Shown: positions 1-64,000, counted from the stretch's first letter. The stretch: 64,000 nucleotides of DNA from Candidatus Multivoradales bacterium (GCA_965223155.1 CBDCVR010000013.1:928001-992000), one strand, 5' to 3'. Numbers and translations are program-made. The notes: generated by a model not told the origin, from the letters alone.

Positions 1-169
1 AGACGCAACCGCCTAGGAATCCGAGGGCCAAGAGCGACGACGCGACGCGAGTCGCCCCCCAGAGCGCCGCCGCCCGAAGGGCGAACGCTCGGGAGGCCGC
101 TCGGGCGGCTCGGGGGGTTCGGGGGGCGCGGAGCAGCGCCGTGCGGACCGGGCCGGACGGTCTCGACAT
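1..169 (-). CDS. Putative lipoprotein, N-terminal part only (runs off the window edge)
   Basis: Hand-translated, absent from the ORF track: ATG at 169 gives MSRPSGPVRTALLRAPR...SLLALGFLGGCV, a basic N-region, hydrophobic stretch and lipobox LGGC. TAGGGT -10 box 6 nt upstream. Confidence 0.6.
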   Translation of the reverse strand, partial: MSRPSGPVRTALLRAPRTPRAARAASRAFALRAAALWGATRVASSLLALGFLGGCV

Positions 170-194
170 GGGACCACCCTACCCTAGCCGCCGG

Positions 195-2582
195 CTAGCC
201 CGGCGTTGCTTCCGCCTCGGAGAGCGGTAGCCGAACGGACGCGGGCTCCAGGCAGCGGCGATCGTCGCAGGCCTGGAAGTCCACGGTCAGGGCGGGCTCG
301 GTACCGGTCGTTCGAAGCCGGCCGGCGAACCGCACCCGGCCCTCCAGAATCCGGATCGCCTCCGAAGGTCCGACCTGAAGGGTACGAGGCTCCGGCAGCT
401 CGTCGATCCGGACCTCCACGTCCACACCGTCGAGCCGCAGCGGGAGCACCCACTCCGGCGCCTCGCCCGCCGGATCGGGCGCGTAGACGTGCCAGCCCGG
501 TTGGATCGCAAGCTCGAGTGCGAAGCTCGATTCGCCGCTCGCGCCGCGCCTCGACTCCTGGTCGATTTCGGCGGTTTCGGCGGCAGCGAGGGTCAGCTCG
601 AAGGCGACCGCTTGGTCGGATACTGGGCCCGATCCGGGGCCTGATCCCTCGGCCGATTCCGAGCTCGATTCGGGGGCCGCCGCCTCCGGGTGCTCCAGGC
701 TTGCCGGCTTCGAGCCATCGGCTCCGTCTGCGACCCCGGCGGCCGCGGCTCGCCGGGCGGCGAGTGCCATCATGCGGGCGGGCTCGGCCAGCCGCTCCAG
801 CAGGGGGCCGAAGGCGCGGAGCGCCCGCTCGGCGGCCTCGCGCCAACTGCGCTCGCCGGTCCGCTCGGCGAGCTCCAGGAGATTCAGGACCGCGACGGCG
901 TTGGCCGAGGGCATGGCGCCGTCAAAGAGATCCTTGGAGCGCACCAGGAGATCTTCCGAGGCGGCGGCAGCGAAGAATCCACCGGCTGGATCGCCCAGGC
1001 GATCCTCCTGCTCGGCGGTGAGCCGCGCCGCTTCCTCGAGCCAGCGGCCGGAAGCACCGGCGGCGGCCGCCCGGTCAAGGGCCAGGAGACCCCGCACCAG
1101 GTAGGCGTAGTCCGACAAGAAACCAGGAACCTCGCCGCGCCCTTCGCGCCAGCTATGCAGGAGGGTTCCGTCGCGTGTCCGAAGCGCCGCCAGCACGAAC
1201 TCGGCCGCGCGCTCGGCCTGGTCCACCAGGGCCGGCTCCCCGAGCACCCTGCCGGCCTCGGCCAGGCCCGAGATCGCGGTGCCGTTCCAGTCGGCCAGAA
1301 TCTTGTCGTCGGTGAGTGGCCGGGGGCGCTCGGCGCGCAGCGCGAGCAGGCGCTCGGCCAGAGGCCGGATCTGCCCTTCGAGCTCGGCAACGGTGAGCTT
1401 GCGCCGCTCGGCCTGGGCTTCGAGCGACACCGGCAGATGGAGGACGTAGTAGCTTCCTTCGAAGAAGGCCTGCCGGTCGAAGCCGTAGATCGGCGCCAGG
1501 AAGCCGTAGTCTTCCTGGCCCAAGGCGTCGAGCAACTGGTCCCGCGTCCACACGTAGTAGGCGCCTTCGTGCCCGTCGGTCTCGGCGTCGAGAGCACTCC
1601 AGAAGGCGCCCTCGGGCGCGGTCAGCTCCCGCTCCAGAAAGCCGGCCACGCCGCGCAGCGTGGCCGCGGCCTGGGCGGCGGCACCGGCGTCAGCCGCGCC
1701 CGCGGCGCCCAAACGTTTCGCCTGCCGGGCGTAGGTCTCGAGCAGCCAGCCGTTGTCGTACAGCATCTTCTCGAAGTGCGGGACGTTCCACTCGCGGTCG
1801 GTGGCGTAGCGGTGGAAACCTCCGCCCAGGCGATCGTAGATGCCGCCCCGGGCCATGCGGTCGAGCGTGGTCGCAAGCATCGTCGCCGCACGTTCCGACT
1901 CGGAGGCGAACTCGTCGAGCAAGAGCAGGCCCGACGGCGCCGGAAACTTGGGCGCCGAGCCGAAACCGCCCCACTCGGGATCAAAGGAGCGCTCGAGGCC
2001 GGCCAGAGAGCGCTCGGCGGCGTCGGTGCCGGGCAGAGCCGCGGCCGGCTCCGGCCGGTCCTCCAGATGATGCCGGATGGTGGCGACCACCGAGGCCGCT
2101 TGCTCGCCCACGTCCGTCCGCCGGGTGGTCCACGCGTCGGCCATCGAATGCAGGACCGTGCGAAACGACGGCATGCCCGGCCGATCCACGGGCGGGAAGT
2201 AGGTGCCGGCAAAAAAGGGCTCGAGGGCCGGCGTCAGGAAGACCGAGTTGGGCCAACCGCCGTGCCGGGTCAGGATCTGGGTGGCGCTCATGTAGATCTC
2301 GTCCAGATCCGGCCGCTCTTCGCGGTCCAGCTTGACATTGACAAAATGCCGGTTCATGAGCTCGGCGGTGTCGTCGTCTGAGAACGACTCGCGCTCCATG
2401 ACATGGCACCAGTAGCAGGTGGAGTAGCCCACCGACAGGAAGATCGGGCAGTCGCGTTCGCGCGCCGCCGCCAGGGCTTCGGCGCCCCAGGGGTACCAAT
2501 CCACGGGATTGTGGGCGTGGAGCCGCAGGTACGGGCTGCTCGCAAGGGCCAAGCGGTTGGCGGGCCGGGAGTCGTCGCTCAA
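195..2582 (-). CDS. YyaL/SPATA20-family thioredoxin-like (DUF255) + (alpha/alpha)6-barrel protein with C-terminal DsbD-N-like domain
   Basis: NRLALASSPYLRLHAHNPVDWYPWG, GYSTCYWCHVMERESF, GGWP, PHFEKMLYDN, DDKILADWNG; C-terminal PGWHVYA...FQACDDRRCLEP. Start moved to TTG 2582, just before the conserved NRL motif. Confidence 0.9.
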   Translation of the reverse strand: MSDDSRPANRLALASSPYLRLHAHNPVDWYPWGAEALAAARERDCPIFLSVGYSTCYWCHVMERESFSDDDTAELMNRHFVNVKLDREERPDLDEIYMSATQILTRHGGWPNSVFLTPALEPFFAGTYFPPVDRPGMPSFRTVLHSMADAWTTRRTDVGEQAASVVATIRHHLEDRPEPAAALPGTDAAERSLAGLERSFDPEWGGFGSAPKFPAPSGLLLLDEFASESERAATMLATTLDRMARGGIYDRLGGGFHRYATDREWNVPHFEKMLYDNGWLLETYARQAKRLGAAGAADAGAAAQAAATLRGVAGFLERELTAPEGAFWSALDAETDGHEGAYYVWTRDQLLDALGQEDYGFLAPIYGFDRQAFFEGSYYVLHLPVSLEAQAERRKLTVAELEGQIRPLAERLLALRAERPRPLTDDKILADWNGTAISGLAEAGRVLGEPALVDQAERAAEFVLAALRTRDGTLLHSWREGRGEVPGFLSDYAYLVRGLLALDRAAAAGASGRWLEEAARLTAEQEDRLGDPAGGFFAAAASEDLLVRSKDLFDGAMPSANAVAVLNLLELAERTGERSWREAAERALRAFGPLLERLAEPARMMALAARRAAAAGVADGADGSKPASLEHPEAAAPESSSESAEGSGPGSGPVSDQAVAFELTLAAAETAEIDQESRRGASGESSFALELAIQPGWHVYAPDPAGEAPEWVLPLRLDGVDVEVRIDELPEPRTLQVGPSEAIRILEGRVRFAGRLRTTGTEPALTVDFQACDDRRCLEPASVRLPLSEAEATPG

Positions 2583-2749
2583 GGGTGCCGGGTCTCGCGG
2601 CCCGGGGATCCGAACGGGCCGGGCGCAGTGTAACAATGCGGCCCGCGACTCGAGATCCCGGCCGGCGGCGAAGGATTTCCGCCTCTCGGCCATCCAAGAG
2701 ATCGACGGTGGCGAGCCAACCTTCCCCGAACCCGCCTGCACGAACCAGG

Positions 2750-4474
2750 ATGACACCCGATTCCCCGAACCGCACCGGCTGGCCCCGCGCCCTCGGTCTC
2801 TACGCCCTCGTCGCTGGCGCGGTCTCGTTCTGGCGGCTGGGCGCGGTCGGTGTGCTGCGCATGGAGGGCATGCTGGTCGACGCCGCCCGCCGGATGCTGG
2901 CCGAAGGCGACTGGCTCGTGCCGCGCGTCTACGGCGAGATCTACACCTACAAGCCGCCGCTGGCCTACTGGCTCTCGAGCCTGCCGCTCCGGCTCGACTC
3001 CCAACCCGACGAATGGCTCCTGCGACTGCCCTTCGCCGCCTGCGGCTTTCTTCTCGGGCTGGGGATCCTGCTGCTGGTCGGCCGCCAAACCAGCCCGCGC
3101 GTGGGCCTGCTGGCGGCCCTCGCGTGCGTGACCTGCTCGATCTTCGTCCAGCAGGCCCGGATGGCCGAGTTCGACATTCCGCTCGCCGCGGGCGCCGGGC
3201 TGGCGATTACCGCGGCGGCGGTGAATCTGGCTCGGGAGCGGCCCCACCCCGGCCTTTGGCTCCTGGCCTACGCGGCTCTGGCCTGGGGGTTCCTCGCCAA
3301 GGGCGTTCCGGCCCTGATGGTCTTCGGCCCGGGCCTCCTGATCGCCGCCGTGCTCACCCGGCGAGGACGCCGGCTCATCGCGCCCGGACACCTGGCGGCG
3401 GCGCTGGCGTTCCTGGTCCTGGCCGGCGGCTACCTGACCATGGCCTACCGCGCGGCCGGCCCGCGAGTCTTCAGCCAGCCGCTCCAGGAAGCCAAGATCC
3501 GAGGTTTGAGCTGGGGCACGGGCGCGAGCGACAGCGCGCTCGCCCAGGCCGACTATCTGGACCTGACCGAGGAGCCCTCGGACGCCGTCGCCCGTCCCTA
3601 CGGCTCGCTGGCCCGCACCCTGGCCAAGCCGATCCTGGTCGCCGTCGCGCTCCTGCCCTGGAGCCTGCTCTGGCCGCTTGCCTTCAGCCGCCGCACGCGC
3701 ACCGCCCCGCCCACGACCGCCGGCCGGCTCTCGCTTGCCGCTCGCGGGTTTCTGATCGGCGGCATCCTCGCCTTCATGGCCACTCCGACCCATGCCATGC
3801 GCTACTACCTGCCCCTGGCCGCGCCGGCGGGCATCGTTTGCGGCGTGGCCTCGGTCGAGCTCCACCAACTGGGAGCCCGCCTGGTGCGCTGGTCGCGGCT
3901 GGCGGCGACCCTGCTGGCGCTGGCGGTCTCGAGCGCCACGGCGGCGCTCGCCTTCGTCCTGCCGGAGCCACCGATGACGCTCGCCACCCGCGCGGCTCTC
4001 GCCGCCGCCGGGGTCCTTGGAGTCGTGATCACGCTGCGGCTCCGAGACCGGTCCGCGACGACGGCTCTGCCGGCCCTCCTCGTGCTTACCGGACTCGCTC
4101 TCCTCGCCGCCGAGGGTCTCGGCCTCCAGCCCGCACGGGCTCAGAAGCGGGTGCTCGAGAGCCAGGGCCGGGAGCTCGCCCGCAGGCTCGGCACCGACCG
4201 TCCTCTGTGGATTCTGGGACCGGCCGATCTGGCGGGCAAGAGCTCCTCGCTCTACTACTACTTCGGCGGCGAGGTGCGCGCCTTTCATCGACGCGGAGCC
4301 CTGCCTCCCGACGGCGCCGCGTGCGTCCTGCCATCCGACCGGCTGGATGACGTCCACTGGCCGCCGGAGGTAAGGTTCCACGAGACCGGCCGGATCCCCG
4401 GACCGCGGCGCGACGTCGTCGTGGGACGTTGCGAGCGCGCCGATGCGGCGGCGACCGACACCGGCCGGAGTTAG
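2750..4474 (+). CDS. ArnT/PMT-like (GT-C) integral membrane glycosyltransferase
   Basis: ARRMLAEGDWLVPRVYGEIYTYKPPLAYW, LLRLP, GFLAKG, RYYLPL motifs; many TM segments. Start at ATG 2750. Confidence 0.85.
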   Translation: MTPDSPNRTGWPRALGLYALVAGAVSFWRLGAVGVLRMEGMLVDAARRMLAEGDWLVPRVYGEIYTYKPPLAYWLSSLPLRLDSQPDEWLLRLPFAACGFLLGLGILLLVGRQTSPRVGLLAALACVTCSIFVQQARMAEFDIPLAAGAGLAITAAAVNLARERPHPGLWLLAYAALAWGFLAKGVPALMVFGPGLLIAAVLTRRGRRLIAPGHLAAALAFLVLAGGYLTMAYRAAGPRVFSQPLQEAKIRGLSWGTGASDSALAQADYLDLTEEPSDAVARPYGSLARTLAKPILVAVALLPWSLLWPLAFSRRTRTAPPTTAGRLSLAARGFLIGGILAFMATPTHAMRYYLPLAAPAGIVCGVASVELHQLGARLVRWSRLAATLLALAVSSATAALAFVLPEPPMTLATRAALAAAGVLGVVITLRLRDRSATTALPALLVLTGLALLAAEGLGLQPARAQKRVLESQGRELARRLGTDRPLWILGPADLAGKSSSLYYYFGGEVRAFHRRGALPPDGAACVLPSDRLDDVHWPPEVRFHETGRIPGPRRDVVVGRCERADAAATDTGRS

Positions 4475-4483
4475 ACTCACCGC

Positions 4484-5392
4484 GTGCGAATCGTCTCGCT
4501 CGTCCCGAACGCCACCGAGATCGTCTTCGCCCTGGGCGCCGGCGACCTGCTCGTAGGAGTCAGCCACGAGTGCGACTTCCCGCCCGAGGCCGCCAACCGG
4601 CCGATCCTGACCGGCAGCGTGCTGGCGCCGGATCTCGCTCCGGCCGAGATCGATGCCGCCGTCGGCGCGCAGCTCGCGGGCGGCGGCAGTCTTTACACCA
4701 TCGACGAGACCCGTCTCCGGGAGCTGGCGCCGGACCTCGTCCTGACGCAGAGCCTGTGTCCGGTCTGCGCGGTCTCGCCGGAGCAGGTTGCCGGAGCCGT
4801 GGCCCGGCTCGAGCGCTGTCCGGAGGTGCTCTCACTCGATCCCAAGACCCTTGCCGAGGTCCTGGACGACATTCGCAGGGTCGGCGCGGCCCTCGATCGC
4901 GGGGACCGGGCCGCAGCGCTGATCGCGAAGCTCGAGCTCCGGATCGACCGGATTGCAACGCTTGGTTCTCGCGCTTTCGACGGATCCAAGCCCAGCGTGT
5001 GCGCGCTCGAATGGCTGGACCCGCCCTTCGTCGCGGGCCACTGGGTGCCCGAGCAGATCGCCCTGGCGGGCGGCGTGGACGCCTTCGCGGTCCCGGGGGA
5101 TCCCTCGCGCAAGGTCACCTGGGAGGCCATAGCAGACGCCGATCCCGACGTCCTCGTCGCCATGCCGTGCGGCTTCGACCGGGCCGGCGCCGAAGCCGAG
5201 GTCGAAGCCTTCGCCTCCGGGCCGGCGGCAGCCACCTGGAAGACGCTCCGCGCCGTCCGGCAGGGCCGGGTGTACGCGGTCGATGCCAACGGCTGCTTCA
5301 GCCGACCGGGACCGCGCCTCCTCGACGGAACCGAGTTCCTGGCCGGCGTCCTGCGCGGCCGGCCGGCACCTCTTGATGGGGCCGCGGTCTGA
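4484..5392 (+). CDS. BtuF-like (cobalamin/Fe-siderophore class III) substrate-binding-fold protein, no signal peptide
   Basis: MRIVSLVPNATEIVFALG, VGVSHECDFP, GHWVPEQIALAGG, FSRPGPRL. Confidence 0.85.
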   Translation: MRIVSLVPNATEIVFALGAGDLLVGVSHECDFPPEAANRPILTGSVLAPDLAPAEIDAAVGAQLAGGGSLYTIDETRLRELAPDLVLTQSLCPVCAVSPEQVAGAVARLERCPEVLSLDPKTLAEVLDDIRRVGAALDRGDRAAALIAKLELRIDRIATLGSRAFDGSKPSVCALEWLDPPFVAGHWVPEQIALAGGVDAFAVPGDPSRKVTWEAIADADPDVLVAMPCGFDRAGAEAEVEAFASGPAAATWKTLRAVRQGRVYAVDANGCFSRPGPRLLDGTEFLAGVLRGRPAPLDGAAV

Positions 5393-5436
5393 GCGCCAAG
5401 AGCCAGCCCGGCTTCGGCTTCCGCCTGGCGCGGCGC

Positions 5437-6216
5437 GTGCTGACCCCCTGGAGCCGTCGGCGGGTGCTGGGCGCCGATCGCGCCCGCCTGGAGACGTTTC
5501 TAGACGACCTGCCGGCGGAGACGGCGAAGTCCCTCTTCGCGATCCCCGTCGTGCCGGGCAGCCCCGCCCTCGAGCCCCGGACGTACGAGCTCTTGACCGA
5601 CCGCTGCCGGCTCCTGCTGGTCGCCAACGGTCTCGACCGGAGCGCTTCCCGGGAGCTGGCCCGGCGCTACGACCGAGCCCGCGTCTTCCGGACCGGAGCC
5701 TTGCCGGGCTTTCCGGCCAAGCACGGCACTCTGCTCACTCTGCTGCTCAGCGCCATCCCCGAAGACTTCGGAGTTCTGGACGACGATTGCTACGTCCGGG
5801 ACGGCGCGCTTCTCGAGGTGCCCCAATTCGGTGAACGCGAGTTCCTCGCGGTTCCGGATCACGTCCATTTCTTCACCGTCCACGAGCCGACCGGACGGCG
5901 GTATCCCAGAACCCACTTCCTCATCTTCCAGCGCGCCCGGATCCTGGAGCTCATGAACCGGTACGCGATCGACGCCCAGAAGGTCGTCCATCCACCTCGC
6001 GCCTTGGCACCGCTTCTGGCGAAGCTGGAACTCGGACCTAGCCGCTACCCGAGGACGTATCTACGCTATTTCGACACCATGCTGCTGCTGATCTCGGTGG
6101 CCTTGGCCAGCGGGCTCGAGGTGCGCTGGCTCCGAGCGGCCCCGGACGCGGTTCTCCACCGGCGCCACCTCGAAGCCGAGATGGCTCGGGCCGGCACGGC
6201 CACCGGCAGCGGCTAG
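5437..6216 (+). CDS. Hypothetical protein, possible GT-A-fold glycosyltransferase-like
   Basis: LLVANG...HGTLL...FGVLDDDCYV (DxD-like motif). The frame is open back to a CTG at 5389, so the start is uncertain. Confidence 0.55.
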   Translation: MLTPWSRRRVLGADRARLETFLDDLPAETAKSLFAIPVVPGSPALEPRTYELLTDRCRLLLVANGLDRSASRELARRYDRARVFRTGALPGFPAKHGTLLTLLLSAIPEDFGVLDDDCYVRDGALLEVPQFGEREFLAVPDHVHFFTVHEPTGRRYPRTHFLIFQRARILELMNRYAIDAQKVVHPPRALAPLLAKLELGPSRYPRTYLRYFDTMLLLISVALASGLEVRWLRAAPDAVLHRRHLEAEMARAGTATGSG

Positions 6217-6266
6217 CCAGGCTCGGGATCGCGTCGAAAGCCTAGAAACCGCCGGTCAGGCGCCGA

Positions 6267-6977
6267 TCAAGCGTCAAACGAGCTCTCGGCCAGCTCGTCG
6301 TCGGCTTCGGTCTCGTCTCGGCGGCTCAAGAAGAGCACGGTCACGCCGGTGAGATTCCAGAAGCCGATCGTGTACCAGTTGGGCCAGATCATCACCGCCA
6401 GAAAGGACAGGATGCCGACGCCGAACAGCGCGCCCATCACGCCCCGGACCTGCATCTCCGGCAGATGCCAGCGCGACACCATGAGCATGGCGAAGATCAG
6501 CACCACTGTGGCTGCCGCGGGCACCGGAATCTGGTCGCGCATCAGCACCAAGGCCATGAGATACCCGGCCGCTACCGGCGTCGGTACGCCGGTGGTGCGG
6601 TCGGCCTTGACGTGCTCGTCCGAAGTCAAGTTGAACCGGGCCAGCCGGTAGACTCCGGCCAGAACATAGGCCACGGCAATACCGACGCCAAATCCCTCGA
6701 GCGGGCGCAGGATCGCCTGATGGGCCAGGAAGGCGGGCGCGGCACAGAAGCTGAGACTGTCGGAGAGCGAGTCCATTTCCTGACCGAACTTCGAGGTCAC
6801 GCCCAGCATCCGGGCAAGCCGTCCGTCGGCCAGGTCGAGGAGGATGGCGACGAAAAGCAGCGACACGGCCAGGCGGAACTTGCCGTCCGCGGCCGCAAGC
6901 ATCGCCAGGAAGCCGACGACGATATTCGCCGCGGTGACCGCGTTGGGTACGAAGAGAAGACGGCGGCGCCCTTCCAT
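6267..6977 (-). CDS. pssA: CDP-alcohol phosphatidyltransferase (phosphatidylserine synthase type)
   Basis: PNAVT, DLADGRLARMLGVTSKFGQEMDSLSD signature, RLARFN, GVPTP. Start ATG 6977 sits 7 nt after a TACAAT box. Confidence 0.88.
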   Translation of the reverse strand: MEGRRRLLFVPNAVTAANIVVGFLAMLAAADGKFRLAVSLLFVAILLDLADGRLARMLGVTSKFGQEMDSLSDSLSFCAAPAFLAHQAILRPLEGFGVGIAVAYVLAGVYRLARFNLTSDEHVKADRTTGVPTPVAAGYLMALVLMRDQIPVPAAATVVLIFAMLMVSRWHLPEMQVRGVMGALFGVGILSFLAVMIWPNWYTIGFWNLTGVTVLFLSRRDETEADDELAESSFDA

Positions 6978-7159
6978 AGCTTGCATTGTAGCTTACGGAA
7001 AGTTCGGGGCCGGGTTTCCCGGCCGCTTTCCGACCCCGGAATCACCTGCCGAGCCAGCCGGCGCTGTGCTAGATTCGCCGCCGCCCGGCCGCCGCCGCCC
7101 GACCCAGAGGGACACCCTCTCAGGCAGGCGTCCAACCGGGTCCACCGCGGGAGCTTCCG

Positions 7160-8143
7160 ATGGAGATTTTCGACACCATCCTCGACACCCTGGGCAACAC
7201 GCCCCTGGTGCGCCTGGGGCGCTTCCATTCGGGTCCGGCGACCCTGGCGGCCAAGATCGAGTCGTTCAACCCCGGCTCGAGCGTCAAGGACCGCATCGGC
7301 ATCGCCATGATCGAGGCTGCCGAAAAGGCGGGAGAGCTCCAGCCCGGCCAGACCATCGTGGAGCCCACCTCGGGCAACACCGGGCTCGGCTTGGCCATCG
7401 CCGCCATCCTGCGCGGCTACAAGATGGTGTGTACCGCCGCCGACAAGATCCCGGCCGAGAAGGTCGCGCTGCTCAAGGCATACGGCGTCGAGGTCCTCAC
7501 CTGCCCCACCAACGTGGCGGCCGACGATCCCCGCTCGTACTACAAGACCGCCGAGCGGATTCGCGACGACGAAGGGGCCTTCCTGCCCTATCAGTACTAC
7601 AACCAGGCCAATCCCTGGGCGCACTACCACTCCACCGGTCCCGAGATCTGGCGGCAGACGGACGGCAAGATCACGCACTGGGTGGCCGGCGTCGGCACCG
7701 GCGGCACGATCAGCGGCACCGCCCGTTTTCTCAAGGAGCAGAACCCCGAGATCCGGGTCATCGGCGTCGATCCCATCGGTTCGGTCTACCAGTACTTCAA
7801 GACCCACGGTGAGCTGCCTCCCGAGGAAGACATCCATCAGTACCTCATCGACGGCATCGGCGAAGACCTGATGCCCGAGAGCGTCTGGATGGACACCATC
7901 GACGAGGTCGTCAAGGTGGACGACAAGTCGGCCTACGGCGCGGTCTTCGAGCTTGCTCAGACGGAAGCGATCTTCACCGGCTCGTCGGGTGCCGCCGCCG
8001 CCGTGGGAGCCCGCCGGGTGGCTCGCGAGCTGGGCGACGACGCCGTGGTCGTGACCCTGTTTCCAGACTCCGGCGAGCGCTATCTCTCGAAGCTCAACGA
8101 AGACTGGATGCGCGAACAGGGGCTACTGGACTCGGAAGAGTGA
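7160..8143 (+). CDS. PLP-dependent cysteine synthase / cystathionine beta-synthase family enzyme
   Basis: GNTPLVRL, FNPGSSVKDR (PLP Lys), EPTSGNTG, GVGTGGT, PDSGERYLSK. Confidence 0.93.
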   Translation: MEIFDTILDTLGNTPLVRLGRFHSGPATLAAKIESFNPGSSVKDRIGIAMIEAAEKAGELQPGQTIVEPTSGNTGLGLAIAAILRGYKMVCTAADKIPAEKVALLKAYGVEVLTCPTNVAADDPRSYYKTAERIRDDEGAFLPYQYYNQANPWAHYHSTGPEIWRQTDGKITHWVAGVGTGGTISGTARFLKEQNPEIRVIGVDPIGSVYQYFKTHGELPPEEDIHQYLIDGIGEDLMPESVWMDTIDEVVKVDDKSAYGAVFELAQTEAIFTGSSGAAAAVGARRVARELGDDAVVVTLFPDSGERYLSKLNEDWMREQGLLDSEE

Positions 8144-8177
8144 GCGCCGGGGAGCGCCGCCTCGAGTCGAGACTTCG

Positions 8178-10112
8178 ATGCTTCGATCCGGCCGCGCCCC
8201 AAGCCATCGTTTCGCCTGGGTACTCGCGGTCGCTGCCGGTCCCGCTCTCGCCGGGGGCCAGGTCCCTTCGGTGCCCGCCGGATACGTTCCCGACGCCGCG
8301 TGTCGAGCGTGCCACCGGGAGGTCTACGACGCGTACCAGCACGTCGGCATGGCCAAGTCCTTCTCCCGGCCCCGAACCGACCGCCTGATCGAGGACTTCT
8401 CCACCGGCTATTACCACAAGCCGTCCGAACGCCACTACCGGGTGGAACAACGGGACGACGAGCTCTACTTCATCCGCTTCCAGCTCGATCCGAACGGCGG
8501 CGAGATCAACCGTGTCGAGCTCCGCATCGACTGGATCCTGGGCTCCGGACACACCAGCCGGACCTACCTTTACCAGACCGACTCGGGCGAGCTCTACCAG
8601 CTACCGATCGCCTGGTATTCGCAGACTTCCCGCTGGGCGATGGCTCCGGGCTTCGAGGCGGCGGATCACCTGGGGCTCACCCGCCGCGTTCGCCGCGAAT
8701 GCATGTTCTGCCACAACGCCTACCCTGGACCCGTGGACGATGCCGACGGCGCCGCGGCCGGCGGCTACTGGTCGGGCAACCGCTATCCGACCAACCTGCC
8801 GGAGGGGACGGGATGTCAACGCTGTCACGGTCCTGGAGCCGACCACATCCGGCTCGGTGTTGCGGGCGTCGAAGCCTGGGAGATCCGCTCGGCGATCGTC
8901 AACCCGGCCCGGCTCGACCCGAAGCTGGCGGCCGACGTCTGCTACTCCTGCCACCTCCAGCCCTCGGTGGCCCTCGTCGGGATCCGGAGATTCAACCGGC
9001 CGGTCTACTCGTTCCGGCCCGGCGAGCCCCTGCACGACTATCTGGTCTCGGTGGACGTCGAAGAGCGCGATCGCGACAAGGCCGACCGGTTCGAGATCAA
9101 TCACCATCCCTACCGCCTCGGGCAGAGCGCCTGCTTCCTGCGGAGCGAGGGGCGCTTGGGCTGCACCACCTGCCACGATCCTCACCGCAAGGTGGCGCCG
9201 GCCGAGCGCATCGCCCACTACCGGGCCGCGTGCCAATCCTGCCACGAACCAGATGCCTGCGGGCTCGACCACGGTGCTGGCGGGCCGGAGGCGGCCGCTG
9301 CCGCCACGAGCCCGGACGACTGCACCGCCTGCCACATGCCCCGGCGGCGCACCCAGGACGTGATCGAGGTGGTGATGACCGACCACAAGATCCGCCGCCG
9401 GCCGGGCGGGCCGGAGCTGGTCGCGCCTATCGCCAAGCGCGAACCGGCCCTGGTCGGAGTGACTCTGCTGCATCCCAAGACCGCCCCGTCCGGAGCCCGG
9501 GGCGAGGTCTATCGGGCAGCGGCCACCGCCCGGGTCGCGCCGACCCGAGACGCCATCGAGCACCTGCGCCGCGAGCTGCCGAAGGCCGGAATCCAGAGCT
9601 CGATTCCCCATCTCGACCTCGCCGCGGCTCTGCTCAAGAGCCAGCGCTGGGCGGACGTTCCGGACGCGCTGGCGCCGGTGCTGTCGACCGAAGCCGACCA
9701 TCCGCTCGCACTCGAGTGGCTGGGCACGGCCCGGGTCCGAACCGGGGCCGTCGAGGAAGGAATCCAACTGCTGCGGCGGGCGCTGGCGGGGAATGCCGAG
9801 CGGCCCGAGACGCACTTCAACCTCGCCCTCTTCCTGTTGCAGCAAGAGCGCACGGCGGACGCGGAGGCTGAGCTCGAGCGGGCTCTCGAGTTGCGCCCCA
9901 ACCTCGCCGCCGCCTGGTATTACCTGGGACACATTCGCCACGGGCGGGGCGAGCTCGAAACCGCCGTCGACGCCTTCAAACAGGCCCTGGCGATCGACCC
10001 CAGCTTCGGGCGCGCCTACACCGGCATTGTGCGCTCGCTGACCGCGGCCGGCAGGTCCGGCGAGGCGGATCGGTACCTGGCCCACGGCCGGGCGGTGGCT
10101 AGGAGCCCATAG
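8178..10112 (+). CDS. Exported multiheme c-type cytochrome (7 CxxCH) with C-terminal TPR repeats
   Basis: Signal peptide (ALA|G); CRACH, CMFCH, CQRCH, CYSCH, CTTCH, CQSCH, CTACH; TPR-like AWYYLG...ALAIDP repeats. Confidence 0.88.
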   Translation: MLRSGRAPSHRFAWVLAVAAGPALAGGQVPSVPAGYVPDAACRACHREVYDAYQHVGMAKSFSRPRTDRLIEDFSTGYYHKPSERHYRVEQRDDELYFIRFQLDPNGGEINRVELRIDWILGSGHTSRTYLYQTDSGELYQLPIAWYSQTSRWAMAPGFEAADHLGLTRRVRRECMFCHNAYPGPVDDADGAAAGGYWSGNRYPTNLPEGTGCQRCHGPGADHIRLGVAGVEAWEIRSAIVNPARLDPKLAADVCYSCHLQPSVALVGIRRFNRPVYSFRPGEPLHDYLVSVDVEERDRDKADRFEINHHPYRLGQSACFLRSEGRLGCTTCHDPHRKVAPAERIAHYRAACQSCHEPDACGLDHGAGGPEAAAAATSPDDCTACHMPRRRTQDVIEVVMTDHKIRRRPGGPELVAPIAKREPALVGVTLLHPKTAPSGARGEVYRAAATARVAPTRDAIEHLRRELPKAGIQSSIPHLDLAAALLKSQRWADVPDALAPVLSTEADHPLALEWLGTARVRTGAVEEGIQLLRRALAGNAERPETHFNLALFLLQQERTADAEAELERALELRPNLAAAWYYLGHIRHGRGELETAVDAFKQALAIDPSFGRAYTGIVRSLTAAGRSGEADRYLAHGRAVARSP

Positions 10113-10178
10113 TAGAGACCGGAGTTTGGTCACCGGCGGGGCCAACGGTTCCGGCTAGGAGCCTGGAAGAGTCCCTGG

Positions 10179-11123
10179 CTAGGCTCGCGTCGAGTTCCTC
10201 GGCGTGGCCGGCGCCGCCTCCAACACCCGAGCCGTGTGCCGGGCCCGCTCGATCCAGAAGGCACGGATACGAGACGGCCCGACACCAGCCACGAGCCGGT
10301 CGGCACTTCGCCGGGCCTCAGCCGCCAGCCAGTGGACGGTATCGGCCGGCGCTTGTCCCAGGAGGGCCCGCAGAGCGTAGCGGCGCTCGGCTTGCCGTGC
10401 CACGACGCCGAGGGCTCGAGCGCAGCGTTCGAGGTCCGAGCGCACCACCAGGAAGCCCGACCGGACCGGGGCCAGCAAGGCGTCGAGAAGATCGTCGAGA
10501 CTCTCCGCATCCTCGGGCAACGGCCTGTTGGCCCGCAGAGGAAGCGGCAGCTCGCCTCCGGCCGGCAGGGTCGCGAGCTCCGCTTCCAAGGCTCGCCCCA
10601 GCAGCCGACCCCAGTCTTCGTAGACGGGGGTGGCAAGCTCGTCCAGCTTGTCCAGGAAAGGCGGCAGCCAGCTCGCCAGGTGCTCCCAGAGGAGGGCTTG
10701 GCGCGCGCTCCGAATCTTCGCTCTGAGCCCCTCCCGAGGCCGTCCGTCGCCGGCGCCGTCCCGGTCCTCTCGATCGTCCCAGTTCTCGCGATCCTCGCGA
10801 TCGGGCCGGTCGGACTCGGCCTCGGCATCCAGCAGGGCGGCGTACTGGCCCAGCAGTACCGGCAAGTGATCGGGCTCGGGGACCGGCGTCTGACCGAGGG
10901 CGCGCCAGAAGCCGGCGACGCGATCCCGGGCCTCGCCGCCCAGCATCCCTTCTTCGCCCAGGTACACCGAGGCGTAGGGATAGAGCTGGAGTACGAAGAG
11001 CTCCGTGTAGCGCGCGGCGGACGGTTGCTCCAGGCCGAGCGCCTGGCAAACCGCGGCGTGCTCCGGAACCGGAGGCTCGGCCAGCACCGCCAAGGCGCGC
11101 AGCAGCTCGGCGCGGGCCGCCAT
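10179..11123 (-). CDS. TorD/DmsD-family redox enzyme maturation chaperone
   Basis: YTELFV...PYASVYLG, PEPDHL, EHLASWLPPF; directly downstream of the Mo-enzyme. Start set at ATG 11123. Confidence 0.88.
   Translation of the reverse strand: MAARAELLRALAVLAEPPVPEHAAVCQALGLEQPSAARYTELFVLQLYPYASVYLGEEGMLGGEARDRVAGFWRALGQTPVPEPDHLPVLLGQYAALLDAEAESDRPDREDRENWDDREDRDGAGDGRPREGLRAKIRSARQALLWEHLASWLPPFLDKLDELATPVYEDWGRLLGRALEAELATLPAGGELPLPLRANRPLPEDAESLDDLLDALLAPVRSGFLVVRSDLERCARALGVVARQAERRYALRALLGQAPADTVHWLAAEARRSADRLVAGVGPSRIRAFWIERARHTARVLEAAPATPRNSTRA
10758..10811. repeat. Six degenerate 9-bp tandem units inside the TorD gene (DRP-DRE-DRE-NWD-DRE-DRD)
   Basis: gtcccggtc ctctcgatc gtcccagtt ctcgcgatc ctcgcgatc gggccggtc. 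Confidence 0.7.
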
Positions 11124-11170
11124 GCCGCGCGAGTCCAAGCCGGCGCCGTGGCCCAAGCTCAAAACAGGCC

Positions 11171-14137
11171 TCAGGGCAGGCGGAAGGCTTCCTTGACCGG
11201 CTTCACGGGACGCATGAGCCAGTGCGGCCGCCGGGTGCCGTCGGGCGAGTGGTCGGCGGCGGAGCGAGTCTTCGCGAGCCAGTCCTTGTAGACCTCGTGC
11301 GCTTTGTCGATGTCCGCCCAGATGTCGCCGTATGCGTCGTCGGGACCGGCCGGCCGCACGCGCACCGCCTGGTGCCAGCAGTGCGCGCCCGAGATGGGAT
11401 CGGGATGCACGGGAAAGGTCAGATTCTGGTGCACGCCGACGTCGCTCCACCAGATCCGGGAGGTGTCGGGATCGCTCGATGCGTAAGGCCGCGCGCCTCG
11501 CCGGCGCCGGATGCTCCAACCGTCCTCGCCGGAGTCCGAGCCCGCCGGCCGGTCGAGCGCCACGGTGGCCATCAGCTGGCCCTGGCCCTCGGCGGCGTGC
11601 TCCTGGAGCTTCCAGCGGCCCATGTGATGCGAGCAGGCCACCACGCCCGGCTTGATTCCTTCCGTGACCCACGCCTTGACCACGAAGTAGCCGATCTGGG
11701 TCTCGACCCGGACCAGATCGCCGGTCTCGACTCCGAGGGGCTCCGCCTGGGAGGGATGAATCCAGAGCGGGTTGGTGTGGGCGATCTCGTCCAGCCACTT
11801 GGCGTTGGCGCTCCGGGTGTGGATCTGCACAGGCAGGCGAAAGGTCGAGATCAGGGTCGACTGCCCCGGCTCCAGGACCGCCGGATGGACGTGACTCCGG
11901 ATGTAGGTGGGAACCGCGTATTCCTCCCAGCCCCACCGCGCCAGGGTCGAGGAGTAGAACTCCAGCCGTCCGGAGGGCGTCGGAAAACCGCGCAAGATCC
12001 GCTCTCCGACCCGTACCCCCACCGGCCGCCGGCCATCGGCGTCGGGCCCGGGCGCACCGGTGGGAGCCAGGTTCACCGGCGGCGGCGCGGCGGCCCGGGT
12101 ATAGACGCGGCCGAACTCGTCCTCGGCCGGATCCTCGAGCTGGTCGTCCGCGACGACCTCCTCGTAGAGCGGGCCGACGTCGGCCGCCACTTCGAACGCA
12201 CCGTAGCGGCGCATGTACTCGAGCGGCTCGAGTCCCTCGGCGGCGGCGGCCTCGGGCAGGCCCGGAACCGAGTTCTCGAAGATGTAGCCGTAGTACTCGT
12301 CGACCGTGAGCCGGTGCCCCGGTCTCCGCTGCGACTCGACAAAGGACCGAATCCCCAACTCGCCGTCGGGATCGATCCGCCAGGAGAGCTCGAGCCAGAA
12401 CTCGTTCTCCTCCCAGACCTCGCCCGGGTTGACCGCCCGGGTGTCGTCCACCGGCTCGCCCAGGCGCTCGCGCGCCGCCCGCAGCACCGGCTGCCGGAAG
12501 CCGATCCACTGGCCGTCGTGGGTCTCGTACGAGTGCAGGTCGTGGCGCTCCGAGGAGTGCCCCATGGGCAAGACGTAGTCCGCGAAGTAGGCGGTCTCGT
12601 TCCAGGTCGGGGTCAGGGCCACGTGCAGCCCGACCCGCTCCGGATCGGTCAGCATCTCGATCCAGGAAAACCCGTCCGGGTTGGTCCAGACCGGGTTGTA
12701 GACCCGGGAGAAATAGACGTCCAGCCGGCCGCGGCCCTCCTTGACGAGGTGCGGCAAGAGAAACGACACCTCGTTCATGATGAGGGGATATTCCACCGGC
12801 CAGGTCAGCTCGTTCCAGTGCTCGGGGTGGCGTGGCAGACGGATCGGCCGCGGCACGAACTTGTTCCAGGCGTTGGGATAGGTCCCGCCGGGGGTCGCGA
12901 CCGCGCCCAGAAGAGCGTTCAGGAAGAACAGGGTGCGCGACACCTGCCAGCCGCCCTCGTTGCCGGCGGCGGCACTGCGCCAGTTATGGGTCGAGAGGCG
13001 GGTGCCCGCGCCCGCGACGGTCACAGCGACCCGCCGGATCGTGTCGGCATCGACTCCGGTCTCGGCCGCCGCAAACTCGAAGGTAAAGGCCTCGTACTCG
13101 GCTTTCAGCATGCGCTCGAAGTTGGCGAACGTCGGGTCGAGGCCGGGATGGGCAGCCGCCAGGTACTCCCGCCAGTTGAACCAACGCTCGACAAAGCTCT
13201 TGTCGTAGAGGTCGTTCTGGATCAGGTGGTTGGCGATCGCCAGCAGCAGTGCGGCCTCCGAGCCGGGCTGGGTCGCCAGCCAGAAGTCGGCGTGGGTCGC
13301 GGTGTTCGACAACCGGGTGTCAACCACGATCAGCTTGGCGCCGCGTTGCTTGGCCTCGATGACACGCTGGGCGTGCGGGTTGAAGTAGTGCCCGGTCTCG
13401 AGGTGCGCGCTGACCAAGAGAATCACTTCGGCGCGGGCGTGGTCGGGACTGGGCCGATCGATGCCGGTCCAGAACTGGTAGCCCGCCCGGGCGCCGGAAG
13501 AACAGATGTTGGTGTGCGAGTTGTGGCCATCCACGCCCCAGGCCGCCAGCAGACGTTCGGCAAAGCCGTCCTCGCCGGGCCGGCCGACGTGGTACATGAC
13601 CTCGCCCTGGCGCTCTTCCCGGATGGCCGTCGCGATCCTGGCGGCGATGTCTTCGAGGGCCTCGTCCCAGGAGACCTGCGTCCAGCGTCCCTGCCCCCGC
13701 TCGCCCGCGCGCTTCAGGGGCTGGAGGATGCGGTCGGGGTCGGTGATCTGGTTGTGCGTCGCCGGACCCTTGGCGCAATTCCTGCCACGCGAGCCTGGAT
13801 GCTCCGGGTTGCCCTCGAACTTCCGCACCTCCAGGGAATCCCGGTCCACATAGGCCAGGAGCCCGCAGGCGGACTCACAGTTGAAACAGGTGGTGGGCAC
13901 CAGCATGTAGTGCTTCTCCACCCGCCGGGGCCAGGACTTTGCGTCCAGCTCGACCCAGTCGTCCCAACGTTCCTTGGGAGGAAACGAAGCCAGATGCACG
14001 CGGCTGGCCCCCGGATAGAAGGTCTCGCCTCGGGCCTCGGTGTCTCGCCGGGCGGCGCTCACCCTGCGGCCGAGGGCCTCGAGGCCGGCGTCGGGCCGGG
14101 CTCCGGCGGTATCGGCGCGCCCGTCGTTGCCACTCAT
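11171..14137 (-). CDS. Molybdopterin (Mo-bisPGD) oxidoreductase catalytic subunit, Psr/Phs/Arr-like clade
   Basis: TTCFNCESACG...RNCAKG [4Fe-4S] motif, HTNICSS probable Cys ligand, ETAYFADYVLP, TPSGRLEFYS, C-terminal LWIHP...GDLVRVET. ATG 14137 overlaps the upstream TGA (ATGA). Confidence 0.92.
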   Translation of the reverse strand: MSGNDGRADTAGARPDAGLEALGRRVSAARRDTEARGETFYPGASRVHLASFPPKERWDDWVELDAKSWPRRVEKHYMLVPTTCFNCESACGLLAYVDRDSLEVRKFEGNPEHPGSRGRNCAKGPATHNQITDPDRILQPLKRAGERGQGRWTQVSWDEALEDIAARIATAIREERQGEVMYHVGRPGEDGFAERLLAAWGVDGHNSHTNICSSGARAGYQFWTGIDRPSPDHARAEVILLVSAHLETGHYFNPHAQRVIEAKQRGAKLIVVDTRLSNTATHADFWLATQPGSEAALLLAIANHLIQNDLYDKSFVERWFNWREYLAAAHPGLDPTFANFERMLKAEYEAFTFEFAAAETGVDADTIRRVAVTVAGAGTRLSTHNWRSAAAGNEGGWQVSRTLFFLNALLGAVATPGGTYPNAWNKFVPRPIRLPRHPEHWNELTWPVEYPLIMNEVSFLLPHLVKEGRGRLDVYFSRVYNPVWTNPDGFSWIEMLTDPERVGLHVALTPTWNETAYFADYVLPMGHSSERHDLHSYETHDGQWIGFRQPVLRAARERLGEPVDDTRAVNPGEVWEENEFWLELSWRIDPDGELGIRSFVESQRRPGHRLTVDEYYGYIFENSVPGLPEAAAAEGLEPLEYMRRYGAFEVAADVGPLYEEVVADDQLEDPAEDEFGRVYTRAAAPPPVNLAPTGAPGPDADGRRPVGVRVGERILRGFPTPSGRLEFYSSTLARWGWEEYAVPTYIRSHVHPAVLEPGQSTLISTFRLPVQIHTRSANAKWLDEIAHTNPLWIHPSQAEPLGVETGDLVRVETQIGYFVVKAWVTEGIKPGVVACSHHMGRWKLQEHAAEGQGQLMATVALDRPAGSDSGEDGWSIRRRRGARPYASSDPDTSRIWWSDVGVHQNLTFPVHPDPISGAHCWHQAVRVRPAGPDDAYGDIWADIDKAHEVYKDWLAKTRSAADHSPDGTRRPHWLMRPVKPVKEAFRLP

Positions 14138-15774
14138 GCCAGAGGCACCGCCTGGCCCGCTTGCACGTAGGCGTGCTCGTAGGCGAGAAGTCCGGCGAGC
14201 GCCGCCAAGGCGGCCAGCGACAGCAAGCCCGCCGAGCCGGCCGGGGGCAGCGTGCCCAGCACGCCCAGCATGCTGGGCCAGGGGGCCGCCGCGGCCAGCG
14301 CGACCAGGACGAGACTCGCCCGGAACCAGGCCCTGAAGCGGCCCGAGGTCATCTCCCAGGACGCCAGCCGGGCGTGGGCGGTCGCGTGCGGCAGAGTCAC
14401 CTCGCCCAAGACCAGGAGCAAATGAACCGCCGCACCGATGCCCACGATGCGGGTCAGACCCAGAACCGCGCTCGGCTCGACGACAAAGGCCAGCGGCAGC
14501 AGCGCGGCCCCGCCGGCTAGCAGCGACTGCACCAGCAGATGGGGCGGCAGAAGCGGGCTCTGCCAGAGGTCGCGCGCCTTGGACTGGGCGAAGAGGTAGG
14601 CGGTGTAGACCGCGGTGAGCACGGCCAGCGGCACGCCCACGACCGCGATCCATCCCTGCGGGCCGGCACGGCCGGCGAGACCAGCCAGCAAATGGAGACC
14701 AAGAACCACGGAGTAGCCGGCAATCGCGAACGCTCCCCGTACCAGCCAACTCCGCCAGTGGGGACGGGTGAAGATGAGATAGAAGCGCGCGGGCTTGTCC
14801 AGATCCCAGATCAGGAGGAGCCCGGTAAGCGCCAGAAACACCGCGCCCACGATCGGCGCCGCCCAGACCCAGAGCGCGCTGTGAGCCGGGATGGCGCCGC
14901 TCGCCACGAGCAGGAGCGCCGCCAGATAGGCGCCGGCGGCAACGCCCTTGGTCAAGGTGTAGAGACTGACCCGCCAATCCCAGGGGGCCTTGTGCGGAAC
15001 GTCGTAGGCCAGGACCGCGGCCGCGGACGAGTTGCCCGCCAGGCCGCGGCCGTCAGGGCTCCCTGGCGCATCGGCCGGAGAACCCGACACCACCCGGCCG
15101 GCTCCGGTCGTCTGCTCGCTCCACAGGAACATCTCGCCGGCCGGCCGTTCGGCCGCCAGCGGATCCAGGGTCGCCTGGTGCGCGCCCCGGTAGAACAGCT
15201 TGGGATGGGTCTCCTTCTCCGGCCGGCGCACGCTGACCGGCTCGCGATAGACGGTCTGCGCCACCCGGGAGTCGCGGTCGTTCAGGTCCCCGACCGCGAT
15301 CGCCTCGGTCGGACAGACGACCACGCACGCCGGCTCCAGGCCGACGTCGATCCGGTGCGCGCAGAAGTTGCACTTCTCGGCAGTGTGATCCTCGGGATTG
15401 ATGAAGATGGCGTCGTAGGGACAGGCGGCGATGCAGGCCTTGCAGCCAATGCAGACGTCCTTGTCGAAGTCCACGATGCCGTCGGGCCGGGCGTACATGG
15501 CCGTCGTCGGACAGGCATGGGTACAGGGAGCGTCCGCGCACTGGTTGCAACGCGTGACCTGAAACGACCGCCGCACTTGCGGAAAGAGGCCCACGTCCAC
15601 GTACTTGACGTAGGTCCGGTGGACGCCGAGCGGAACCTCGTTTTCCGACTTGCAGGCGGTCGAGCACGCGTGGCAGCCGATGCAGCTCTCGTGATCGACG
15701 ACCTTGGCCCAGCGGGCGGCGGCCGCTCCTCCGCTCTCGTCCGACACGGCCGCACGATCGAGCGTCGACGCCAC
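14134..15774 (-). CDS. Fused 4x[4Fe-4S] electron-transfer subunit (NrfC/PsrB-like) + NrfD/PsrC membrane anchor
   Basis: CIGCHACSTAC, CNQCADAPCTHACP, CIGCKACIAACP, CNFC...ACVVVCP, then multi-TM region with DLDKPARF...SWLVRG. Confidence 0.92.
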   Translation of the reverse strand: MASTLDRAAVSDESGGAAAARWAKVVDHESCIGCHACSTACKSENEVPLGVHRTYVKYVDVGLFPQVRRSFQVTRCNQCADAPCTHACPTTAMYARPDGIVDFDKDVCIGCKACIAACPYDAIFINPEDHTAEKCNFCAHRIDVGLEPACVVVCPTEAIAVGDLNDRDSRVAQTVYREPVSVRRPEKETHPKLFYRGAHQATLDPLAAERPAGEMFLWSEQTTGAGRVVSGSPADAPGSPDGRGLAGNSSAAAVLAYDVPHKAPWDWRVSLYTLTKGVAAGAYLAALLLVASGAIPAHSALWVWAAPIVGAVFLALTGLLLIWDLDKPARFYLIFTRPHWRSWLVRGAFAIAGYSVVLGLHLLAGLAGRAGPQGWIAVVGVPLAVLTAVYTAYLFAQSKARDLWQSPLLPPHLLVQSLLAGGAALLPLAFVVEPSAVLGLTRIVGIGAAVHLLLVLGEVTLPHATAHARLASWEMTSGRFRAWFRASLVLVALAAAAPWPSMLGVLGTLPPAGSAGLLSLAALAALAGLLAYEHAYVQAGQAVPLA

Positions 15775-15794
15775 CGGCTAGCCCGATCTTCCGC

Positions 15795-16211
15795 TCAATG
15801 GGGCAGCCGGGAGCGCAGCGCTCCATACGTCCAGGTGCCCAGCATGGCCGCTGCCAGCACCGCCAGCATCACCCAGATTCCGTGGCCGAGAAGAGCGAAG
15901 ATGGGGCCCGGACAGGCGCCGATCAGCCCCCAGCCCAGGCCGAAGCAGCATCCGCCGATCCAGTACCGATGGCCTTTGTCCAACACCTTGGCGGGAATGT
16001 GGATGGGTTCGCCGCCCAACGCCCTGAGCTCCAACCGCCGCACGACCTGGATGCCGAGCAAAGCCACGGCGACTCCGGTTCCCAGAACCCCGTACATGTG
16101 AAAGCTCTCGAACCGAAACATCTCTTGAATGCGAAACCAGGAAATGATCTGGGACTGGGTGGCGACCACCCCGAAGTAGATCCCGGCCAGGAAGTACGGA
16201 ACGAGCCTCAC
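15795..16211 (-). CDS. YeeE/YedE-family sulfur-compound transporter, second half
   Basis: FGLGWGLIGACPGP motif, about 4 TM; GTGA overlap with the upstream gene. Confidence 0.88.
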   Translation of the reverse strand: MRLVPYFLAGIYFGVVATQSQIISWFRIQEMFRFESFHMYGVLGTGVAVALLGIQVVRRLELRALGGEPIHIPAKVLDKGHRYWIGGCCFGLGWGLIGACPGPIFALLGHGIWVMLAVLAAAMLGTWTYGALRSRLPH

Positions 16212-16780
16212 CCCAGCATCCTCAGAAGAATCGGCAGGATCAAGCGACTCGAGACCAGGCCGCCGGCGAAAAACCCCAGCACCGCCAGGAGCGAGCCCAC
16301 CTGGAGGTTGGCGAGTCCCGAGATGGCATGGCCCGAGGTACAGCCGCCCGCGTAGCGCGCGCCGAAGCCGACGAGGAAGGCCCCGCCAACGACGATGAGA
16401 AAGCCCGGCAGGGTCGCCAGAGCGGGCCAGGTAAAGAGCTCGGCCGGCACCGGTCCGGACAGATCGCTGAGGCCGTGCTCGGTGACGAAGCTAGCCGTCG
16501 CCGGGGCGATCTCTACCTGGTGCGATCCTCCCAGCCAGGTGGCCGCCAGCCAGCCGCCGGCAATGATGCCCGCGGCGAAGACCAGGTTCCACAGGCCCGT
16601 GCCCAGCCAGTCATACCGGAAGAACTCCTGGCGGGTCGGTAGCAGCGCCGCGCACAAGTGGCGCATATTGCTGGAGATGCCGAACATCTTGCCGCCCACG
16701 AGCAGCAGCAGCGGCACCGTCAACCCGACGAGGGGGCCGGCGACATACCAGGGCCAGGGCTGCGCGAGAGTCTCCAACAC
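16208..16780 (-). CDS. YeeE/YedE-family sulfur-compound transporter, first half
   Basis: [35 protein letters not shown]. Confidence 0.9.
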
Positions 16781-16864
16781 GTCCGTACCAGGGTGCCCGA
16801 AAGGTATCCGGTCTCCCGATCGACTGCAAGAGCCAGCGACCTCACCAACCCTCGTGCCTCGGGA

Positions 16865-17392
16865 TCAGCCATAGGTCCTTCCTCGATGCCGGATCCAGCC
16901 GTCCTGATGCCGGCCCTGGGGATCGTGGTGGGTCCAGTGAATCACGCCCCCGCGCTGGTTCCACTCGTACTCTCCCCGCACCTCGACTGAATCGCCGCGG
17001 CGCAAGGGCACCCGGTCGGCCAAGTCGATGTTGTGGGCAACGAGCACGGTGTGCCCACCGGCCAGCTCGAGGATAAAACGCTGATGGCGCGATCCCTTGA
17101 GGTCGTCGGCGAGCACACGGCTCACCTTCCCCGGCACGGTGACCAGGACATCGGACCGCCGCTCGGCAAAGGCTCGCTCGATGAGGCTCTCGGAGCTCGA
17201 ACCCCGACCGTCGGCGGATGGAACCGGGGCCGGAACCGAGGACGGCTCAGTCCCCCGCTCGACCGGAGCCGGAGACCCCGAGGAGCCCAGCCAACCGCCG
17301 ACTCGCTGGAGCACTTGCACGCCGAAGAAGACCGCGAGCACCAGAGCCATGGCCAGCACCCGGCGGGAAACGAACGGAGCGGGCAATCTCAT
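16865..17392 (-). CDS. DUF3465-family (OB-fold-like) membrane-anchored protein
   Basis: [27 protein letters not shown]...[14 protein letters not shown]. Confidence 0.85.
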
Positions 17393-17431
17393 CGCGTCTT
17401 CATCCTTCGAGGCCTCCGGCGGGGCGCTTGG

Positions 17432-18688
17432 TCAGACACCCAGGTGCCGGCGCACCTCGCGGTCCCGGCCGACCTTCCAGATCTTGGAATCCAGATAGTA
17501 GTGCTGCATCGCGAAACCCAGAATCAGCGCCGCCAGAACTCTCTGCCCCAGAGCCAGCTTGGCCGGATCCCGGATGCCCGCCATCATGCCGAAGGAGTTG
17601 AACAGGGCCTCGTCCAGGCCCGCGCCGGCGGCTGCTTCGAACCAGCCCACCAGCGGTCCCTTGTAAAGCAAGAACCCGAAGAGAAAGCCGATGGCGGCGT
17701 AGACGGCGAAGTTCCGAAACAGCGCCTTGGCCCACCGAAACTCGCGGCCCCGCTCGGGGTACTTGTTGCGCGCGTAGGAATAGACGATCGCGTGGTACTG
17801 GATGTTGTGGCCGACGGTCACGATCGGCACGACGAACACCGCCAGCAGCGGGTGGCTGAAGACCGCCAGGTGCAACGGAACCAGCGGCAGCATGTAGAGG
17901 AGCTTCGAGCCGTTGAGCGTCGCCCCCGACCACCATAGGCGGGCCTGGTGGACGAGGTAGCCCACCAGAACGGCCAGGAAGGCGGCCCAAAGCAGGGGAT
18001 AGGCGACCGAACCCAAGCTCCAATCTCCCCAGATCGGACTCCGCATGCCCAGGTCGGGGTTGCCCGGTACGCCCGCGTAGAACGGGCTGGTCACGAACAT
18101 CGCCAGCGGCAGGTAGAGGATGGCGTTGAAGAACCAGGTGTCCCAGCGGTCCGGCACCCCCGAGAGCTCGCCGGCCCGCCGCTGGTAGAGACGGAAAAAG
18201 CCCCAGTGCTGTCGCACTACGTGGTGATAGGCCCAGAGTCGGAAGAGGACGAAAAAGACCACCGCTCCGGCACCCAGTCCGGCGGCCGGCAGCGGCCGGC
18301 CGGCGCGCGCGGCCACAACCCCTACCGCGTACGGCGCCAGGATCAGGAGCGGTCCGGCCAGGAAGAAGCCAAAGGAACGCAGGATCTCGGTCCGGCGAAC
18401 CCGCCATTCGTCCGGATCGAACAGGGTCCGGGCCAGGGTGGCCCAGACGTGCGGCGCATCCAGAATCAGCGCCCAGGACACGACCACCAGAAGCTCCAGG
18501 TTGAGCGGAATCGTCCAGGCACCAACCGAAAAAGAGCCGAAGGAGTCCTCGAGCGGACTCTCGAAGCGGGCGGCGGCGAACAGAATCACGGCAACGTACG
18601 TCCAGCCGGCCGCCACCGACCCAATGTAGAAGAGCAGGTCGCGGGCCGGGGACAGAATCCAGACAAACCGGAGACGCTGAGTCGTCAC
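17432..18688 (-). CDS. Multi-pass membrane protein with spaced His motifs, function unknown
   Basis: About 10 TM; DAPHVWAT, WAYHHVVRQHWGF, GHNIQYH, QHYYLDSKIWK; TATCCT box 6 nt before GTG. Confidence 0.85.
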   Translation of the reverse strand: MTTQRLRFVWILSPARDLLFYIGSVAAGWTYVAVILFAAARFESPLEDSFGSFSVGAWTIPLNLELLVVVSWALILDAPHVWATLARTLFDPDEWRVRRTEILRSFGFFLAGPLLILAPYAVGVVAARAGRPLPAAGLGAGAVVFFVLFRLWAYHHVVRQHWGFFRLYQRRAGELSGVPDRWDTWFFNAILYLPLAMFVTSPFYAGVPGNPDLGMRSPIWGDWSLGSVAYPLLWAAFLAVLVGYLVHQARLWWSGATLNGSKLLYMLPLVPLHLAVFSHPLLAVFVVPIVTVGHNIQYHAIVYSYARNKYPERGREFRWAKALFRNFAVYAAIGFLFGFLLYKGPLVGWFEAAAGAGLDEALFNSFGMMAGIRDPAKLALGQRVLAALILGFAMQHYYLDSKIWKVGRDREVRRHLGV

Positions 18689-18840
18689 GCGGCCAGGATA
18701 GCAACCGGCGCGCGGGCACGAAACGCGGTCTCTCGAGCCGACCCGTCCTCGGTCCGAACGCTTTCGGGATACACTCGCCGGTGCCTCAAACTCCAGTCGT
18801 TTGGTCAGCCCGAGAGCACGTCTCGGGGAAAGGAGAAGTG

Positions 18841-19242
18841 ATGAACTGGACCAGGATCGCCATCGCCGGCCTCGTCGGTGGAATCGTCGCCAACATCGCG
18901 GACTTCATCATGCACGGCATGATCATGTCGGACACCTACGTTCGGCTCTCGGACGTGTTCAGTCAGGAACAAGCGAACCCGCTCTGGTTCCTGGTCATCT
19001 CGGTCGTGACGGCCTTCTTCATGGCCAAACTCTTCGCCAAGACCCGCGGCTCCTGGGCGGCCGGATGGAAGGGCGGCGCCGCCTTCGGTTGCGCCATCGG
19101 CCTCATCGCCTTCTGGGCCAGCTTCTACAACCCGCTGGTGATCGACGGCTTCCCCTACTACCTGGCCTGGTGCTGGGGCGCGATGAACCTGATCACGCTC
19201 ACCCTCATGGGAGCGGCGATCGGGGCCGTCTACAAGAGCTAG
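18841..19242 (+). CDS. Small 4-TM hypothetical membrane protein
   Basis: AAGGAG RBS before ATG 18841; four hydrophobic segments; strong GC3 bias. Confidence 0.8.
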   Translation: MNWTRIAIAGLVGGIVANIADFIMHGMIMSDTYVRLSDVFSQEQANPLWFLVISVVTAFFMAKLFAKTRGSWAAGWKGGAAFGCAIGLIAFWASFYNPLVIDGFPYYLAWCWGAMNLITLTLMGAAIGAVYKS

Positions 19243-19259
19243 CCCGCTACCACGGGCGG

Positions 19260-20303
19260 CTAAGCGTCCGAAGCCGTCGCCGGTTTGGCGACCGCGGCTC
19301 GCGCGAAGCGGCGCACGACGTCGCCGGCGGATTCGATGCGCTCGACCCCGGCGACGCTCTTGCCGGCTTGCCAGTAGTCGCGGCTGCCTCCCTTGTCGAG
19401 GGACGCGCGCTTGAGCTGCCATAGCGACTTGAGAGCGTAGATCGTCCGCATCCAGTGCTTGCGTTTGCGGCCGCGTAGCATCCAGCGGGCGAACGGACCC
19501 GCCTTGAGCCCCATGCGCTCGATGTACGGAGTCTTGATCACCGACACCGGCACCCCGGTGATGCGCTCGCTCAAGACGATGTCGTCGGCTTCGGCCGCCA
19601 CGATCGCCTCCTTGTAGGGCCGGGCCGACTTGCACTCCTCGGTGGCGATGAAGCGGGTCCCCATCTGGACCCCGGAGTAGCCGATGGCCAGGGCCTCGAC
19701 GAACCGTTCCTCGCTACCGACGCCGCCGGCGCAGACCAGCGGCACTCCGAAATCGGCCAGCTCCTCGAAGAGTTCCTCCGGCGAGCGGTCGCCGGCGTGG
19801 CCGCCGGCGCGGTTGTTGACCGCGATCAAGCCATCCACGCCTCCCGCCAGGCCCTTCTCCGCCCACTTGCGCTCGGTCACGTCGTGGTAGACAACGGCAC
19901 CGGCCGCATGGGCTTTGTCCACGACCCACTTGGGATTGCCCAGAGAGGTGATGAAGAAGCGCACGCCTTCTTCCAGCGCCTCGTCCACCCAGCGGTGCAT
20001 CGTGTCCAGGTACCGCTTCGAGGACTTCTCGATCAGGGCGTTCATGCCGATCGGGCGGCCGCCCGAGAGCTCCCGCATCAGCCGGATCCCTGCTCGGTAC
20101 TCGTGCCCATGCACGTAGGTCAGCGAGATCGGCTGGTAGACGCCCAGACCGCCGGCCTTCGATACCGCCGCCACGAGCTCGGGATTGGAACACGGATACA
20201 TGGGGCCGCAGATGAGCGGGATCTCCACTCCGGCGTGCCGGGTAAGCGCGGTCTCGAGCGGACCGGAATCGGCCGACGCCGGCTTGACGCTCGTCTCAGG
20301 CAT
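19260..20303 (-). CDS. Nitronate monooxygenase / FabK-like flavoenzyme
   Basis: PLICGPM, LVAAVSKAGGLG, AGGHAG, CAGGVG, GVQMGTRFIATEEC. Confidence 0.9.
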   Translation of the reverse strand: MPETSVKPASADSGPLETALTRHAGVEIPLICGPMYPCSNPELVAAVSKAGGLGVYQPISLTYVHGHEYRAGIRLMRELSGGRPIGMNALIEKSSKRYLDTMHRWVDEALEEGVRFFITSLGNPKWVVDKAHAAGAVVYHDVTERKWAEKGLAGGVDGLIAVNNRAGGHAGDRSPEELFEELADFGVPLVCAGGVGSEERFVEALAIGYSGVQMGTRFIATEECKSARPYKEAIVAAEADDIVLSERITGVPVSVIKTPYIERMGLKAGPFARWMLRGRKRKHWMRTIYALKSLWQLKRASLDKGGSRDYWQAGKSVAGVERIESAGDVVRRFARAAVAKPATASDA

Positions 20304-20805
20304 CCCGGCCCTCGGGGGCACCGTTCGCCGGCGGGCTCAGGAGCCAGGTCGCGCGCACCCGCGCCACCTCGTCGCCCGACCCGTCCCGGATCACCGCCTC
20401 TACCTGATGCTCGCGCGGCTCGGTCACCCGGCCCACGTCGCTCGAGCACTCTGCTGTCAAGAGGCCGCGAGCCTTCTTGGTGTACGTCGTCGAAAGCTCG
20501 GTGACGATGCCCCGGACGCCTTTGGGCAGCGCGGTCAGGGTCGCCAGCCCGCTTGTCACTTCCCCGAAATTGGCGAGCGCCACCGCGTGTACCGAACGCA
20601 GGTGGTTGCGGATCTTGCCCCGGTCGCGCAGCTCGGCCCGCACGAAGCCGGGCTCGAGCTCGACGATGCGCGCGCCAATGGTTCCGGTGTAGGGAGCGGT
20701 CCGGCCAACCAAGTAGCTGAACCAGCGCTTGCCCCCGGGCAAACCGTTGAGGCGCCGCCAAAGACCCAGGAGACGCCCGCCTGGAGATGCGTTGTCGTCC
20801 GACAT
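20296..20805 (-). CDS. Hotdog-fold (PaaI/DUF4442-like) thioesterase
   Basis: APYTGTIG, RNHLRSVHAVALANFGE, YTKKARG; TACGAT box 6 nt before ATG 20805. Confidence 0.85.
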   Translation of the reverse strand: MSDDNASPGGRLLGLWRRLNGLPGGKRWFSYLVGRTAPYTGTIGARIVELEPGFVRAELRDRGKIRNHLRSVHAVALANFGEVTSGLATLTALPKGVRGIVTELSTTYTKKARGLLTAECSSDVGRVTEPREHQVEAVIRDGSGDEVARVRATWLLSPPANGAPEGRDA

Positions 20806-20966
20806 CGGCGCATCGTACGCCAACGTCCGAGTTTCCCGAAGCGTCGCAGTCGGACCGCGCCCGGCCCATCTGGCCCATTCGGCCATGGGTCGGTCTCGAA
20901 CTTGCGCTATCCTGGCACCGACGAGCGAGCGAGAACGGGTCGCCGGTGACCGGCAAGGAGGCGTCC

Positions 20967-22502
20967 ATGAGACCCCTAGGAGATTCGACCCCGAGCTTTG
21001 CAGGAGGGCTTCGCCTTGCCGCCGGAGCCGATTGGCCGCGGCGGATGGCCGCCGCAAGACCGCTGCCCAAGCGGCTGGTGCGGCGGCGGCGTGAGTCGAT
21101 CCGGCGAGCGGCGCGGGCGGTTCAAAAGGCCGTCAAGCCGGCGTCCAACCGGGCCACACCCGAACAGAAGCTGGTGCAACGAGCGACCATGGGCATGACT
21201 CCGGTCGAGATGGCCGAAGTAGCCGAGCTCGGGTACAAGGGTTTCCTGGAGCGGCAGCTCCGTCCCGACGCGATCGACGACGGCGGATTCGAGGACGCAC
21301 TCAACAGCGAGTTCCGGAGTCTCGAGATGACTCCGTTCGAGCTCAACCAGAGCTATGGCGACGATCCCGTTCAGCCGATCATCGAGCTCATCGTCGCCAC
21401 CGTCCTGCGGCTGGCGTACAGCCCGCGTCAGCTCTTCGAACGAACGGTAATGTTCTGGTCGGACCATTTTTCGATCGACGTCCTGGCCGGGCATGGGTAC
21501 GTGTTGAAGCCCGCGGATCACCGGGAGGTCGCCCGCGCCCACGCCTTCGGCAAGTTTCGCGACTTGGTGTCGGCCAGCGCCCACAGTCCCAACATGCTGG
21601 AATACTTGACCAACGACACCAACGTCCGCGGCCACCCGAACGAGAACTACGCCCGTGAGCTGATGGAGCTGCACACCATGGGCGTGAACGGCGGCTATTC
21701 CCAAGAGGACGTTCGCGAAGTGGCGCGCTGCTTCACCGGCTGGACTCTGTACAACGTCTACGACGAGAACCGCAACATGGGCAAGTTCCGGTTCGACCCC
21801 TTCCAGCACGACGAGAAGCGCAAGCGCGTCCTGGGCCGGGCCATCCCCGGCGGGCAGGGCGAGGAGGACGGCGAGGAGGTCCTTGATCTCCTGGTCGCCC
21901 ACCGCAGCACGGCCCGCTTCCTCGCCACCAAGCTGCTGCGCTTCTTTCACGGCTACGAGCCGCGCCGCCAGCACGTCAACCGGGTGGCCGCCAAGTTCAC
22001 CCGCACCCGCGGCAACCTGCGCGCCACCTTGCGGACGGTTCTGTCGAAGAAGCTCATGCGCAAAGCGACCCCCAAGATCAAGCGTCCGCAACATCTCGCG
22101 GTCTCGGCCCTGCGCGGTCTCGGAGCCGAGGTGGTGAGTCCGCGCTTCTTGTTCGAGCAGCTCGAGCTGGCGGGGCACTTGCCCTACGCCTGGACGCCGC
22201 CGGACGGGTATCCGGACAGCGCCGAGTACTGGTCCGGCTACGTTCTACCGCGCTGGAACTTCGCCTCCAGCCTTCCCTTCCCGGACACCTCGGATGTGCG
22301 ACTGGCGGCGGAGTTTCAAGATACTTCGAAGAGTCCGCGGCAGCTCGTCAAGCTACTGGACGAGCGCCTGATGGGCGGGGGCATGTCGAAGCAAACCCGG
22401 ATCGGACTCGAGGAGTTCCTGAGTGCCGGACCGCTGACGACGAAGCGGCTGCGCGAAGCCGTCGGCATCGCGGTGGCCTCCCCCGAGTTTCAGGTCTACT
22501 GA
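20967..22502 (+). CDS. DUF1800-family protein
   Basis: QLFERTVMFWSDHF, PNENYARELMELHTMG, YSQEDVREVARCFTGW, PPDGYP, ASPEFQ; AAGGAG RBS before ATG 20967. Confidence 0.92.
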   Translation: MRPLGDSTPSFAGGLRLAAGADWPRRMAAARPLPKRLVRRRRESIRRAARAVQKAVKPASNRATPEQKLVQRATMGMTPVEMAEVAELGYKGFLERQLRPDAIDDGGFEDALNSEFRSLEMTPFELNQSYGDDPVQPIIELIVATVLRLAYSPRQLFERTVMFWSDHFSIDVLAGHGYVLKPADHREVARAHAFGKFRDLVSASAHSPNMLEYLTNDTNVRGHPNENYARELMELHTMGVNGGYSQEDVREVARCFTGWTLYNVYDENRNMGKFRFDPFQHDEKRKRVLGRAIPGGQGEEDGEEVLDLLVAHRSTARFLATKLLRFFHGYEPRRQHVNRVAAKFTRTRGNLRATLRTVLSKKLMRKATPKIKRPQHLAVSALRGLGAEVVSPRFLFEQLELAGHLPYAWTPPDGYPDSAEYWSGYVLPRWNFASSLPFPDTSDVRLAAEFQDTSKSPRQLVKLLDERLMGGGMSKQTRIGLEEFLSAGPLTTKRLREAVGIAVASPEFQVY

Positions 22503-22526
22503 CGAACGGCACCCTGGAGGACCGCC

Positions 22527-23819
22527 ATGACCGATACCAAATGCAAGGGTTGCGAGGAATACACCCGTCTCTCCCGGCGTCGCTTTGTCGGCTTGTCGGC
22601 CGGTGTCGTGGCCGCGGCCGCGACACCGTCCTGGCTGCCTCGAGTCGCCTACGCCCAAAGCGAGAACTCGGCGCGCGACGTGATGGTGATGATCTTCCTG
22701 CGCGGCGGCGTGGATTCCCTCTCCATGGTGGTGCCGCACACCGAGAACGCCTACTACGACCTGCGTCCGACCCTGGCGGTACCGCGTCCGGACTCGTCGG
22801 CCAACCGGCGCGCGGTGGATCTGGACGGGACCTTCGGCTTCTCCGAGCCCATGACGCCGCTCCGGTCGGCCTTCAACAGCGGCGAGCTCTTGATCGTTCA
22901 CGCTTGCGGCCTGCCCGGTTCGAACCGGTCGCACTTCGACGCCATGCACTTCATGGAGGTGGGCGAAGCCTCTCCGCCACCGTCCCGGTTCACCGGCTGG
23001 CTGGGGCGGCACCTGATGACCACGGCACCGAGCCTCAAGAACGGCGTGCTGCGCGCCGTCGGCATCGGCTACGGGCTCCAGCGCACCCTGGTGGGCGCGC
23101 CCAAGGCGCTACCCATCTTCGATCTCGCCGAGTTCGGCTTCACCGGTGGCGGCGCGACCAAGAAAGAGCGCATCGCGGTCCTGGAAGAGATCTATGCCTA
23201 CGCTTCCGAGCCGCTGGCGACCTCAGCCGGCGACACCTTTCGCACCGTCGACACCTTGAAGCGCATCCGCTTCGAGAGCTACAAGCCCAAGGGCGGCGCC
23301 CGCTACCCCGACAGCTCGTTCGGGTACGCCCTACGGTCGACCGCTGCCCTGATCAAGGCGAACATCGGGGTCGAGGCGGTGGCCATCGATCTCGACGGCT
23401 GGGACACCCACGACACCCAAGGCAACCTCAACGGCTGGATGATGTATCTGATGCAGGACCTGGCCGAAGGGCTCGCCGCCTTCCGCAAGGACATCAAGGC
23501 GTCGAACCGCAAGGATGTCGTCACCGTCGCCGTCTCCGAGTTCGGCCGTAACGTCTTCGAGAACGGCAGCCGCGGCACCGACCACGGCTACGGCGGGCTG
23601 ATGCTTGCCATGGGCGACTCGATCAACGGTGGTCAGGTACTGACCAAGTGGCCGGGACTCAACAAGAACCAGCTCTACGAAGACCAGGATCTCAAGATCA
23701 CGATCGACTACCGGGACATCCTGGCCGAGATCCTGTCCCGGCGCATGGGCAACTCGAACGTGCGCGCCGTCTTCAACGATTCGAGCTTCACGCCGCAGAC
23801 CCACGGCGCAGTCCTCTAG
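22527..23819 (+). CDS. DUF1501-family protein with Tat signal
   Basis: SRRRFVG, FLRGGVDSLS, RSHFDAM, GWDTH, SEFGR, GTDHG, DYRDI; GGAGG RBS. Confidence 0.92.
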   Translation: MTDTKCKGCEEYTRLSRRRFVGLSAGVVAAAATPSWLPRVAYAQSENSARDVMVMIFLRGGVDSLSMVVPHTENAYYDLRPTLAVPRPDSSANRRAVDLDGTFGFSEPMTPLRSAFNSGELLIVHACGLPGSNRSHFDAMHFMEVGEASPPPSRFTGWLGRHLMTTAPSLKNGVLRAVGIGYGLQRTLVGAPKALPIFDLAEFGFTGGGATKKERIAVLEEIYAYASEPLATSAGDTFRTVDTLKRIRFESYKPKGGARYPDSSFGYALRSTAALIKANIGVEAVAIDLDGWDTHDTQGNLNGWMMYLMQDLAEGLAAFRKDIKASNRKDVVTVAVSEFGRNVFENGSRGTDHGYGGLMLAMGDSINGGQVLTKWPGLNKNQLYEDQDLKITIDYRDILAEILSRRMGNSNVRAVFNDSSFTPQTHGAVL

Positions 23820-23837
23820 GGACTCGGCCGCGGCCGA

Positions 23838-24248
23838 CTAGTTCGCCGGCAGCGTCGAGATCGAAATCAAGAAGCCGTCGGGGTCCTGGATCGCGAAATC
23901 CCGCGCCCCCCAGGGTTGATTCGTCGGCTCGGCGGCGAGCTCGCCACCGGCGGCTTTGATCCTCTCGGCAAGTTCGTCCACGTCCTGCCCGGTGGTGCAG
24001 TAGAGGCGCATGCCGACACCCTTGACGCGGTCGCGACCCTTCTTGAAATCGTCCTGGCCGAGGAGGATGTCGACCGCTCCGGCGCGCAGGCTCGCGCCTA
24101 CGACCTGGCCATCCATCTCGTGCTCCTCGACCACGATGAAGCCCAGCACGTCCCGGTACCAGGCCACGCTCTTGGCCAAATCGTTGACCGTCATCGCGGG
24201 CATCGCTTGTTTCAAACGTAGAGTCTCGGGCTGCTCTCGCTCTTGCAT
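23838..24248 (-). CDS. VOC / glyoxalase-bleomycin-resistance family protein
   Basis: VNDLAKSVAWYRDVLGF, QPWGARDFAIQDPDG; AAGGAG RBS before ATG 24248. Confidence 0.9.
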   Translation of the reverse strand: MQEREQPETLRLKQAMPAMTVNDLAKSVAWYRDVLGFIVVEEHEMDGQVVGASLRAGAVDILLGQDDFKKGRDRVKGVGMRLYCTTGQDVDELAERIKAAGGELAAEPTNQPWGARDFAIQDPDGFLISISTLPAN

Positions 24249-24376
24249 GCTGTGTCTCCTTGGCGTGGCGCCGGGCGGCCAGACGTCGCGATCGCCGCCC
24301 GCGTCGGCCAACAATACACCGGTTTGACAGGCCCACGACCCAAGCTTAGGCTCGCCGCAAGAACGGAGGGACCCCG

Positions 24377-25081
24377 ATGAACCACTTGACTCGAACCGGC
24401 GCCACCGGGATCGCGGCGCTGTTGCTCACTGTGATCGCCTGTACGCCGCGCTCCACCCACCAAGCCGTGGTCGCTCAACTCGAGACCTGCGCCACGGATC
24501 TGGATTCGGCGCGGATCGAGGCCACCGAGTGGAAGAACCGGTTCGATACCTGGGAGAGCCAGCTCAGCCAGCGTCTCGCCGCCCAGGAAACGGCCACCGC
24601 CACCAGCATGGACACCATCCAGATGAAGTTCCAGGAGCTGCGGGCAGCCGTTCCTCAAACCATCCAGACCGAGATCGGAGGCCACATCAACGAGCTCGAG
24701 CGCCTCCTGGTCACCGGAATCAGCGACCTGACCGAGGGCAACCAAGCACTCCAGGGCCAGCTCGACGAGACCCGGACGCTCTTGGAAGACGCCCGGCGGG
24801 ACGTGCGCGAGGGCAACGAGATGGCCCGCGCCGGAATCGAAGAACGCCGTCAGCTGCGCAGCCAGATCTCGGATCTGACCGGCGAGTACGCCGCGCTGGT
24901 CGAGCGCATCCACGAGTTCGACCGTACCCGGCTCCAGTGCAAGAAGTGCCCGGAGTACCTGGACTTGAGAAGCAAGAAGGCGGCCGACATCGCCGGTTTC
25001 CACGACGACGTCGTGGAGACCCTTTACAAGCTCCAGGCCGAGTTGGTGGGCCGGGAGCCCACCGAGGAAGCCGGCAGGTAG
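24377..25081 (+). CDS. Hypothetical coiled-coil lipoprotein with CxxC
   Basis: GGAGG RBS; lipobox VIAC; heptad-like helices; LQCKKCPEYL. Confidence 0.75.
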   Translation: MNHLTRTGATGIAALLLTVIACTPRSTHQAVVAQLETCATDLDSARIEATEWKNRFDTWESQLSQRLAAQETATATSMDTIQMKFQELRAAVPQTIQTEIGGHINELERLLVTGISDLTEGNQALQGQLDETRTLLEDARRDVREGNEMARAGIEERRQLRSQISDLTGEYAALVERIHEFDRTRLQCKKCPEYLDLRSKKAADIAGFHDDVVETLYKLQAELVGREPTEEAGR

Positions 25082-25108
25082 TCGGCAGCGCCCGCATCCA
25101 CGCGATTC

Positions 25109-26278
25109 TTGGACCCGATCACCCATACTCTCGCCGGCGCCGCGCTACGGCAGGCGGGCGTGGGCAGGGATGCCCGCATGGGCGCGGCCGCCGTTCTGAT
25201 CGGCGCCAATCTTCCCGACGTCGACATCGTCGGACTTCTCGGAGGGCCGAGCTTCGCCCTGGACTTCCGCCGCAGTTTGACCCACGGCATCCTGGCGATG
25301 GTCCTGCTGCCTGGACTCCTGGTCGGCGCGCTCGTCCTCTGGGACCGGTGGGACCGGTCTCGCGCCGAGCGCAGGGCCGCGAGCCCGCCAGCGCGGGCGA
25401 GCGCCCTCATCCTGCCCAGTTTCCTGGCGGTCTGGTCCCATCCACTCCTCGACTGGCTCAACACCTCCGGAGTCCGGCTGCTGGCTCCCTTTTCGGACCG
25501 ATGGTTCTACGGCGACGCGCTCTTCATCATCGACGCCTGGGTCTGGCTAGGCCTGGGAGCCGTAGTCGCCCTCGCATGGCCGACCAGCCGGCGCGCCCGC
25601 GTTGCCGGCTTGCTGCTCGCCGCGGCAATGGCCCTGGTCGTCCTCGCGCCACCGATTCCGTCCGAGACCGTCGCCCGAGCCTCCGGCCTGCGCCTCCTCT
25701 GGGCGCTGGTCTTGGCCGCACTCGCCGCGTGGCTCGGACTTCGATCGCGGCGAGCCGAGCTCCCCGGTCCGGGCCGGTTTTCCGCGCGGCTCGTTCTCAT
25801 CGGCTTCGCGGTCTACGTCGCGTTCGCCATCGTCGCGTCCAAGCTGGCCGTGGGAGCGGCGCAACAATCGCTGGCCGCCAACGGAGAAACGCCAGCCGGA
25901 GACGTGATGGCCTCGCCGGTACCTCTCGATCCCAGCCTGCGCCGGGTCCTGGCGACCACCGAAAACGGGTATCGAGTCGGCCTCTGGCGAATGCGCCTCC
26001 AACCGGATCGGACGCGGACCGCAATCTCCTGGCAGCCGGAGCTCGTCCCCTTCCCGGCCGACGAACCCGCAGTCCGCCGAGCTCGCACCTCGGAGGGCTC
26101 GCGGGGTTGGTCGCGGTGGGTCCGCTTTCCAGTGGCGCGCCGCCAGGTCCTCGAGGGCCGGGAGATGATCCACCTCGGGGACTTGCGCTACCTCGACTTC
26201 GTCGGACTCCGGGAGATGGAGCGGAGCTACGGCTCGGTTCTGGTTCCGGCCGAGCCGGTCAAGCCGGCCGATCCCTAA
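25109..26278 (+). CDS. YdjM-like membrane-bound metal-dependent hydrolase
   Basis: MDPITHTLAG, NLPDVD, RRSLTHG, SHPLLDWLNTSG, IIDAWVW. Confidence 0.88.
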   Translation: MDPITHTLAGAALRQAGVGRDARMGAAAVLIGANLPDVDIVGLLGGPSFALDFRRSLTHGILAMVLLPGLLVGALVLWDRWDRSRAERRAASPPARASALILPSFLAVWSHPLLDWLNTSGVRLLAPFSDRWFYGDALFIIDAWVWLGLGAVVALAWPTSRRARVAGLLLAAAMALVVLAPPIPSETVARASGLRLLWALVLAALAAWLGLRSRRAELPGPGRFSARLVLIGFAVYVAFAIVASKLAVGAAQQSLAANGETPAGDVMASPVPLDPSLRRVLATTENGYRVGLWRMRLQPDRTRTAISWQPELVPFPADEPAVRRARTSEGSRGWSRWVRFPVARRQVLEGREMIHLGDLRYLDFVGLREMERSYGSVLVPAEPVKPADP

Positions 26279-26315
26279 CGGACTCTTACCGCAGCCGGTC
26301 CGGCGAAACGGCTCC

Positions 26316-26345
26316 AAAAAAAGAGGGGGCCCAAGGCCCCCTCTT
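26316..26345 (-). terminator. Rho-independent terminator of the S8 protease gene
   Basis: Perfect 11-bp stem aagagggggcc-caa-ggccccctctt followed by a U-run on the minus strand (A7 at 26316-26322), 22 nt after the TAA. Confidence 0.88.
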
Positions 26346-26367
26346 GGTGCGAATCGAGGAACCGACT

Positions 26368-28014
26368 TTATTTGCAGGTCTTGCTGCCGGGCTTGCCCTT
26401 GCAAGCTCCCGAACAGCACTCGCTGTCGCTGGAGCAGGAAGCTCCCTTGGGCAGCAAGGTGCAGCCACCGCCCGTGGAGCCACAGTCGAGAGCGGCCACG
26501 GCATCGGCCGCCTGCACCAGTCCGAAGCCGTACGCGTTGTCCCGACCGGGATCGCCCAGATCGAGCGCGGTCGTGGTCATCGCATCGCGAATCTCCTGAT
26601 TCGTGCAGGTGGCGTCCTGGCTCCAGACCAGAGCCGCCACACCGGCGACATGAGGCGTCGCCATCGACGTCCCGTCGTAGAACGAGTAGTTGCCGGTGGT
26701 GGTCGTGACCGTCGCCGACTGGCCGGTCATCGTTTCGAGGACCGCACCGTCGGTGCCGGACACGCCTACCGCCGGGATCGAAACCGCGGTTCCGCCGAGG
26801 GTGCCGCTGAAGAGCGCGGCGGCGTTGTTGAAGATGACGGTGCCGACACCGCCCTGGGATTCACACTCCACCACCTTGTCGGCAAAGGAGATGTCCCCCC
26901 GGGAGATGAGGCAAACGCTGCCGGAAGCGCCCGCGCAATCGCCCGGGCTGCCCAGGCCGTCCACGGCGTTGCAGCGGTAGAGCGCGGCCGTGGCGCTGGC
27001 ATCGGGCGAGCCTTCCATCCCGGTCGCCTCGTACCCGGAGCCGCCGACGGTGAGGCTCTCCTCGGTGCCGCCGCCCATGGCTACGGTCGAGCGCACGGCG
27101 ACGCCCGGACCCGAGAGCTCGACCTGACTCGTCTGCTGCGAGAAATCCGCAACCACGTAGGCCGAATCGACGGCAGCGACTGAAACGACTGAATCGTAGG
27201 ACGCCGGGTACGAGTGGCGAGTGTTGCCGTCGTTGCCGGCGGCCGCGATCGACAGCACGCCGTCGTTGTAGGCGCTGTTGAAAGCGCGCTGCTCGGTACG
27301 GTTCTTGAGCGAACCGCCGAGGCTCATGTTGACGATGGTGGCCCCGGCCGCCGTGCAGGCGTCGAGGGCGGCAACCAGATCGGACGAGTAACCCCAGCTA
27401 CAGCCCGAGGGCGAGCTGGCGTCATCCACGAACACCTTGACGATGTGCAAACCGACCGTGCCGCTGGGCGCGACACCCACCACGCCGACGCCGTTGGTCA
27501 GCGCGGCGATGGTCCCGGCAACGTGTGTGCCGTGATGGCAGATCGAAGTCGGGGCCAGCGGATCGCCAGAGCCGGGGTCCGGGCTGGCCTCGCCGGCGCT
27601 CAGCACCCGCAAGTCCTCATGCCCATTGGAGTAGCCGGAGTCGATGACGCAAACCGTCTGGTTACCGGCGGCGGCATCCGAAACCTGGTCCGCCTGAACA
27701 GCGGGAATGCCCCACGGAGTCGTCTGAGCCATCGGATAGCGAACGGCGTCCACCTCGATGTACTCGATGTTGGGATTCTTGCGCAGGCCGTTGAGGGACC
27801 GAGCCGGAATCCGAGCGGCGACCGCGCCCTGATTGGGCAGGTCCCGGAGCACCTGAGCGCCCGCGGCATGCAGGGCCGAACGACCCTTGCCGGCATCCAA
27901 GAATGAAACGATGTAGCGATCGGCGTCGGGCTGCGCGGCCAGGACCGGCAGCGCACCCACGCCAACCACCACGGCGAGAACCAACACGCACGCCCACTTC
28001 AGTGTCTTCTGCAA
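26368..28014 (-). CDS. Secreted S8 subtilisin-like protease: propeptide, PA-domain insertion, C-terminal Cys-rich module
   Basis: VIDSG (D), HGTHVAGT (H), AAAGND, GTSMATPHVAG (S); ISRGDISFADKV PA domain; AGGAGG RBS before TTG 28014. Confidence 0.93.
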   Translation of the reverse strand: MQKTLKWACVLVLAVVVGVGALPVLAAQPDADRYIVSFLDAGKGRSALHAAGAQVLRDLPNQGAVAARIPARSLNGLRKNPNIEYIEVDAVRYPMAQTTPWGIPAVQADQVSDAAAGNQTVCVIDSGYSNGHEDLRVLSAGEASPDPGSGDPLAPTSICHHGTHVAGTIAALTNGVGVVGVAPSGTVGLHIVKVFVDDASSPSGCSWGYSSDLVAALDACTAAGATIVNMSLGGSLKNRTEQRAFNSAYNDGVLSIAAAGNDGNTRHSYPASYDSVVSVAAVDSAYVVADFSQQTSQVELSGPGVAVRSTVAMGGGTEESLTVGGSGYEATGMEGSPDASATAALYRCNAVDGLGSPGDCAGASGSVCLISRGDISFADKVVECESQGGVGTVIFNNAAALFSGTLGGTAVSIPAVGVSGTDGAVLETMTGQSATVTTTTGNYSFYDGTSMATPHVAGVAALVWSQDATCTNQEIRDAMTTTALDLGDPGRDNAYGFGLVQAADAVAALDCGSTGGGCTLLPKGASCSSDSECCSGACKGKPGSKTCK

Positions 28015-28266
28015 TTGATTCCTCCTGTTGTCGTCGTGGCGAACCCCGCCCCCGGACACCTAGGCGGTGCCGGCCCGAGGCTCACAAGGATTGGAAGAGA
28101 AACATAAACCGGGCGGATCGGACCACAGCAGCCGAATATTGTCAACTTTCGATGGTTTCGGGGCCCCAGAACGGCAAGATTTCGACAGCCACCGGCGTTG
28201 CCGCGTTCGTACGATCTCTTAGCATGCCGGCTCACCCGTGCCGCAATCCCGAAAGGAGCCACAGCC

Positions 28267-28779
28267 ATGGTCCCAACCCGATGCCTCGGTCTGATCGCAG
28301 TCCTCGCCATCACCGGAGCCGCTGCCGCGCAAACGCCTCCGCCCGCCTGCTCGGATGAGAAATCTCACGACTTCGACTTCTGGATCGGAGAGTGGGACGT
28401 CTACTCGGGCGACCAGCTCGCGGGCACCAATTCGATCCGACCTATCCTGGACGGCTGCGTGCTTCAAGAGACCTGGGCCGGAGCCACTGGGGCCGCGGGA
28501 TCCAGTTTCAACTTCTACAACCCAGCGACCAAACAATGGCAGCAGTTCTGGGTCTGGCGTAACGGCACGACCCTCGAGGTCGCCGGCGGCCACGCCGACG
28601 GCAAGATGCACTTGACGGGAACCTCGAAGGACCCTCAGGGCAACGACGTCCAGCACCGGATCACCTGGTACGACAACGAGAACGGCACCGTACGCCAGCA
28701 CTGGGAAGCGTCCCGGGACGGCGGCAAGACCTGGACGACCGCTTTCGACGGTCTCTACAAGCGGCGCACCGACTCGTAG
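28267..28779 (+). CDS. Secreted hypothetical beta-barrel-type protein (DUF1579-like)
   Basis: Signal peptide AAA|Q; DFDFWIGEWDV, WQQFWV, SRDGGKTW; AAGGAG RBS. Confidence 0.8.
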   Translation: MVPTRCLGLIAVLAITGAAAAQTPPPACSDEKSHDFDFWIGEWDVYSGDQLAGTNSIRPILDGCVLQETWAGATGAAGSSFNFYNPATKQWQQFWVWRNGTTLEVAGGHADGKMHLTGTSKDPQGNDVQHRITWYDNENGTVRQHWEASRDGGKTWTTAFDGLYKRRTDS

Positions 28780-28830
28780 CAGTCGGAACGGCAGCGCACC
28801 TCCCCACCGCGAGAGCGCCGACCCAAGACG

Positions 28831-29730
28831 CTATCCTCCCTCGAGCCCGAGCCGCCGGTACCAGTCCGCGGTACCCCGTCCGATCTCGTGCGGATACTCC
28901 TCGGGCGTGAAGTGCCGGCCCTTGCCCAGGAAGACCGTCTCGAGGTTGGGCAAGCGCCCGGACAGATCCTCGGCGACGGCAGGCGGAATAATGAACGCCG
29001 GCTCGACGTAGAACAGGAGCTTGGGCAGCTCGCCTGTCTGCAGCCACTCGTAGTAGGCGGTGACGGCGTCGTGCACCTCCGGCGGCTCGCCATCGAACGG
29101 AATCTGCGTAGGCCACACCCGCATCGCCTCCCGGTGCTCCGGATCCAGGTAGGGCTCCCGGTAGTGCGCCATCTCGGCGTCGAGGAACGGCCGCGCCGTC
29201 CCCGCGGGCAGGAGCTCTTCGACGAAGGCGTTCCTGGCCATCACCATGCGGCGGCCCTTGGCCGGATGGCGCAGGCGGCGGAAGACGAGGCGCAGCGGAA
29301 ACGGTAGGTCCCGTAGGCGGGCCGGCCGGACGATGGCCTCCATGAAAACCAGGCCCTTGATCCTCTCCGGATGGCGCCGGGCCCAGTGGAAGCCAAGGGC
29401 ACTGCCCCAGTCGTGCAGCACGAGCGTGACGCGATCGAGCTCGAGCCGGTCCAAGAGCTCGTCCAAGTACAGCGCGTGCTCGGCAAAGGTGTAGCCGATG
29501 TCCGGTTTGTCCGAGCGCCCCATGCCGATGAGGTCGGGCGCCACACACCTGCCCAGACCGGACAGATGCGGAACGACGTTGCGCCATAGGTAGGACCAAG
29601 TGGGGTTGCCATGGAGCAGGACAAACGGGTCGCCCCGCCCTTCGTCCAGAAAATGCATCCGCGAACCGCGAACTCGAAGCCAGTTGGCTTCGAACGGGTA
29701 ATCGGTCGAGAGCGATGCTTGGTCCGGCAT
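28831..29730 (-). CDS. Haloalkane dehalogenase (HLD-II, DhaA/LinB-like)
   Basis: LHGNPTWSYLWRNV, APDLIGMGRSDKP, HDWG (nucleophile D + halide-binding W), FMEA (E), RHFTPEE (H). Confidence 0.88.
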   Translation of the reverse strand: MPDQASLSTDYPFEANWLRVRGSRMHFLDEGRGDPFVLLHGNPTWSYLWRNVVPHLSGLGRCVAPDLIGMGRSDKPDIGYTFAEHALYLDELLDRLELDRVTLVLHDWGSALGFHWARRHPERIKGLVFMEAIVRPARLRDLPFPLRLVFRRLRHPAKGRRMVMARNAFVEELLPAGTARPFLDAEMAHYREPYLDPEHREAMRVWPTQIPFDGEPPEVHDAVTAYYEWLQTGELPKLLFYVEPAFIIPPAVAEDLSGRLPNLETVFLGKGRHFTPEEYPHEIGRGTADWYRRLGLEGG

Positions 29731-29836
29731 ACGCCAAGCCTAACGGATGGTCGCACGAGGCACGCGCTCCTGGCCAAGACCCTCAACGCACCGGAGCACG
29801 GTCTCCGCATTCGGTCGGGCCATCCGTGGTCTGACA

Positions 29837-29915
29837 GTCAGGCTTCCTTGACTTTTCTTCCATTTTCCTAGACTTTCTGCTAGGTTATCTTATCGATTTA
29901 TCTAGTTTCCTTGAC
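29837..29915. promoter_or_regulatory. AT-rich promoter region with four degenerate 16-bp palindromic boxes at exact 21-bp period
   Basis: 29837 gtcaggcttccttgac; 29858 ttccattttcctagac; 29879 gctaggttatcttatc; 29900 atctagtttccttgac; TTGACT -35-like hexamers overlap boxes 1 and 4. Confidence 0.6.
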
Positions 29916-29965
29916 TTCAAGGAACGAGCCCATCGCTCGCCCTGTCTCCATACGAGGTACCAACC

Positions 29966-30553
29966 ATGAGCTCCACCGTCACCTACGCGATGAAACTCTG
30001 GCAGTCCTGCGCCAGCCCGACCGCCGGCTGGCTCCTGGTGGGCCTGCCCTTCGCCCTCTTGGCCCTCGGCGCCGGGCAGGACGTCGCCGGGGCAATGACC
30101 CGGCTGCTGGCGGTCCTACTAGTCGCCGGATTGCTCTGGGCTCGAGGGCTCGGACCGGCCGGCCTCTGGGCCGATCGGGTCTTCACCGCTCTGTGGCTCC
30201 TCGGCTGGGCCGGCGCCTTGGGATCGATCACCACGGCGCGCGGCTGGCCCGAGTCTCCGTCCGGCTCGCTGAGCTTTGTGGTGGCGCTCTTCGTCGGCGC
30301 CGGGTGGCTGAGCTGGGCGGTTCACCAACGCCTTGAGGCTCCCCGGGATGCCGAATTCGATACCGACGCTCCCGCCATGCCCGCGCCGCCTGTCGCGGTG
30401 GTCGCCACCTGGACGCTTGCGGTCCTGGCCTTTGCTCTTCTCTATCGCGAAGGCCTCGTCGGCTGGGCGGACTCGGTCGTGGTGGGCTCCGCGCTCGCCC
30501 TCTTCACGGCATTTCAGCGATTCGAAGCGCCGACCGCTGAAGAGGCCGGCTAG
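29966..30553 (+). CDS. Hypothetical membrane protein (about 6 TM)
   Basis: GAGG RBS; hydrophobic segments; upstream of the XRE regulator on the same strand. Confidence 0.7.
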   Translation: MSSTVTYAMKLWQSCASPTAGWLLVGLPFALLALGAGQDVAGAMTRLLAVLLVAGLLWARGLGPAGLWADRVFTALWLLGWAGALGSITTARGWPESPSGSLSFVVALFVGAGWLSWAVHQRLEAPRDAEFDTDAPAMPAPPVAVVATWTLAVLAFALLYREGLVGWADSVVVGSALALFTAFQRFEAPTAEEAG

Positions 30554-30610
30554 CACCAGCGGCGCGACGGCCGGGAAGCGGCCGCAGCGATTCCGAGCGA
30601 TGCCGCAGCC

Positions 30611-30841
30611 ATGAAGAACCGGCTCAAGGTCCTGCGCGCCGAGCGGGACTGGTCGCAAGCCGATCTGGCCGAGCGCCTGGGCGTCTCCCGGCAGTCGGTC
30701 AACGCGGTCGAGCGCGGCAAGCACGCCCCCAGCCTGCCGCTTGCCTTCCGGATCGCCCACGTCTTCGGCCACCGGATTGACGAGATCTTCTTTCCGGAAC
30801 CGGCGCCGGTCCATGGCTCGGACGCCCAGCCGAGGGACTGA
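30611..30841 (+). CDS. Small XRE/Cro-family HTH transcriptional regulator
   Basis: MKNRLKVLRAERDWSQADLAERLGVSRQSVNAVERGKHAPSLPLAFRIA. Confidence 0.95.
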   Translation: MKNRLKVLRAERDWSQADLAERLGVSRQSVNAVERGKHAPSLPLAFRIAHVFGHRIDEIFFPEPAPVHGSDAQPRD

Positions 30842-30896
30842 GCGGGCCGCGAACTTGGGTGTCCCGCATCGATCCGGATAGTCTCGAGCCGGTCTC

Positions 30897-31682
30897 ATGC
30901 AGTACAAGATCGGCATCGTCCTTTCCGGCGGCGGCACTCGCGGCGTCGCCCATATCGGAGTCTTGCAGGCGCTCCGGGAGCACGGCATCGAGCCGGAGTG
31001 CATCGCCGGAACCAGCGCCGGCGCCCTGGTCGGCGCGCTCTACGCCGCCGGCTACTCGGCCGAGGAGATGCTGGAGTTCTTCGCTCGCAAGCGGCCCTTC
31101 GCGGTCTCCAAGTTCTCTCTCGCCAAGCCCGGCCTCGTGGACACCCACAAGGTCTGGGACGACTTCCACGAATACTTCCCCGACGACCGATTCGAGGCGC
31201 TCCAGCGCAAGCTCTTCGTCACCGCCACCGACATCGTCAACGCCCGCCAGGAGATCGTCACCTCCGGACCTTTGGTGGCCGCTCTCCTGGCCTCCTCGGC
31301 GATCCCGATGGTCTTTACCCCGATCCAGATCGAAGGGCGCTGGTTCGCCGACGGCGGCATCATCAACAACTTCCCGATCGAGCCCCTCAAGGTCCTGTGC
31401 GACGCCATCCTCGGCGTCTACGCCTCGCCGCTACGCACCGCCGACAGGATTGACTTGAAGAGCGCATGGGCGGTCTCGCAGCGGGCCTTCGAGGTCGCCA
31501 TGTACCACGGTTCGAAAGGCAAGTTCCGCGAGTGCGACATGCTTCTCTGTCCCGAGGAGCTGGGCGCCTACGGTGCCTTCGACACCAAGCGCATGGACGA
31601 GATCTACGAGATCGGATACCGCTCGGCGATCCGGCGCATGGACGCGATCCAGCGTCGCCTGGAGGCCAAGCTTTGCCTCTAG
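30897..31682 (+). CDS. Patatin-like phospholipase
   Basis: LSGGGTRG, GTSAG (nucleophile), DGG motif. Confidence 0.93.
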   Translation: MQYKIGIVLSGGGTRGVAHIGVLQALREHGIEPECIAGTSAGALVGALYAAGYSAEEMLEFFARKRPFAVSKFSLAKPGLVDTHKVWDDFHEYFPDDRFEALQRKLFVTATDIVNARQEIVTSGPLVAALLASSAIPMVFTPIQIEGRWFADGGIINNFPIEPLKVLCDAILGVYASPLRTADRIDLKSAWAVSQRAFEVAMYHGSKGKFRECDMLLCPEELGAYGAFDTKRMDEIYEIGYRSAIRRMDAIQRRLEAKLCL

Positions 31683-31737
31683 CCAGGATCCCGGCAAGCC
31701 GGTCCGGCTTCCAGGCCGGCTCGACGTCGGTGCAGCG

Positions 31738-32754
31738 CTAGCCGGCGCGACGCGATTCGCTTCGCGCCGAGCGCAGGGCCGCGATCGAGAAGCTGAGCGG
31801 AATCAGCACCAGGGTCAGGGCGTAGAAGCGGACCCCCGGCAGGTTGGCCTGAGCCTGGGGGGCCAGGGCGCCGATCAGATTCGAGACCGTCACCGGCAGC
31901 AGGCCCAGCAGCGTGCCGCCCAGCATCAGGTTGAGCCCGTGCTGCCGGCGCTCGTCGAAGCTCGACTTGCGAAAGCGCCGAATCATGGCCACCAAGGCCC
32001 ATCCGAAGAAGCTCACAATGAAGACTCCGACCAGAACCCCGACGATGCGGTTGAAGCTGCCGGTGGCGTCAGGCTGGGCCACGGTCATGAAGAGAAAGAA
32101 CAGCGCCAGGGCGATGGCCGGTGCATACATGGCGGTCGAAGCCCAGACCTTGGACAGGAATCGACGCGGCGCGGGAAAGGCCATCAGGTAGTGAACCAGA
32201 AACGCGAAGCCCAAAATCACCGCCGAGGTCGAGATCGCCCCGCCCAGGGTGCGCAGGAAATAGGACGGCGAGTACGGCGCCGGGATGAACGCCACGGCGA
32301 AGCACAGTCCGAAAAGAGCCAGGATCAGCGTCGACGCCGAGGGCACCCTATGAAACGCCCAAAGGGGAAACAGCAGGAAGCAAAATCCGGTCACGGCGTA
32401 GGCGAGGGAGGCCAGAAGCAGTGGTGGAGAAAGCTTCTCGTAGACCAGCTCGATCTCGCGCCGCATGCCGTCGTGGGTGACGACAAAGGTCCGGGCCTCG
32501 CCGACCGCCGGGCGCTCGCGCCGTGCCAGAGCCTTGGTGTCGGTGATTGAGATCCCGCCGATGCTCTCGATGACATCGCCTGGCGCCAGGCCCGCCTTCT
32601 CCGCCGCGCTTCCGGGAAAGACCCGCATGACGTCGTTGTCGGGACCGCGGAAGAACCCTGCGTAAGGCACGTTGCCGAGGTCCATCAGCCCGAGAAAGCC
32701 CACGATGGCGACGATCGCGGCCACGAGAAATAAAACGGGCTTGTACTGGGCCAT
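31738..32754 (-). CDS. Membrane protein: N-terminal TM, PDZ domain and 7 TM helices
   Basis: VFPGSAAEKAGLAPGDVIESIGG (PDZ), then seven hydrophobic segments; start ATG 32754. Confidence 0.82.
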   Translation of the reverse strand: MAQYKPVLFLVAAIVAIVGFLGLMDLGNVPYAGFFRGPDNDVMRVFPGSAAEKAGLAPGDVIESIGGISITDTKALARRERPAVGEARTFVVTHDGMRREIELVYEKLSPPLLLASLAYAVTGFCFLLFPLWAFHRVPSASTLILALFGLCFAVAFIPAPYSPSYFLRTLGGAISTSAVILGFAFLVHYLMAFPAPRRFLSKVWASTAMYAPAIALALFFLFMTVAQPDATGSFNRIVGVLVGVFIVSFFGWALVAMIRRFRKSSFDERRQHGLNLMLGGTLLGLLPVTVSNLIGALAPQAQANLPGVRFYALTLVLIPLSFSIAALRSARSESRRAG

Positions 32755-32884
32755 TCTGCCTCTCCTTCGCCAAGAAGACCGACCCGCGGTCTTCCCGGCC
32801 GGGCTAGCTCTTCCTACGCGGACTCGACCCGAAGGTTTGCCGCTTCGAGCCAGACCGAGGGTCAGGTGTCTGCCGGCCAAGGTA

Positions 32885-33790
32885 TCAGGACGGACTCGGT
32901 CGAGACAAACGCCGGACGGCGGCCGCCGTCAGGCGCCGCTTGACGCCGGCCACGAACCGGTCAAGGGCCGGCGGCGACTGGGGAAAAAACAGCGACGGTT
33001 CGATGAGCTCGAGCTCCATGACCGCCGGCTCGCAGCCGTCGGTCTCGAGGGGCGCTAGATCGATCCGCGCGTAGAGCAACTCGACGTTCAGGTGCGCCCG
33101 GACCGCGTCGATCGCGCGCTGCGCCAACTCGCGCTCGGCCGCCGCGATCGCGACCGGTCGAGGGTCCACCGATTCGTCGTCCCCCTCGAACCGCGGACGC
33201 TTGCGCACGGCGTGGGTCAGCTCGCCGTCGATCCACACCAAGGCCCGCTCGCCGTAGGTCGCGACCGTCGGCACGAACGCCTGCACCAGGACGTCGCCGG
33301 CCCGGACCAGATCCCGCAGGTGCATCTCGCCGGCTTCGATCGCGGACGCCTCCACCAGCAGGGTCCGGTAGGACGCCGCGGAAACCGCTGGCTTGACCAC
33401 CGCGACGCGCCACCTCCGGCGCTCGAGGACGGCCGTCAGGAGCTCGCCCGAACCGGCGGCTACGAGCTCGGTGGGCACGGTTCGGAGCCCCCACCGCTCG
33501 AGTTCGAGAAGATAGGACTTGTGCAGGTTCCAACGCACCGCCGGCAACGGGTTCCAGAGCTCGGAGACCGCCGCCGCTTGCTGGGCCCAGGCCAAGAACC
33601 GGTCCGGCGCATGGGGATAGTTCCAGGTCGAGCGCAGGATGGTCAGCGCCGCCCGGTCCCAAACCTCACCGGCACCGTCCCACGGCCGCACCGCGCAGGA
33701 AATACCAGCGCGCCGGAGTCCATCCACTAGCGGTCGCTCGTCGTGGTCCGGTTCCGGCAACTCGGCACAAGAGGCCAGCTGGACGTCCAC
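32885..33790 (-). CDS. RimK/glutathione-synthetase-like ATP-grasp protein
   Basis: RSTWNY, WNLHKSYL, VVKPAVSAAS, YARID, VMELELIEPSLF; start GTG 33790 is an estimate. Confidence 0.85.
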   Translation of the reverse strand: MDVQLASCAELPEPDHDERPLVDGLRRAGISCAVRPWDGAGEVWDRAALTILRSTWNYPHAPDRFLAWAQQAAAVSELWNPLPAVRWNLHKSYLLELERWGLRTVPTELVAAGSGELLTAVLERRRWRVAVVKPAVSAASYRTLLVEASAIEAGEMHLRDLVRAGDVLVQAFVPTVATYGERALVWIDGELTHAVRKRPRFEGDDESVDPRPVAIAAAERELAQRAIDAVRAHLNVELLYARIDLAPLETDGCEPAVMELELIEPSLFFPQSPPALDRFVAGVKRRLTAAAVRRLSRPSPS

Positions 33791-33872
33791 GGCCGGAGCC
33801 TGCCGCAAAGCCGAGCCACCCTCGTCCACACGGTCCCCCAAAGAACGTACTCGATCCGCGAACTCGACCCGG

Positions 33873-34559
33873 TCAGTGCGGAAAGGCGGGCTCGGCCATG
33901 ACCTCCACGATCTGAGCATTGTGGCGCATGTTGTGAAGGCCGATCATCACGATCCACTGGAAGCCGTTCACCGGACCAAACGCCGGATGCTCGGCCGCGT
34001 ACATCTTGACCGGCGCGTCCGTCTCCCGCACGAAGGCGACCCACTTGTCCCGAGACTCGGCCAGGCGCGCCAGCGCCTCGGCCCGTCCCAGCTCGCCGCT
34101 GGGCGCGAACGGGGCGGGTGCCTGGAACTTCCGGAGCCGGTTCGGCATGAACTTGTAGATCGCCGTCATTGTAGTGCCCAGCTCGTCCCAGCCCTCGTAG
34201 GCGTCCCCGGCCATGGCCTCCTCGAGAGCACCGAAGAGTCCCTCGGTGGCAGCCAGGTGCTCGACGACCTCGCCGACGCTCCACCGGTCCTCGGCGGGCT
34301 TCCACACCCAGGCCTCATCCGAGAGATCCGAGACCTTCTCCAGCAAGTACTGATGGGTGCCTTCGAGCAGCAGCACCAGCTCGTCACGCTCCTTGTCGGT
34401 CAACTGGGCGGCAGAAGTGTCCGAGCCCTCGGAACTCTCGACCTCCTCATCCTGGCTCGCGCTCGTTTCGTGCCCATCAGCCCGGAGCCCGGGAGCCACG
34501 GCCACCAGCAAGGCGAGAGCAATCCAGCTCGTGTTGCGTAGAACTCTAGTCTTCGTCAT
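33873..34559 (-). CDS. DinB/YfiT-family protein with signal peptide
   Basis: WSVGEVVEHL, HNMRHNAQI His triad; AAAGGAG RBS before ATG 34559; hydrophobic signal. Confidence 0.85.
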   Translation of the reverse strand: MTKTRVLRNTSWIALALLVAVAPGLRADGHETSASQDEEVESSEGSDTSAAQLTDKERDELVLLLEGTHQYLLEKVSDLSDEAWVWKPAEDRWSVGEVVEHLAATEGLFGALEEAMAGDAYEGWDELGTTMTAIYKFMPNRLRKFQAPAPFAPSGELGRAEALARLAESRDKWVAFVRETDAPVKMYAAEHPAFGPVNGFQWIVMIGLHNMRHNAQIVEVMAEPAFPH

Positions 34560-34708
34560 CGTAGAGGCTCCTTTCAGCTTGGTTCTATCGGCCCATCGGC
34601 CCCATTCGGTCCCCCGGTCCGGCCGGTCGCCAGCGGCCTCCGGCATGGATCCTGCGAGGGATACGCATTGTAGCGAAACGTCCTGGCAGCAAGCCCTGGA
34701 GGAACCCC

Positions 34709-35305
34709 ATGTCCAAGAAGAACCAGCCGACAGTCTTGTGGATTCTGGTCGTCGCCACGGTCCTCGGCGGCCCGCACGCCGCCAGGGCGGAAAATCCCTT
34801 CTACCTCTTCGGAAAAATCGGCTCGACCGAAGTCGATGTCCAGCTCGAGGACGCCTTCGACCGCATCCTGGACGGCGACGACGACAGCCGGGGCTACGGC
34901 CTGGGCGCACGGTTCGGAGACCATCTGGTCTTCGAGCTCCAGTACCAGGACTTCGGTGAGGTACCGGGCTTTGCCGGGCCTTGCGACGACACCAAGCTGT
35001 GCGTTGCCCAGGTGGTGCCGGTGGCGGGCGCGACCGAGGCCTACTCGCTGTCCTTCCTTCCTCACTGGCCGCTCTCCGAGCGTTTTTCCGTGTACGGCAA
35101 GATCGGGGTCGTGTCCTGGGAAACCGAGCTCTCGGAGGTCTTGCCCGACATTGAAACCCGAATCGACACCGTCGACGACGAAGACCTCGTCTACGGCGCG
35201 GGACTGCGTTTTCTGCTACCTGGCCCCTTCGGCGTCTTCCTCGAGTTCGAACGCTTCGCCGACAGCTTCGAGACGCTTTCGGCCGGTGCCACCTGGGGTT
35301 TCTAG
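34709..35305 (+). CDS. Outer-membrane beta-barrel protein (OmpA-like transmembrane domain)
   Basis: Signal ARA|E, ELQYQDFG, YGAGLRF, C-terminal aromatic ATWGF; GGAGG RBS. Confidence 0.87.
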   Translation: MSKKNQPTVLWILVVATVLGGPHAARAENPFYLFGKIGSTEVDVQLEDAFDRILDGDDDSRGYGLGARFGDHLVFELQYQDFGEVPGFAGPCDDTKLCVAQVVPVAGATEAYSLSFLPHWPLSERFSVYGKIGVVSWETELSEVLPDIETRIDTVDDEDLVYGAGLRFLLPGPFGVFLEFERFADSFETLSAGATWGF

Positions 35306-35439
35306 ACCGACCGTCCTACCCAGAGTCGGTCCCAGAACCGCGGGCCCCTCGCCTGTTTCGTCAGGCTCCGTCCCCGGCCATGCCGGACTCCGCGGACACG
35401 GCTAGCCAGCCGCCTCGACGGACGGTATCTTAGGCCGCC

Positions 35440-36396
35440 ATGGCGCACCTACACCGGGCGCGGAGCAACCCGCGCTTGGGATTTCTTCTGGCCGTCGCGA
35501 CAACGGTGCTCTGGGGCTTCCTCTCGATCGCTCTCAAGCTCTTGCTCGAGGGCATGGACGGCCTCACCATCACCTGGTATCGCCTGGGGGCCTCGGGCAT
35601 CCTGCTCGGCGCCTTCCAGGCCTTCCGCAAGCAGCTGCCGGCGCTCGGGAGCGCCGGCCGAATCACTTGGACCCTCCTGGCGATCGCGCTCTTCGGCCTT
35701 CTGGGCAACTACGTTCTCTTCGTCATCAGCCTCGAGTACATCGCTCCGGCCACGGCCCAGCTCGTTATTCAGCTGGCACCGTTGCTCTTTCTGCTGGGCG
35801 GCCTCTTCGTCTTTGGCGAGCGGCTCACCCGCTTGCAATGGGCCGGGCTTTTTCTTCTGACGGTCGGCCTCCTGGTGTTCTTCCACGACCGGCTGGGAGC
35901 GCTCCTGCGCCTGTCCGGCCGCGAAGCCATCGGCGTAGCGCTGGTGGTAGTCGCGGCCGTCGTCTGGGCCGCCTACGCCTTGGCCCAGAAGCAGCTCCTG
36001 GTGACCTTCTCCTCGGAGAACATCCTGCTGCTCATCTACTTGGGCTCGAGCATCGCGCTGTTGCCCACGATCCGGCCGGCCCAGATCTTCGAGCTCGACG
36101 GCTTCCAGCTCGGGCTCCTGGTCTTCGGCGTCTTCAACACCTTAGCCGCCTACGGCTGTTTCGCCGAGGCTCTCGAGCACTGGGAAGCCTCCCGCGTCAG
36201 CGCGGTCATCGCGGTAACGCCGCTCATCACCATTCTGGCCGTGTACGGCATTCTCGTCTTCTGGCCCGACGCGGATGTCGGCGAGCGCCTGACCTCGATC
36301 GAGTTGGCCGGCTCGGTGCTCATCGTCCTGGGCTCGATGATGACGGCTCTCGCCAGAAACGACGAACGCGAAGCCGCCCGCAGCCAGAGTCCGTGA
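35440..36396 (+). CDS. EamA/DMT-family transporter
   Basis: About 10 TM in two repeats; LWGFLSIALK, EALEHWEASRVSAVI. Confidence 0.92.
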   Translation: MAHLHRARSNPRLGFLLAVATTVLWGFLSIALKLLLEGMDGLTITWYRLGASGILLGAFQAFRKQLPALGSAGRITWTLLAIALFGLLGNYVLFVISLEYIAPATAQLVIQLAPLLFLLGGLFVFGERLTRLQWAGLFLLTVGLLVFFHDRLGALLRLSGREAIGVALVVVAAVVWAAYALAQKQLLVTFSSENILLLIYLGSSIALLPTIRPAQIFELDGFQLGLLVFGVFNTLAAYGCFAEALEHWEASRVSAVIAVTPLITILAVYGILVFWPDADVGERLTSIELAGSVLIVLGSMMTALARNDEREAARSQSP

Positions 36397-36497
36397 CGGC
36401 CGCCCCGTACAGCTCGACGTCTACCGCGGGCTGCTAGCATCCGCGCTCAGACCGGCCCCGGCGTCTCGCCCGCGGGCGTTACGCGGAAAGGATCCCG

Positions 36498-37907
36498 ATG
36501 AGCTCATCCGACGACACCACTCGACGGCGCTACGCCGGCGGCAACCGGGCTCCAGTCTCCGCCCGTCGAGCGCTCCTCGCGCTCGCGCCGCTGGCCCTGA
36601 CCCTCGTTGCGACCACCTTCGCGGTCGGCTGCGCGCCGCGATCCGAGGAGGCCTCCGTGGACGATGTCAACGCCCGGAACGTAACCCACCGCATCGCCGA
36701 GGAAACCGTCCGTCTGGCACTCGCCCTGGGACGCCACGACGCCGACTATGTGGACGCCTACCTCGGGCCCGAGGCCTGGCGCGCCGAAGCGGACCAGACG
36801 GCTTGGAGCCTCGAGCAGATTCGCGACCGAACCGACCACCTGATCGCCGAGCTGGCAACCGTGATTCCGCCTGCGGGCGACGAACTGGCCGCCGCCCGCC
36901 AGCGCTCCCTGCTCCGCACCCTGGAGAGCCTGCACGCCCGCAGCCGCATCGTCTCCGGCGAGCGCCTGCCCTTCGACGAGGAGGCCCGCCAACTGTACGA
37001 TGTCTCGCCCCCGAAGAAGGACGCGAGCGAGTTCGACGCCGCCCTCGCCAAGCTCGACCGGCTGCTGCCCGGCACGGGATCCCTCGCCGACCGCTTGAGC
37101 GCCTTCAAGGCGGACTTCGTCATTCCGCCGGACAAGCTCGACGAGGTCTTCCAAGCGGCCATCGAAGCCTGCCGGGAGCGCACCCGAAACCACATCGACC
37201 TTCCGGAGGACGAGAGCTTCGTCCTCGAATACGTCACCGACAAGGCTTGGAGCGGCTACAACTGGTACAAGGGCGGCTATCACAGCCTCATTCAGATCAA
37301 CACCGACCTTCCCATCTACATCGACCGCGCCCTCGATCTGGCCGGACACGAGGGCTACCCCGGCCATCACGTCTACAACGTTCTGGTCGAGCGGGACCTG
37401 GTCCAAGGGCGGGGCTTCCAGGAGTACCTCATCTATCCGCTCTTCAGCCCGCGCTCGTTGATCGCGGAGGGCAGCGCCAACTTCGGCCTGGACGTTGTCT
37501 TCCCCCACGCCGACCGGCTCCAGTTCGAGCGCGAGGTCCTGTTCCCACTGGCCGGTCTCGATCCCCAGCGGGTCGAGAACTACTACGCGGTCGATGAGAT
37601 CTTGAGCGAGCTCTCGTACGCCGGCAACGAGGCAGCCCGCGGGTACCTCGACGGCACGATGGATGCCGAAGCAGCCATCGGCTGGATGATGACCTATTCG
37701 CTCTCGAGCCGGGCCCGCGCCGAACAACGCCTGCGCTTCTTCGAGAAGTACCGCAGCTACGTCATCAACTACAACCTGGGCCAGGACCTGGTGCGCGATT
37801 TCATCGAGAGCGCCGGCGGCACGGCGGAGCAGCCGGATGAGCGGTGGCGCCTCTTTGCCGACCTGCTCTCACGGCCGGTGCTGCCATCCGAGCTCACCGG
37901 CGGCTGA
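36498..37907 (+). CDS. Lipoprotein, DUF885-like with HExxxxH metal-binding motif
   Basis: Lipobox AVGC; YVDAYLGP, WSGYNWY, GHEGYPGHH, IAEGSAN, YVINYNLG. Confidence 0.8.
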   Translation: MSSSDDTTRRRYAGGNRAPVSARRALLALAPLALTLVATTFAVGCAPRSEEASVDDVNARNVTHRIAEETVRLALALGRHDADYVDAYLGPEAWRAEADQTAWSLEQIRDRTDHLIAELATVIPPAGDELAAARQRSLLRTLESLHARSRIVSGERLPFDEEARQLYDVSPPKKDASEFDAALAKLDRLLPGTGSLADRLSAFKADFVIPPDKLDEVFQAAIEACRERTRNHIDLPEDESFVLEYVTDKAWSGYNWYKGGYHSLIQINTDLPIYIDRALDLAGHEGYPGHHVYNVLVERDLVQGRGFQEYLIYPLFSPRSLIAEGSANFGLDVVFPHADRLQFEREVLFPLAGLDPQRVENYYAVDEILSELSYAGNEAARGYLDGTMDAEAAIGWMMTYSLSSRARAEQRLRFFEKYRSYVINYNLGQDLVRDFIESAGGTAEQPDERWRLFADLLSRPVLPSELTGG

Positions 37908-37912
37908 TTCCC

Positions 37913-38620
37913 ATGCCCACGCCCGAAGCTCCGGCGGTCGACGTCATCGTTCCGATCCACAACGGCGAGCGTTATCTGGCCTCAGCGCTCGAAAGCGTTC
38001 TCGCACAGGACTACCGGCCGCTCAGGGTTACCGTCGTTGACGACGGCTCGACCGACGGCGGCGTCGAGATCGCCCGCGGATTCCCCGAGGTCCGCGTTCT
38101 GTCCCAAACCAATCTCGGCGCCGGCGCGGCGCGCAACCACGCCATTCGGGAGACCGACGGCGATCTCGTCGCCTTCCTGGACCAGGACGATCTCTGGACC
38201 GCCGACAAGCTGAGCGTCCAAGTCCCGTATCTCCTCGACCGGTCCGAGCTGGACTTCGTCTTCGCGCTTCAGGAGTGTTTTCTCGAGCCGGGGTCCAAGC
38301 TGCCGACGCCCCTGATTCGGAACTGGGTCTCGCGCAAGCTTTGGGAACGCAAGCTTCCCGGATTTCTCCCGGGCACCCTCCTGGTTCGTCGCCGCGCCTT
38401 CGACACCTACGGACTCTTCGACACCGGTCTCGAGGTCACCAGCGACGCCGAGTGGTTCTTCCGGGCTCACGACGCGGGCCATCCTCTCCACGTTTTGCAG
38501 CGGGTGCTCTTGAAGAAGCGCTTCCACAGCGCCAACCATTGCTACGAGACCGCCCAATCCCGCAACGAGCTTCTCCGCATCGTGCGCGCCTCGAGCCGGC
38601 GCAAGCTGGCTTCAGGCTGA
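37913..38620 (+). CDS. GT2-family glycosyltransferase
   Basis: VIVPIHNGERYL, VVDDGSTD, GAARN, AFLDQDDLW. Confidence 0.93.
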   Translation: MPTPEAPAVDVIVPIHNGERYLASALESVLAQDYRPLRVTVVDDGSTDGGVEIARGFPEVRVLSQTNLGAGAARNHAIRETDGDLVAFLDQDDLWTADKLSVQVPYLLDRSELDFVFALQECFLEPGSKLPTPLIRNWVSRKLWERKLPGFLPGTLLVRRRAFDTYGLFDTGLEVTSDAEWFFRAHDAGHPLHVLQRVLLKKRFHSANHCYETAQSRNELLRIVRASSRRKLASG

Positions 38621-39727
38621 CGACCGCAGCCGCGTCCGTCGGGCAGCCTCGGCGATGACGAAGACCGGCATTTGCCACAGGCCGTTCAGGCCCCACCGGG
38701 CCTGAAGGTACCGTAAGAATCCACCTCGGGCCTGGCCGCCGCCGGCCCTGCCCAGCCTGTAGTGCAGCCAATGGAACCGCAGCCGCCGCCAGGGCGTCCG
38801 AGGCAGGGTCTTGAGCTCGAACTCCCGCCGCTCCTCCCGGCTCGCCGGCAGCGCCCGGAGCTCCTCGAGAACCGCCTCCGGAATCTCGCGGCCGACCGAC
38901 CTCGCAAGGTAGTCGAGTCCGGCCTCGAGCGGAACAGTCAGCCGCCGACTCCTCGCTTCGGCGACCAGCCGGGCCCAGTCGACGGTGCCCGCCTCGAGCA
39001 CCGCGGCACTGTCGGCGACCCAGCGCAGCGGGGGGACCTCCTCCCAGCGCACGCCATGAACAATCGTGTGAAACAACAGGTGCGCCGCCGAGGGGATCGG
39101 CGCGGAGAGCTCGCCGAAGCGTACGACCTCGGCGCATTCCCAGACCTTCGCGTCCACTCCCTGCCGGCAACACTCCTCGAGCAGGTACCAGTGCAAGTCC
39201 AGCTCTGCGCCTCGATCATCCACGAACACGGTGGAATGGATCAGCGGCAACCGTACCCGGGCCAACGAGTACCGCGACCGCCAGCCCTTACTCAGCAGGA
39301 GGTCGATCGCCCGCTCCCGGTCCCGGGGCCGGACGAACAGATCGACGTCGGCCATGGCCCGAACGCCGGCATCCCGGTAGTAGCCGGCGGCCAGAGCCGC
39401 ACCCTTGAGCAGCATGCACTCGATGTCCTGCTTTCGGAAGGCCTCGATGACTTCGCCGGCCGACCGGAAGCCCACCTGGTTCTTGTACCAAACTAGCCGG
39501 CGCATGCCGCGCAAACGCCCCAGCTCGGAGGCGGGAACCCCGCGCTCGCGCAGGTTGCTGTAGGCCAACGCCAGCATCCGGTACGACCCGGCGTCGATGT
39601 CGGCAAATCCCACCTGCCGACGCCACCGGCGCCAGGCTTCGACCGCGGACGCGTCCCGGGCGAGCGCCGCAGTCAAGAGCAGTTCCTGCTCGGGAGTCGG
39701 CCAGCAATCGCGTGGACTCGCGCTCAC
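38612..39727 (-). CDS. NTP_transf_5-type nucleotidyltransferase family protein
   Basis: MLLKGAALAAGYY, RAMADVDLFVRP (DxD), ELDLHWYL; GTGA overlap with the kinase stop. Confidence 0.9.
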   Translation of the reverse strand: MSASPRDCWPTPEQELLLTAALARDASAVEAWRRWRRQVGFADIDAGSYRMLALAYSNLRERGVPASELGRLRGMRRLVWYKNQVGFRSAGEVIEAFRKQDIECMLLKGAALAAGYYRDAGVRAMADVDLFVRPRDRERAIDLLLSKGWRSRYSLARVRLPLIHSTVFVDDRGAELDLHWYLLEECCRQGVDAKVWECAEVVRFGELSAPIPSAAHLLFHTIVHGVRWEEVPPLRWVADSAAVLEAGTVDWARLVAEARSRRLTVPLEAGLDYLARSVGREIPEAVLEELRALPASREERREFELKTLPRTPWRRLRFHWLHYRLGRAGGGQARGGFLRYLQARWGLNGLWQMPVFVIAEAARRTRLRSSA

Positions 39728-40740
39728 CGTGCCGCTGCGGCCTCCGTCCCGAGTCCGTTCAGCAAGTCCTCGATCGCCGGCCCGATAGCGGCAAGATCGG
39801 GGCAGAGCTCGAAGCCGAAGGTGGGAACCTCACGCACCACGCGGGCGAGCCCCGCCAGCGCGGCCGCGTCCGCCCCAGGGCCCAGAAAGACCGAGGGACC
39901 GGCCAGGGCCGCCAGCGCCGTCCCGCGGCTCGCTGGAACCATCGCCGTCCTCTCCTTGCCGATCTCCGGCACCAAGATTGCGCGTAGCGGCGCCGCCGCG
40001 GGCAGGTGCTCCGTCCTGTCGGAACCCAAGAAGAGCAAGGCCTTCTCTCCGTCCGGCGTTGGCGGCACCGCCACCGAGCGCTCGAGCTCCGGCAGCCGTT
40101 CGAGCGTCCAGGCCTCGACCTTGGCCGAGACGTACAGCCTATGGACCATGGGCGGACTGGCGCCAAGGAGCACGTTGTCATCTCCCAGGTACGCAAGCCC
40201 GGATGCCCAGGCCGCCAGTGCCGTGGTCGACTTGCCCGAACCACTGCCACCGCAGATCGCTACGACGCCGTCCGACCGGCCCACGGCCGCCGCGTGCGCG
40301 AGTTGCAGACCTCGCGCCTCGCCCCACCAGCGCAAGAGATCGCGCAACGGAAAGCTGCGCTCGTGCACCGTCAGGGCGGCCGGCGATTCGATCCAGAAAA
40401 CGCCTGCACACCGCTCGGCGTCGAAGCCGGAGATGCTAGCGGTGCCCGGCTTGGCGGCCAGCCAATACCGCTCGCGACTCATTCCTCGCACCGCGCCGCG
40501 CACCGAGTAGTCGCTTCCGTGCCGGCGCGGCGGTGGCGGCTCGCAACCCGTGCTCGCCGTATCGAAGACCTGGACCACCAAGTCGTCACCGGAATCCGCG
40601 GTGGACGCGATCGCGTCATTCTGATGGGGCTCCTCCGGAAGCTTCCGATGCTCGAGCGCCGCGGTCAGAGGCTCGACCAGCGCCGGCCCGGAAAAGCGCA
40701 TCCGCACACGGCCGCCCGCGACTTCGAATCGGCGCTCCAC
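39724..40740 (-). CDS. HPr kinase-related P-loop kinase (PadeK/PsmK-like)
   Basis: QLAHAAAV, GGSGSGKSTT (Walker A), YLGDDNVLL. Frame is open upstream to about 40860, so the true start may be earlier. Confidence 0.88.
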   Translation of the reverse strand: MERRFEVAGGRVRMRFSGPALVEPLTAALEHRKLPEEPHQNDAIASTADSGDDLVVQVFDTASTGCEPPPPRRHGSDYSVRGAVRGMSRERYWLAAKPGTASISGFDAERCAGVFWIESPAALTVHERSFPLRDLLRWWGEARGLQLAHAAAVGRSDGVVAICGGSGSGKSTTALAAWASGLAYLGDDNVLLGASPPMVHRLYVSAKVEAWTLERLPELERSVAVPPTPDGEKALLFLGSDRTEHLPAAAPLRAILVPEIGKERTAMVPASRGTALAALAGPSVFLGPGADAAALAGLARVVREVPTFGFELCPDLAAIGPAIEDLLNGLGTEAAAAR

Positions 40741-40834
40741 GACTCCGGCGCAATGCTCGGCCCGGGAAGCGGTCTCCGCGAGCTTCGCGTAGTACCTCGC
40801 CGCGCTCGGACCGGCGCCGTCCCGGCCCCGGCCG

Positions 40835-41281
40835 TCAAGTACGATCGTCCGGCTCCTCGATCACCATCGGCCAGCCGCGGTCATCGACATCGTGGACCGG
40901 ATCCAGGAGCAACAGGTCCCGCATATCGGTGAAGCGATGGATCTCCGGGGGCTCGAAGCGCTCCGGATAGCTCGCGCCCGGGTTCCCGGATTCCGGCGCT
41001 CCGTCCTCCTCTTCGACCACCAGCTGATCCTCCCGGAGGACTTCGAGCACCGTCCGGACCCGAGCGGCCTGGTCCGGTGACAGAGCCCCATACCGGGCCT
41101 CTAGCTCCTTGAAGAGCCGGGCGTCGGTGGCGCCGTGTTCGTGCTGGGTCCAAATCGCCGCCGCCAGGCCGCGCAGGCAATAGTAGGTACCGCTGTCCAT
41201 GTCGATGATCACGGCTTCACCATCGACGATCTCGTCGATTACCCGCGGCCGGGCGATTCGATACCGAGGCTGAGCGACCAC
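40835..41281 (-). CDS. PqqD-family RiPP recognition element (RRE) with a C-terminal leader-like peptide extension
   Basis: EIVDGEAVIIDMDSGTYYCLRGLAAAIW...LEARY...LREDQLV, then linker and FEPPEIHRFTDMRDLLLLDPVHDVDDRGWP; TACGAT box 6 nt before GTG. Confidence 0.9.
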   Translation of the reverse strand: MVAQPRYRIARPRVIDEIVDGEAVIIDMDSGTYYCLRGLAAAIWTQHEHGATDARLFKELEARYGALSPDQAARVRTVLEVLREDQLVVEEEDGAPESGNPGASYPERFEPPEIHRFTDMRDLLLLDPVHDVDDRGWPMVIEEPDDRT

Positions 41282-41397
41282 CCCGGGATCGTACCCCAGA
41301 TCTCTGCTGCCGAAGGGACCTGGGGCCGGTGCGGGACTTGCAGGCTCAGGTCCGCGAAACCGCGCCTTGCTGCCCAGAGGCGCCCCGGAGCTTGACC

Positions 41398-42717
41398 ATG
41401 CCGCGAATTCTCTGCCCCCAGCGATCGACTCAGACCCGTACCCGATCCGAGCGGTGGATCCAGTTCGCGATCGCGGCCGTTCTCATCACTGTTCTCGGCG
41501 GTGGCCTTGCCGGCTGCGGCCGGGAGCGGCCGGCCGAGGTCGCCGCAGCCGAGGCCGAACCGGCACGGCTAACGCCATCCGAGCCGTCAGATCCGGTAGA
41601 ACCAGCGACTCGGCCCAGGGCCCAAGCCGGCGATCTAGGGGACGCGCCCGTCGATCCCGTCTCCGTCGGCCCGGGTCAGGCCAAACCGGGTCAGGCCAAA
41701 CCGGCTCTAGTCGAGCCGACTCAGATGGACCCGACTCAGGTAGACCCGGGCCCCGCGTCCCGCGCCGCCGATCCTCTGGCAGACGAGCGCGACCGGCTAC
41801 GCCGGCAGCAGGAGGCCCTCGACGCCGAACGGGCGCGCCTGGCCGAACGCCGGGCGATCCTGGTCGAGCGGGAGCGCCGGCTGGAAGCTCTCGAAGGCGA
41901 CGCCAACGTCCAGACGGCTGCTCCGGACTCCGCGACCGAACCTCGGATCGATCTCGAAGCGGGTGCCGCCACCGCGGATGAGGTCGAACCGGACGAAGTC
42001 GCGCCAGGCGATCCGGACTCCTCGGCTGACGCCGATCCCGACCTCCCCACCCACGAAGGCGCTCCCCAGGACGCCCCAGCGCCGCTCGAGCCCACCAGCC
42101 CCGAGCCGGCGGTCGCCCATTCTGAGTTCGATCCCGAGATCGATTCCGAGGACCTGCCGCCAGCCTCCGAAGCCGCTGTCCGTTCGCTCGAGCCGGGCCG
42201 GCTCCTGGAGATCGAGATCCTGGACACCTTGAGTAGCCGCACCCACCGCGTCGGCGACACCTTCGACGCCCGGCTGGTCCAGGAGCTTCGAGCCGAGGAC
42301 GGCACCCTCTTGGTACCGGCCGGCGCCCCGGTCGTGGGCGAAGTCACCCACGTCGTGCCGCTGAAGCGGGTCGGCGGCCGGGCCGAGCTGGACGTCGCCT
42401 TCACCCAGCTGGTTCTTGCTACAGGCGAACCGGTCTCCATTCGCGCCACGTTCGTGGCCCAAGGCAAGGACAAACGACGGGACAAGCGGAAGATTGCGGG
42501 AGCGGCCATCGTGGGAGCGATCCTGGGGCGGATTCTGGGCGACGGAGCCGAGGGCGCGGTCAAAGGCGCCGCCGCCGGAGCCGCCGCGGGAACCGCCGTC
42601 GTCGCTCGCGCCAAGGGGAAGGACGCGGTGCTTCCAGCCGGAGAGACCGTGGCGATTCAGCTGGAGGAAGTGGTCACGGTCGCGGTCGAGTATTCCGGGC
42701 CCGCCGATCCCGAGTAG
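41398..42717 (+). CDS. Hypothetical lipoprotein: low-complexity/coiled-coil N-half, beta-rich C-domain with glycine zipper
   Basis: Lipobox LAGC; LSSRTHRVGDTFDARL, LVPAGAPVVGEV, AGAAIVGAILGRILG...GAAAGAAAG. Confidence 0.75.
   Translation: MPRILCPQRSTQTRTRSERWIQFAIAAVLITVLGGGLAGCGRERPAEVAAAEAEPARLTPSEPSDPVEPATRPRAQAGDLGDAPVDPVSVGPGQAKPGQAKPALVEPTQMDPTQVDPGPASRAADPLADERDRLRRQQEALDAERARLAERRAILVERERRLEALEGDANVQTAAPDSATEPRIDLEAGAATADEVEPDEVAPGDPDSSADADPDLPTHEGAPQDAPAPLEPTSPEPAVAHSEFDPEIDSEDLPPASEAAVRSLEPGRLLEIEILDTLSSRTHRVGDTFDARLVQELRAEDGTLLVPAGAPVVGEVTHVVPLKRVGGRAELDVAFTQLVLATGEPVSIRATFVAQGKDKRRDKRKIAGAAIVGAILGRILGDGAEGAVKGAAAGAAAGTAVVARAKGKDAVLPAGETVAIQLEEVVTVAVEYSGPADPE
41671..41745. repeat. 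Two in-frame 15-bp tandem duplications (PGQAK x2; PTQMD/PTQVD)
   Basis: ccgggtcaggccaaa x2 at 41671-41700; ccgactcagatggac / ccgactcaggtagac at 41716-41745. Confidence 0.8.
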
Positions 42718-42914
42718 CTCGCGGGCCGGCCTAGGTGGCGATCTCGCCCCCCTCGTCTCCGCCACTCGAGTCTCTTGACGTCGGCCGCTACGACAACCTC
42801 GAGCGCCGGGCACAACCTAACCCAGAGACTCAAGGCGTCTCAGGGCAATGCCAATGGGACGATCAGGCTAGAATCGCGCCTCGACCGGCGGCGGCCATCG
42901 TCAGAAAGCCAGAC

Positions 42915-42950
42915 CAGTCGAGGCAGTCGAGGCAGTCGAGCTAGTCGAAG
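42915..42950. repeat. Four 9-bp tandem repeats immediately upstream of the LOG gene
   Basis: cagtcgagg cagtcgagg cagtcgagc tagtcgaag. Confidence 0.75.
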
Positions 42951-42962
42951 AACGGGGAGAAG

Positions 42963-43565
42963 GTGACGAATATCCAGCAGCCGGCGCGCAATGTCTGCGT
43001 TTTCACCGGCTCCAATCCGGGATCGCTAGGCCGGTACCGCCACGAGGCCGCAATCCTTGGCACCGAGCTGGTCACACGAGGCTTCGGTCTGGTCTACGGC
43101 GGCGGGTCGGTGGGCCTCATGGGTACGGTCGCCGACGCCGTGCTCGAAGCCGGTGGCCGGGTGACGGGTGTCATCCCAGAGGCCTTGATGACGCGGGAGA
43201 TCGCCCATGAACGGCTAGACGCGCTCGAGGTGGTCGAGTCCATGCACGACCGCAAGCGACGCATGGCCGAGCTGGCCTGCGCTTTTGTCGCCATGCCTGG
43301 AGGCATGGGCACGCTCGAGGAACTGACCGAGGTGCTGACCTGGGCCCAGCTCGGTATCCACGCCAAGCCCTGCGGGATCCTCAACGTCGACGGTTACTTC
43401 GACGGCTTCCTGGAGTTCTTGGACCACGCCGTGGCGCACGAGTTCCTGAAACCGGACCACCGCGCGATCCTGCGGGTCGGCACCGAGCCCGGCGCGCTGC
43501 TGGACGATCTCGAGGCCTACCGGCCCAGGCACACCGGCAAGTGGCTGACGCAGAGCCAAGCCTAG
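42963..43565 (+). CDS. LOG-family (TIGR00730-type) nucleotide phosphoribohydrolase
   Basis: LVYGGGSVGLMG, MHDRKRRM, PGGMGTLEE, WAQLGIHAKP. Confidence 0.94.
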   Translation: MTNIQQPARNVCVFTGSNPGSLGRYRHEAAILGTELVTRGFGLVYGGGSVGLMGTVADAVLEAGGRVTGVIPEALMTREIAHERLDALEVVESMHDRKRRMAELACAFVAMPGGMGTLEELTEVLTWAQLGIHAKPCGILNVDGYFDGFLEFLDHAVAHEFLKPDHRAILRVGTEPGALLDDLEAYRPRHTGKWLTQSQA

Positions 43566-43575
43566 GCTGAGTCCG

Positions 43576-44157
43576 TTGCCGCGCTCGCTCGCCGACATCG
43601 ACTGGACCGCTTGGCGGCCGGTCGACCGGGCCACCCTGCTCTTCGTCATTCGCGGCGGACGCATCCTCCTGATCCGAAAGCTGCGCGGCCTCGGCGCTGG
43701 CAAGATCAACGGCCCAGGCGGCCGTCTCGATCCGGGAGAGACTCCGCTCCAGGCGGCGGTGCGCGAGACCGAAGAAGAGATCGGCATCGTGCCCTCCAAT
43801 CCGATCGCCTGCGGCGAGCTCCGGTTCCAGTTCACCGACGGCTACGCGCTGCACGGATACGTATTCCGGGCTGCCCGCTACACCGGATCGCCCCGGCCAA
43901 GCGACGAGGCGATTCCGCTCTGGACGCCTCTGGATGCCATCCCCTACCCGGAGATGTGGGCCGACGACGTTCTCTGGATGCCTCACTTGCTGGAAGGCCG
44001 CAGCTTCGACGGCCGCTTCCTCTTCGACGGTGACGTCATGCTCGACTCCGCCTTGGAGGTCGGTCCCGAGCTCACCCCGAACGCCGGCGCGTCCAAGGTC
44101 GATTACCCGTCAGCGGATCGTTTGGAGACCGACCAGACCGCCCGACGCAGGCGGTGA
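43576..44157 (+). CDS. NUDIX hydrolase (MTH1/8-oxo-dGTPase-like)
   Basis: KLRGLGAGKINGPGG, Nudix box GETPLQAAVRETEEEIG, MWADD. Confidence 0.9.
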   Translation: MPRSLADIDWTAWRPVDRATLLFVIRGGRILLIRKLRGLGAGKINGPGGRLDPGETPLQAAVRETEEEIGIVPSNPIACGELRFQFTDGYALHGYVFRAARYTGSPRPSDEAIPLWTPLDAIPYPEMWADDVLWMPHLLEGRSFDGRFLFDGDVMLDSALEVGPELTPNAGASKVDYPSADRLETDQTARRRR

Positions 44158-45833
44158 TGGGCGTCGAAGCGGCGCACGAAGTCCGACTCACGCACCCCTC
44201 CTTTCGCCCGGATGACTGCCACCAGGTCGCGCTTGTCGATATCGGGCCAGCGGTCGACGCCCGGGACCACGCTTACCAGTGGCGCCCACCGACTCCAAGC
44301 GGAGCGCTCGGCCGCCGGCCAGCGCCGGCGAGAGCCGGCACCCAGCAGCTCTGCGGTCCGCTCAGCGCACTCGCGCAGACCCCGCTCCCGATCGGCACCG
44401 TAGCGCTCGGCCAGAAAGCGCCCGATAGCGAATCCGACCGCCTCGCGTGAGAAGCCGCTCAAGCTCTGCCGGCGCGGGCGGCCCAAGTCCAGGACCATCT
44501 CGGCCGACGCCAGGCGCGCCAGAGTGGCTCGGCTCGACCGGTAACTCGAGCGCCGAGCCAGCCGCCCAGTCTCTCGATCGGCAAGCTCTTGGACCTCCTG
44601 GTCCCGGGGGCGAAAGCCGAGCTTGTAGTAGAACCACCAGGCCCCGGAGTCGAGCGCCTCGGGATTCCCGTCGCCCAGTTGGTAGGTCTCGATGACGAAG
44701 CTGTCGGCGCCAAAGGTTTCCCGCACCATCGCCAGCCCGCGCCCGTAGACGTAAGCGGCCTCGGCGCCCCGAAACGTCGGGAAGACGTTGAACGCCACCA
44801 CCGCCGAGCGGAAGAGAGCGCTCGACAGGAAGTACCCGATCGGCATTCCGTTCTTGAGGATCAAGAAACCGTAGACCGCGTCCAGCATCTGCCGTCGATC
44901 CGGAACCATGCCGTAGCACGCGAACTGGAGTCCCCGGCCGCAATCCAGCAAACGAAGATCTCGCCGGTCGGCATGGATGAAGACATCCAGGTCGCGCTCC
45001 CGGGCGATCATCGCCGAGCGCGCGAGCGCCATGAGCCGGCGTCCTTCGGCACCGGTCGCGGCCCGTGCCGCCCGCGGCGGCCGGCGCACGGCCGAGGCGA
45101 AGGCCCGCCGCGAGGTCTCGAGCGGACCTTCCTGGTAGGCGATGTTCGCGCCCGGCCAGCGTGCCCGGCTGCGGCTAGGCGTCGTCGGCCCAGCCGCGAG
45201 CCGGAAGGGGATATCGACCTCCTCGAAGAGCCGCTCGCGCCAGACGGAACTACCCGGCATCGCCGCGAACCGCCGCACCAAGAACGATCCGTCGCTCTCG
45301 GTCTCGGCCTTGAGCCGATCCAGCCATTCCCGCACCGGCAAGGCGACTTCCTCGAGCGCCAGCGACTCCGAACTCGACATCAAGAGCGGCAGACGCCGCT
45401 CGAGAAGCTCGAGGGAGCGCTCGTCCGTGAACGCTTCCCAGTCGATCGACAACTCACCCGGCCAGCGCCGCGCCAGAAGCAGCGCCGTGTACCAGAAGAA
45501 CCGGTAGTCGATCGGAGTCCCGGCGATACCGCTATTGGCCAGCTCTTCCCGGAACCAGCCGAGATCGTCGCGGCCGGAAAAGCCGTCGAGCATCGACTCC
45601 ACCTGCCGCAGCATTTCCGCACTGTCGGGATACGCTCGAAGGAAGCACAGCACTTCGTGCAGGCGAGCGACCAGCCCGGCGCTGCCCAGCCGGCAGCCGG
45701 CGAGCGCTTCGAGCAGCCTCAGTTTGCTCGCTGCGGAGGTCCCGCCGTACGTGCGCGCCAGGCCCTCCAGCCGGCGCAGCCGGTCGGCTGCCGGGCGTGG
45801 CCCGAGGTGCTTCCGCTGCCCGGCGCCAGCCAT
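44103..45833 (-). CDS. Large hypothetical protein with a possible C-terminal GNAT-like segment
   Basis: LHEVLCFLRAYPD; LKNGMPIGY...FNVFPTFRG...GAWWFYYKLGFRP; ATG 45833 lies 10 nt after the NTPDase stop. Confidence 0.8.
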   Translation of the reverse strand: MAGAGQRKHLGPRPAADRLRRLEGLARTYGGTSAASKLRLLEALAGCRLGSAGLVARLHEVLCFLRAYPDSAEMLRQVESMLDGFSGRDDLGWFREELANSGIAGTPIDYRFFWYTALLLARRWPGELSIDWEAFTDERSLELLERRLPLLMSSSESLALEEVALPVREWLDRLKAETESDGSFLVRRFAAMPGSSVWRERLFEEVDIPFRLAAGPTTPSRSRARWPGANIAYQEGPLETSRRAFASAVRRPPRAARAATGAEGRRLMALARSAMIARERDLDVFIHADRRDLRLLDCGRGLQFACYGMVPDRRQMLDAVYGFLILKNGMPIGYFLSSALFRSAVVAFNVFPTFRGAEAAYVYGRGLAMVRETFGADSFVIETYQLGDGNPEALDSGAWWFYYKLGFRPRDQEVQELADRETGRLARRSSYRSSRATLARLASAEMVLDLGRPRRQSLSGFSREAVGFAIGRFLAERYGADRERGLRECAERTAELLGAGSRRRWPAAERSAWSRWAPLVSVVPGVDRWPDIDKRDLVAVIRAKGGVRESDFVRRFDAHHRLRRAVWSVSKRSADG

Positions 45834-45843
45834 CACCCAGCGG

Positions 45844-47166
45844 TCAACGGTCCCCGGCCAGCTCGAACAGCAGAGCGCCCAGGGTCCAACCCACTTTCCG
45901 GCCCTGGACCCGAAACGGCGCGTGCACGCGATCGCTGTCGGCAGGGAACCCGAAGACGTCCTCGAGCAAGGTCGCCGCATAGGCGGCACCGAAGCAATAG
46001 CGGGGCACGAACAGATTGTCGGCGACCTCGGGGTCTTCGGCGACCAGATCCTGCCAGCTGCCGGCGCAGAACTCCCGGCCTCTTTCGCTTAGCGCCTGCG
46101 AGTCGATCGCGCCGTCGAGGGCCAGAAAATCGGCCGTGTAGGCGTAGGCCGAGAACGCCAGGAAGTCGCCATAGAGAGGCGGTTGGTAGACACCGAAGAG
46201 CGTGCACGGCTCGTCCTCGCAAGGTTGGGCAAGCGCCTCCCGAATGGCCGTCCGGCAGTCATCGAAATCGCCGGTGCCGGTCCCCAACCCATCGACCGGG
46301 TAGCCGGCTGGAAAGCAGGCGTTCGAAGCCACCGCGTCTCGGGCCACGTCCTGGCCCAGTCCGAGATAGCTGTGCGAGTAGAGCGGGTAGGTCTTGCCCC
46401 CGATCCGAAGCTCCACCAACCCTTGCCGCGGCAGATCGAGAGGCACGAACGTAATCTGGGTCGAGCCTCCACCCAGGTCGAGCGCGCCGACCGTCGGAAA
46501 AGCTCCGCCGTGCTCCAGATGGCCCAACAAGTAGTTGACCGCGAGCCAGCCGAAGATTCCCTCCTCGGTACCGCTGATCACTCCGGCGGAGCTCGCGCCA
46601 AAGGGGCTCTCATCCAGAAGTCCGCTGACCGCGCCGAGGATGGCCGCTTGTTCGTCCTCGCCCAGCAAACGCAGGCCGGCGGTCGCCCGCAGATAGACCG
46701 ATGTCCGCGCATGCTCGCCCGCGGGCACGTTCGCGGCGGCGAACTGGAGCAGGGGCAAGAGCGAGCGCGCCGCTTCGTCGGCCCTGCCCGCGTAGGCAGA
46801 CAGGCCCGGACGCACCTTGGCTTCCCAGGGCTCGCCGCCGGGAGCGAGCGGATAGGGCGCCGGCTCGATCCTGGGTAGGAGCTTGCCGGGACGCCACTGG
46901 AAGATCTCGAGGCTCGATGCGCTACTCGAGGCGTCGATCACCAGCGCCCACCGCCATGGCTCCTCCTCTGTCTCCGAAAGCCCCGGCGTGACGACGCCCC
47001 AGTCCGCTGCCTCCGGCGCGGGACTTCCCGGCGCCGGACTCTCGGGCGCGGGCAGGCCCGAACAGCCGAACACCACGGCGGCCACCGCCAGCGCGGCTCC
47101 TAGCCGCGCCGGCAGCGCGAACGCGGCCGGCCCGGAACGGCCCTTCGGCCTCACGGTGCCGCCCAT
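45844..47166 (-). CDS. GDA1/CD39-family NTPDase (apyrase), probable lipoprotein
   Basis: ACR1-like IDASSSASS, ACR2 ATAGLR, ACR3 ISGTEEGIFGWLAVNYL, ACR4 DLGGGSTQ, ACR5 WTLG; lipobox VFGC. Start at 47166 or GTG 47154. Confidence 0.9.
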   Translation of the reverse strand: MGGTVRPKGRSGPAAFALPARLGAALAVAAVVFGCSGLPAPESPAPGSPAPEAADWGVVTPGLSETEEEPWRWALVIDASSSASSLEIFQWRPGKLLPRIEPAPYPLAPGGEPWEAKVRPGLSAYAGRADEAARSLLPLLQFAAANVPAGEHARTSVYLRATAGLRLLGEDEQAAILGAVSGLLDESPFGASSAGVISGTEEGIFGWLAVNYLLGHLEHGGAFPTVGALDLGGGSTQITFVPLDLPRQGLVELRIGGKTYPLYSHSYLGLGQDVARDAVASNACFPAGYPVDGLGTGTGDFDDCRTAIREALAQPCEDEPCTLFGVYQPPLYGDFLAFSAYAYTADFLALDGAIDSQALSERGREFCAGSWQDLVAEDPEVADNLFVPRYCFGAAYAATLLEDVFGFPADSDRVHAPFRVQGRKVGWTLGALLFELAGDR

Positions 47167-47185
47167 CCAGCTCGGCCCGCAAGGG

Positions 47186-47692
47186 CTAGACCCGGACGTA
47201 GCGGATCTCCATGGCCTTGAACTCGCCTTCCCCGACATCGAAGTAGGTCACCATCGAGTGGTGGTCGGCGTCCTCGAGAGTGATCACCGTGCGCTTGGTC
47301 ATTTCGTCTCCGGTTTGCGGATTCGGCATCTTCCCCACCATCGTCCAAACCGAGCCGGCCTCGTCGAGGTCGCCGGACTCGAACTGCATCATGGTGGAGG
47401 CTGTGTCGATCCAGAAGCCTTCGAACCGCTTGGTGACGTTGTTGTAACCCCAGTAACCGCGCCCTTCAAAGGCGCCAAACGGACCTTCGGCACCGTCCCC
47501 GGTGTAGGTCTGGCGCACGAACCGTCCACCCAGATCGGATTCGTTGACCATCGTGCCCGTCATCACCATGGGCTCGCCCGGACCCATCCACATCGAGACC
47601 TCGGCTCGAAACGTGCCGAGAAAAGGCTCGAGCCTGGCGTGCTCGGGAGTCGTGGCCGGCTCCGGGCCGTCCTGCTGCGATTCGTCGTCCAT
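47186..47692 (-). CDS. DUF1579-family protein
   Basis: PEHARLEPFLGTF, LGGRFV, FEGRGYWGYNN, FWIDTAST. Confidence 0.85.
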   Translation of the reverse strand: MDDESQQDGPEPATTPEHARLEPFLGTFRAEVSMWMGPGEPMVMTGTMVNESDLGGRFVRQTYTGDGAEGPFGAFEGRGYWGYNNVTKRFEGFWIDTASTMMQFESGDLDEAGSVWTMVGKMPNPQTGDEMTKRTVITLEDADHHSMVTYFDVGEGEFKAMEIRYVRV

Positions 47693-47909
47693 CCCAGTTC
47701 CTCCAGAATCCCTCAAGAAGCGCGTCCCCAGCGGTTCCTCGATGCGGTCTGCCCCGGTGAACGCGGGTGGCATTGTGCCATAGGGCCCGCCCCTCCACCC
47801 GACCCGCGCGGGTGGGCCGCCGAGGCTTGAAGATGCCGGCAGGCGGGAGCCCGCGGTATCGGTCGGCCGGACCCAGCCGCACCCGGCCCTACCCAGAGGA
47901 TCCGGCGCG

Positions 47910-50777
47910 CTAGCCCGTGTTGCGCATGCCGGCCGAGATCCCCACCAGGCTGACCTTGACCGCGTATTCCAGCGGCTCGCGGTCGAAGCCCTGGAGGGGC
48001 AAGGCGCGGAGCCTCTTCAGGAGCTCGACCTGCAAGTGCGAGATGGGATCCACGTAGGGATTGCGGAGCGCGATCGAGCGCGCCAGGGTCGGATCGCCGG
48101 CCAGGAGCTCATCCTCCGTAACCCGCCGCACCGCGGCCACCGTGCGATCGAATTCCTCGAGCACCAGGCCGCCGAGCCGCTCACGGATCTCGGGTTCCGG
48201 CACAAGGGTCAGGTAGCTCCGGAAGACCCCCATGTCCGCCTTGGCCAGGCTCATCTGGGCCAGCTCGATGAGAGAGCGAAAGAAGGCCCACTCCCCGTAC
48301 ATCGCGCGGGCCAGCTCGGGCGGAATCTCGCCCAGGCCGGTACCCAGACCGAACCAGCCGGGGAGATTCGCACGGCACTGGGTCCACGAGAACACCCAGG
48401 GAATCGCCCGCAGGTTGCTCAAGGATGGTTCTCCCGCGCGGCGGGCGGGCCGGGAACCGATCTCCAGCCGGCTGATCTCGTCGATGGGAGTCACCGCGTG
48501 GTAGAAGTCCAGGAACCCTTCCGCCTCCAGCAGATCCCGGTACCGCCGCTCGGCGGCGGCGGCGGCGCGGTCCACCGCTTGGCGATACTCGTCGGCAACT
48601 CGATGCTCGGTCGGCGCGGTCGGCTCGTTCGGTTGGGCGTCCCGGGCCGAGCTCAGCAGAAAGCCGCAGAGCACCTGCTCCAAGTGCCGGTGGGCGAGAT
48701 CCGGATCCGAGTAGCGGTCGTTGAGGGCTTCGCCCTGCTCGGTCATGCGCATGCGGCCGGCAATCGAACCGGGAGGCTGCGCCCGGATGGCGCGGCCGGC
48801 CGGGCCGCCTCCCCGGCCGATGGAGGTCCCGCGGCCGTGAAAGATCCTGAGCGGCACACCGGCTTCAGCGCACACGCGCGCCACCGCGTCTTGTGCCCGG
48901 TACAAGGCCCAGTTCGCGGCCAAGAAGCCGGCATCCTTGTTGGAATCCGAATAGCCGATCATGACCTCCTGGAGCCCACGCACGGTCACGTGCTCGCGGT
49001 ACGCGGGAAGACCGAACAAGGTCCTGAGAATCTCGGGCGCCCGGTCCAGATCCTGGGCGGTCTCGAAGAGCGGCGCCACGTCGACCTCGGTCAGACCGCC
49101 GGCACGCGCCACCAACAGAGCTTCGAGGACGTCGGAAGCGGCCTCGGCCATCGACACCACGTAGCTGCCCGTGGCGTCGGGACCGAGCACCGCTCGCACC
49201 CGGGCCAGAACCTCGCAGAACGCCAGGGCGTCCCGCGTGTCCGCCTCCAGCCGATCCCGCCAGGGTCCGGACTCGGCCGGCACGATCGGATCCGCCGCCA
49301 GCGTGGCCGCCAGGAGCTCCAGGCGCTGGGCTTCGGCGAGATCGGCATACCGGTCGGTCACGCCCCAAGCCCGGAAGAGATCGGCAACCGCGGTCTCGTG
49401 GCGGCGTGAATGCTCGCGCAGATCGAGCGCCGCCAAATGGCAGCCGAAGGCCGCCGCCCGCTGCCGGACGGGGCGCACGAACGCGGCCGCGGCGTGCTCG
49501 TGGCCGCTCGCCACCAGAGCCTCCTCCAGAAGCTCGAGCCGGCGCCGGTACCGGCCGGCCCAGTCCTCTCCCTCCGAGTCGGCTCGCTCGAGAGCGCCGT
49601 TCTCGAATCCGGTCTCCGAAGCCCGCCAAGGAGCCTCTCCGGCGGTACCCAGGCGCGCCCGCGCCGCCAGCAGATCCCGATGGGCCACGAACAAGTGCCG
49701 CCGGAACGGCTCCTCAGGGAAGCGCTCGGTGCCGCGACCCGTGGCAAACTCGCGCGCCACGCCGCGCTCGAGCTCGCCGAGCTCCTCCGACTCGGGCAAC
49801 CGCGCGCGCCAGTGCGACAGCCTCTGAACCAGCGAGTCCACGTCGGCCAGGTGGCGCTCGACCGCCAGCTCGGCTTGCAGCCGGTAGGTTTCTGCGGTGA
49901 CCTCGGGAGTCACGAACGGATTGCCGTCCCGATCGCCGCCGATCCAGGACCGGAAGCGCAGCACCGGAGGCCGCTCCGAGTCCCGGTCCCGGCCGGTCCG
50001 CTCGTTCGGGAAATACGTCTGAAGCGCGCGCTCCAGATCTCCCTGGACCCGCGGCACGGCAGCCAGGAGCGAGCGGCCGTAGTAGTAGGAGGCGGACTTC
50101 ACCTCGTCCAGAACGCGAGGCTTGCGCGCGGGTAGCTCGCGCGTGCGCCACAGCGTCGCCACCTCAGCCCGGATCTCGGCCTCGAGAGTGCGCCGATTCT
50201 GGGGTGCCAACTCGGTCTCGCGGAGACGCCGCAGCGAGCGCGCGATCCGTTCCAGCTTGAGCCGCACCGTATAGCGCTTGACCTCGGTCGGGTGGGCGGT
50301 GATCGTGAGTCCCAGGTCTAAGTCCCTGACGAAGGGCTCCAGCCGCTCGCGTGTCCAGCCCTGCTCCTTCAGCTCCTGGAGCGCCGCAGCAACGGTTTCA
50401 TCCCGAGGGGCGTCCTCGGACGCCTTGCCCTCTCGGGCGCGATTTACCCGTACCCGGTGGATCTCCTCGGCAACGTTGATGAGCTGAAACAGAGCTCCAA
50501 AGGCTCGGACCAGCCGCTCGGCCTCGGCCAGGCTCATCCCTTCGAGCAAGCCTTCCAGCTCGGCTCTGCGGGCCGTGTCGTCCGGTGTACCGCGAAGGGC
50601 CTTGGTCAGGCCGCGGACCCGCTCCACGAGCTCGAAGAACGCCTCGCCTTCGAGGTCTCGGAGCACGCGTCCCAGGGTCGACGCCAGAAAGTCCACGTCG
50701 CCACGAAGGGCGGCGAAGAGATCCTCGGCGCCGGCGCGGCCGAGCCGGGACGAGAGAGGCTCCGGGGAAGCGGCCAT
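47910..50777 (-). CDS. ppc: Phosphoenolpyruvate carboxylase
   Basis: TAHPTE, SWIGGDRDGNPFVT, QEVMIGYSDSNKDAG, FHGRGTSIGRGGGP, LRAIPWVFSWTQ, C-terminal MRNTG. Confidence 0.97.
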   Translation of the reverse strand: MAASPEPLSSRLGRAGAEDLFAALRGDVDFLASTLGRVLRDLEGEAFFELVERVRGLTKALRGTPDDTARRAELEGLLEGMSLAEAERLVRAFGALFQLINVAEEIHRVRVNRAREGKASEDAPRDETVAAALQELKEQGWTRERLEPFVRDLDLGLTITAHPTEVKRYTVRLKLERIARSLRRLRETELAPQNRRTLEAEIRAEVATLWRTRELPARKPRVLDEVKSASYYYGRSLLAAVPRVQGDLERALQTYFPNERTGRDRDSERPPVLRFRSWIGGDRDGNPFVTPEVTAETYRLQAELAVERHLADVDSLVQRLSHWRARLPESEELGELERGVAREFATGRGTERFPEEPFRRHLFVAHRDLLAARARLGTAGEAPWRASETGFENGALERADSEGEDWAGRYRRRLELLEEALVASGHEHAAAAFVRPVRQRAAAFGCHLAALDLREHSRRHETAVADLFRAWGVTDRYADLAEAQRLELLAATLAADPIVPAESGPWRDRLEADTRDALAFCEVLARVRAVLGPDATGSYVVSMAEAASDVLEALLVARAGGLTEVDVAPLFETAQDLDRAPEILRTLFGLPAYREHVTVRGLQEVMIGYSDSNKDAGFLAANWALYRAQDAVARVCAEAGVPLRIFHGRGTSIGRGGGPAGRAIRAQPPGSIAGRMRMTEQGEALNDRYSDPDLAHRHLEQVLCGFLLSSARDAQPNEPTAPTEHRVADEYRQAVDRAAAAAERRYRDLLEAEGFLDFYHAVTPIDEISRLEIGSRPARRAGEPSLSNLRAIPWVFSWTQCRANLPGWFGLGTGLGEIPPELARAMYGEWAFFRSLIELAQMSLAKADMGVFRSYLTLVPEPEIRERLGGLVLEEFDRTVAAVRRVTEDELLAGDPTLARSIALRNPYVDPISHLQVELLKRLRALPLQGFDREPLEYAVKVSLVGISAGMRNTG

Positions 50778-50837
50778 CGCGGCATTCTAGCGGCCGTCCC
50801 CGCCTCGACATTCCGAGACGGACCGTCCCGAACGAGC

Positions 50838-52439
50838 CTACTCCGAAGCGGCGACCCGGAACGGATCGGCGGCAAGCTCCCGGCCGATCTTGGTGTTTCG
50901 CCTGAGGATCCGGGCCAGCGTCTGACGCTCGACCCAGGCCACCCGGTCGGCGGAAAGCGCCCGCTGGTACCAGAAGCGATCTCCATCACGCAGGCGTTCG
51001 AACTGATCCCGCACGACGTGAAATGCCGTCTCACCCAGAAGCGCTCCCGGCACCGGGTCCTCGGCCAGCATCCCGACCCACAGATCCACCGCCTCGACGT
51101 CCTCGTAGGCCTCCGCCAGGCGTCGCCGGCGCTCGGCGTCGCGGCTTACGTCGGCGAAGTCTCGTGCCGCCGCCAATCCCAGGTGGCGCCGTGCCTCGTT
51201 GTAGGCGGGTAGGCCGTGATCCCGGCCGCGCTGGATGTTGAAAGCGGCGAGATCCAGGCCGGCTTGGCCGGGTGCGGCGAAGAGGAAGTTCCGAACGCCG
51301 TTGACGACCTGCGGATCGATCCGCTCGGCCCGGCGCGCCGCCAGTCCTCGTAGCAAGCTCTCGAGTCCCGAAGCCACCAGCACCTGAGGCGCGAAGAAGG
51401 CATCGCGGAGCTCGATCTCACCGCCGGCCGAGGCACTGCCGTCGGCCTCGATCCGCGCCAGCCGGGCCGGCAGCATGCTGTGGCCGAAGCGGTAGCAGGC
51501 GGTCGAGAAGACGTTGGCGATACCGGGCTCGACGGTGCGGTCGTAGCCGCCGTACTGCGCCAGGGCATCCGGCCCCAGGAGAGCCGGCAGGAACTCGCGG
51601 TAGGTGATCGCCTGGATCTGGGCCGCGACCAGCGCCCTCGCCATCTGATAGCGCTCCTCCGCGTCCAGACCGCCCGCCCGCCGAAGCCTCCGCACGATGC
51701 GATTGTGCTCACGCATGAAGACCGTGTGGAGGGCTGTCAGGATCACGTTCTCATTGGCCCGGACGTCACCGGCGAGAAACAGCTCCGGACTCCGGTCGGG
51801 TGCGTTGGCGAGGCCTTGGCGGTTGCGCGGCAAGAACGGCCCGGCCGGGCTCCGGCTGGTGCGCAAGAGGTCCCCGCGTCCGCCGCCCCGGCGCAGAGCA
51901 CGGGCCCGCTCCTCGTCCGAACCGTAGACGTGGGAGGCGTCGATCCAAGCGGTGATCTGGTTGACCTGCTGGCGGACTCCACGAACTCGGCGATGCACCG
52001 AGCGAACGAACGGTAACCTGACGTCGCCGGCGCCTTCCGGGTCGAAGACCGGGTCGCCCGCCGGCACCGGGATCGGGAACGACTCTCCGGGGTCGGCGGC
52101 TCCGGTCAACGAGATGTCGTGATCCAGGAACTGCCCCCAGGCCCACAGGAAGTGGCTGGCCTGATTCCGGTTGGGCCGAGGCCGACGCTGGTCCGAGCAC
52201 AAGTTGCTGACCGTTCGCGCCCCCGGCCGGTCCGCTCCCGCGGGGGCGGCGACACCATCCGGGTAGCTCGGAGGCAGGAGCCGCACGAGCACGGAGCCCG
52301 CGCTACCCCGCTTCGGATGGGCCAGATTGTTGCCTGTTCCGTCGAACGAGCGGATCTCTTGGGCGGCCGCTGGGATGGCAACGGCAACCCCGGAGACCAA
52401 GAGGGCCGATACGGGACGAATCGCGCGTCGCCAGCTCAC
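50838..52439 (-). CDS. Secreted animal-type haem peroxidase (peroxidase-cyclooxygenase superfamily)
   Basis: RSFDGTGNN, WGQFLDHD, GDVRANEN, RFGHS, NIQRGRDHGLP, RLRDGDRFWY; signal AAA|Q. Start set at GTG 52439 (TAGGCT box 6 nt upstream). Confidence 0.93.
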   Translation of the reverse strand: MSWRRAIRPVSALLVSGVAVAIPAAAQEIRSFDGTGNNLAHPKRGSAGSVLVRLLPPSYPDGVAAPAGADRPGARTVSNLCSDQRRPRPNRNQASHFLWAWGQFLDHDISLTGAADPGESFPIPVPAGDPVFDPEGAGDVRLPFVRSVHRRVRGVRQQVNQITAWIDASHVYGSDEERARALRRGGGRGDLLRTSRSPAGPFLPRNRQGLANAPDRSPELFLAGDVRANENVILTALHTVFMREHNRIVRRLRRAGGLDAEERYQMARALVAAQIQAITYREFLPALLGPDALAQYGGYDRTVEPGIANVFSTACYRFGHSMLPARLARIEADGSASAGGEIELRDAFFAPQVLVASGLESLLRGLAARRAERIDPQVVNGVRNFLFAAPGQAGLDLAAFNIQRGRDHGLPAYNEARRHLGLAAARDFADVSRDAERRRRLAEAYEDVEAVDLWVGMLAEDPVPGALLGETAFHVVRDQFERLRDGDRFWYQRALSADRVAWVERQTLARILRRNTKIGRELAADPFRVAASE

Positions 52440-52660
52440 CGGCAAAGCCTATCGCCACCGACACGCTTCCGGTACCGCCCGGGACCCTTGGCAACCACCT
52501 CGCCGGCGCCTGGGCGAGGCCGTGTCCAGCGGGACGGACCGCGGCACTTGCCCGAACAGCAATCGCTGTTCGAGGTGCAGGAGTCGCCCTTCTGGCCCAG
52601 GTCGCAACCGCCTCCGGAGTCGCAGCCATAGAGCTCGCAGATGCCTGCGTCGTCGTCGGC
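52436..52660 (-). pseudogene. Start-less ORF or gene remnant: matrixin-like C-terminal helix plus Cys-rich knottin-like module, in frame after the MBL stop codon
   Basis: Hand translation: ADDDAGICELYGCDSGGGCDLGQKGDSCTSNSDCCSGKCRGPSRW...DRLCR*; aligns with the S8 tail GGGCTLLPKGASCSSDSECCSGACKG. Confidence 0.7.
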
Positions 52661-54196
52661 CTAGTGGCCACCCGACTCCGCCAGCTCGAGCTTGCCGTCG
52701 GCGTTAGGCTCGAGTCGGTAGACGTCCCACTTCTTCAGGCTACTGCCGCTCGAGCGGTCGCGCTCGAGTTTTTGGGCCATGAGCACCTTGTGGCCGTCGG
52801 TGCGCAGGTTGATGGCCCCGAAGACGGTGACGTTGCGCTCGAGGATCTTCTCGGTGACCTCCTTGAGTTTGGCGCGGATCACGTCCTTCTTGTCCGGGTC
52901 GGTCTCTTCGGCGAGATCGTCCTGGAGCTTGACCAGCTTCTGCTGCAGCTCGATCGGCTCGGCCTCGCGGGCCGAGCGGGCCAGCTCGGTCGAGAAGATG
53001 AGGGGCCGGTCCCCGCGCCCGAAACGGCCGATGGCGCCGAGCGTGTCCGAGCGCGGGTGGGCGTGCGATTCCTGGTCGCCGGACGAGACCACGGTCGCCG
53101 CCGGGTCGGTGGCTTCCAGGAACACGTTCATGAAGTCGGCGCTGCCATGGTGGCAGCTCTTGGCGACGTCACAGGAGAAGATCTCCCGCGCCAGAGCCAC
53201 GAAGGCGCGGTGCTCGTCGGGCTCGGCGTCCGGACCCGGCACCTCGCGTCCCAGATGCTGTTCCAGCAGGAAGCGCTCGGCGGCCCAGTTGAGATCGCCC
53301 GAAAGCAAGAGCGAGACGTTCCGGTAGCGCAGCTTGAGCAGGACCGAGTGGCCGTTCTTGGTCTGGCCCTTGTCGAAGCCGCCTTTGCCGAACCGCTTGA
53401 ACCAGCGCAACAGCGAGCGCTGGCCGTCGTCGGTCTCGACCACCGGGCCCAGGACCTCGATCGACAACTCCTGATCGGCCCCGTAGCCCGGCAGGAAGCC
53501 CTCCTCGCTGTGCGCCGTCGAGAGCATCGTGATCGCGTCCACCCGGCCGCTGGTGTCGGCCGTCGACAGGAGCTTGGGATAGCGCTTGTCGTGCTGGGGC
53601 TTGCTGCCCCTCCAGCGATGTCCCTGCTGGAGAAAGGCCTTGAGCCGCGAGCGGGTCTCCATGAGCTCGGTGAGGTAGCGGATCCCGTCGACGGTCTCGA
53701 TCTCCCCCAAGACCTTCTTGTGATCGTTCGAGCGGGCCTCGATGATGCCGTTGTGGTAGACGGTACCGAACGAGACATTGGGTTCCTCGAAGAGCTTCTG
53801 GAAGCCCCGGTAGTGGTCCTGATCGGGATGGCTGATGACCGCCGACTCGAACTTCCACTTCTTCTTGAAACCACCGTAGCGCCAGCGCAGGAAGCGAAAC
53901 ATGTTGTCGCGCTCGCCGGCGTCGACCACCATGTGCTTGTCCTTGGGCGTCACCACCAGGCACCCGTCCCCCTGGCCAACGTCAACGAAGACGACCTCCA
54001 GTAAGCGTTCCTCGGTCAGATCCTCGGCGCGCATGAAGCCGTCCACCCCGCGCACCCGAACCGGGAACCAGCCCTGGGACTTGGCGCCCTTGAGCCGGAC
54101 CCAATCGCCCCAGAGCAGCTCGTGGATGTTCCTCTTGTCGCCAGGCTGGGCGAAGACCTTGGCGGTTGGATAGGTAGCGTACAGAAATTCGGCCAT
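52661..54196 (-). CDS. ComEC/Rec2-like metallo-beta-lactamase-fold hydrolase with N-terminal SH3-like domain
   Basis: FVDVGQGDG, VDAG, SHPDQDHYRG, NGHS, SGD, CHHGS, HAHP; N-term ELLWGDWVRL...GWFPVRVRGVDGFM; GGGAGG RBS before ATG 54196. Confidence 0.88.
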   Translation of the reverse strand: MAEFLYATYPTAKVFAQPGDKRNIHELLWGDWVRLKGAKSQGWFPVRVRGVDGFMRAEDLTEERLLEVVFVDVGQGDGCLVVTPKDKHMVVDAGERDNMFRFLRWRYGGFKKKWKFESAVISHPDQDHYRGFQKLFEEPNVSFGTVYHNGIIEARSNDHKKVLGEIETVDGIRYLTELMETRSRLKAFLQQGHRWRGSKPQHDKRYPKLLSTADTSGRVDAITMLSTAHSEEGFLPGYGADQELSIEVLGPVVETDDGQRSLLRWFKRFGKGGFDKGQTKNGHSVLLKLRYRNVSLLLSGDLNWAAERFLLEQHLGREVPGPDAEPDEHRAFVALAREIFSCDVAKSCHHGSADFMNVFLEATDPAATVVSSGDQESHAHPRSDTLGAIGRFGRGDRPLIFSTELARSAREAEPIELQQKLVKLQDDLAEETDPDKKDVIRAKLKEVTEKILERNVTVFGAINLRTDGHKVLMAQKLERDRSSGSSLKKWDVYRLEPNADGKLELAESGGH

Positions 54197-54385
54197 TAGG
54201 CACCTCCCGAGAGAAAGCCTCCGGACCTTTCCGGCCCGAAAACCGGGCCCCGGCTTCCAGCGGCGAAGCCGCGACCGAACGGAACTACAACGACTTGTGG
54301 TGGGCCGAGTATACACAAGGCATCGAGTATCCTTGGCCGGATTTCACAGCCGGCCGGCTGCGGACGACGGCAGAAGGGACGACCC

Positions 54386-55804
54386 ATGAGCGAAACCACC
54401 AAGAAGCGGCGCTGGGCGATCGACTCGCTGGTCCTGATCTTCTCGATCGTGATCCTGGCTCAGGTCGTGACCTACCTGGTGCCCCAGGGCCGCTTCGAGC
54501 GCCAGCCCTACCCGAAGAACCCTTCCCGCGAGATGGTCGTCTCCGGCAGCTACGCGCCCGTGGCCGAGGCAAACGAAGTGACCTTGTCGCCCTGGCACTT
54601 CTTGACCGCAGTGCCGAAGGGGCTCGAAGCAGCGCAGGAGATCGTGTTCCTGATCTTCTTGGTCGGCGGGGTCATCGCGATCCTGCGCGCCACCGGGGCG
54701 ATCGACGCCTTTCTGCACACCGCGGTCGCGCGGCTGGGCAAGAGTCCGTGGATCCTGATCGGAGGCTGCTTGCTGCTCTTCGGATTCGGCTCCTGGACGA
54801 TCGGCATGGGCGAAGAATACGTACCGCTCATTCCCATCATCGTGACTATGTGCCTGGCCATGAAGATGGACGCCATCGTTGCCATGGGCATGATCTGGGT
54901 GCCCTACGGCATCGGCTGGGCCTCTGCCGGCACCAATCCCTTCGGCGTCCTGATCGCCCAGGACATCGCCGGGCTGCCGCCGACCTCGGGCTGGGCGTTC
55001 CGCCTCGGCTTGCTCGTGATCTTCTCGATCGTCGGCTTCGACCACGTCTATCGCTACGCTCGCAAGATCCGGCGGGATCCGGCGGCGAGCCTGGTCGCCG
55101 ATGTCGACTACAGCGCCGGCTTCGAAGCGCCCGACGACGTCCGGCTGACGCCCCGCCGCATCGCGATCCTGGCCGTCTTCGCGCTCGGCATCGTCGGCTT
55201 CGTCTACGGCGCCGCCAAGGCCGGCTGGTACATCGGCGAGCTGCTCACGATCTTTCTTGCGATCGGTCTCATCGGCGCCATCCTGGGTGGGCTGTCGCCC
55301 GTCCGCACCAGCCGCGCCTTCATCCACGGGGCTTCGGAGATGACCGCCGCGGCCATCATCATCGGCTTCGCGCGCGCCATCGAAGTGGTGCTCAACGACG
55401 GCCAGGTCATCGACACCGTCATCTACTCGATCGCCTCGGTCCTGGAAGGCACCGGGCCCGCGGTTGCCGCGATCGGCATGCTGGCGGTGCAAACCGTCTG
55501 CAACTTCTTCATCCCATCGGGTTCGGGCCAGGCCTTCGTGACCATGCCGATCATGTCTCCGCTTGCCACCCTCACCGGAGTTCCCCAGCAGGTCGCGGTC
55601 CTCGCCTACCAGTTCGGGGACGGCTTCACCAACATGGTGGTGCCGACCAGCGCTCTGGTGATGGGCACGTTGGCACTCGGCAAGATCCCCTACGGCCGCT
55701 GGCTACGATTCATGATGCCGTTGCTGGTCAAGCTCTTCGCGGTCGCCATCGCCGTCCTCCTGGGGGCGCTGTACTTCGGATCGGCGCTGGGGTTGCCGTC
55801 CTGA
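54386..55804 (+). CDS. YfcC-family (DcuC/ArcD-like) transporter
   Basis: TYLVPQGRFER, TNPFGVLIAQDIAGLP, FFIPSGSGQA, LAYQFGDGFTN. Confidence 0.92.
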   Translation: MSETTKKRRWAIDSLVLIFSIVILAQVVTYLVPQGRFERQPYPKNPSREMVVSGSYAPVAEANEVTLSPWHFLTAVPKGLEAAQEIVFLIFLVGGVIAILRATGAIDAFLHTAVARLGKSPWILIGGCLLLFGFGSWTIGMGEEYVPLIPIIVTMCLAMKMDAIVAMGMIWVPYGIGWASAGTNPFGVLIAQDIAGLPPTSGWAFRLGLLVIFSIVGFDHVYRYARKIRRDPAASLVADVDYSAGFEAPDDVRLTPRRIAILAVFALGIVGFVYGAAKAGWYIGELLTIFLAIGLIGAILGGLSPVRTSRAFIHGASEMTAAAIIIGFARAIEVVLNDGQVIDTVIYSIASVLEGTGPAVAAIGMLAVQTVCNFFIPSGSGQAFVTMPIMSPLATLTGVPQQVAVLAYQFGDGFTNMVVPTSALVMGTLALGKIPYGRWLRFMMPLLVKLFAVAIAVLLGALYFGSALGLPS

Positions 55805-55855
55805 GCCGAGCTCTAGGGCCACCGAGACCGAAGAAGCTGCCGAGGAGACCCACTA

Positions 55856-56269
55856 GTGCCCGCTGACGCGCAGAACGGCGATCTTTCGTCAGAAGCCGTG
55901 ACCCGGGGCGTCCGGGTGACGGTCGAGCCGCGTTTCGACCCCGGACGGTCCAGCCCGGCTCAGGGCCGCTGGTTCTTCCTGTACAGGGTCACCATTGCCA
56001 ATGAAGGCGCCGAAGTGGTCCAGCTTCTCACCCGGCACTGGGTCATCACCGATGGCAATGGCCAGATCGAGGAGGTACGCGGTCCCGGAGTGGTCGGCGA
56101 AACGCCCATTCTGGCGCCAGGAGAGGCCTTCGAGTACACCTCTGGATGCCCGCTGCCGACCGACGTCGGCAAAATGGAGGGGAGCTACCAGATGGTGACC
56201 TCCGAGGGCGAGGCCTTTGACGTCGAGATCGCTCCGTTCACGCTCTGCGCGCCGGGCGTCGTTCACTGA
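55856..56269 (+). CDS. apaG: ApaG protein
   Basis: QLLTRHWVITDGNG, EEVRGPGVVGETP, FEYTSGCPL, GKMEGSY. Confidence 0.95.
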   Translation: MPADAQNGDLSSEAVTRGVRVTVEPRFDPGRSSPAQGRWFFLYRVTIANEGAEVVQLLTRHWVITDGNGQIEEVRGPGVVGETPILAPGEAFEYTSGCPLPTDVGKMEGSYQMVTSEGEAFDVEIAPFTLCAPGVVH

Positions 56270-56311
56270 ACCGAGACCGGACGATCGCTTCACGCCAGAA
56301 ACCCCAAGACC

Positions 56312-56974
56312 GTGTCCGACAACGTTCAGATAGTCCAACTCGAGCCGGCCCGGCGGAACGCCGCGGTCGAGGTCCTGGTCGACGCCTTCGCCGCGTACCC
56401 GGTCATGCGCTTCTTGTTGGGGTACGACGGCGGCGCCGATGCCAGCGTCCGGCGCGACCTCTCCCGGCTGATCGGCTTTTTCACCGACGCCCGCTTCGTT
56501 CGCGGCGACCTCGTGCTGGCAGCCGCCGTCGGCGACCGGATCGAGGCCGTCGCCAATGTCAATCGTCCCGGCTCGCAGCCACCGACCCACCTCGCGGAAC
56601 CCTCGGAGGACCCTCTCCACGATCTGCGCGAGACGGTCTGGGCCCGGCTCGGAGCCGAGGCGCGCCAGCGCTACGACGCCTACGGCGAGGTCACCGACGC
56701 CTTCGAGTATCCCGAGCCGCACTACCACCTGGGCATGCTGGGCGCCCGCCGAGCGGCCAAGGGCCGGGGGCATGGCCGCCTTCTTCTGGAAGCCGTCCAT
56801 GAGCTTGCCGCTAACGATCCCACGGCCGAAGGCGTCAGCCTGACTACCGAAGACCCCCGTAACGTGGATCTCTACCGCCACTTCGGCTACGAGATCGTCG
56901 GGCATGGCTCGCTCTCGCATGGCCAACGTAGCCTCGAGTCGTGGGGGATGTTCCGCGCCTGCGAGCCGTCCTGA
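56312..56974 (+). CDS. GNAT-family acetyltransferase
   Basis: HYHLGMLG...KGRGHGRLLL (motif A), RNVDLYRHFGY. Confidence 0.9.
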   Translation: MSDNVQIVQLEPARRNAAVEVLVDAFAAYPVMRFLLGYDGGADASVRRDLSRLIGFFTDARFVRGDLVLAAAVGDRIEAVANVNRPGSQPPTHLAEPSEDPLHDLRETVWARLGAEARQRYDAYGEVTDAFEYPEPHYHLGMLGARRAAKGRGHGRLLLEAVHELAANDPTAEGVSLTTEDPRNVDLYRHFGYEIVGHGSLSHGQRSLESWGMFRACEPS

Positions 56975-57054
56975 GGCAGCCACCCGACGACACGGGGCGC
57001 GATCCCCTGGAGATTGCTAAGGTTCACTGTCGAACCAGCCGGAGGAACCAATTC

Positions 57055-59157
57055 ATGCGCCGATCTTCGATTCCGACCCACCTCGCCGTCCTCGCTCTCG
57101 CCAGCGCTCTCAGCCTCGCCATGGCCGCGACCGCCGCCGCCGAGGAAGGCATGTGGACCCTCGACAACTTCCCGCACGAGGCCGTGGCCGAGACGTACGG
57201 AGTCGAGATTGACGAAGACTGGCTGACGACCGTGCGACGGGCCACCACGAGGATGGGTGGCTGCACCGGTTCCTTCGTGTCCCGCAAGGGATTGATCCTG
57301 ACCAACCACCACTGCGCACTGCGCTGCATCAGCCGGCTCTCGACCGCCGAGCAGGACTACGAAGAAGACGGCTTTCTGGCGCGCACGCCGTCCGGCGAGA
57401 CCGCCTGCCCGGGCGATCACATGTCCGTCCTCGTGGACAGCAAGGACATCACTCCGCGGGTCACCGAAGCGATCGCCGGCCTCGACGAACGCGCCGCGGC
57501 CGAAGCACGCAAGAAGCTCCTGACCCGAATCGAAGGCGAGTGCGAAGCGGCGTCTGCCACCCACCCCACGGGCAAGCTCACTTGTGAGACGGTGCCGCTC
57601 TACAACGGCGGACAGTACTTTCTCCACAAGTACAAGCGCTACGACGACGTGCGGCTGGTCTTCGCACCCGAAAGCCCGATCGCGGCCTTCGGCGGCGATC
57701 CCGACAATTTCAACTTCCCCCGCTGGTGCCTCGATATGGCGCTCATGCGCGTGTACGAGGACGGCAAGCCGGCCTCGACGCCTCACTATCTGAAATGGCG
57801 CGAGGAAGGCGCGGCCGAAGGCGAGGCCGTCTTCGTCTCCGGCCACCCGGGCTCGACCGAGCGCCAACTCACCGTGGCCGACCTCAAGTTCCTTCGCGAC
57901 GTCCAGTTCCCGCTCTGGCTGCTGCGCTACTCCGAGCTCCGGGGACGGCTCATCCAGTACGGCGCCACCGGCGACGAGGCCTACCGCCGGATCCAATCGC
58001 CACTCCAAGGCATCGAGAACGCGATCAAGGTCCGGCGCAACGAGCTCAAGGCGCTGATGTCGGACGAGATCTTCGCCCGTAAACAGGCGCAGGAGGACAC
58101 CCTGCGCCAGGCGGTCGCGGCCGACCCCGTGCTCGAATCCGCCTACGGCTCGGCCTGGGACGACATCCAGACCGCTCTCGAGGCCTACCGCCCGATCTAC
58201 CGGGAGCACCTGTTCCTCGAGAACCGGGCCGCCTTCAACGGCGCGCTGTTCGACATCGCGCGGGATCTGGTGCGGGCCGCCTACGAGAGCGACAAGGACT
58301 CGGAGGATCGCCTGCGCGAGTATCGGGACACCGCCCTACCCCGGCTCGAGCGCGCCCTTCTGGCGGAACGGCCGATCTACGAGGACCTCGAGGCCCTACG
58401 GCTCGAGTTCTCCCTGGACAAGATGCGCGAATGGCTGGGCCCGGACAGCCCGCACGTCAAGAGCATCCTGGGGGCGAAGTCTCCCCGCACCCGGGCGCGC
58501 GAGCTGGTCGAAGGCACCACTCTGACCGACGCCGAGGCCAGAAAGAGCCTGTGGGAGGGAGGGCGCGCGGCCGTCGAGGCCTCGGACGATCCCATGATCC
58601 AACTGGCCCGAGCGGTCGACGCCGAGGCTCGCGCCCTGCGCAAGCGCTTCGAGGATGAGGTCGAAGCGGTCAAAGAGGCCGCGTACGAGAAGATCGCGGC
58701 GGCGCGCTTCGCCATCCACGGCACCTCTCTATATCCCGACGCCACCTTCACCTTGCGGGTGACCTACGGCTCGGTCAAGGGTTGGGAGGAAGAGGGCCGC
58801 ACCATCGCTCCGTTCACCCGCACCCGGCGCGTCTACGAGCGAACGACCGGCGAGGATCCCTTCCGGCTGCCCGAGCGCTGGCTTGCGGCCCGCGAGCGCC
58901 TCGATCCGGAAACACCGTTCAACACGGTCGCGACCACCGACATCACGGGTGGCAACTCGGGCAGTCCGCTGGTGGACGCCGACGGTCATCTCGTGGGCCT
59001 GGCCTTCGACGGCAACATCCACTCGATCGCCGGCGCCTACTGGTTCGACGAATCCGTCAACCGCACCGTCGCCGTCCATCCGGCGATCATGCTCGAGGCC
59101 TTACGCGAGGTGTACGGGTTCGACCGGATCTTGAGCGAGCTAGAGACCGTCGACTGA
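57055..59157 (+). CDS. S46-family dipeptidyl peptidase (DPP7-like)
   Basis: Signal then EEGMW, GCTGSFVS, TNHHC (H), DNFNFPR (D), TGGNSGSP (S); FDGN (Gly at S1, as in DPP7); GGAGG RBS. Confidence 0.94.
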   Translation: MRRSSIPTHLAVLALASALSLAMAATAAAEEGMWTLDNFPHEAVAETYGVEIDEDWLTTVRRATTRMGGCTGSFVSRKGLILTNHHCALRCISRLSTAEQDYEEDGFLARTPSGETACPGDHMSVLVDSKDITPRVTEAIAGLDERAAAEARKKLLTRIEGECEAASATHPTGKLTCETVPLYNGGQYFLHKYKRYDDVRLVFAPESPIAAFGGDPDNFNFPRWCLDMALMRVYEDGKPASTPHYLKWREEGAAEGEAVFVSGHPGSTERQLTVADLKFLRDVQFPLWLLRYSELRGRLIQYGATGDEAYRRIQSPLQGIENAIKVRRNELKALMSDEIFARKQAQEDTLRQAVAADPVLESAYGSAWDDIQTALEAYRPIYREHLFLENRAAFNGALFDIARDLVRAAYESDKDSEDRLREYRDTALPRLERALLAERPIYEDLEALRLEFSLDKMREWLGPDSPHVKSILGAKSPRTRARELVEGTTLTDAEARKSLWEGGRAAVEASDDPMIQLARAVDAEARALRKRFEDEVEAVKEAAYEKIAAARFAIHGTSLYPDATFTLRVTYGSVKGWEEEGRTIAPFTRTRRVYERTTGEDPFRLPERWLAARERLDPETPFNTVATTDITGGNSGSPLVDADGHLVGLAFDGNIHSIAGAYWFDESVNRTVAVHPAIMLEALREVYGFDRILSELETVD

Positions 59158-59216
59158 CCCCCGGCGGAGAGGAATTACCCCGCGAAGCGCACCGCGGCCG
59201 CGGATGCCGGCGCGCC

Positions 59217-59232
59217 GGGCACGGGCCTTGCT
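59217..59232 (+). promoter_or_regulatory. Putative sigma-54 (-24/-12) promoter of the OmpA-lipoprotein gene
   Basis: gGGCACGggccTTGCT versus consensus TGGCACG-N4-TTGCW, with exact GG-N10-GC spacing, intergenic. Confidence 0.7.
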
Positions 59233-59351
59233 CTTTCTTACGTAGGGGAGATCGAGCCCTCCGGGGTTCGATGTTTCCGGGCAACACCCAGCCCGACAGG
59301 GTTCGGGGAGGCACACTGGTACGGAAAAATTTTCCCAAGGGAGGGTAGGAA

Positions 59352-60041
59352 TTGACTATCTCGCTCGCCTCGAAGACACGCTGGAGCAAGACCACGTTTG
59401 CCTGCATCGTCCTGGCCTCGCTCGCCTGGACCACGACCGGTTGCGCCTGGTTTCGCAACCTCGGTGACTACGAGACCAATCGCGACAAGACCAAGAAGGG
59501 CGCGGCGGCCGGGGCCGCAGCGGGTGCCGCAGCCGCCATCCTCAAAGGCGAGCGAGAGGCCGACGAGATTCTGGCCGGAGCCGCGGTCGGCGCGGTGGTC
59601 GGGGCCGGCGTCGGCGCCTACCTCGACAGCCAGGAGGAGCGCTTCGCCCGCATTCCGGGCACCACGGTGGAGCGCGTCGCCGACAACCTGCTCCTTGTCC
59701 GTTTCGACTCCACCGTCGTCTTCGAGGTGGATTCGGCCGTGGTCGGCAGCGAAGGCCGATCAATGCTGAATGAGGTCGCCGTCGTTCTCAACGACTTTCC
59801 CAAAACCGCCGTGGTGGTCCAGGGGCACACCGACTCGACCGGCGGCGAGGAGCACAACCAGGACTTGTCCGAACGCCGGGCGGCATCGGTCGGCAACCAC
59901 CTCACCGGCCGGGGCGTGGACCCGGGCCGGATGATCACCCTCGGCTACGGCGAAGGCTACCCGGTCGCCTCGAACGCGACGGCCTCCGGCCGCCAGCGCA
60001 ACCGCCGCGTAGAGATCCTGCTCAAGGCCAAGGCAGTCTAG
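59352..60041 (+). CDS. OmpA-domain lipoprotein with glycine zipper (YiaD-like)
   Basis: Lipobox TTGC, GAAAGAAAG, GHTDSTG...NQDLSERRA, NRRVEI. Confidence 0.93.
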   Translation: MTISLASKTRWSKTTFACIVLASLAWTTTGCAWFRNLGDYETNRDKTKKGAAAGAAAGAAAAILKGEREADEILAGAAVGAVVGAGVGAYLDSQEERFARIPGTTVERVADNLLLVRFDSTVVFEVDSAVVGSEGRSMLNEVAVVLNDFPKTAVVVQGHTDSTGGEEHNQDLSERRAASVGNHLTGRGVDPGRMITLGYGEGYPVASNATASGRQRNRRVEILLKAKAV

Positions 60042-60066
60042 CGGTTCCCGGGGCCTCCCAGCCGGC

Positions 60067-61119
60067 TCAGCTCTCGTCGACGGCAACGGCCTGTCCTGGC
60101 CGAAGCCGTTCCCCGCCCCGGACCACGATCCGGTCGCCGGGATTGACCTCACTCGAAACCTCGATGAGATCGCCGTTGCCGACCCCGGTTTCGACCGCAA
60201 CGCGCTCGACGGTGTCCCCGTCGAGTACCCGAAAGACGTAGATGGCGTCGCTCCGCAAGACTAACGCGTCTCGGGGCACCGCCACGACGTCGCGCGGCGC
60301 GCTCGACGGCAAGGCCACCTTGACCGCCCCTCCGACCAGCCAGTCTCGGCCGTCCACGGCAACGCGAAGCTCGAACATCCGGGAGCGCTCGTCCCCGACG
60401 CGGACGATCCGGGACACCCTGCCCGTGCCCCTGCGGCCGTCCCCTTCGACCACCACCTCGAGCCCTTCGACCAGAAAGGGCTCGACGGAGAGTGGTGCCC
60501 GGGCCGAGACCTCGAGGTCCTCGACATTGACCAGGCGGACGACGTCCAGGCCCACCGAGGCGTAGGAGCCTGCCTGCTGATACCGTTCAACCACGCGGCC
60601 GGCAAACGGAGCCCGGACCGTCAGACGCGAGATTCGAAACTGGGTCTGCTCGCGCGCCAGGTGCGCCGCCGCAAGGTTCTGCGAGGCGGTCTCGCGTTGC
60701 GCCTCCGCCTGCTCCAGAGCGTTGGCCGCCACGATCTGCTCGGCCGCCAGGCGCCGACTGCGCGCAAGCTGCTGGTCGGCCAGGGTCAGAGCGGCTTCCA
60801 AACGCTTGATCTGAGCCTCGTCGTTCTTGAGCTGAATCGCCAGAGACGACCGGTCGATCCGCGCCACCGGAGCGCCCCGTCTCACGATGTCGCCGACTTC
60901 GGCGACCCAGGTCAACTGCCCGGCGCCCTCGGCGGCGATGCGGGCGTCGGCACGGCTGACGACGGTGCCCGGTGCCCAGGTCTGGGCGGTCATTCGGGTC
61001 GCGATCGCCTCGGCTACCCGTACCGGGGCCGGCGGCGGGCCGCTCTGGGCGGACAGGGAAATGGCTCCCAGGAGTACGAGTGTCGACACGGAGCCGACGC
61101 GTCGGAACGAATCGTTCAT
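60067..61119 (-). CDS. RND efflux membrane-fusion (periplasmic adaptor) protein
   Basis: VGDIVRRGAPVARID, VRAPFAGRV, VPRDALV, GDRIVVRG; ATGA overlap with the permease stop. Confidence 0.93.
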   Translation of the reverse strand: MNDSFRRVGSVSTLVLLGAISLSAQSGPPPAPVRVAEAIATRMTAQTWAPGTVVSRADARIAAEGAGQLTWVAEVGDIVRRGAPVARIDRSSLAIQLKNDEAQIKRLEAALTLADQQLARSRRLAAEQIVAANALEQAEAQRETASQNLAAAHLAREQTQFRISRLTVRAPFAGRVVERYQQAGSYASVGLDVVRLVNVEDLEVSARAPLSVEPFLVEGLEVVVEGDGRRGTGRVSRIVRVGDERSRMFELRVAVDGRDWLVGGAVKVALPSSAPRDVVAVPRDALVLRSDAIYVFRVLDGDTVERVAVETGVGNGDLIEVSSEVNPGDRIVVRGGERLRPGQAVAVDES

Positions 61120-64000
61120 GAAGCGGCCCTCAACTCATCCGCCGCGCGCAGCGACGGACGTTCTCTGCGACCCTCGCCAAGCCTCAACAAACTCGGCAGC
61201 AGGATCAAGGTAAACAAGGTACTGACGCACATGCCGCCGACGATAACCGCCGCCAAGCCGCGGTAGATGACACTCCCAGTTCCGGGGTTGAACAGCAAGG
61301 GCAGCATGCCGAAGATCGAGGTCAGGGTGCTCATGAAGATCGGCCGCAGCCGCACCCGCAACGCCTGACGTACCGCCTCGCGGCGGTTCTCGCCATCTCG
61401 TTCGGCCTGCCGGGTCTGATGCACCAGCAAGATGGCGTTGTTGACCACTAGGCCCAGCAGGATGATGAACCCGATCATGGTCAGGAGATCCAAGGGCTGA
61501 AACGTCACCAGGTTGAGCAGACGCAAGGCCACGACTCCGCCGATCGTGGCCAGCGGCAGCGCCAGGACCACCAGCAGGCTGTCCCGCATCGAGCTGAAGA
61601 GCGCGCTCATCAGCAAGAAGAGCACGATCAGGGCGATCACGAAGTTCTGGGACATGTTCCGAACCGCGTTGGCCAGGTTGTCGGCGCTGCCGCCGTAGCG
61701 GATGACGCCATCCTCCGGCATCAGGGCCCTAAGCTGGGGCTCGACGTCCTGCCGCAACGTCGCCACGGCCTCCTCCAGAGAAAGACCGTCCGGGGGCGAG
61801 ATGTTGAGCGTCACCGTCCTCTTGCGGTCAATCCGGTGAATGCTTGACGGTCCGACCGTGCGCTCGAAGGCGACAAGCTCACCGAGCGGTACGAGAGCAC
61901 CCGAAGGCGTCGCCAACGGCACCGAGGCTAGCTCTTCGGGCTTGTCCCAGCCCTCGGCGCGCAAGATGATGTTCATGCGCTCCTCGCCGTCGAAGTGCTC
62001 GCCCAGCCACAAACCGTCGCCGAGCGCCCGCACCACCCTCCCGACATCGGCTCGATTCCAGCCCGCCTCGGCAATGCGTCGATCGTTGGGCACAAGGCGC
62101 AGCTCGGGCTCGGCCAGCTCGGTGCCGGGGGTGACCTGGGTCTGCGCGCCCGGGATCGCTTCGGCCACGATCTGCATAGCGGCTGTACCGGTCTCCATGA
62201 GGGCCTCGACGTCCGAGCCTTGCAGGTGCACGATGATCTCCCGGTTGCTGGCGAAGCCGCCGAAGAGGCCACCGCGAAAAACGAACGCCCGCGTATCCGG
62301 GAAGCCCGCGACCACTTCCTCGCGCAGCACCCTTTCCAGCTCGTCGACCTGCCCTTGATCGAGGGCGCGGGCGCCGATCGTGCCTCCCCCCGGCCAGACG
62401 ATGGCGTAGTAGTTCTTGAGCGCTGGCTCCTTCTCGCCATCCATGTAGGGACGGAGTCGGTCGACCATCGGATCGATGATCTCGCTTTCGATCGTCTGGA
62501 TGTTCGAGCCCGGCGGGAAGTTGAAAAACGCGTCCACCGCATCCCGCTTGACCGGCGGCAGGTAGTCGAGCTTGGGCATCAGGATCCAGGTCAGAGTCAG
62601 GGGAATCGCCATCAGGCAAGCAATCAGCGCGAGCCGGCGCCGGGGCGTGTCGGTCCAGCGGACGATTCGTTCCGCGATCCGGTCCCAGAAACGAGCGTGG
62701 ACATCGGTCAGGCGCGCGCTGGTCAAGTACTTGCGCGCCGCAGTGGGCAAGATGGTGACCGCGACCACGAGAGAGATCGTCACCGCGATGGCGATGGTGA
62801 GCGCCAGATCGGCAAAGAGCTGTCCTTCGACATCCTTGAGATAGATCACGGGGAGAAAGATCGCCACCGTCGTCGCGGTCGACGCCACAAGCGCTCCCCA
62901 GACCTGATTCGCCCCTTCCAACGAGCCTTCCTGCGGCGAGCTCCCCGACTCCCGCAACCGCACAATGTTCTCGAGCACGATGATCGCCGCGTCGAGCACC
63001 ATGCCCACGGCGAAGGCCAGTCCGGCCAGCGAGATCACGTTGAGCGACCTGCCGCCCAGGTTCAACACCACGAAGGTCGCGAGCACCGAGATCGGGATTG
63101 CCACAGCTACCAGCAGCGTCGCCCGGAGCTGCCGCAGGAACCACCACAGCACCCCAGTCGCTAGAAGAATTCCCAGCAGCAGGTTGCCGGTAACGAGATT
63201 GATCGCCCGGTAGATGAAGACCGACGCGTCGAAGCTCTGGGCGATGGTCAAGCCATTCTCGGCCAACACCCCCTGGCGGAGCTCGTCCACCTCGGCCTTG
63301 ACCGTGTTCAGAGTCTCCAGCACGTTGGCGCCGCTTTCTCGATCGACTCGAATCGCCATCGCCGGGTTGTTGTTCTGAACCGAAAAAGCATTCCGCTCCG
63401 CCCGGCGTACTGAGATGTCGGCGACGTCGCCGAGCGTGACCGGACTGCCCTGGCGCCAGTCCAGGACGAGGCCGGCGAGCTGCTCAGGCCGGTAGCGGCC
63501 GGCGAAGCGCAGCGTGTACCGGCGCCGGCCGACATCGACCGAGCCACCCGAGACGTCGTTGGCGCTGCCGGCGACCGCCGCCACCGCCGGGATCTGGACG
63601 CCCAGATCAGCCGCCCGATAGGGATCGAAGGCGATCACCAGCTCTTCGGGCTGCCAGGCCATGACCTGGACGCCGGCGACACCCGGGATCGTCTCGAGCC
63701 GGCGCGAGACGGCGTCCTCGACCAGAGGCTGGTAGGACTCGATGGTGCGCTCGTTTCCCGGCAAGAGCTGAATGAAAAACCAGGACAGCGACTCGTTGGA
63801 GCCGCCGCCGAAGCCGCCACCCATCGAGATCTGAGGCGGCGTCGCGTCCCGGGGCAGCGGCGGCAAGCGGTTCATCCGGCTGATGACCTCGATCAGCGTC
63901 TGGTCCATGTCGGTCTCGAGACCGAAAGTCAGGCTGATGAAGCTTCCGCCGGCGTTGGCGTTGCTGTTGAGCTCCTTCAGGCCCGGAAGACCCTGCAACA
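61116..64000 (-). CDS. RND (AcrB/AcrD/AcrF-like) efflux permease, 5' end outside the window
   Basis: SLNVISLAGLAFAVGMVLDAAIIVLENI, ASTATTVAIFLP, GLVVNNAIL, RLRPIFMSTLTSIFGMLPL. Confidence 0.95.
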   Translation of the reverse strand, partial: LQGLPGLKELNSNANAGGSFISLTFGLETDMDQTLIEVISRMNRLPPLPRDATPPQISMGGGFGGGSNESLSWFFIQLLPGNERTIESYQPLVEDAVSRRLETIPGVAGVQVMAWQPEELVIAFDPYRAADLGVQIPAVAAVAGSANDVSGGSVDVGRRRYTLRFAGRYRPEQLAGLVLDWRQGSPVTLGDVADISVRRAERNAFSVQNNNPAMAIRVDRESGANVLETLNTVKAEVDELRQGVLAENGLTIAQSFDASVFIYRAINLVTGNLLLGILLATGVLWWFLRQLRATLLVAVAIPISVLATFVVLNLGGRSLNVISLAGLAFAVGMVLDAAIIVLENIVRLRESGSSPQEGSLEGANQVWGALVASTATTVAIFLPVIYLKDVEGQLFADLALTIAIAVTISLVVAVTILPTAARKYLTSARLTDVHARFWDRIAERIVRWTDTPRRRLALIACLMAIPLTLTWILMPKLDYLPPVKRDAVDAFFNFPPGSNIQTIESEIIDPMVDRLRPYMDGEKEPALKNYYAIVWPGGGTIGARALDQGQVDELERVLREEVVAGFPDTRAFVFRGGLFGGFASNREIIVHLQGSDVEALMETGTAAMQIVAEAIPGAQTQVTPGTELAEPELRLVPNDRRIAEAGWNRADVGRVVRALGDGLWLGEHFDGEERMNIILRAEGWDKPEELASVPLATPSGALVPLGELVAFERTVGPSSIHRIDRKRTVTLNISPPDGLSLEEAVATLRQDVEPQLRALMPEDGVIRYGGSADNLANAVRNMSQNFVIALIVLFLLMSALFSSMRDSLLVVLALPLATIGGVVALRLLNLVTFQPLDLLTMIGFIILLGLVVNNAILLVHQTRQAERDGENRREAVRQALRVRLRPIFMSTLTSIFGMLPLLFNPGTGSVIYRGLAAVIVGGMCVSTLFTLILLPSLLRLGEGRRERPSLRAADELRAAS

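Follow-up and report, generated by a model that had tools for sequence, protein, structure and literature searches.

Four genes in the window, by which is meant the whole 64,000 nt stretch of Candidatus Multivoradales bacterium DNA that was analysed (GCA_965223155.1 CBDCVR010000013.1; C13:928001-992000), are one copy of a widespread and conserved operon in which a PqqD/RRE protein with a leader-like C-terminal tail is encoded together with an HprK-like kinase, an NTP_transf_5 nucleotidyltransferase and a GT2 glycosyltransferase. The operon was characterised computationally through its gene content, conservation, co-occurrence and catalytic motifs, along with a predicted fold and a predicted complex. 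The closest known system is the LPP (linear polyphosphorylated peptide) family, of which the operon looks like an undescribed relative. The reading that we favour, at somewhat less than even confidence, is that the RRE-tail protein would act as adaptor and substrate at once, a self-presenting carrier modified on its own tail.

The gene set, both gene overlaps and the tail sequence given in the initial annotation agree with the ORF calls and a check of the sequence. The PqqD/RRE protein (148 aa; 40835..41281, minus strand, GTG start) is followed on the same strand by the HprK-like P-loop kinase (338 aa; 39724..40740, from ORF, motif and profile match), with GGAG 2 nt upstream of its own GTG start, and by the nucleotidyltransferase (371 aa; 38612..39727, from ORF and Pfam). 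A GTGA at 39724-39727 holds the kinase stop and the nucleotidyltransferase start. The soluble GT2 gene (37844/37913..38620, plus strand, from ORF and Pfam) is convergent to the nucleotidyltransferase gene, with a 9-bp overlap at 38612-38620. The GTG start of the PqqD protein is supported by homologue alignments that begin at residues 1-8; the stored gene call P0001 has 121 aa and is hence a truncated form. A promoter and terminator scan turned up no promoter-like site in 37500-41800.

PqqD (PF05402) matches residues 22-88 of the first protein (E 2.8e-7; 31.2 bits vs a gathering threshold of 23.4), within an RRE domain at residues 6-91 (41009..41266, minus strand) whose winged-helix fold is lasso B1-like in AF2 and Foldseek comparisons; lasso PqqD chaperone models of NCBIfam are nearest for the RRE in 71 of 72 family members. 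A variable linker (residues 92-108; 40958..41008, minus strand), without a consensus residue in alignment A2, leads to the leader-like motif F109-x-x-P112-x-I114 (40940..40957, minus strand), which has the family form F/Y-x-x-P-x-L/F/I. The conserved tail core from R116 to P138 (40868..40936, minus strand) has the consensus [KR][YF][TS]DMx[DE]LLLLDP[IV]H[DE]V[DE]xxGWP, and residues 139-148 (40838..40867, minus strand) form a C-terminal end conserved in neither length nor sequence. The tail as a whole reads F109-E-P-P-E-I114-HRFTDMRDLLLLDPVHDVDDRGWP138...T148.

By alignment, the tail is more conserved than the RRE domain. Fourteen tail positions were invariant in all eight of the first homologues, and D119, M120, D127, P128, H130, G136, W137 and P138 remain so across 72 tails, in which the leader-like motif begins with F (60) or Y (9), carries P in 71 and ends in L (52), F (14) or I (5). 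The initial annotation had suggested a search for PqqD proteins with this kind of C-terminal motif, and such a search found a large family: a 40-position tail profile, run against 1.84 billion representatives, matched 3141 protein clusters (50% identity; E<=0.001). Given the invariant columns and a family of this extent, the tail match appears to be more than chance. PqqD precedes the tail in 98 of the 102 matches of >=120 aa among the best 150 tail matches; of the other four, three have no Pfam family and one has a HAD piece before the tail. Two of these four look chimeric. The remaining 48 of the 150 best matches are shorter than 120 aa and were considered as stand-alone tail peptides, that is, as true precursors; they were taken instead as fragments or miscalled starts, since most of the 25 inspected have their start within the linker or the final helix of the RRE. 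A search for longer relatives, which is weak evidence, found no longer fused forms of the protein. No second exact copy of the tail was found in the genome itself; a diverged copy is present on its contig C14.

The tail family is spread over Actinomycetota, Chloroflexota, Cyanobacteria, Acidobacteriota, Gemmatimonadota, Proteobacteria and further groups. Eighty related loci from many phyla, many of them non-Bacillota, formed the comparison set, and tabulating the neighbours of the PqqD-tail proteins, as had been suggested at the outset, showed the same three partners recurring: 71 loci have the kinase, 71 have GT2 (one to six copies each, with 155 counted in 70 loci) and 58 have the NTP_transf_5 gene. 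The ORFs that flank the four genes in the window have relatives in none of the 80. The commonest layout (12 loci) includes the same convergent pair of NTP_transf_5 and GT2 genes as here, and the earlier placing of the GT2 gene within the module is thus borne out.

The glycosyltransferase matches Glycos_transf_2 (PF00535; E 1.2e-30; 107.1 bits vs a gathering threshold of 23.3), and its solved relatives are glycan-extending GT-A enzymes. This resemblance would suit an ordinary polysaccharide locus, with a cell-surface glycan as the product of the GT2 and the nucleotidyltransferase and with functionally unrelated PqqD and kinase genes as neighbours, as would the epimerases, sulfotransferases and SDR enzymes found in some loci and the position of LPP clusters inside capsule loci (PMC13381572). 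Such an explanation is nevertheless very improbable: the order PqqD-tail, kinase, GT2, nucleotidyltransferase, with genes overlapping or abutting, repeats across phyla, locus L094 encodes a kinase-GT2 fusion, and among the ORFs and Pfam matches adjoining the four genes in the window there is no flippase, polymerase or priming transferase.

Independence of the operon from lasso machinery, which the initial annotation had proposed for the window, is supported there and in the 80 related loci. All matches to PF00733 (Asn-synthase-type) in the genome lie outside the window, as does its single match to Transglut_core3 (PF13471; C15:1163494). None of the 80 loci matched the cyclase-like queries from the same genome (C13:851.5k and C15:887.3k; tblastn, E<=1e-4) or contained a Transglut_core3 leader peptidase, in a search that reached about 8 kb, and three of five other host genomes carrying the operon have no Transglut_core3 match. 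A Pfam scan of 44 neighbouring proteins from eight loci likewise found no peptidase. The original observation that no separate precursor ORF is visible also extends to the related loci, in that clustering of small ORFs in or beside the clusters found none conserved across lineages.

A separate precursor could still be encoded elsewhere, such as a lasso peptide of the same genome or another small peptide, with the four genes acting as a tailoring set in trans and the PqqD protein as an ordinary RRE. The genome does hold Asn-synthase-type loci with PqqD genes, hypervariable small precursors can evade small-ORF clustering, and in LPP clusters the precursor is a separate gene (PMC13381572). We regard this arrangement as distinctly unlikely, in view of the missing cyclase and peptidase in the loci and the three host genomes without a Transglut_core3 match. 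Furthermore, an HprK-like match adjoins each of the Asn-synthase-type loci of this genome (C13:850.9k, C13:804.1k and C15:889.1k), two of which also have a PqqD gene, and structure prediction has the RRE groove occupied in cis.

This prediction comes from the AF2 monomer, in which the RRE blocks reach pLDDT 95-98 and the best Foldseek matches are TbiB1 (5v1v; E 1.3e-4, TMt 0.83) and another lasso B1 protein (6jx3), each leader-bound. Beyond the linker, which lacks secondary structure (mean pLDDT 73 at residues 91-100 and 86 at 101-110), the model has a strand at residues 113-117 (pLDDT about 91) and sets the FxxPxI segment on its own lasso-B1-like RRE, the docking that the initial annotation had offered for structure prediction. 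Residues 121-148 fall to 57-67, as expected if the segment orders only on a partner. A model of the RRE-tail protein with the kinase scored 0.81, against 0.00 for the best of three controls, a level attained by 116 of 157 solved complexes and by 2 of 215 mismatched pairs, which is a rough guide since own alignments were used; across runs, >=52% of contacts agree, with partner pLDDT >=75. In the modelled interface, kinase residues 165-167 and 271-303 face RRE residues 12-37 and tail residues 115-124, with 115, 117, 119-120 and 123-124 contributing and the P-loop contacted, so that the second docking then proposed, of the tail in the kinase, is also predicted, at the P-loop face. The tail beyond residue 124 has no confident placement in the models.

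The kinase has no Pfam match and only weak NCBIfam matches to HprK-related kinases. Its family profile matches solved HPr kinases (1jb1, E 1.9e-5) over the H..GxxGxGKS..DD region, and H149, G164, G167, G169, K170, S171, D187 and D188 are invariant in 43 sequences; the P-loop itself is G164-S171 (GGSGSGKS; 40228..40251, minus strand, from ORF and alignment). These invariant residues are the H-G-G-G-K-S-D-D expected of an LPP kinase, a motif also printed for BsfK, and the same H..D pattern (H148..D187) is reported for that tested lasso kinase (PMC10368454). The nucleotidyltransferase is assigned to NTP_transf_5 (PF14907; E 2e-42; 146 bits vs a gathering threshold of 31.2). Its K108-G109, D127-x-D129 and D177 agree with the family majority, and the AF2 model (pLDDT 91) has MenT1, LnuA, ANT(2'')-Ia and FKRP as its nearest solved folds.

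Combined, these components suggest how a carrier could work. The leader-like F/Y-x-x-P-x-L segment would fold in cis into the groove of the RRE, the sheet of the RRE and the first part of the tail would bind the C-terminal helices and P-loop face of the kinase, and the kinase would phosphorylate the tail. The NTP_transf_5 and GT2 enzymes may next assemble a glycan joined to it through the phosphate, in line with the published chemistry of paeninodin, pseudomycoidin and LPP peptides. Modification of the tail itself, the choice of phosphate acceptor, the nucleotidyltransferase chemistry and the fate of the product are all inferred here. In favour of the carrier reading are the conservation of the tail beyond that of the RRE, the linkage of PqqD to the tail, the co-occurrence of kinase, GT2 and nucleotidyltransferase in the 80 loci, the kinase-GT2 fusion, the lack there of a conserved small ORF, cyclase or peptidase, the RRE fold nearest to leader-bound B1 proteins, the monomer and complex models, the complete kinase motif and the nucleotidyltransferase motif. 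Precedent can be added from two studies: BsfK, an HprK-like kinase, is strongly accelerated by the RRE protein BsfB1 (PMC10368454), and LppK phosphorylates LppA in an RRE, kinase and nucleotidyltransferase cluster that lacks a cyclase (PMC13381572).

The acceptor is a difficulty for the carrier reading, as no hydroxyl in the tail is invariant. Two of the acceptors first suggested have lost ground. Thr148, the C-terminal Thr, was rejected, as 3-35 residues follow GWP among 150 representatives and the last residue differs. The Thr of FTDM is weakened as a candidate: T or S stands before Asp-Met in 61 of 72 tails and in 140 of 150 representatives, the others having D, N, K, A, V or E there, and 10 of the 11 loci without T/S retain the full H..GxxGxGKS..DD motif in their kinase. 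Counted by us on the published motifs (PMC13381572, PMC10368454), the known phosphosites LppA S3 and BsfA S3 lie about 19-20 residues from the Y of YxxP; the same count from the leader-like motif here arrives at the invariant Asp127-Pro128, without a hydroxyl. Also weighing against a carrier are the lack of a conserved peptidase and of an exporter in the window, the unplaced tail beyond residue 124 and the fact that all structural evidence is predicted. A near-invariant 'core' differs from most RiPP cores, and spending an RRE molecule on every product is costly.

Several of the same observations would suit a protein whose tail is a docking segment or pseudo-substrate, making it an adaptor or activator of the kinase, nucleotidyltransferase and GT2 as they act on a leaderless peptide, a sugar or a lipid-linked glycan; with the leader fused in cis, the RRE would be permanently 'loaded'. 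Asp-Pro at the position that known kinases phosphorylate, kinases intact where T/S is lost, the extreme conservation typical of an interaction motif and a tail that stays constant while GT2 number and accessory sugar genes vary all fit such a role, and leader-bound RREs are known to activate partner enzymes, a point cited in PMC10368454. Yet the 25 residues that follow are conserved above the YxxPxL part, contrary to what activation alone would lead one to expect, and no conserved gene is a candidate for the second substrate. The modelled position of the tail beside the P-loop fits substrate and pseudo-substrate alike. We consider this adaptor-only role possible, if on the doubtful side.

A more specific form of the carrier reading, which we put forward as a speculative and rather improbable extension, is a self-priming carrier with glycogenin-like logic, phosphorylated at an unusual acceptor (possibly the invariant Asp127 or His130 of LDP[IV]H in place of a Ser/Thr) and then given a phosphodiester-linked, lineage-specific glycan by the nucleotidyltransferase and one to six GT2 enzymes. 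If true, it would represent a large unrecognised class of RiPP-derived phosphoglycoproteins across many phyla.

The interpretation first attached to this locus survives in its conserved leader-like tail, predicted docking in cis and at the kinase, GT2 membership and lack of a lasso link. It is weakened in the Thr of FTDM and not supported in the C-terminal Thr, and its billing as the 'best candidate novel system' was overstated, since a pathway that lacks a lasso cyclase has already been published in the LPP clusters of Bacillota (Popov et al., Nat Commun, May 2026, PMC13381572), which combine an RRE with an HprK-like kinase and an NTP transferase. The two systems have in common these three components (LppN, the NTP transferase of the LPP clusters, being an uncharacterised, putative counterpart of the NTP_transf_5 protein), a YxxPx[V/L]-type leader and surroundings rich in glycosyltransferases. 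In the LPP clusters as described there, LppA is separate, has the motif YxxPxVLxHQxIxFETxxS and is phosphorylated on Ser3, whereas here the RRE itself carries the motif, with a different sequence after it. The LPP clusters are defined through an archaeal-type signal peptidase, LppS, whereas TIGR02228 has no match in the present genome (98.66% complete). They also have an MsbA-like exporter; in the window, an ABC exporter is absent next to the four genes, and exporters of the L036 type were found in 14 of the 80 loci. Here, in addition, GT2 genes are inside the operon and the phyla extend beyond Bacillota.

Paeninodin-type lasso clusters (PMC8498205, PMC10368454) share the kinase family, its catalytic motif and the nearest RRE models; their precursor, B2 peptidase and cyclase have no counterpart here, and neither of their acceptors, a C-terminal Ser or core Ser3, is conserved. 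What the operon has of a lasso cluster is the B1-type RRE fold with an F/Y-x-x-P-x-L motif in cis, binding being predicted, and what it lacks is an adjacent macrolactam cyclase (C) and a B2 peptidase (PF13471). The pairing of HprK-like and PqqD-like proteins recurs, through weak matches, in the HPr-rel-A (TIGR04352 kinase, TIGR04353 PqqD), GeoRSP and SynChlorMet pairs, although for HPr-rel-A the scores are far below both curated cut-offs (kinase 22 vs 200 bits; PqqD 20.6 vs 35 bits). The HPr-rel-A system also includes a nucleotidyltransferase.

RREs are understood as adaptors for a separate leader peptide, and an RRE fused to its own leader was not found in the literature on RRE, PqqD and HprK-type kinase pathways. 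A large natural family whose RRE carries leader and conserved 'core' in one chain would give such chemistry a new architecture. In the paeninodin, pseudomycoidin and bsf pathways the nucleotidyltransferase has been connected with the addition of a hexose to the phosphate (PMC8498205, PMC10368454), and neither the LPP nor the bsf study could show the function of the NTP transferase (PMC13381572, PMC10368454). The RRE-tail protein offers a fixed, easily expressed substrate candidate for working out that of NTP_transf_5, and the product can be sought directly in cultured carriers of the operon such as Anabaena and Cronbergia.

The module spans positions 37844-41281 and is made up of four genes, since neither flanking ORF (36498..37907 and 41329..42717) has a relative among the 80 related loci compared. 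The minus strand carries a PqqD-domain gene (40835..41281; 148 aa, PF05402 at residues 22-88, E 2.8e-7), a gene for an HprK-like P-loop kinase (39724..40740; 338 aa, without a Pfam match and with weak NCBIfam matches to HprK-related kinases B and A) and an NTP_transf_5 nucleotidyltransferase (NTase) gene (38612..39727; 371 aa, Pfam E 2e-42), while the plus strand carries a Glycos_transf_2 glycosyltransferase (GT2) gene running from an ATG at 37913 to 38620 (235 aa, Pfam E 1.2e-30). The stop codon of the kinase gene and the start codon of the NTase gene share a GTGA, 9 bp are common to the NTase gene and the convergent GT2 gene, and a GGAG lies just 5' of the kinase start. Window ORFs and Pfam matches confirm the genes, overlaps and C-terminal tail described in the initial annotation. 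The GTG at 41281 is backed as the PqqD start by homologues aligning from residues 1-8, and the stored gene model (P0001, 121 aa) falls short of it, beginning at Met28 within the first strands of the RiPP recognition element (RRE). Two long ORFs of the window, at 36498-37907 (+, 469 aa) and 44103-45989 (-, 628 aa), are without a Pfam family at E<=0.01.

The tail that follows the RRE is, as the alignments indicate, very strongly conserved. Residues 117-138 hold 14 of the 21 columns invariant among the first eight sequences aligned, and across 72 tails, from loci in many phyla, D119, M120, D127, P128, H130, G136, W137 and P138 (window numbering) are invariant and P112 is kept in 71. The family consensus reads F/Y-x-x-P-x-L-x-K/R-Y/F-T-D-M-x-D-L-L-L-L-D-P-I/V-H-E/D-V-D-x-x-G-W-P, followed by 3-35 variable residues, and with its F/Y-x-x-P-x-L motif and invariant residues the claim of a leader-like tail fused to the RRE holds. 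The search for PqqD proteins with this C-terminal motif that had been proposed was run as a 40-position, tail-only profile against 1.84 billion representative proteins, yielding 3141 matches at E<=0.001, of which 1833 reach E<=1e-10. Among the 150 matches listed, Pfam PqqD precedes the tail in 98 of the 102 that are at least 120 aa long; three of the remaining four are without any Pfam family and one has a HAD fragment, and two of these four appear chimeric. The 48 listed matches shorter than 120 aa appear to be fragmentary; of the 25 read, most start in the linker or inside the final helix of the RRE. Two tail-bearing library proteins, P0024 and P0076, begin with foreign sequence, a HAD-hydrolase piece in P0024 or P0076 and, in the other, a piece resembling the N-terminal region of the kinase, and could be chimeras of assembly or the outcome of rare rearrangement.

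The linkage of the kinase, NTase and GT2 to the PqqD-tail gene is conserved. At least 215 relatives were found in the scan of species-representative genomes, and tabulation of neighbours in the best 80 loci, another proposed check, recovered, by tblastn with the window proteins, the kinase and a GT2 in 71 loci each and the NTase in 58. ORF clustering of these loci gave the PqqD-tail gene in 75 and the NTase in 54, with kinase and GT2 in 70 each; GT2 copies total 155, at one to six per locus. The commonest gene order (12 loci) is PqqD-tail > kinase > GT2 > NTase plus a convergent GT2, and the window has this layout without the first GT2. One locus (L094:14004-15887) encodes a kinase-GT2 fusion of 628 aa, in which residues 198-240 match Hpr_kinase_C and 406-509 GT2; long kinase ORFs also occur in loci L075, L080 and L069. 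Accessory genes vary among the best 80 loci (sulfotransferases in 10, epimerase/dehydratase genes in 19, ABC exporters of the type in locus L036 in 14), and SDR, methyltransferase, GT1 and DUF6817/HD proteins are present in a few. The operon has a patchy distribution within the phylum, being found in 7 of 200 other genomes sampled and in none of the 16 same-class genomes listed, which suggests horizontal spread. No small ORF conserved beyond single lineages was found across the 80 loci, a test that hypervariable peptides could evade. In the Solirubrobacterales loci (L026-L089) a 72-aa ORF, which presumably resembles translation initiation factor IF-1, precedes the PqqD-tail gene by ~200 bp, the operon lying directly downstream of it. 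This ORF and its alternative frames are the sole conserved small ORFs found adjoining the PqqD-tail gene; one further lineage-restricted small-ORF cluster, with members in 10 loci, is located downstream at about 13 kb.

By its gene content, the window operon is not a lasso cluster and is independent of lasso machinery, the absence of which had been pointed out in the initial annotation. Lasso-type queries from the same genome (two cyclase-like proteins and the peptidase) had matches in none of the 80 loci, and Transglut_core3, the lasso leader peptidase (B2) family, was absent from three of five other operon-carrying genomes of unreported completeness. The genome itself has three Asn-synthase-type, lasso-like loci, on the window's contig (C13:850900-853900 and C13:804100-805900) and on contig C15 (C15:886400-889300), far from its sole Transglut_core3 match (C15:1163494). 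All three have an adjoining HprK-like match and two also a PqqD gene; the window's kinase is not needed by these loci.

It is established that the C-terminal Ser of a lasso precursor is phosphorylated, with hexose addition linked to a nucleotidyltransferase (PMC8498205). The linear polyphosphorylated peptide (LPP) family, published in May 2026, has clusters often inside glycosyltransferase-rich capsule loci, a precursor motif YxxPxVLxHQxIxFETxxS, a kinase that places several phosphates onto Ser3 and an NTase for which no activity was seen in the heterologous host (PMC13381572). The window operon appears to work like these systems, yet falls outside each: the cyclase and B2 peptidase of lasso clusters are missing, no separate precursor like that of LPP was found, and the genome gave no match to an SpI-type peptidase. 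The best-matching NCBIfam models are lasso PqqD chaperones for the RRE and HprK-related kinase A for the kinase, with weak similarity to the family at most; where curated cut-offs were compared, for the window's own proteins, scores against HPr-rel-A were far under them. No description of the fused RRE-tail form was found in the literature searched, subscription papers lying outside its scope.

The kinase, NTase and GT2 look active from their retained motifs and fold matches. Invariant in the kinase family are H149, G164, G167, G169, K170, S171, D187 and D188, the pattern also seen in BsfK (H148..D187), whose motif residues have been substituted by alanine and tested (PMC10368454), and the kinase profile matches solved HPr kinases across the motif region. 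The NTase has the K-G, D-x-D and later D of the family majority, and its model (pLDDT 91) is nearest in fold to the small-molecule and tRNA nucleotidyltransferases MenT1, LnuA and ANT(2'')-Ia, with a weaker likeness to the ribitol-phosphate transferase FKRP; no solved sequence relative was found. The GT2 resembles soluble glycan-extending GT-A enzymes.

Docking of the tail on its own RRE and in the kinase, both suggested at the outset, was modelled with AlphaFold. From the 72-row alignment, AlphaFold2 (mean pLDDT 86) gave the RRE fold at residues 6-91, a linker and a strand at 113-117 (pLDDT ~91), with residues 121-148 at pLDDT 57-67. Every other strand of the model belongs to the RRE, so strand 113-117 is predicted to pair with the RRE sheet in the fashion of a leader peptide. 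The best Foldseek matches, TbiB1 (5v1v, E 1.3e-4, TMt 0.83) and a lasso B1 protein (6jx3), are both leader-bound structures. The complex prediction from the kinase and RRE-tail alignments had a score of 0.81, and the best of three controls 0.00. Of 157 solved complexes 116 attained that mark, as did 2 of 215 mismatched pairs, a rough guide here as our own alignments were used. Between runs at least 52% of contacts agree, with a partner pLDDT of 75 or more. On the kinase side the confident interface comprises residues 271-303 and P-loop 165-167, and on the other side RRE residues 12-37 together with positions 115, 117, 119-120 and 123-124 of the tail; the prediction supports binding of the kinase by the RRE-tail protein. 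BsfK is strongly accelerated by the RRE BsfB1 (PMC10368454).

That the tail is a substrate of these enzymes is plausible, if tentatively so, and the acceptor question is the main weakness of that reading. Thr118, the FTDM Thr first put forward as an acceptor, has a position flanked by modelled interface residues that is T or S in 140 of 150 representatives and in 61 of 72 loci; the other 11 have D (five), N (three), K (two) or A (one), and ten of these retain the full kinase motif, the eleventh being without an ORF in the kinase cluster. An adaptor or pseudo-substrate role for the tail is a serious, if less likely, rival. Counted from printed motifs, the phospho-Ser3 of LppA and BsfA lies at about position 19-20 from the first YxxP residue (PMC13381572 and PMC10368454), equal to the invariant Asp127-Pro128 here, and we infer that this pair is the positional counterpart of the Ser3 phosphosites. 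The C-terminal Thr, also suggested as an acceptor, was rejected because the residue is not conserved. From the initial interpretation, the RRE-fused leader-like tail, the link to kinase, NTase and GT2 and the independence from lasso machinery stand, while a substrate role for the tail is a plausible reading. The finding has real interest for specialists in RiPPs and in glycobiology and can be tested directly.

A second, diverged cassette lies outside the window on contig C14 (350000-359000; its PqqD gene is covered by locus L002), with an overlapping HprK-like kinase, two GT2 genes, an NTP_transf_5 gene and a sulfotransferase. Its 146-aa PqqD protein has the tail YRAPELEKFTDMEELLALDP and then a different end, so that, on this comparison, the tail's first half is shared more widely than its second. 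On a 25-kb contig, C7:75-1184 holds pieces matching the C14 tail (with the same score) and kinase in three separate frames, and appears to be a duplicate of the C14 cassette, broken or misassembled.
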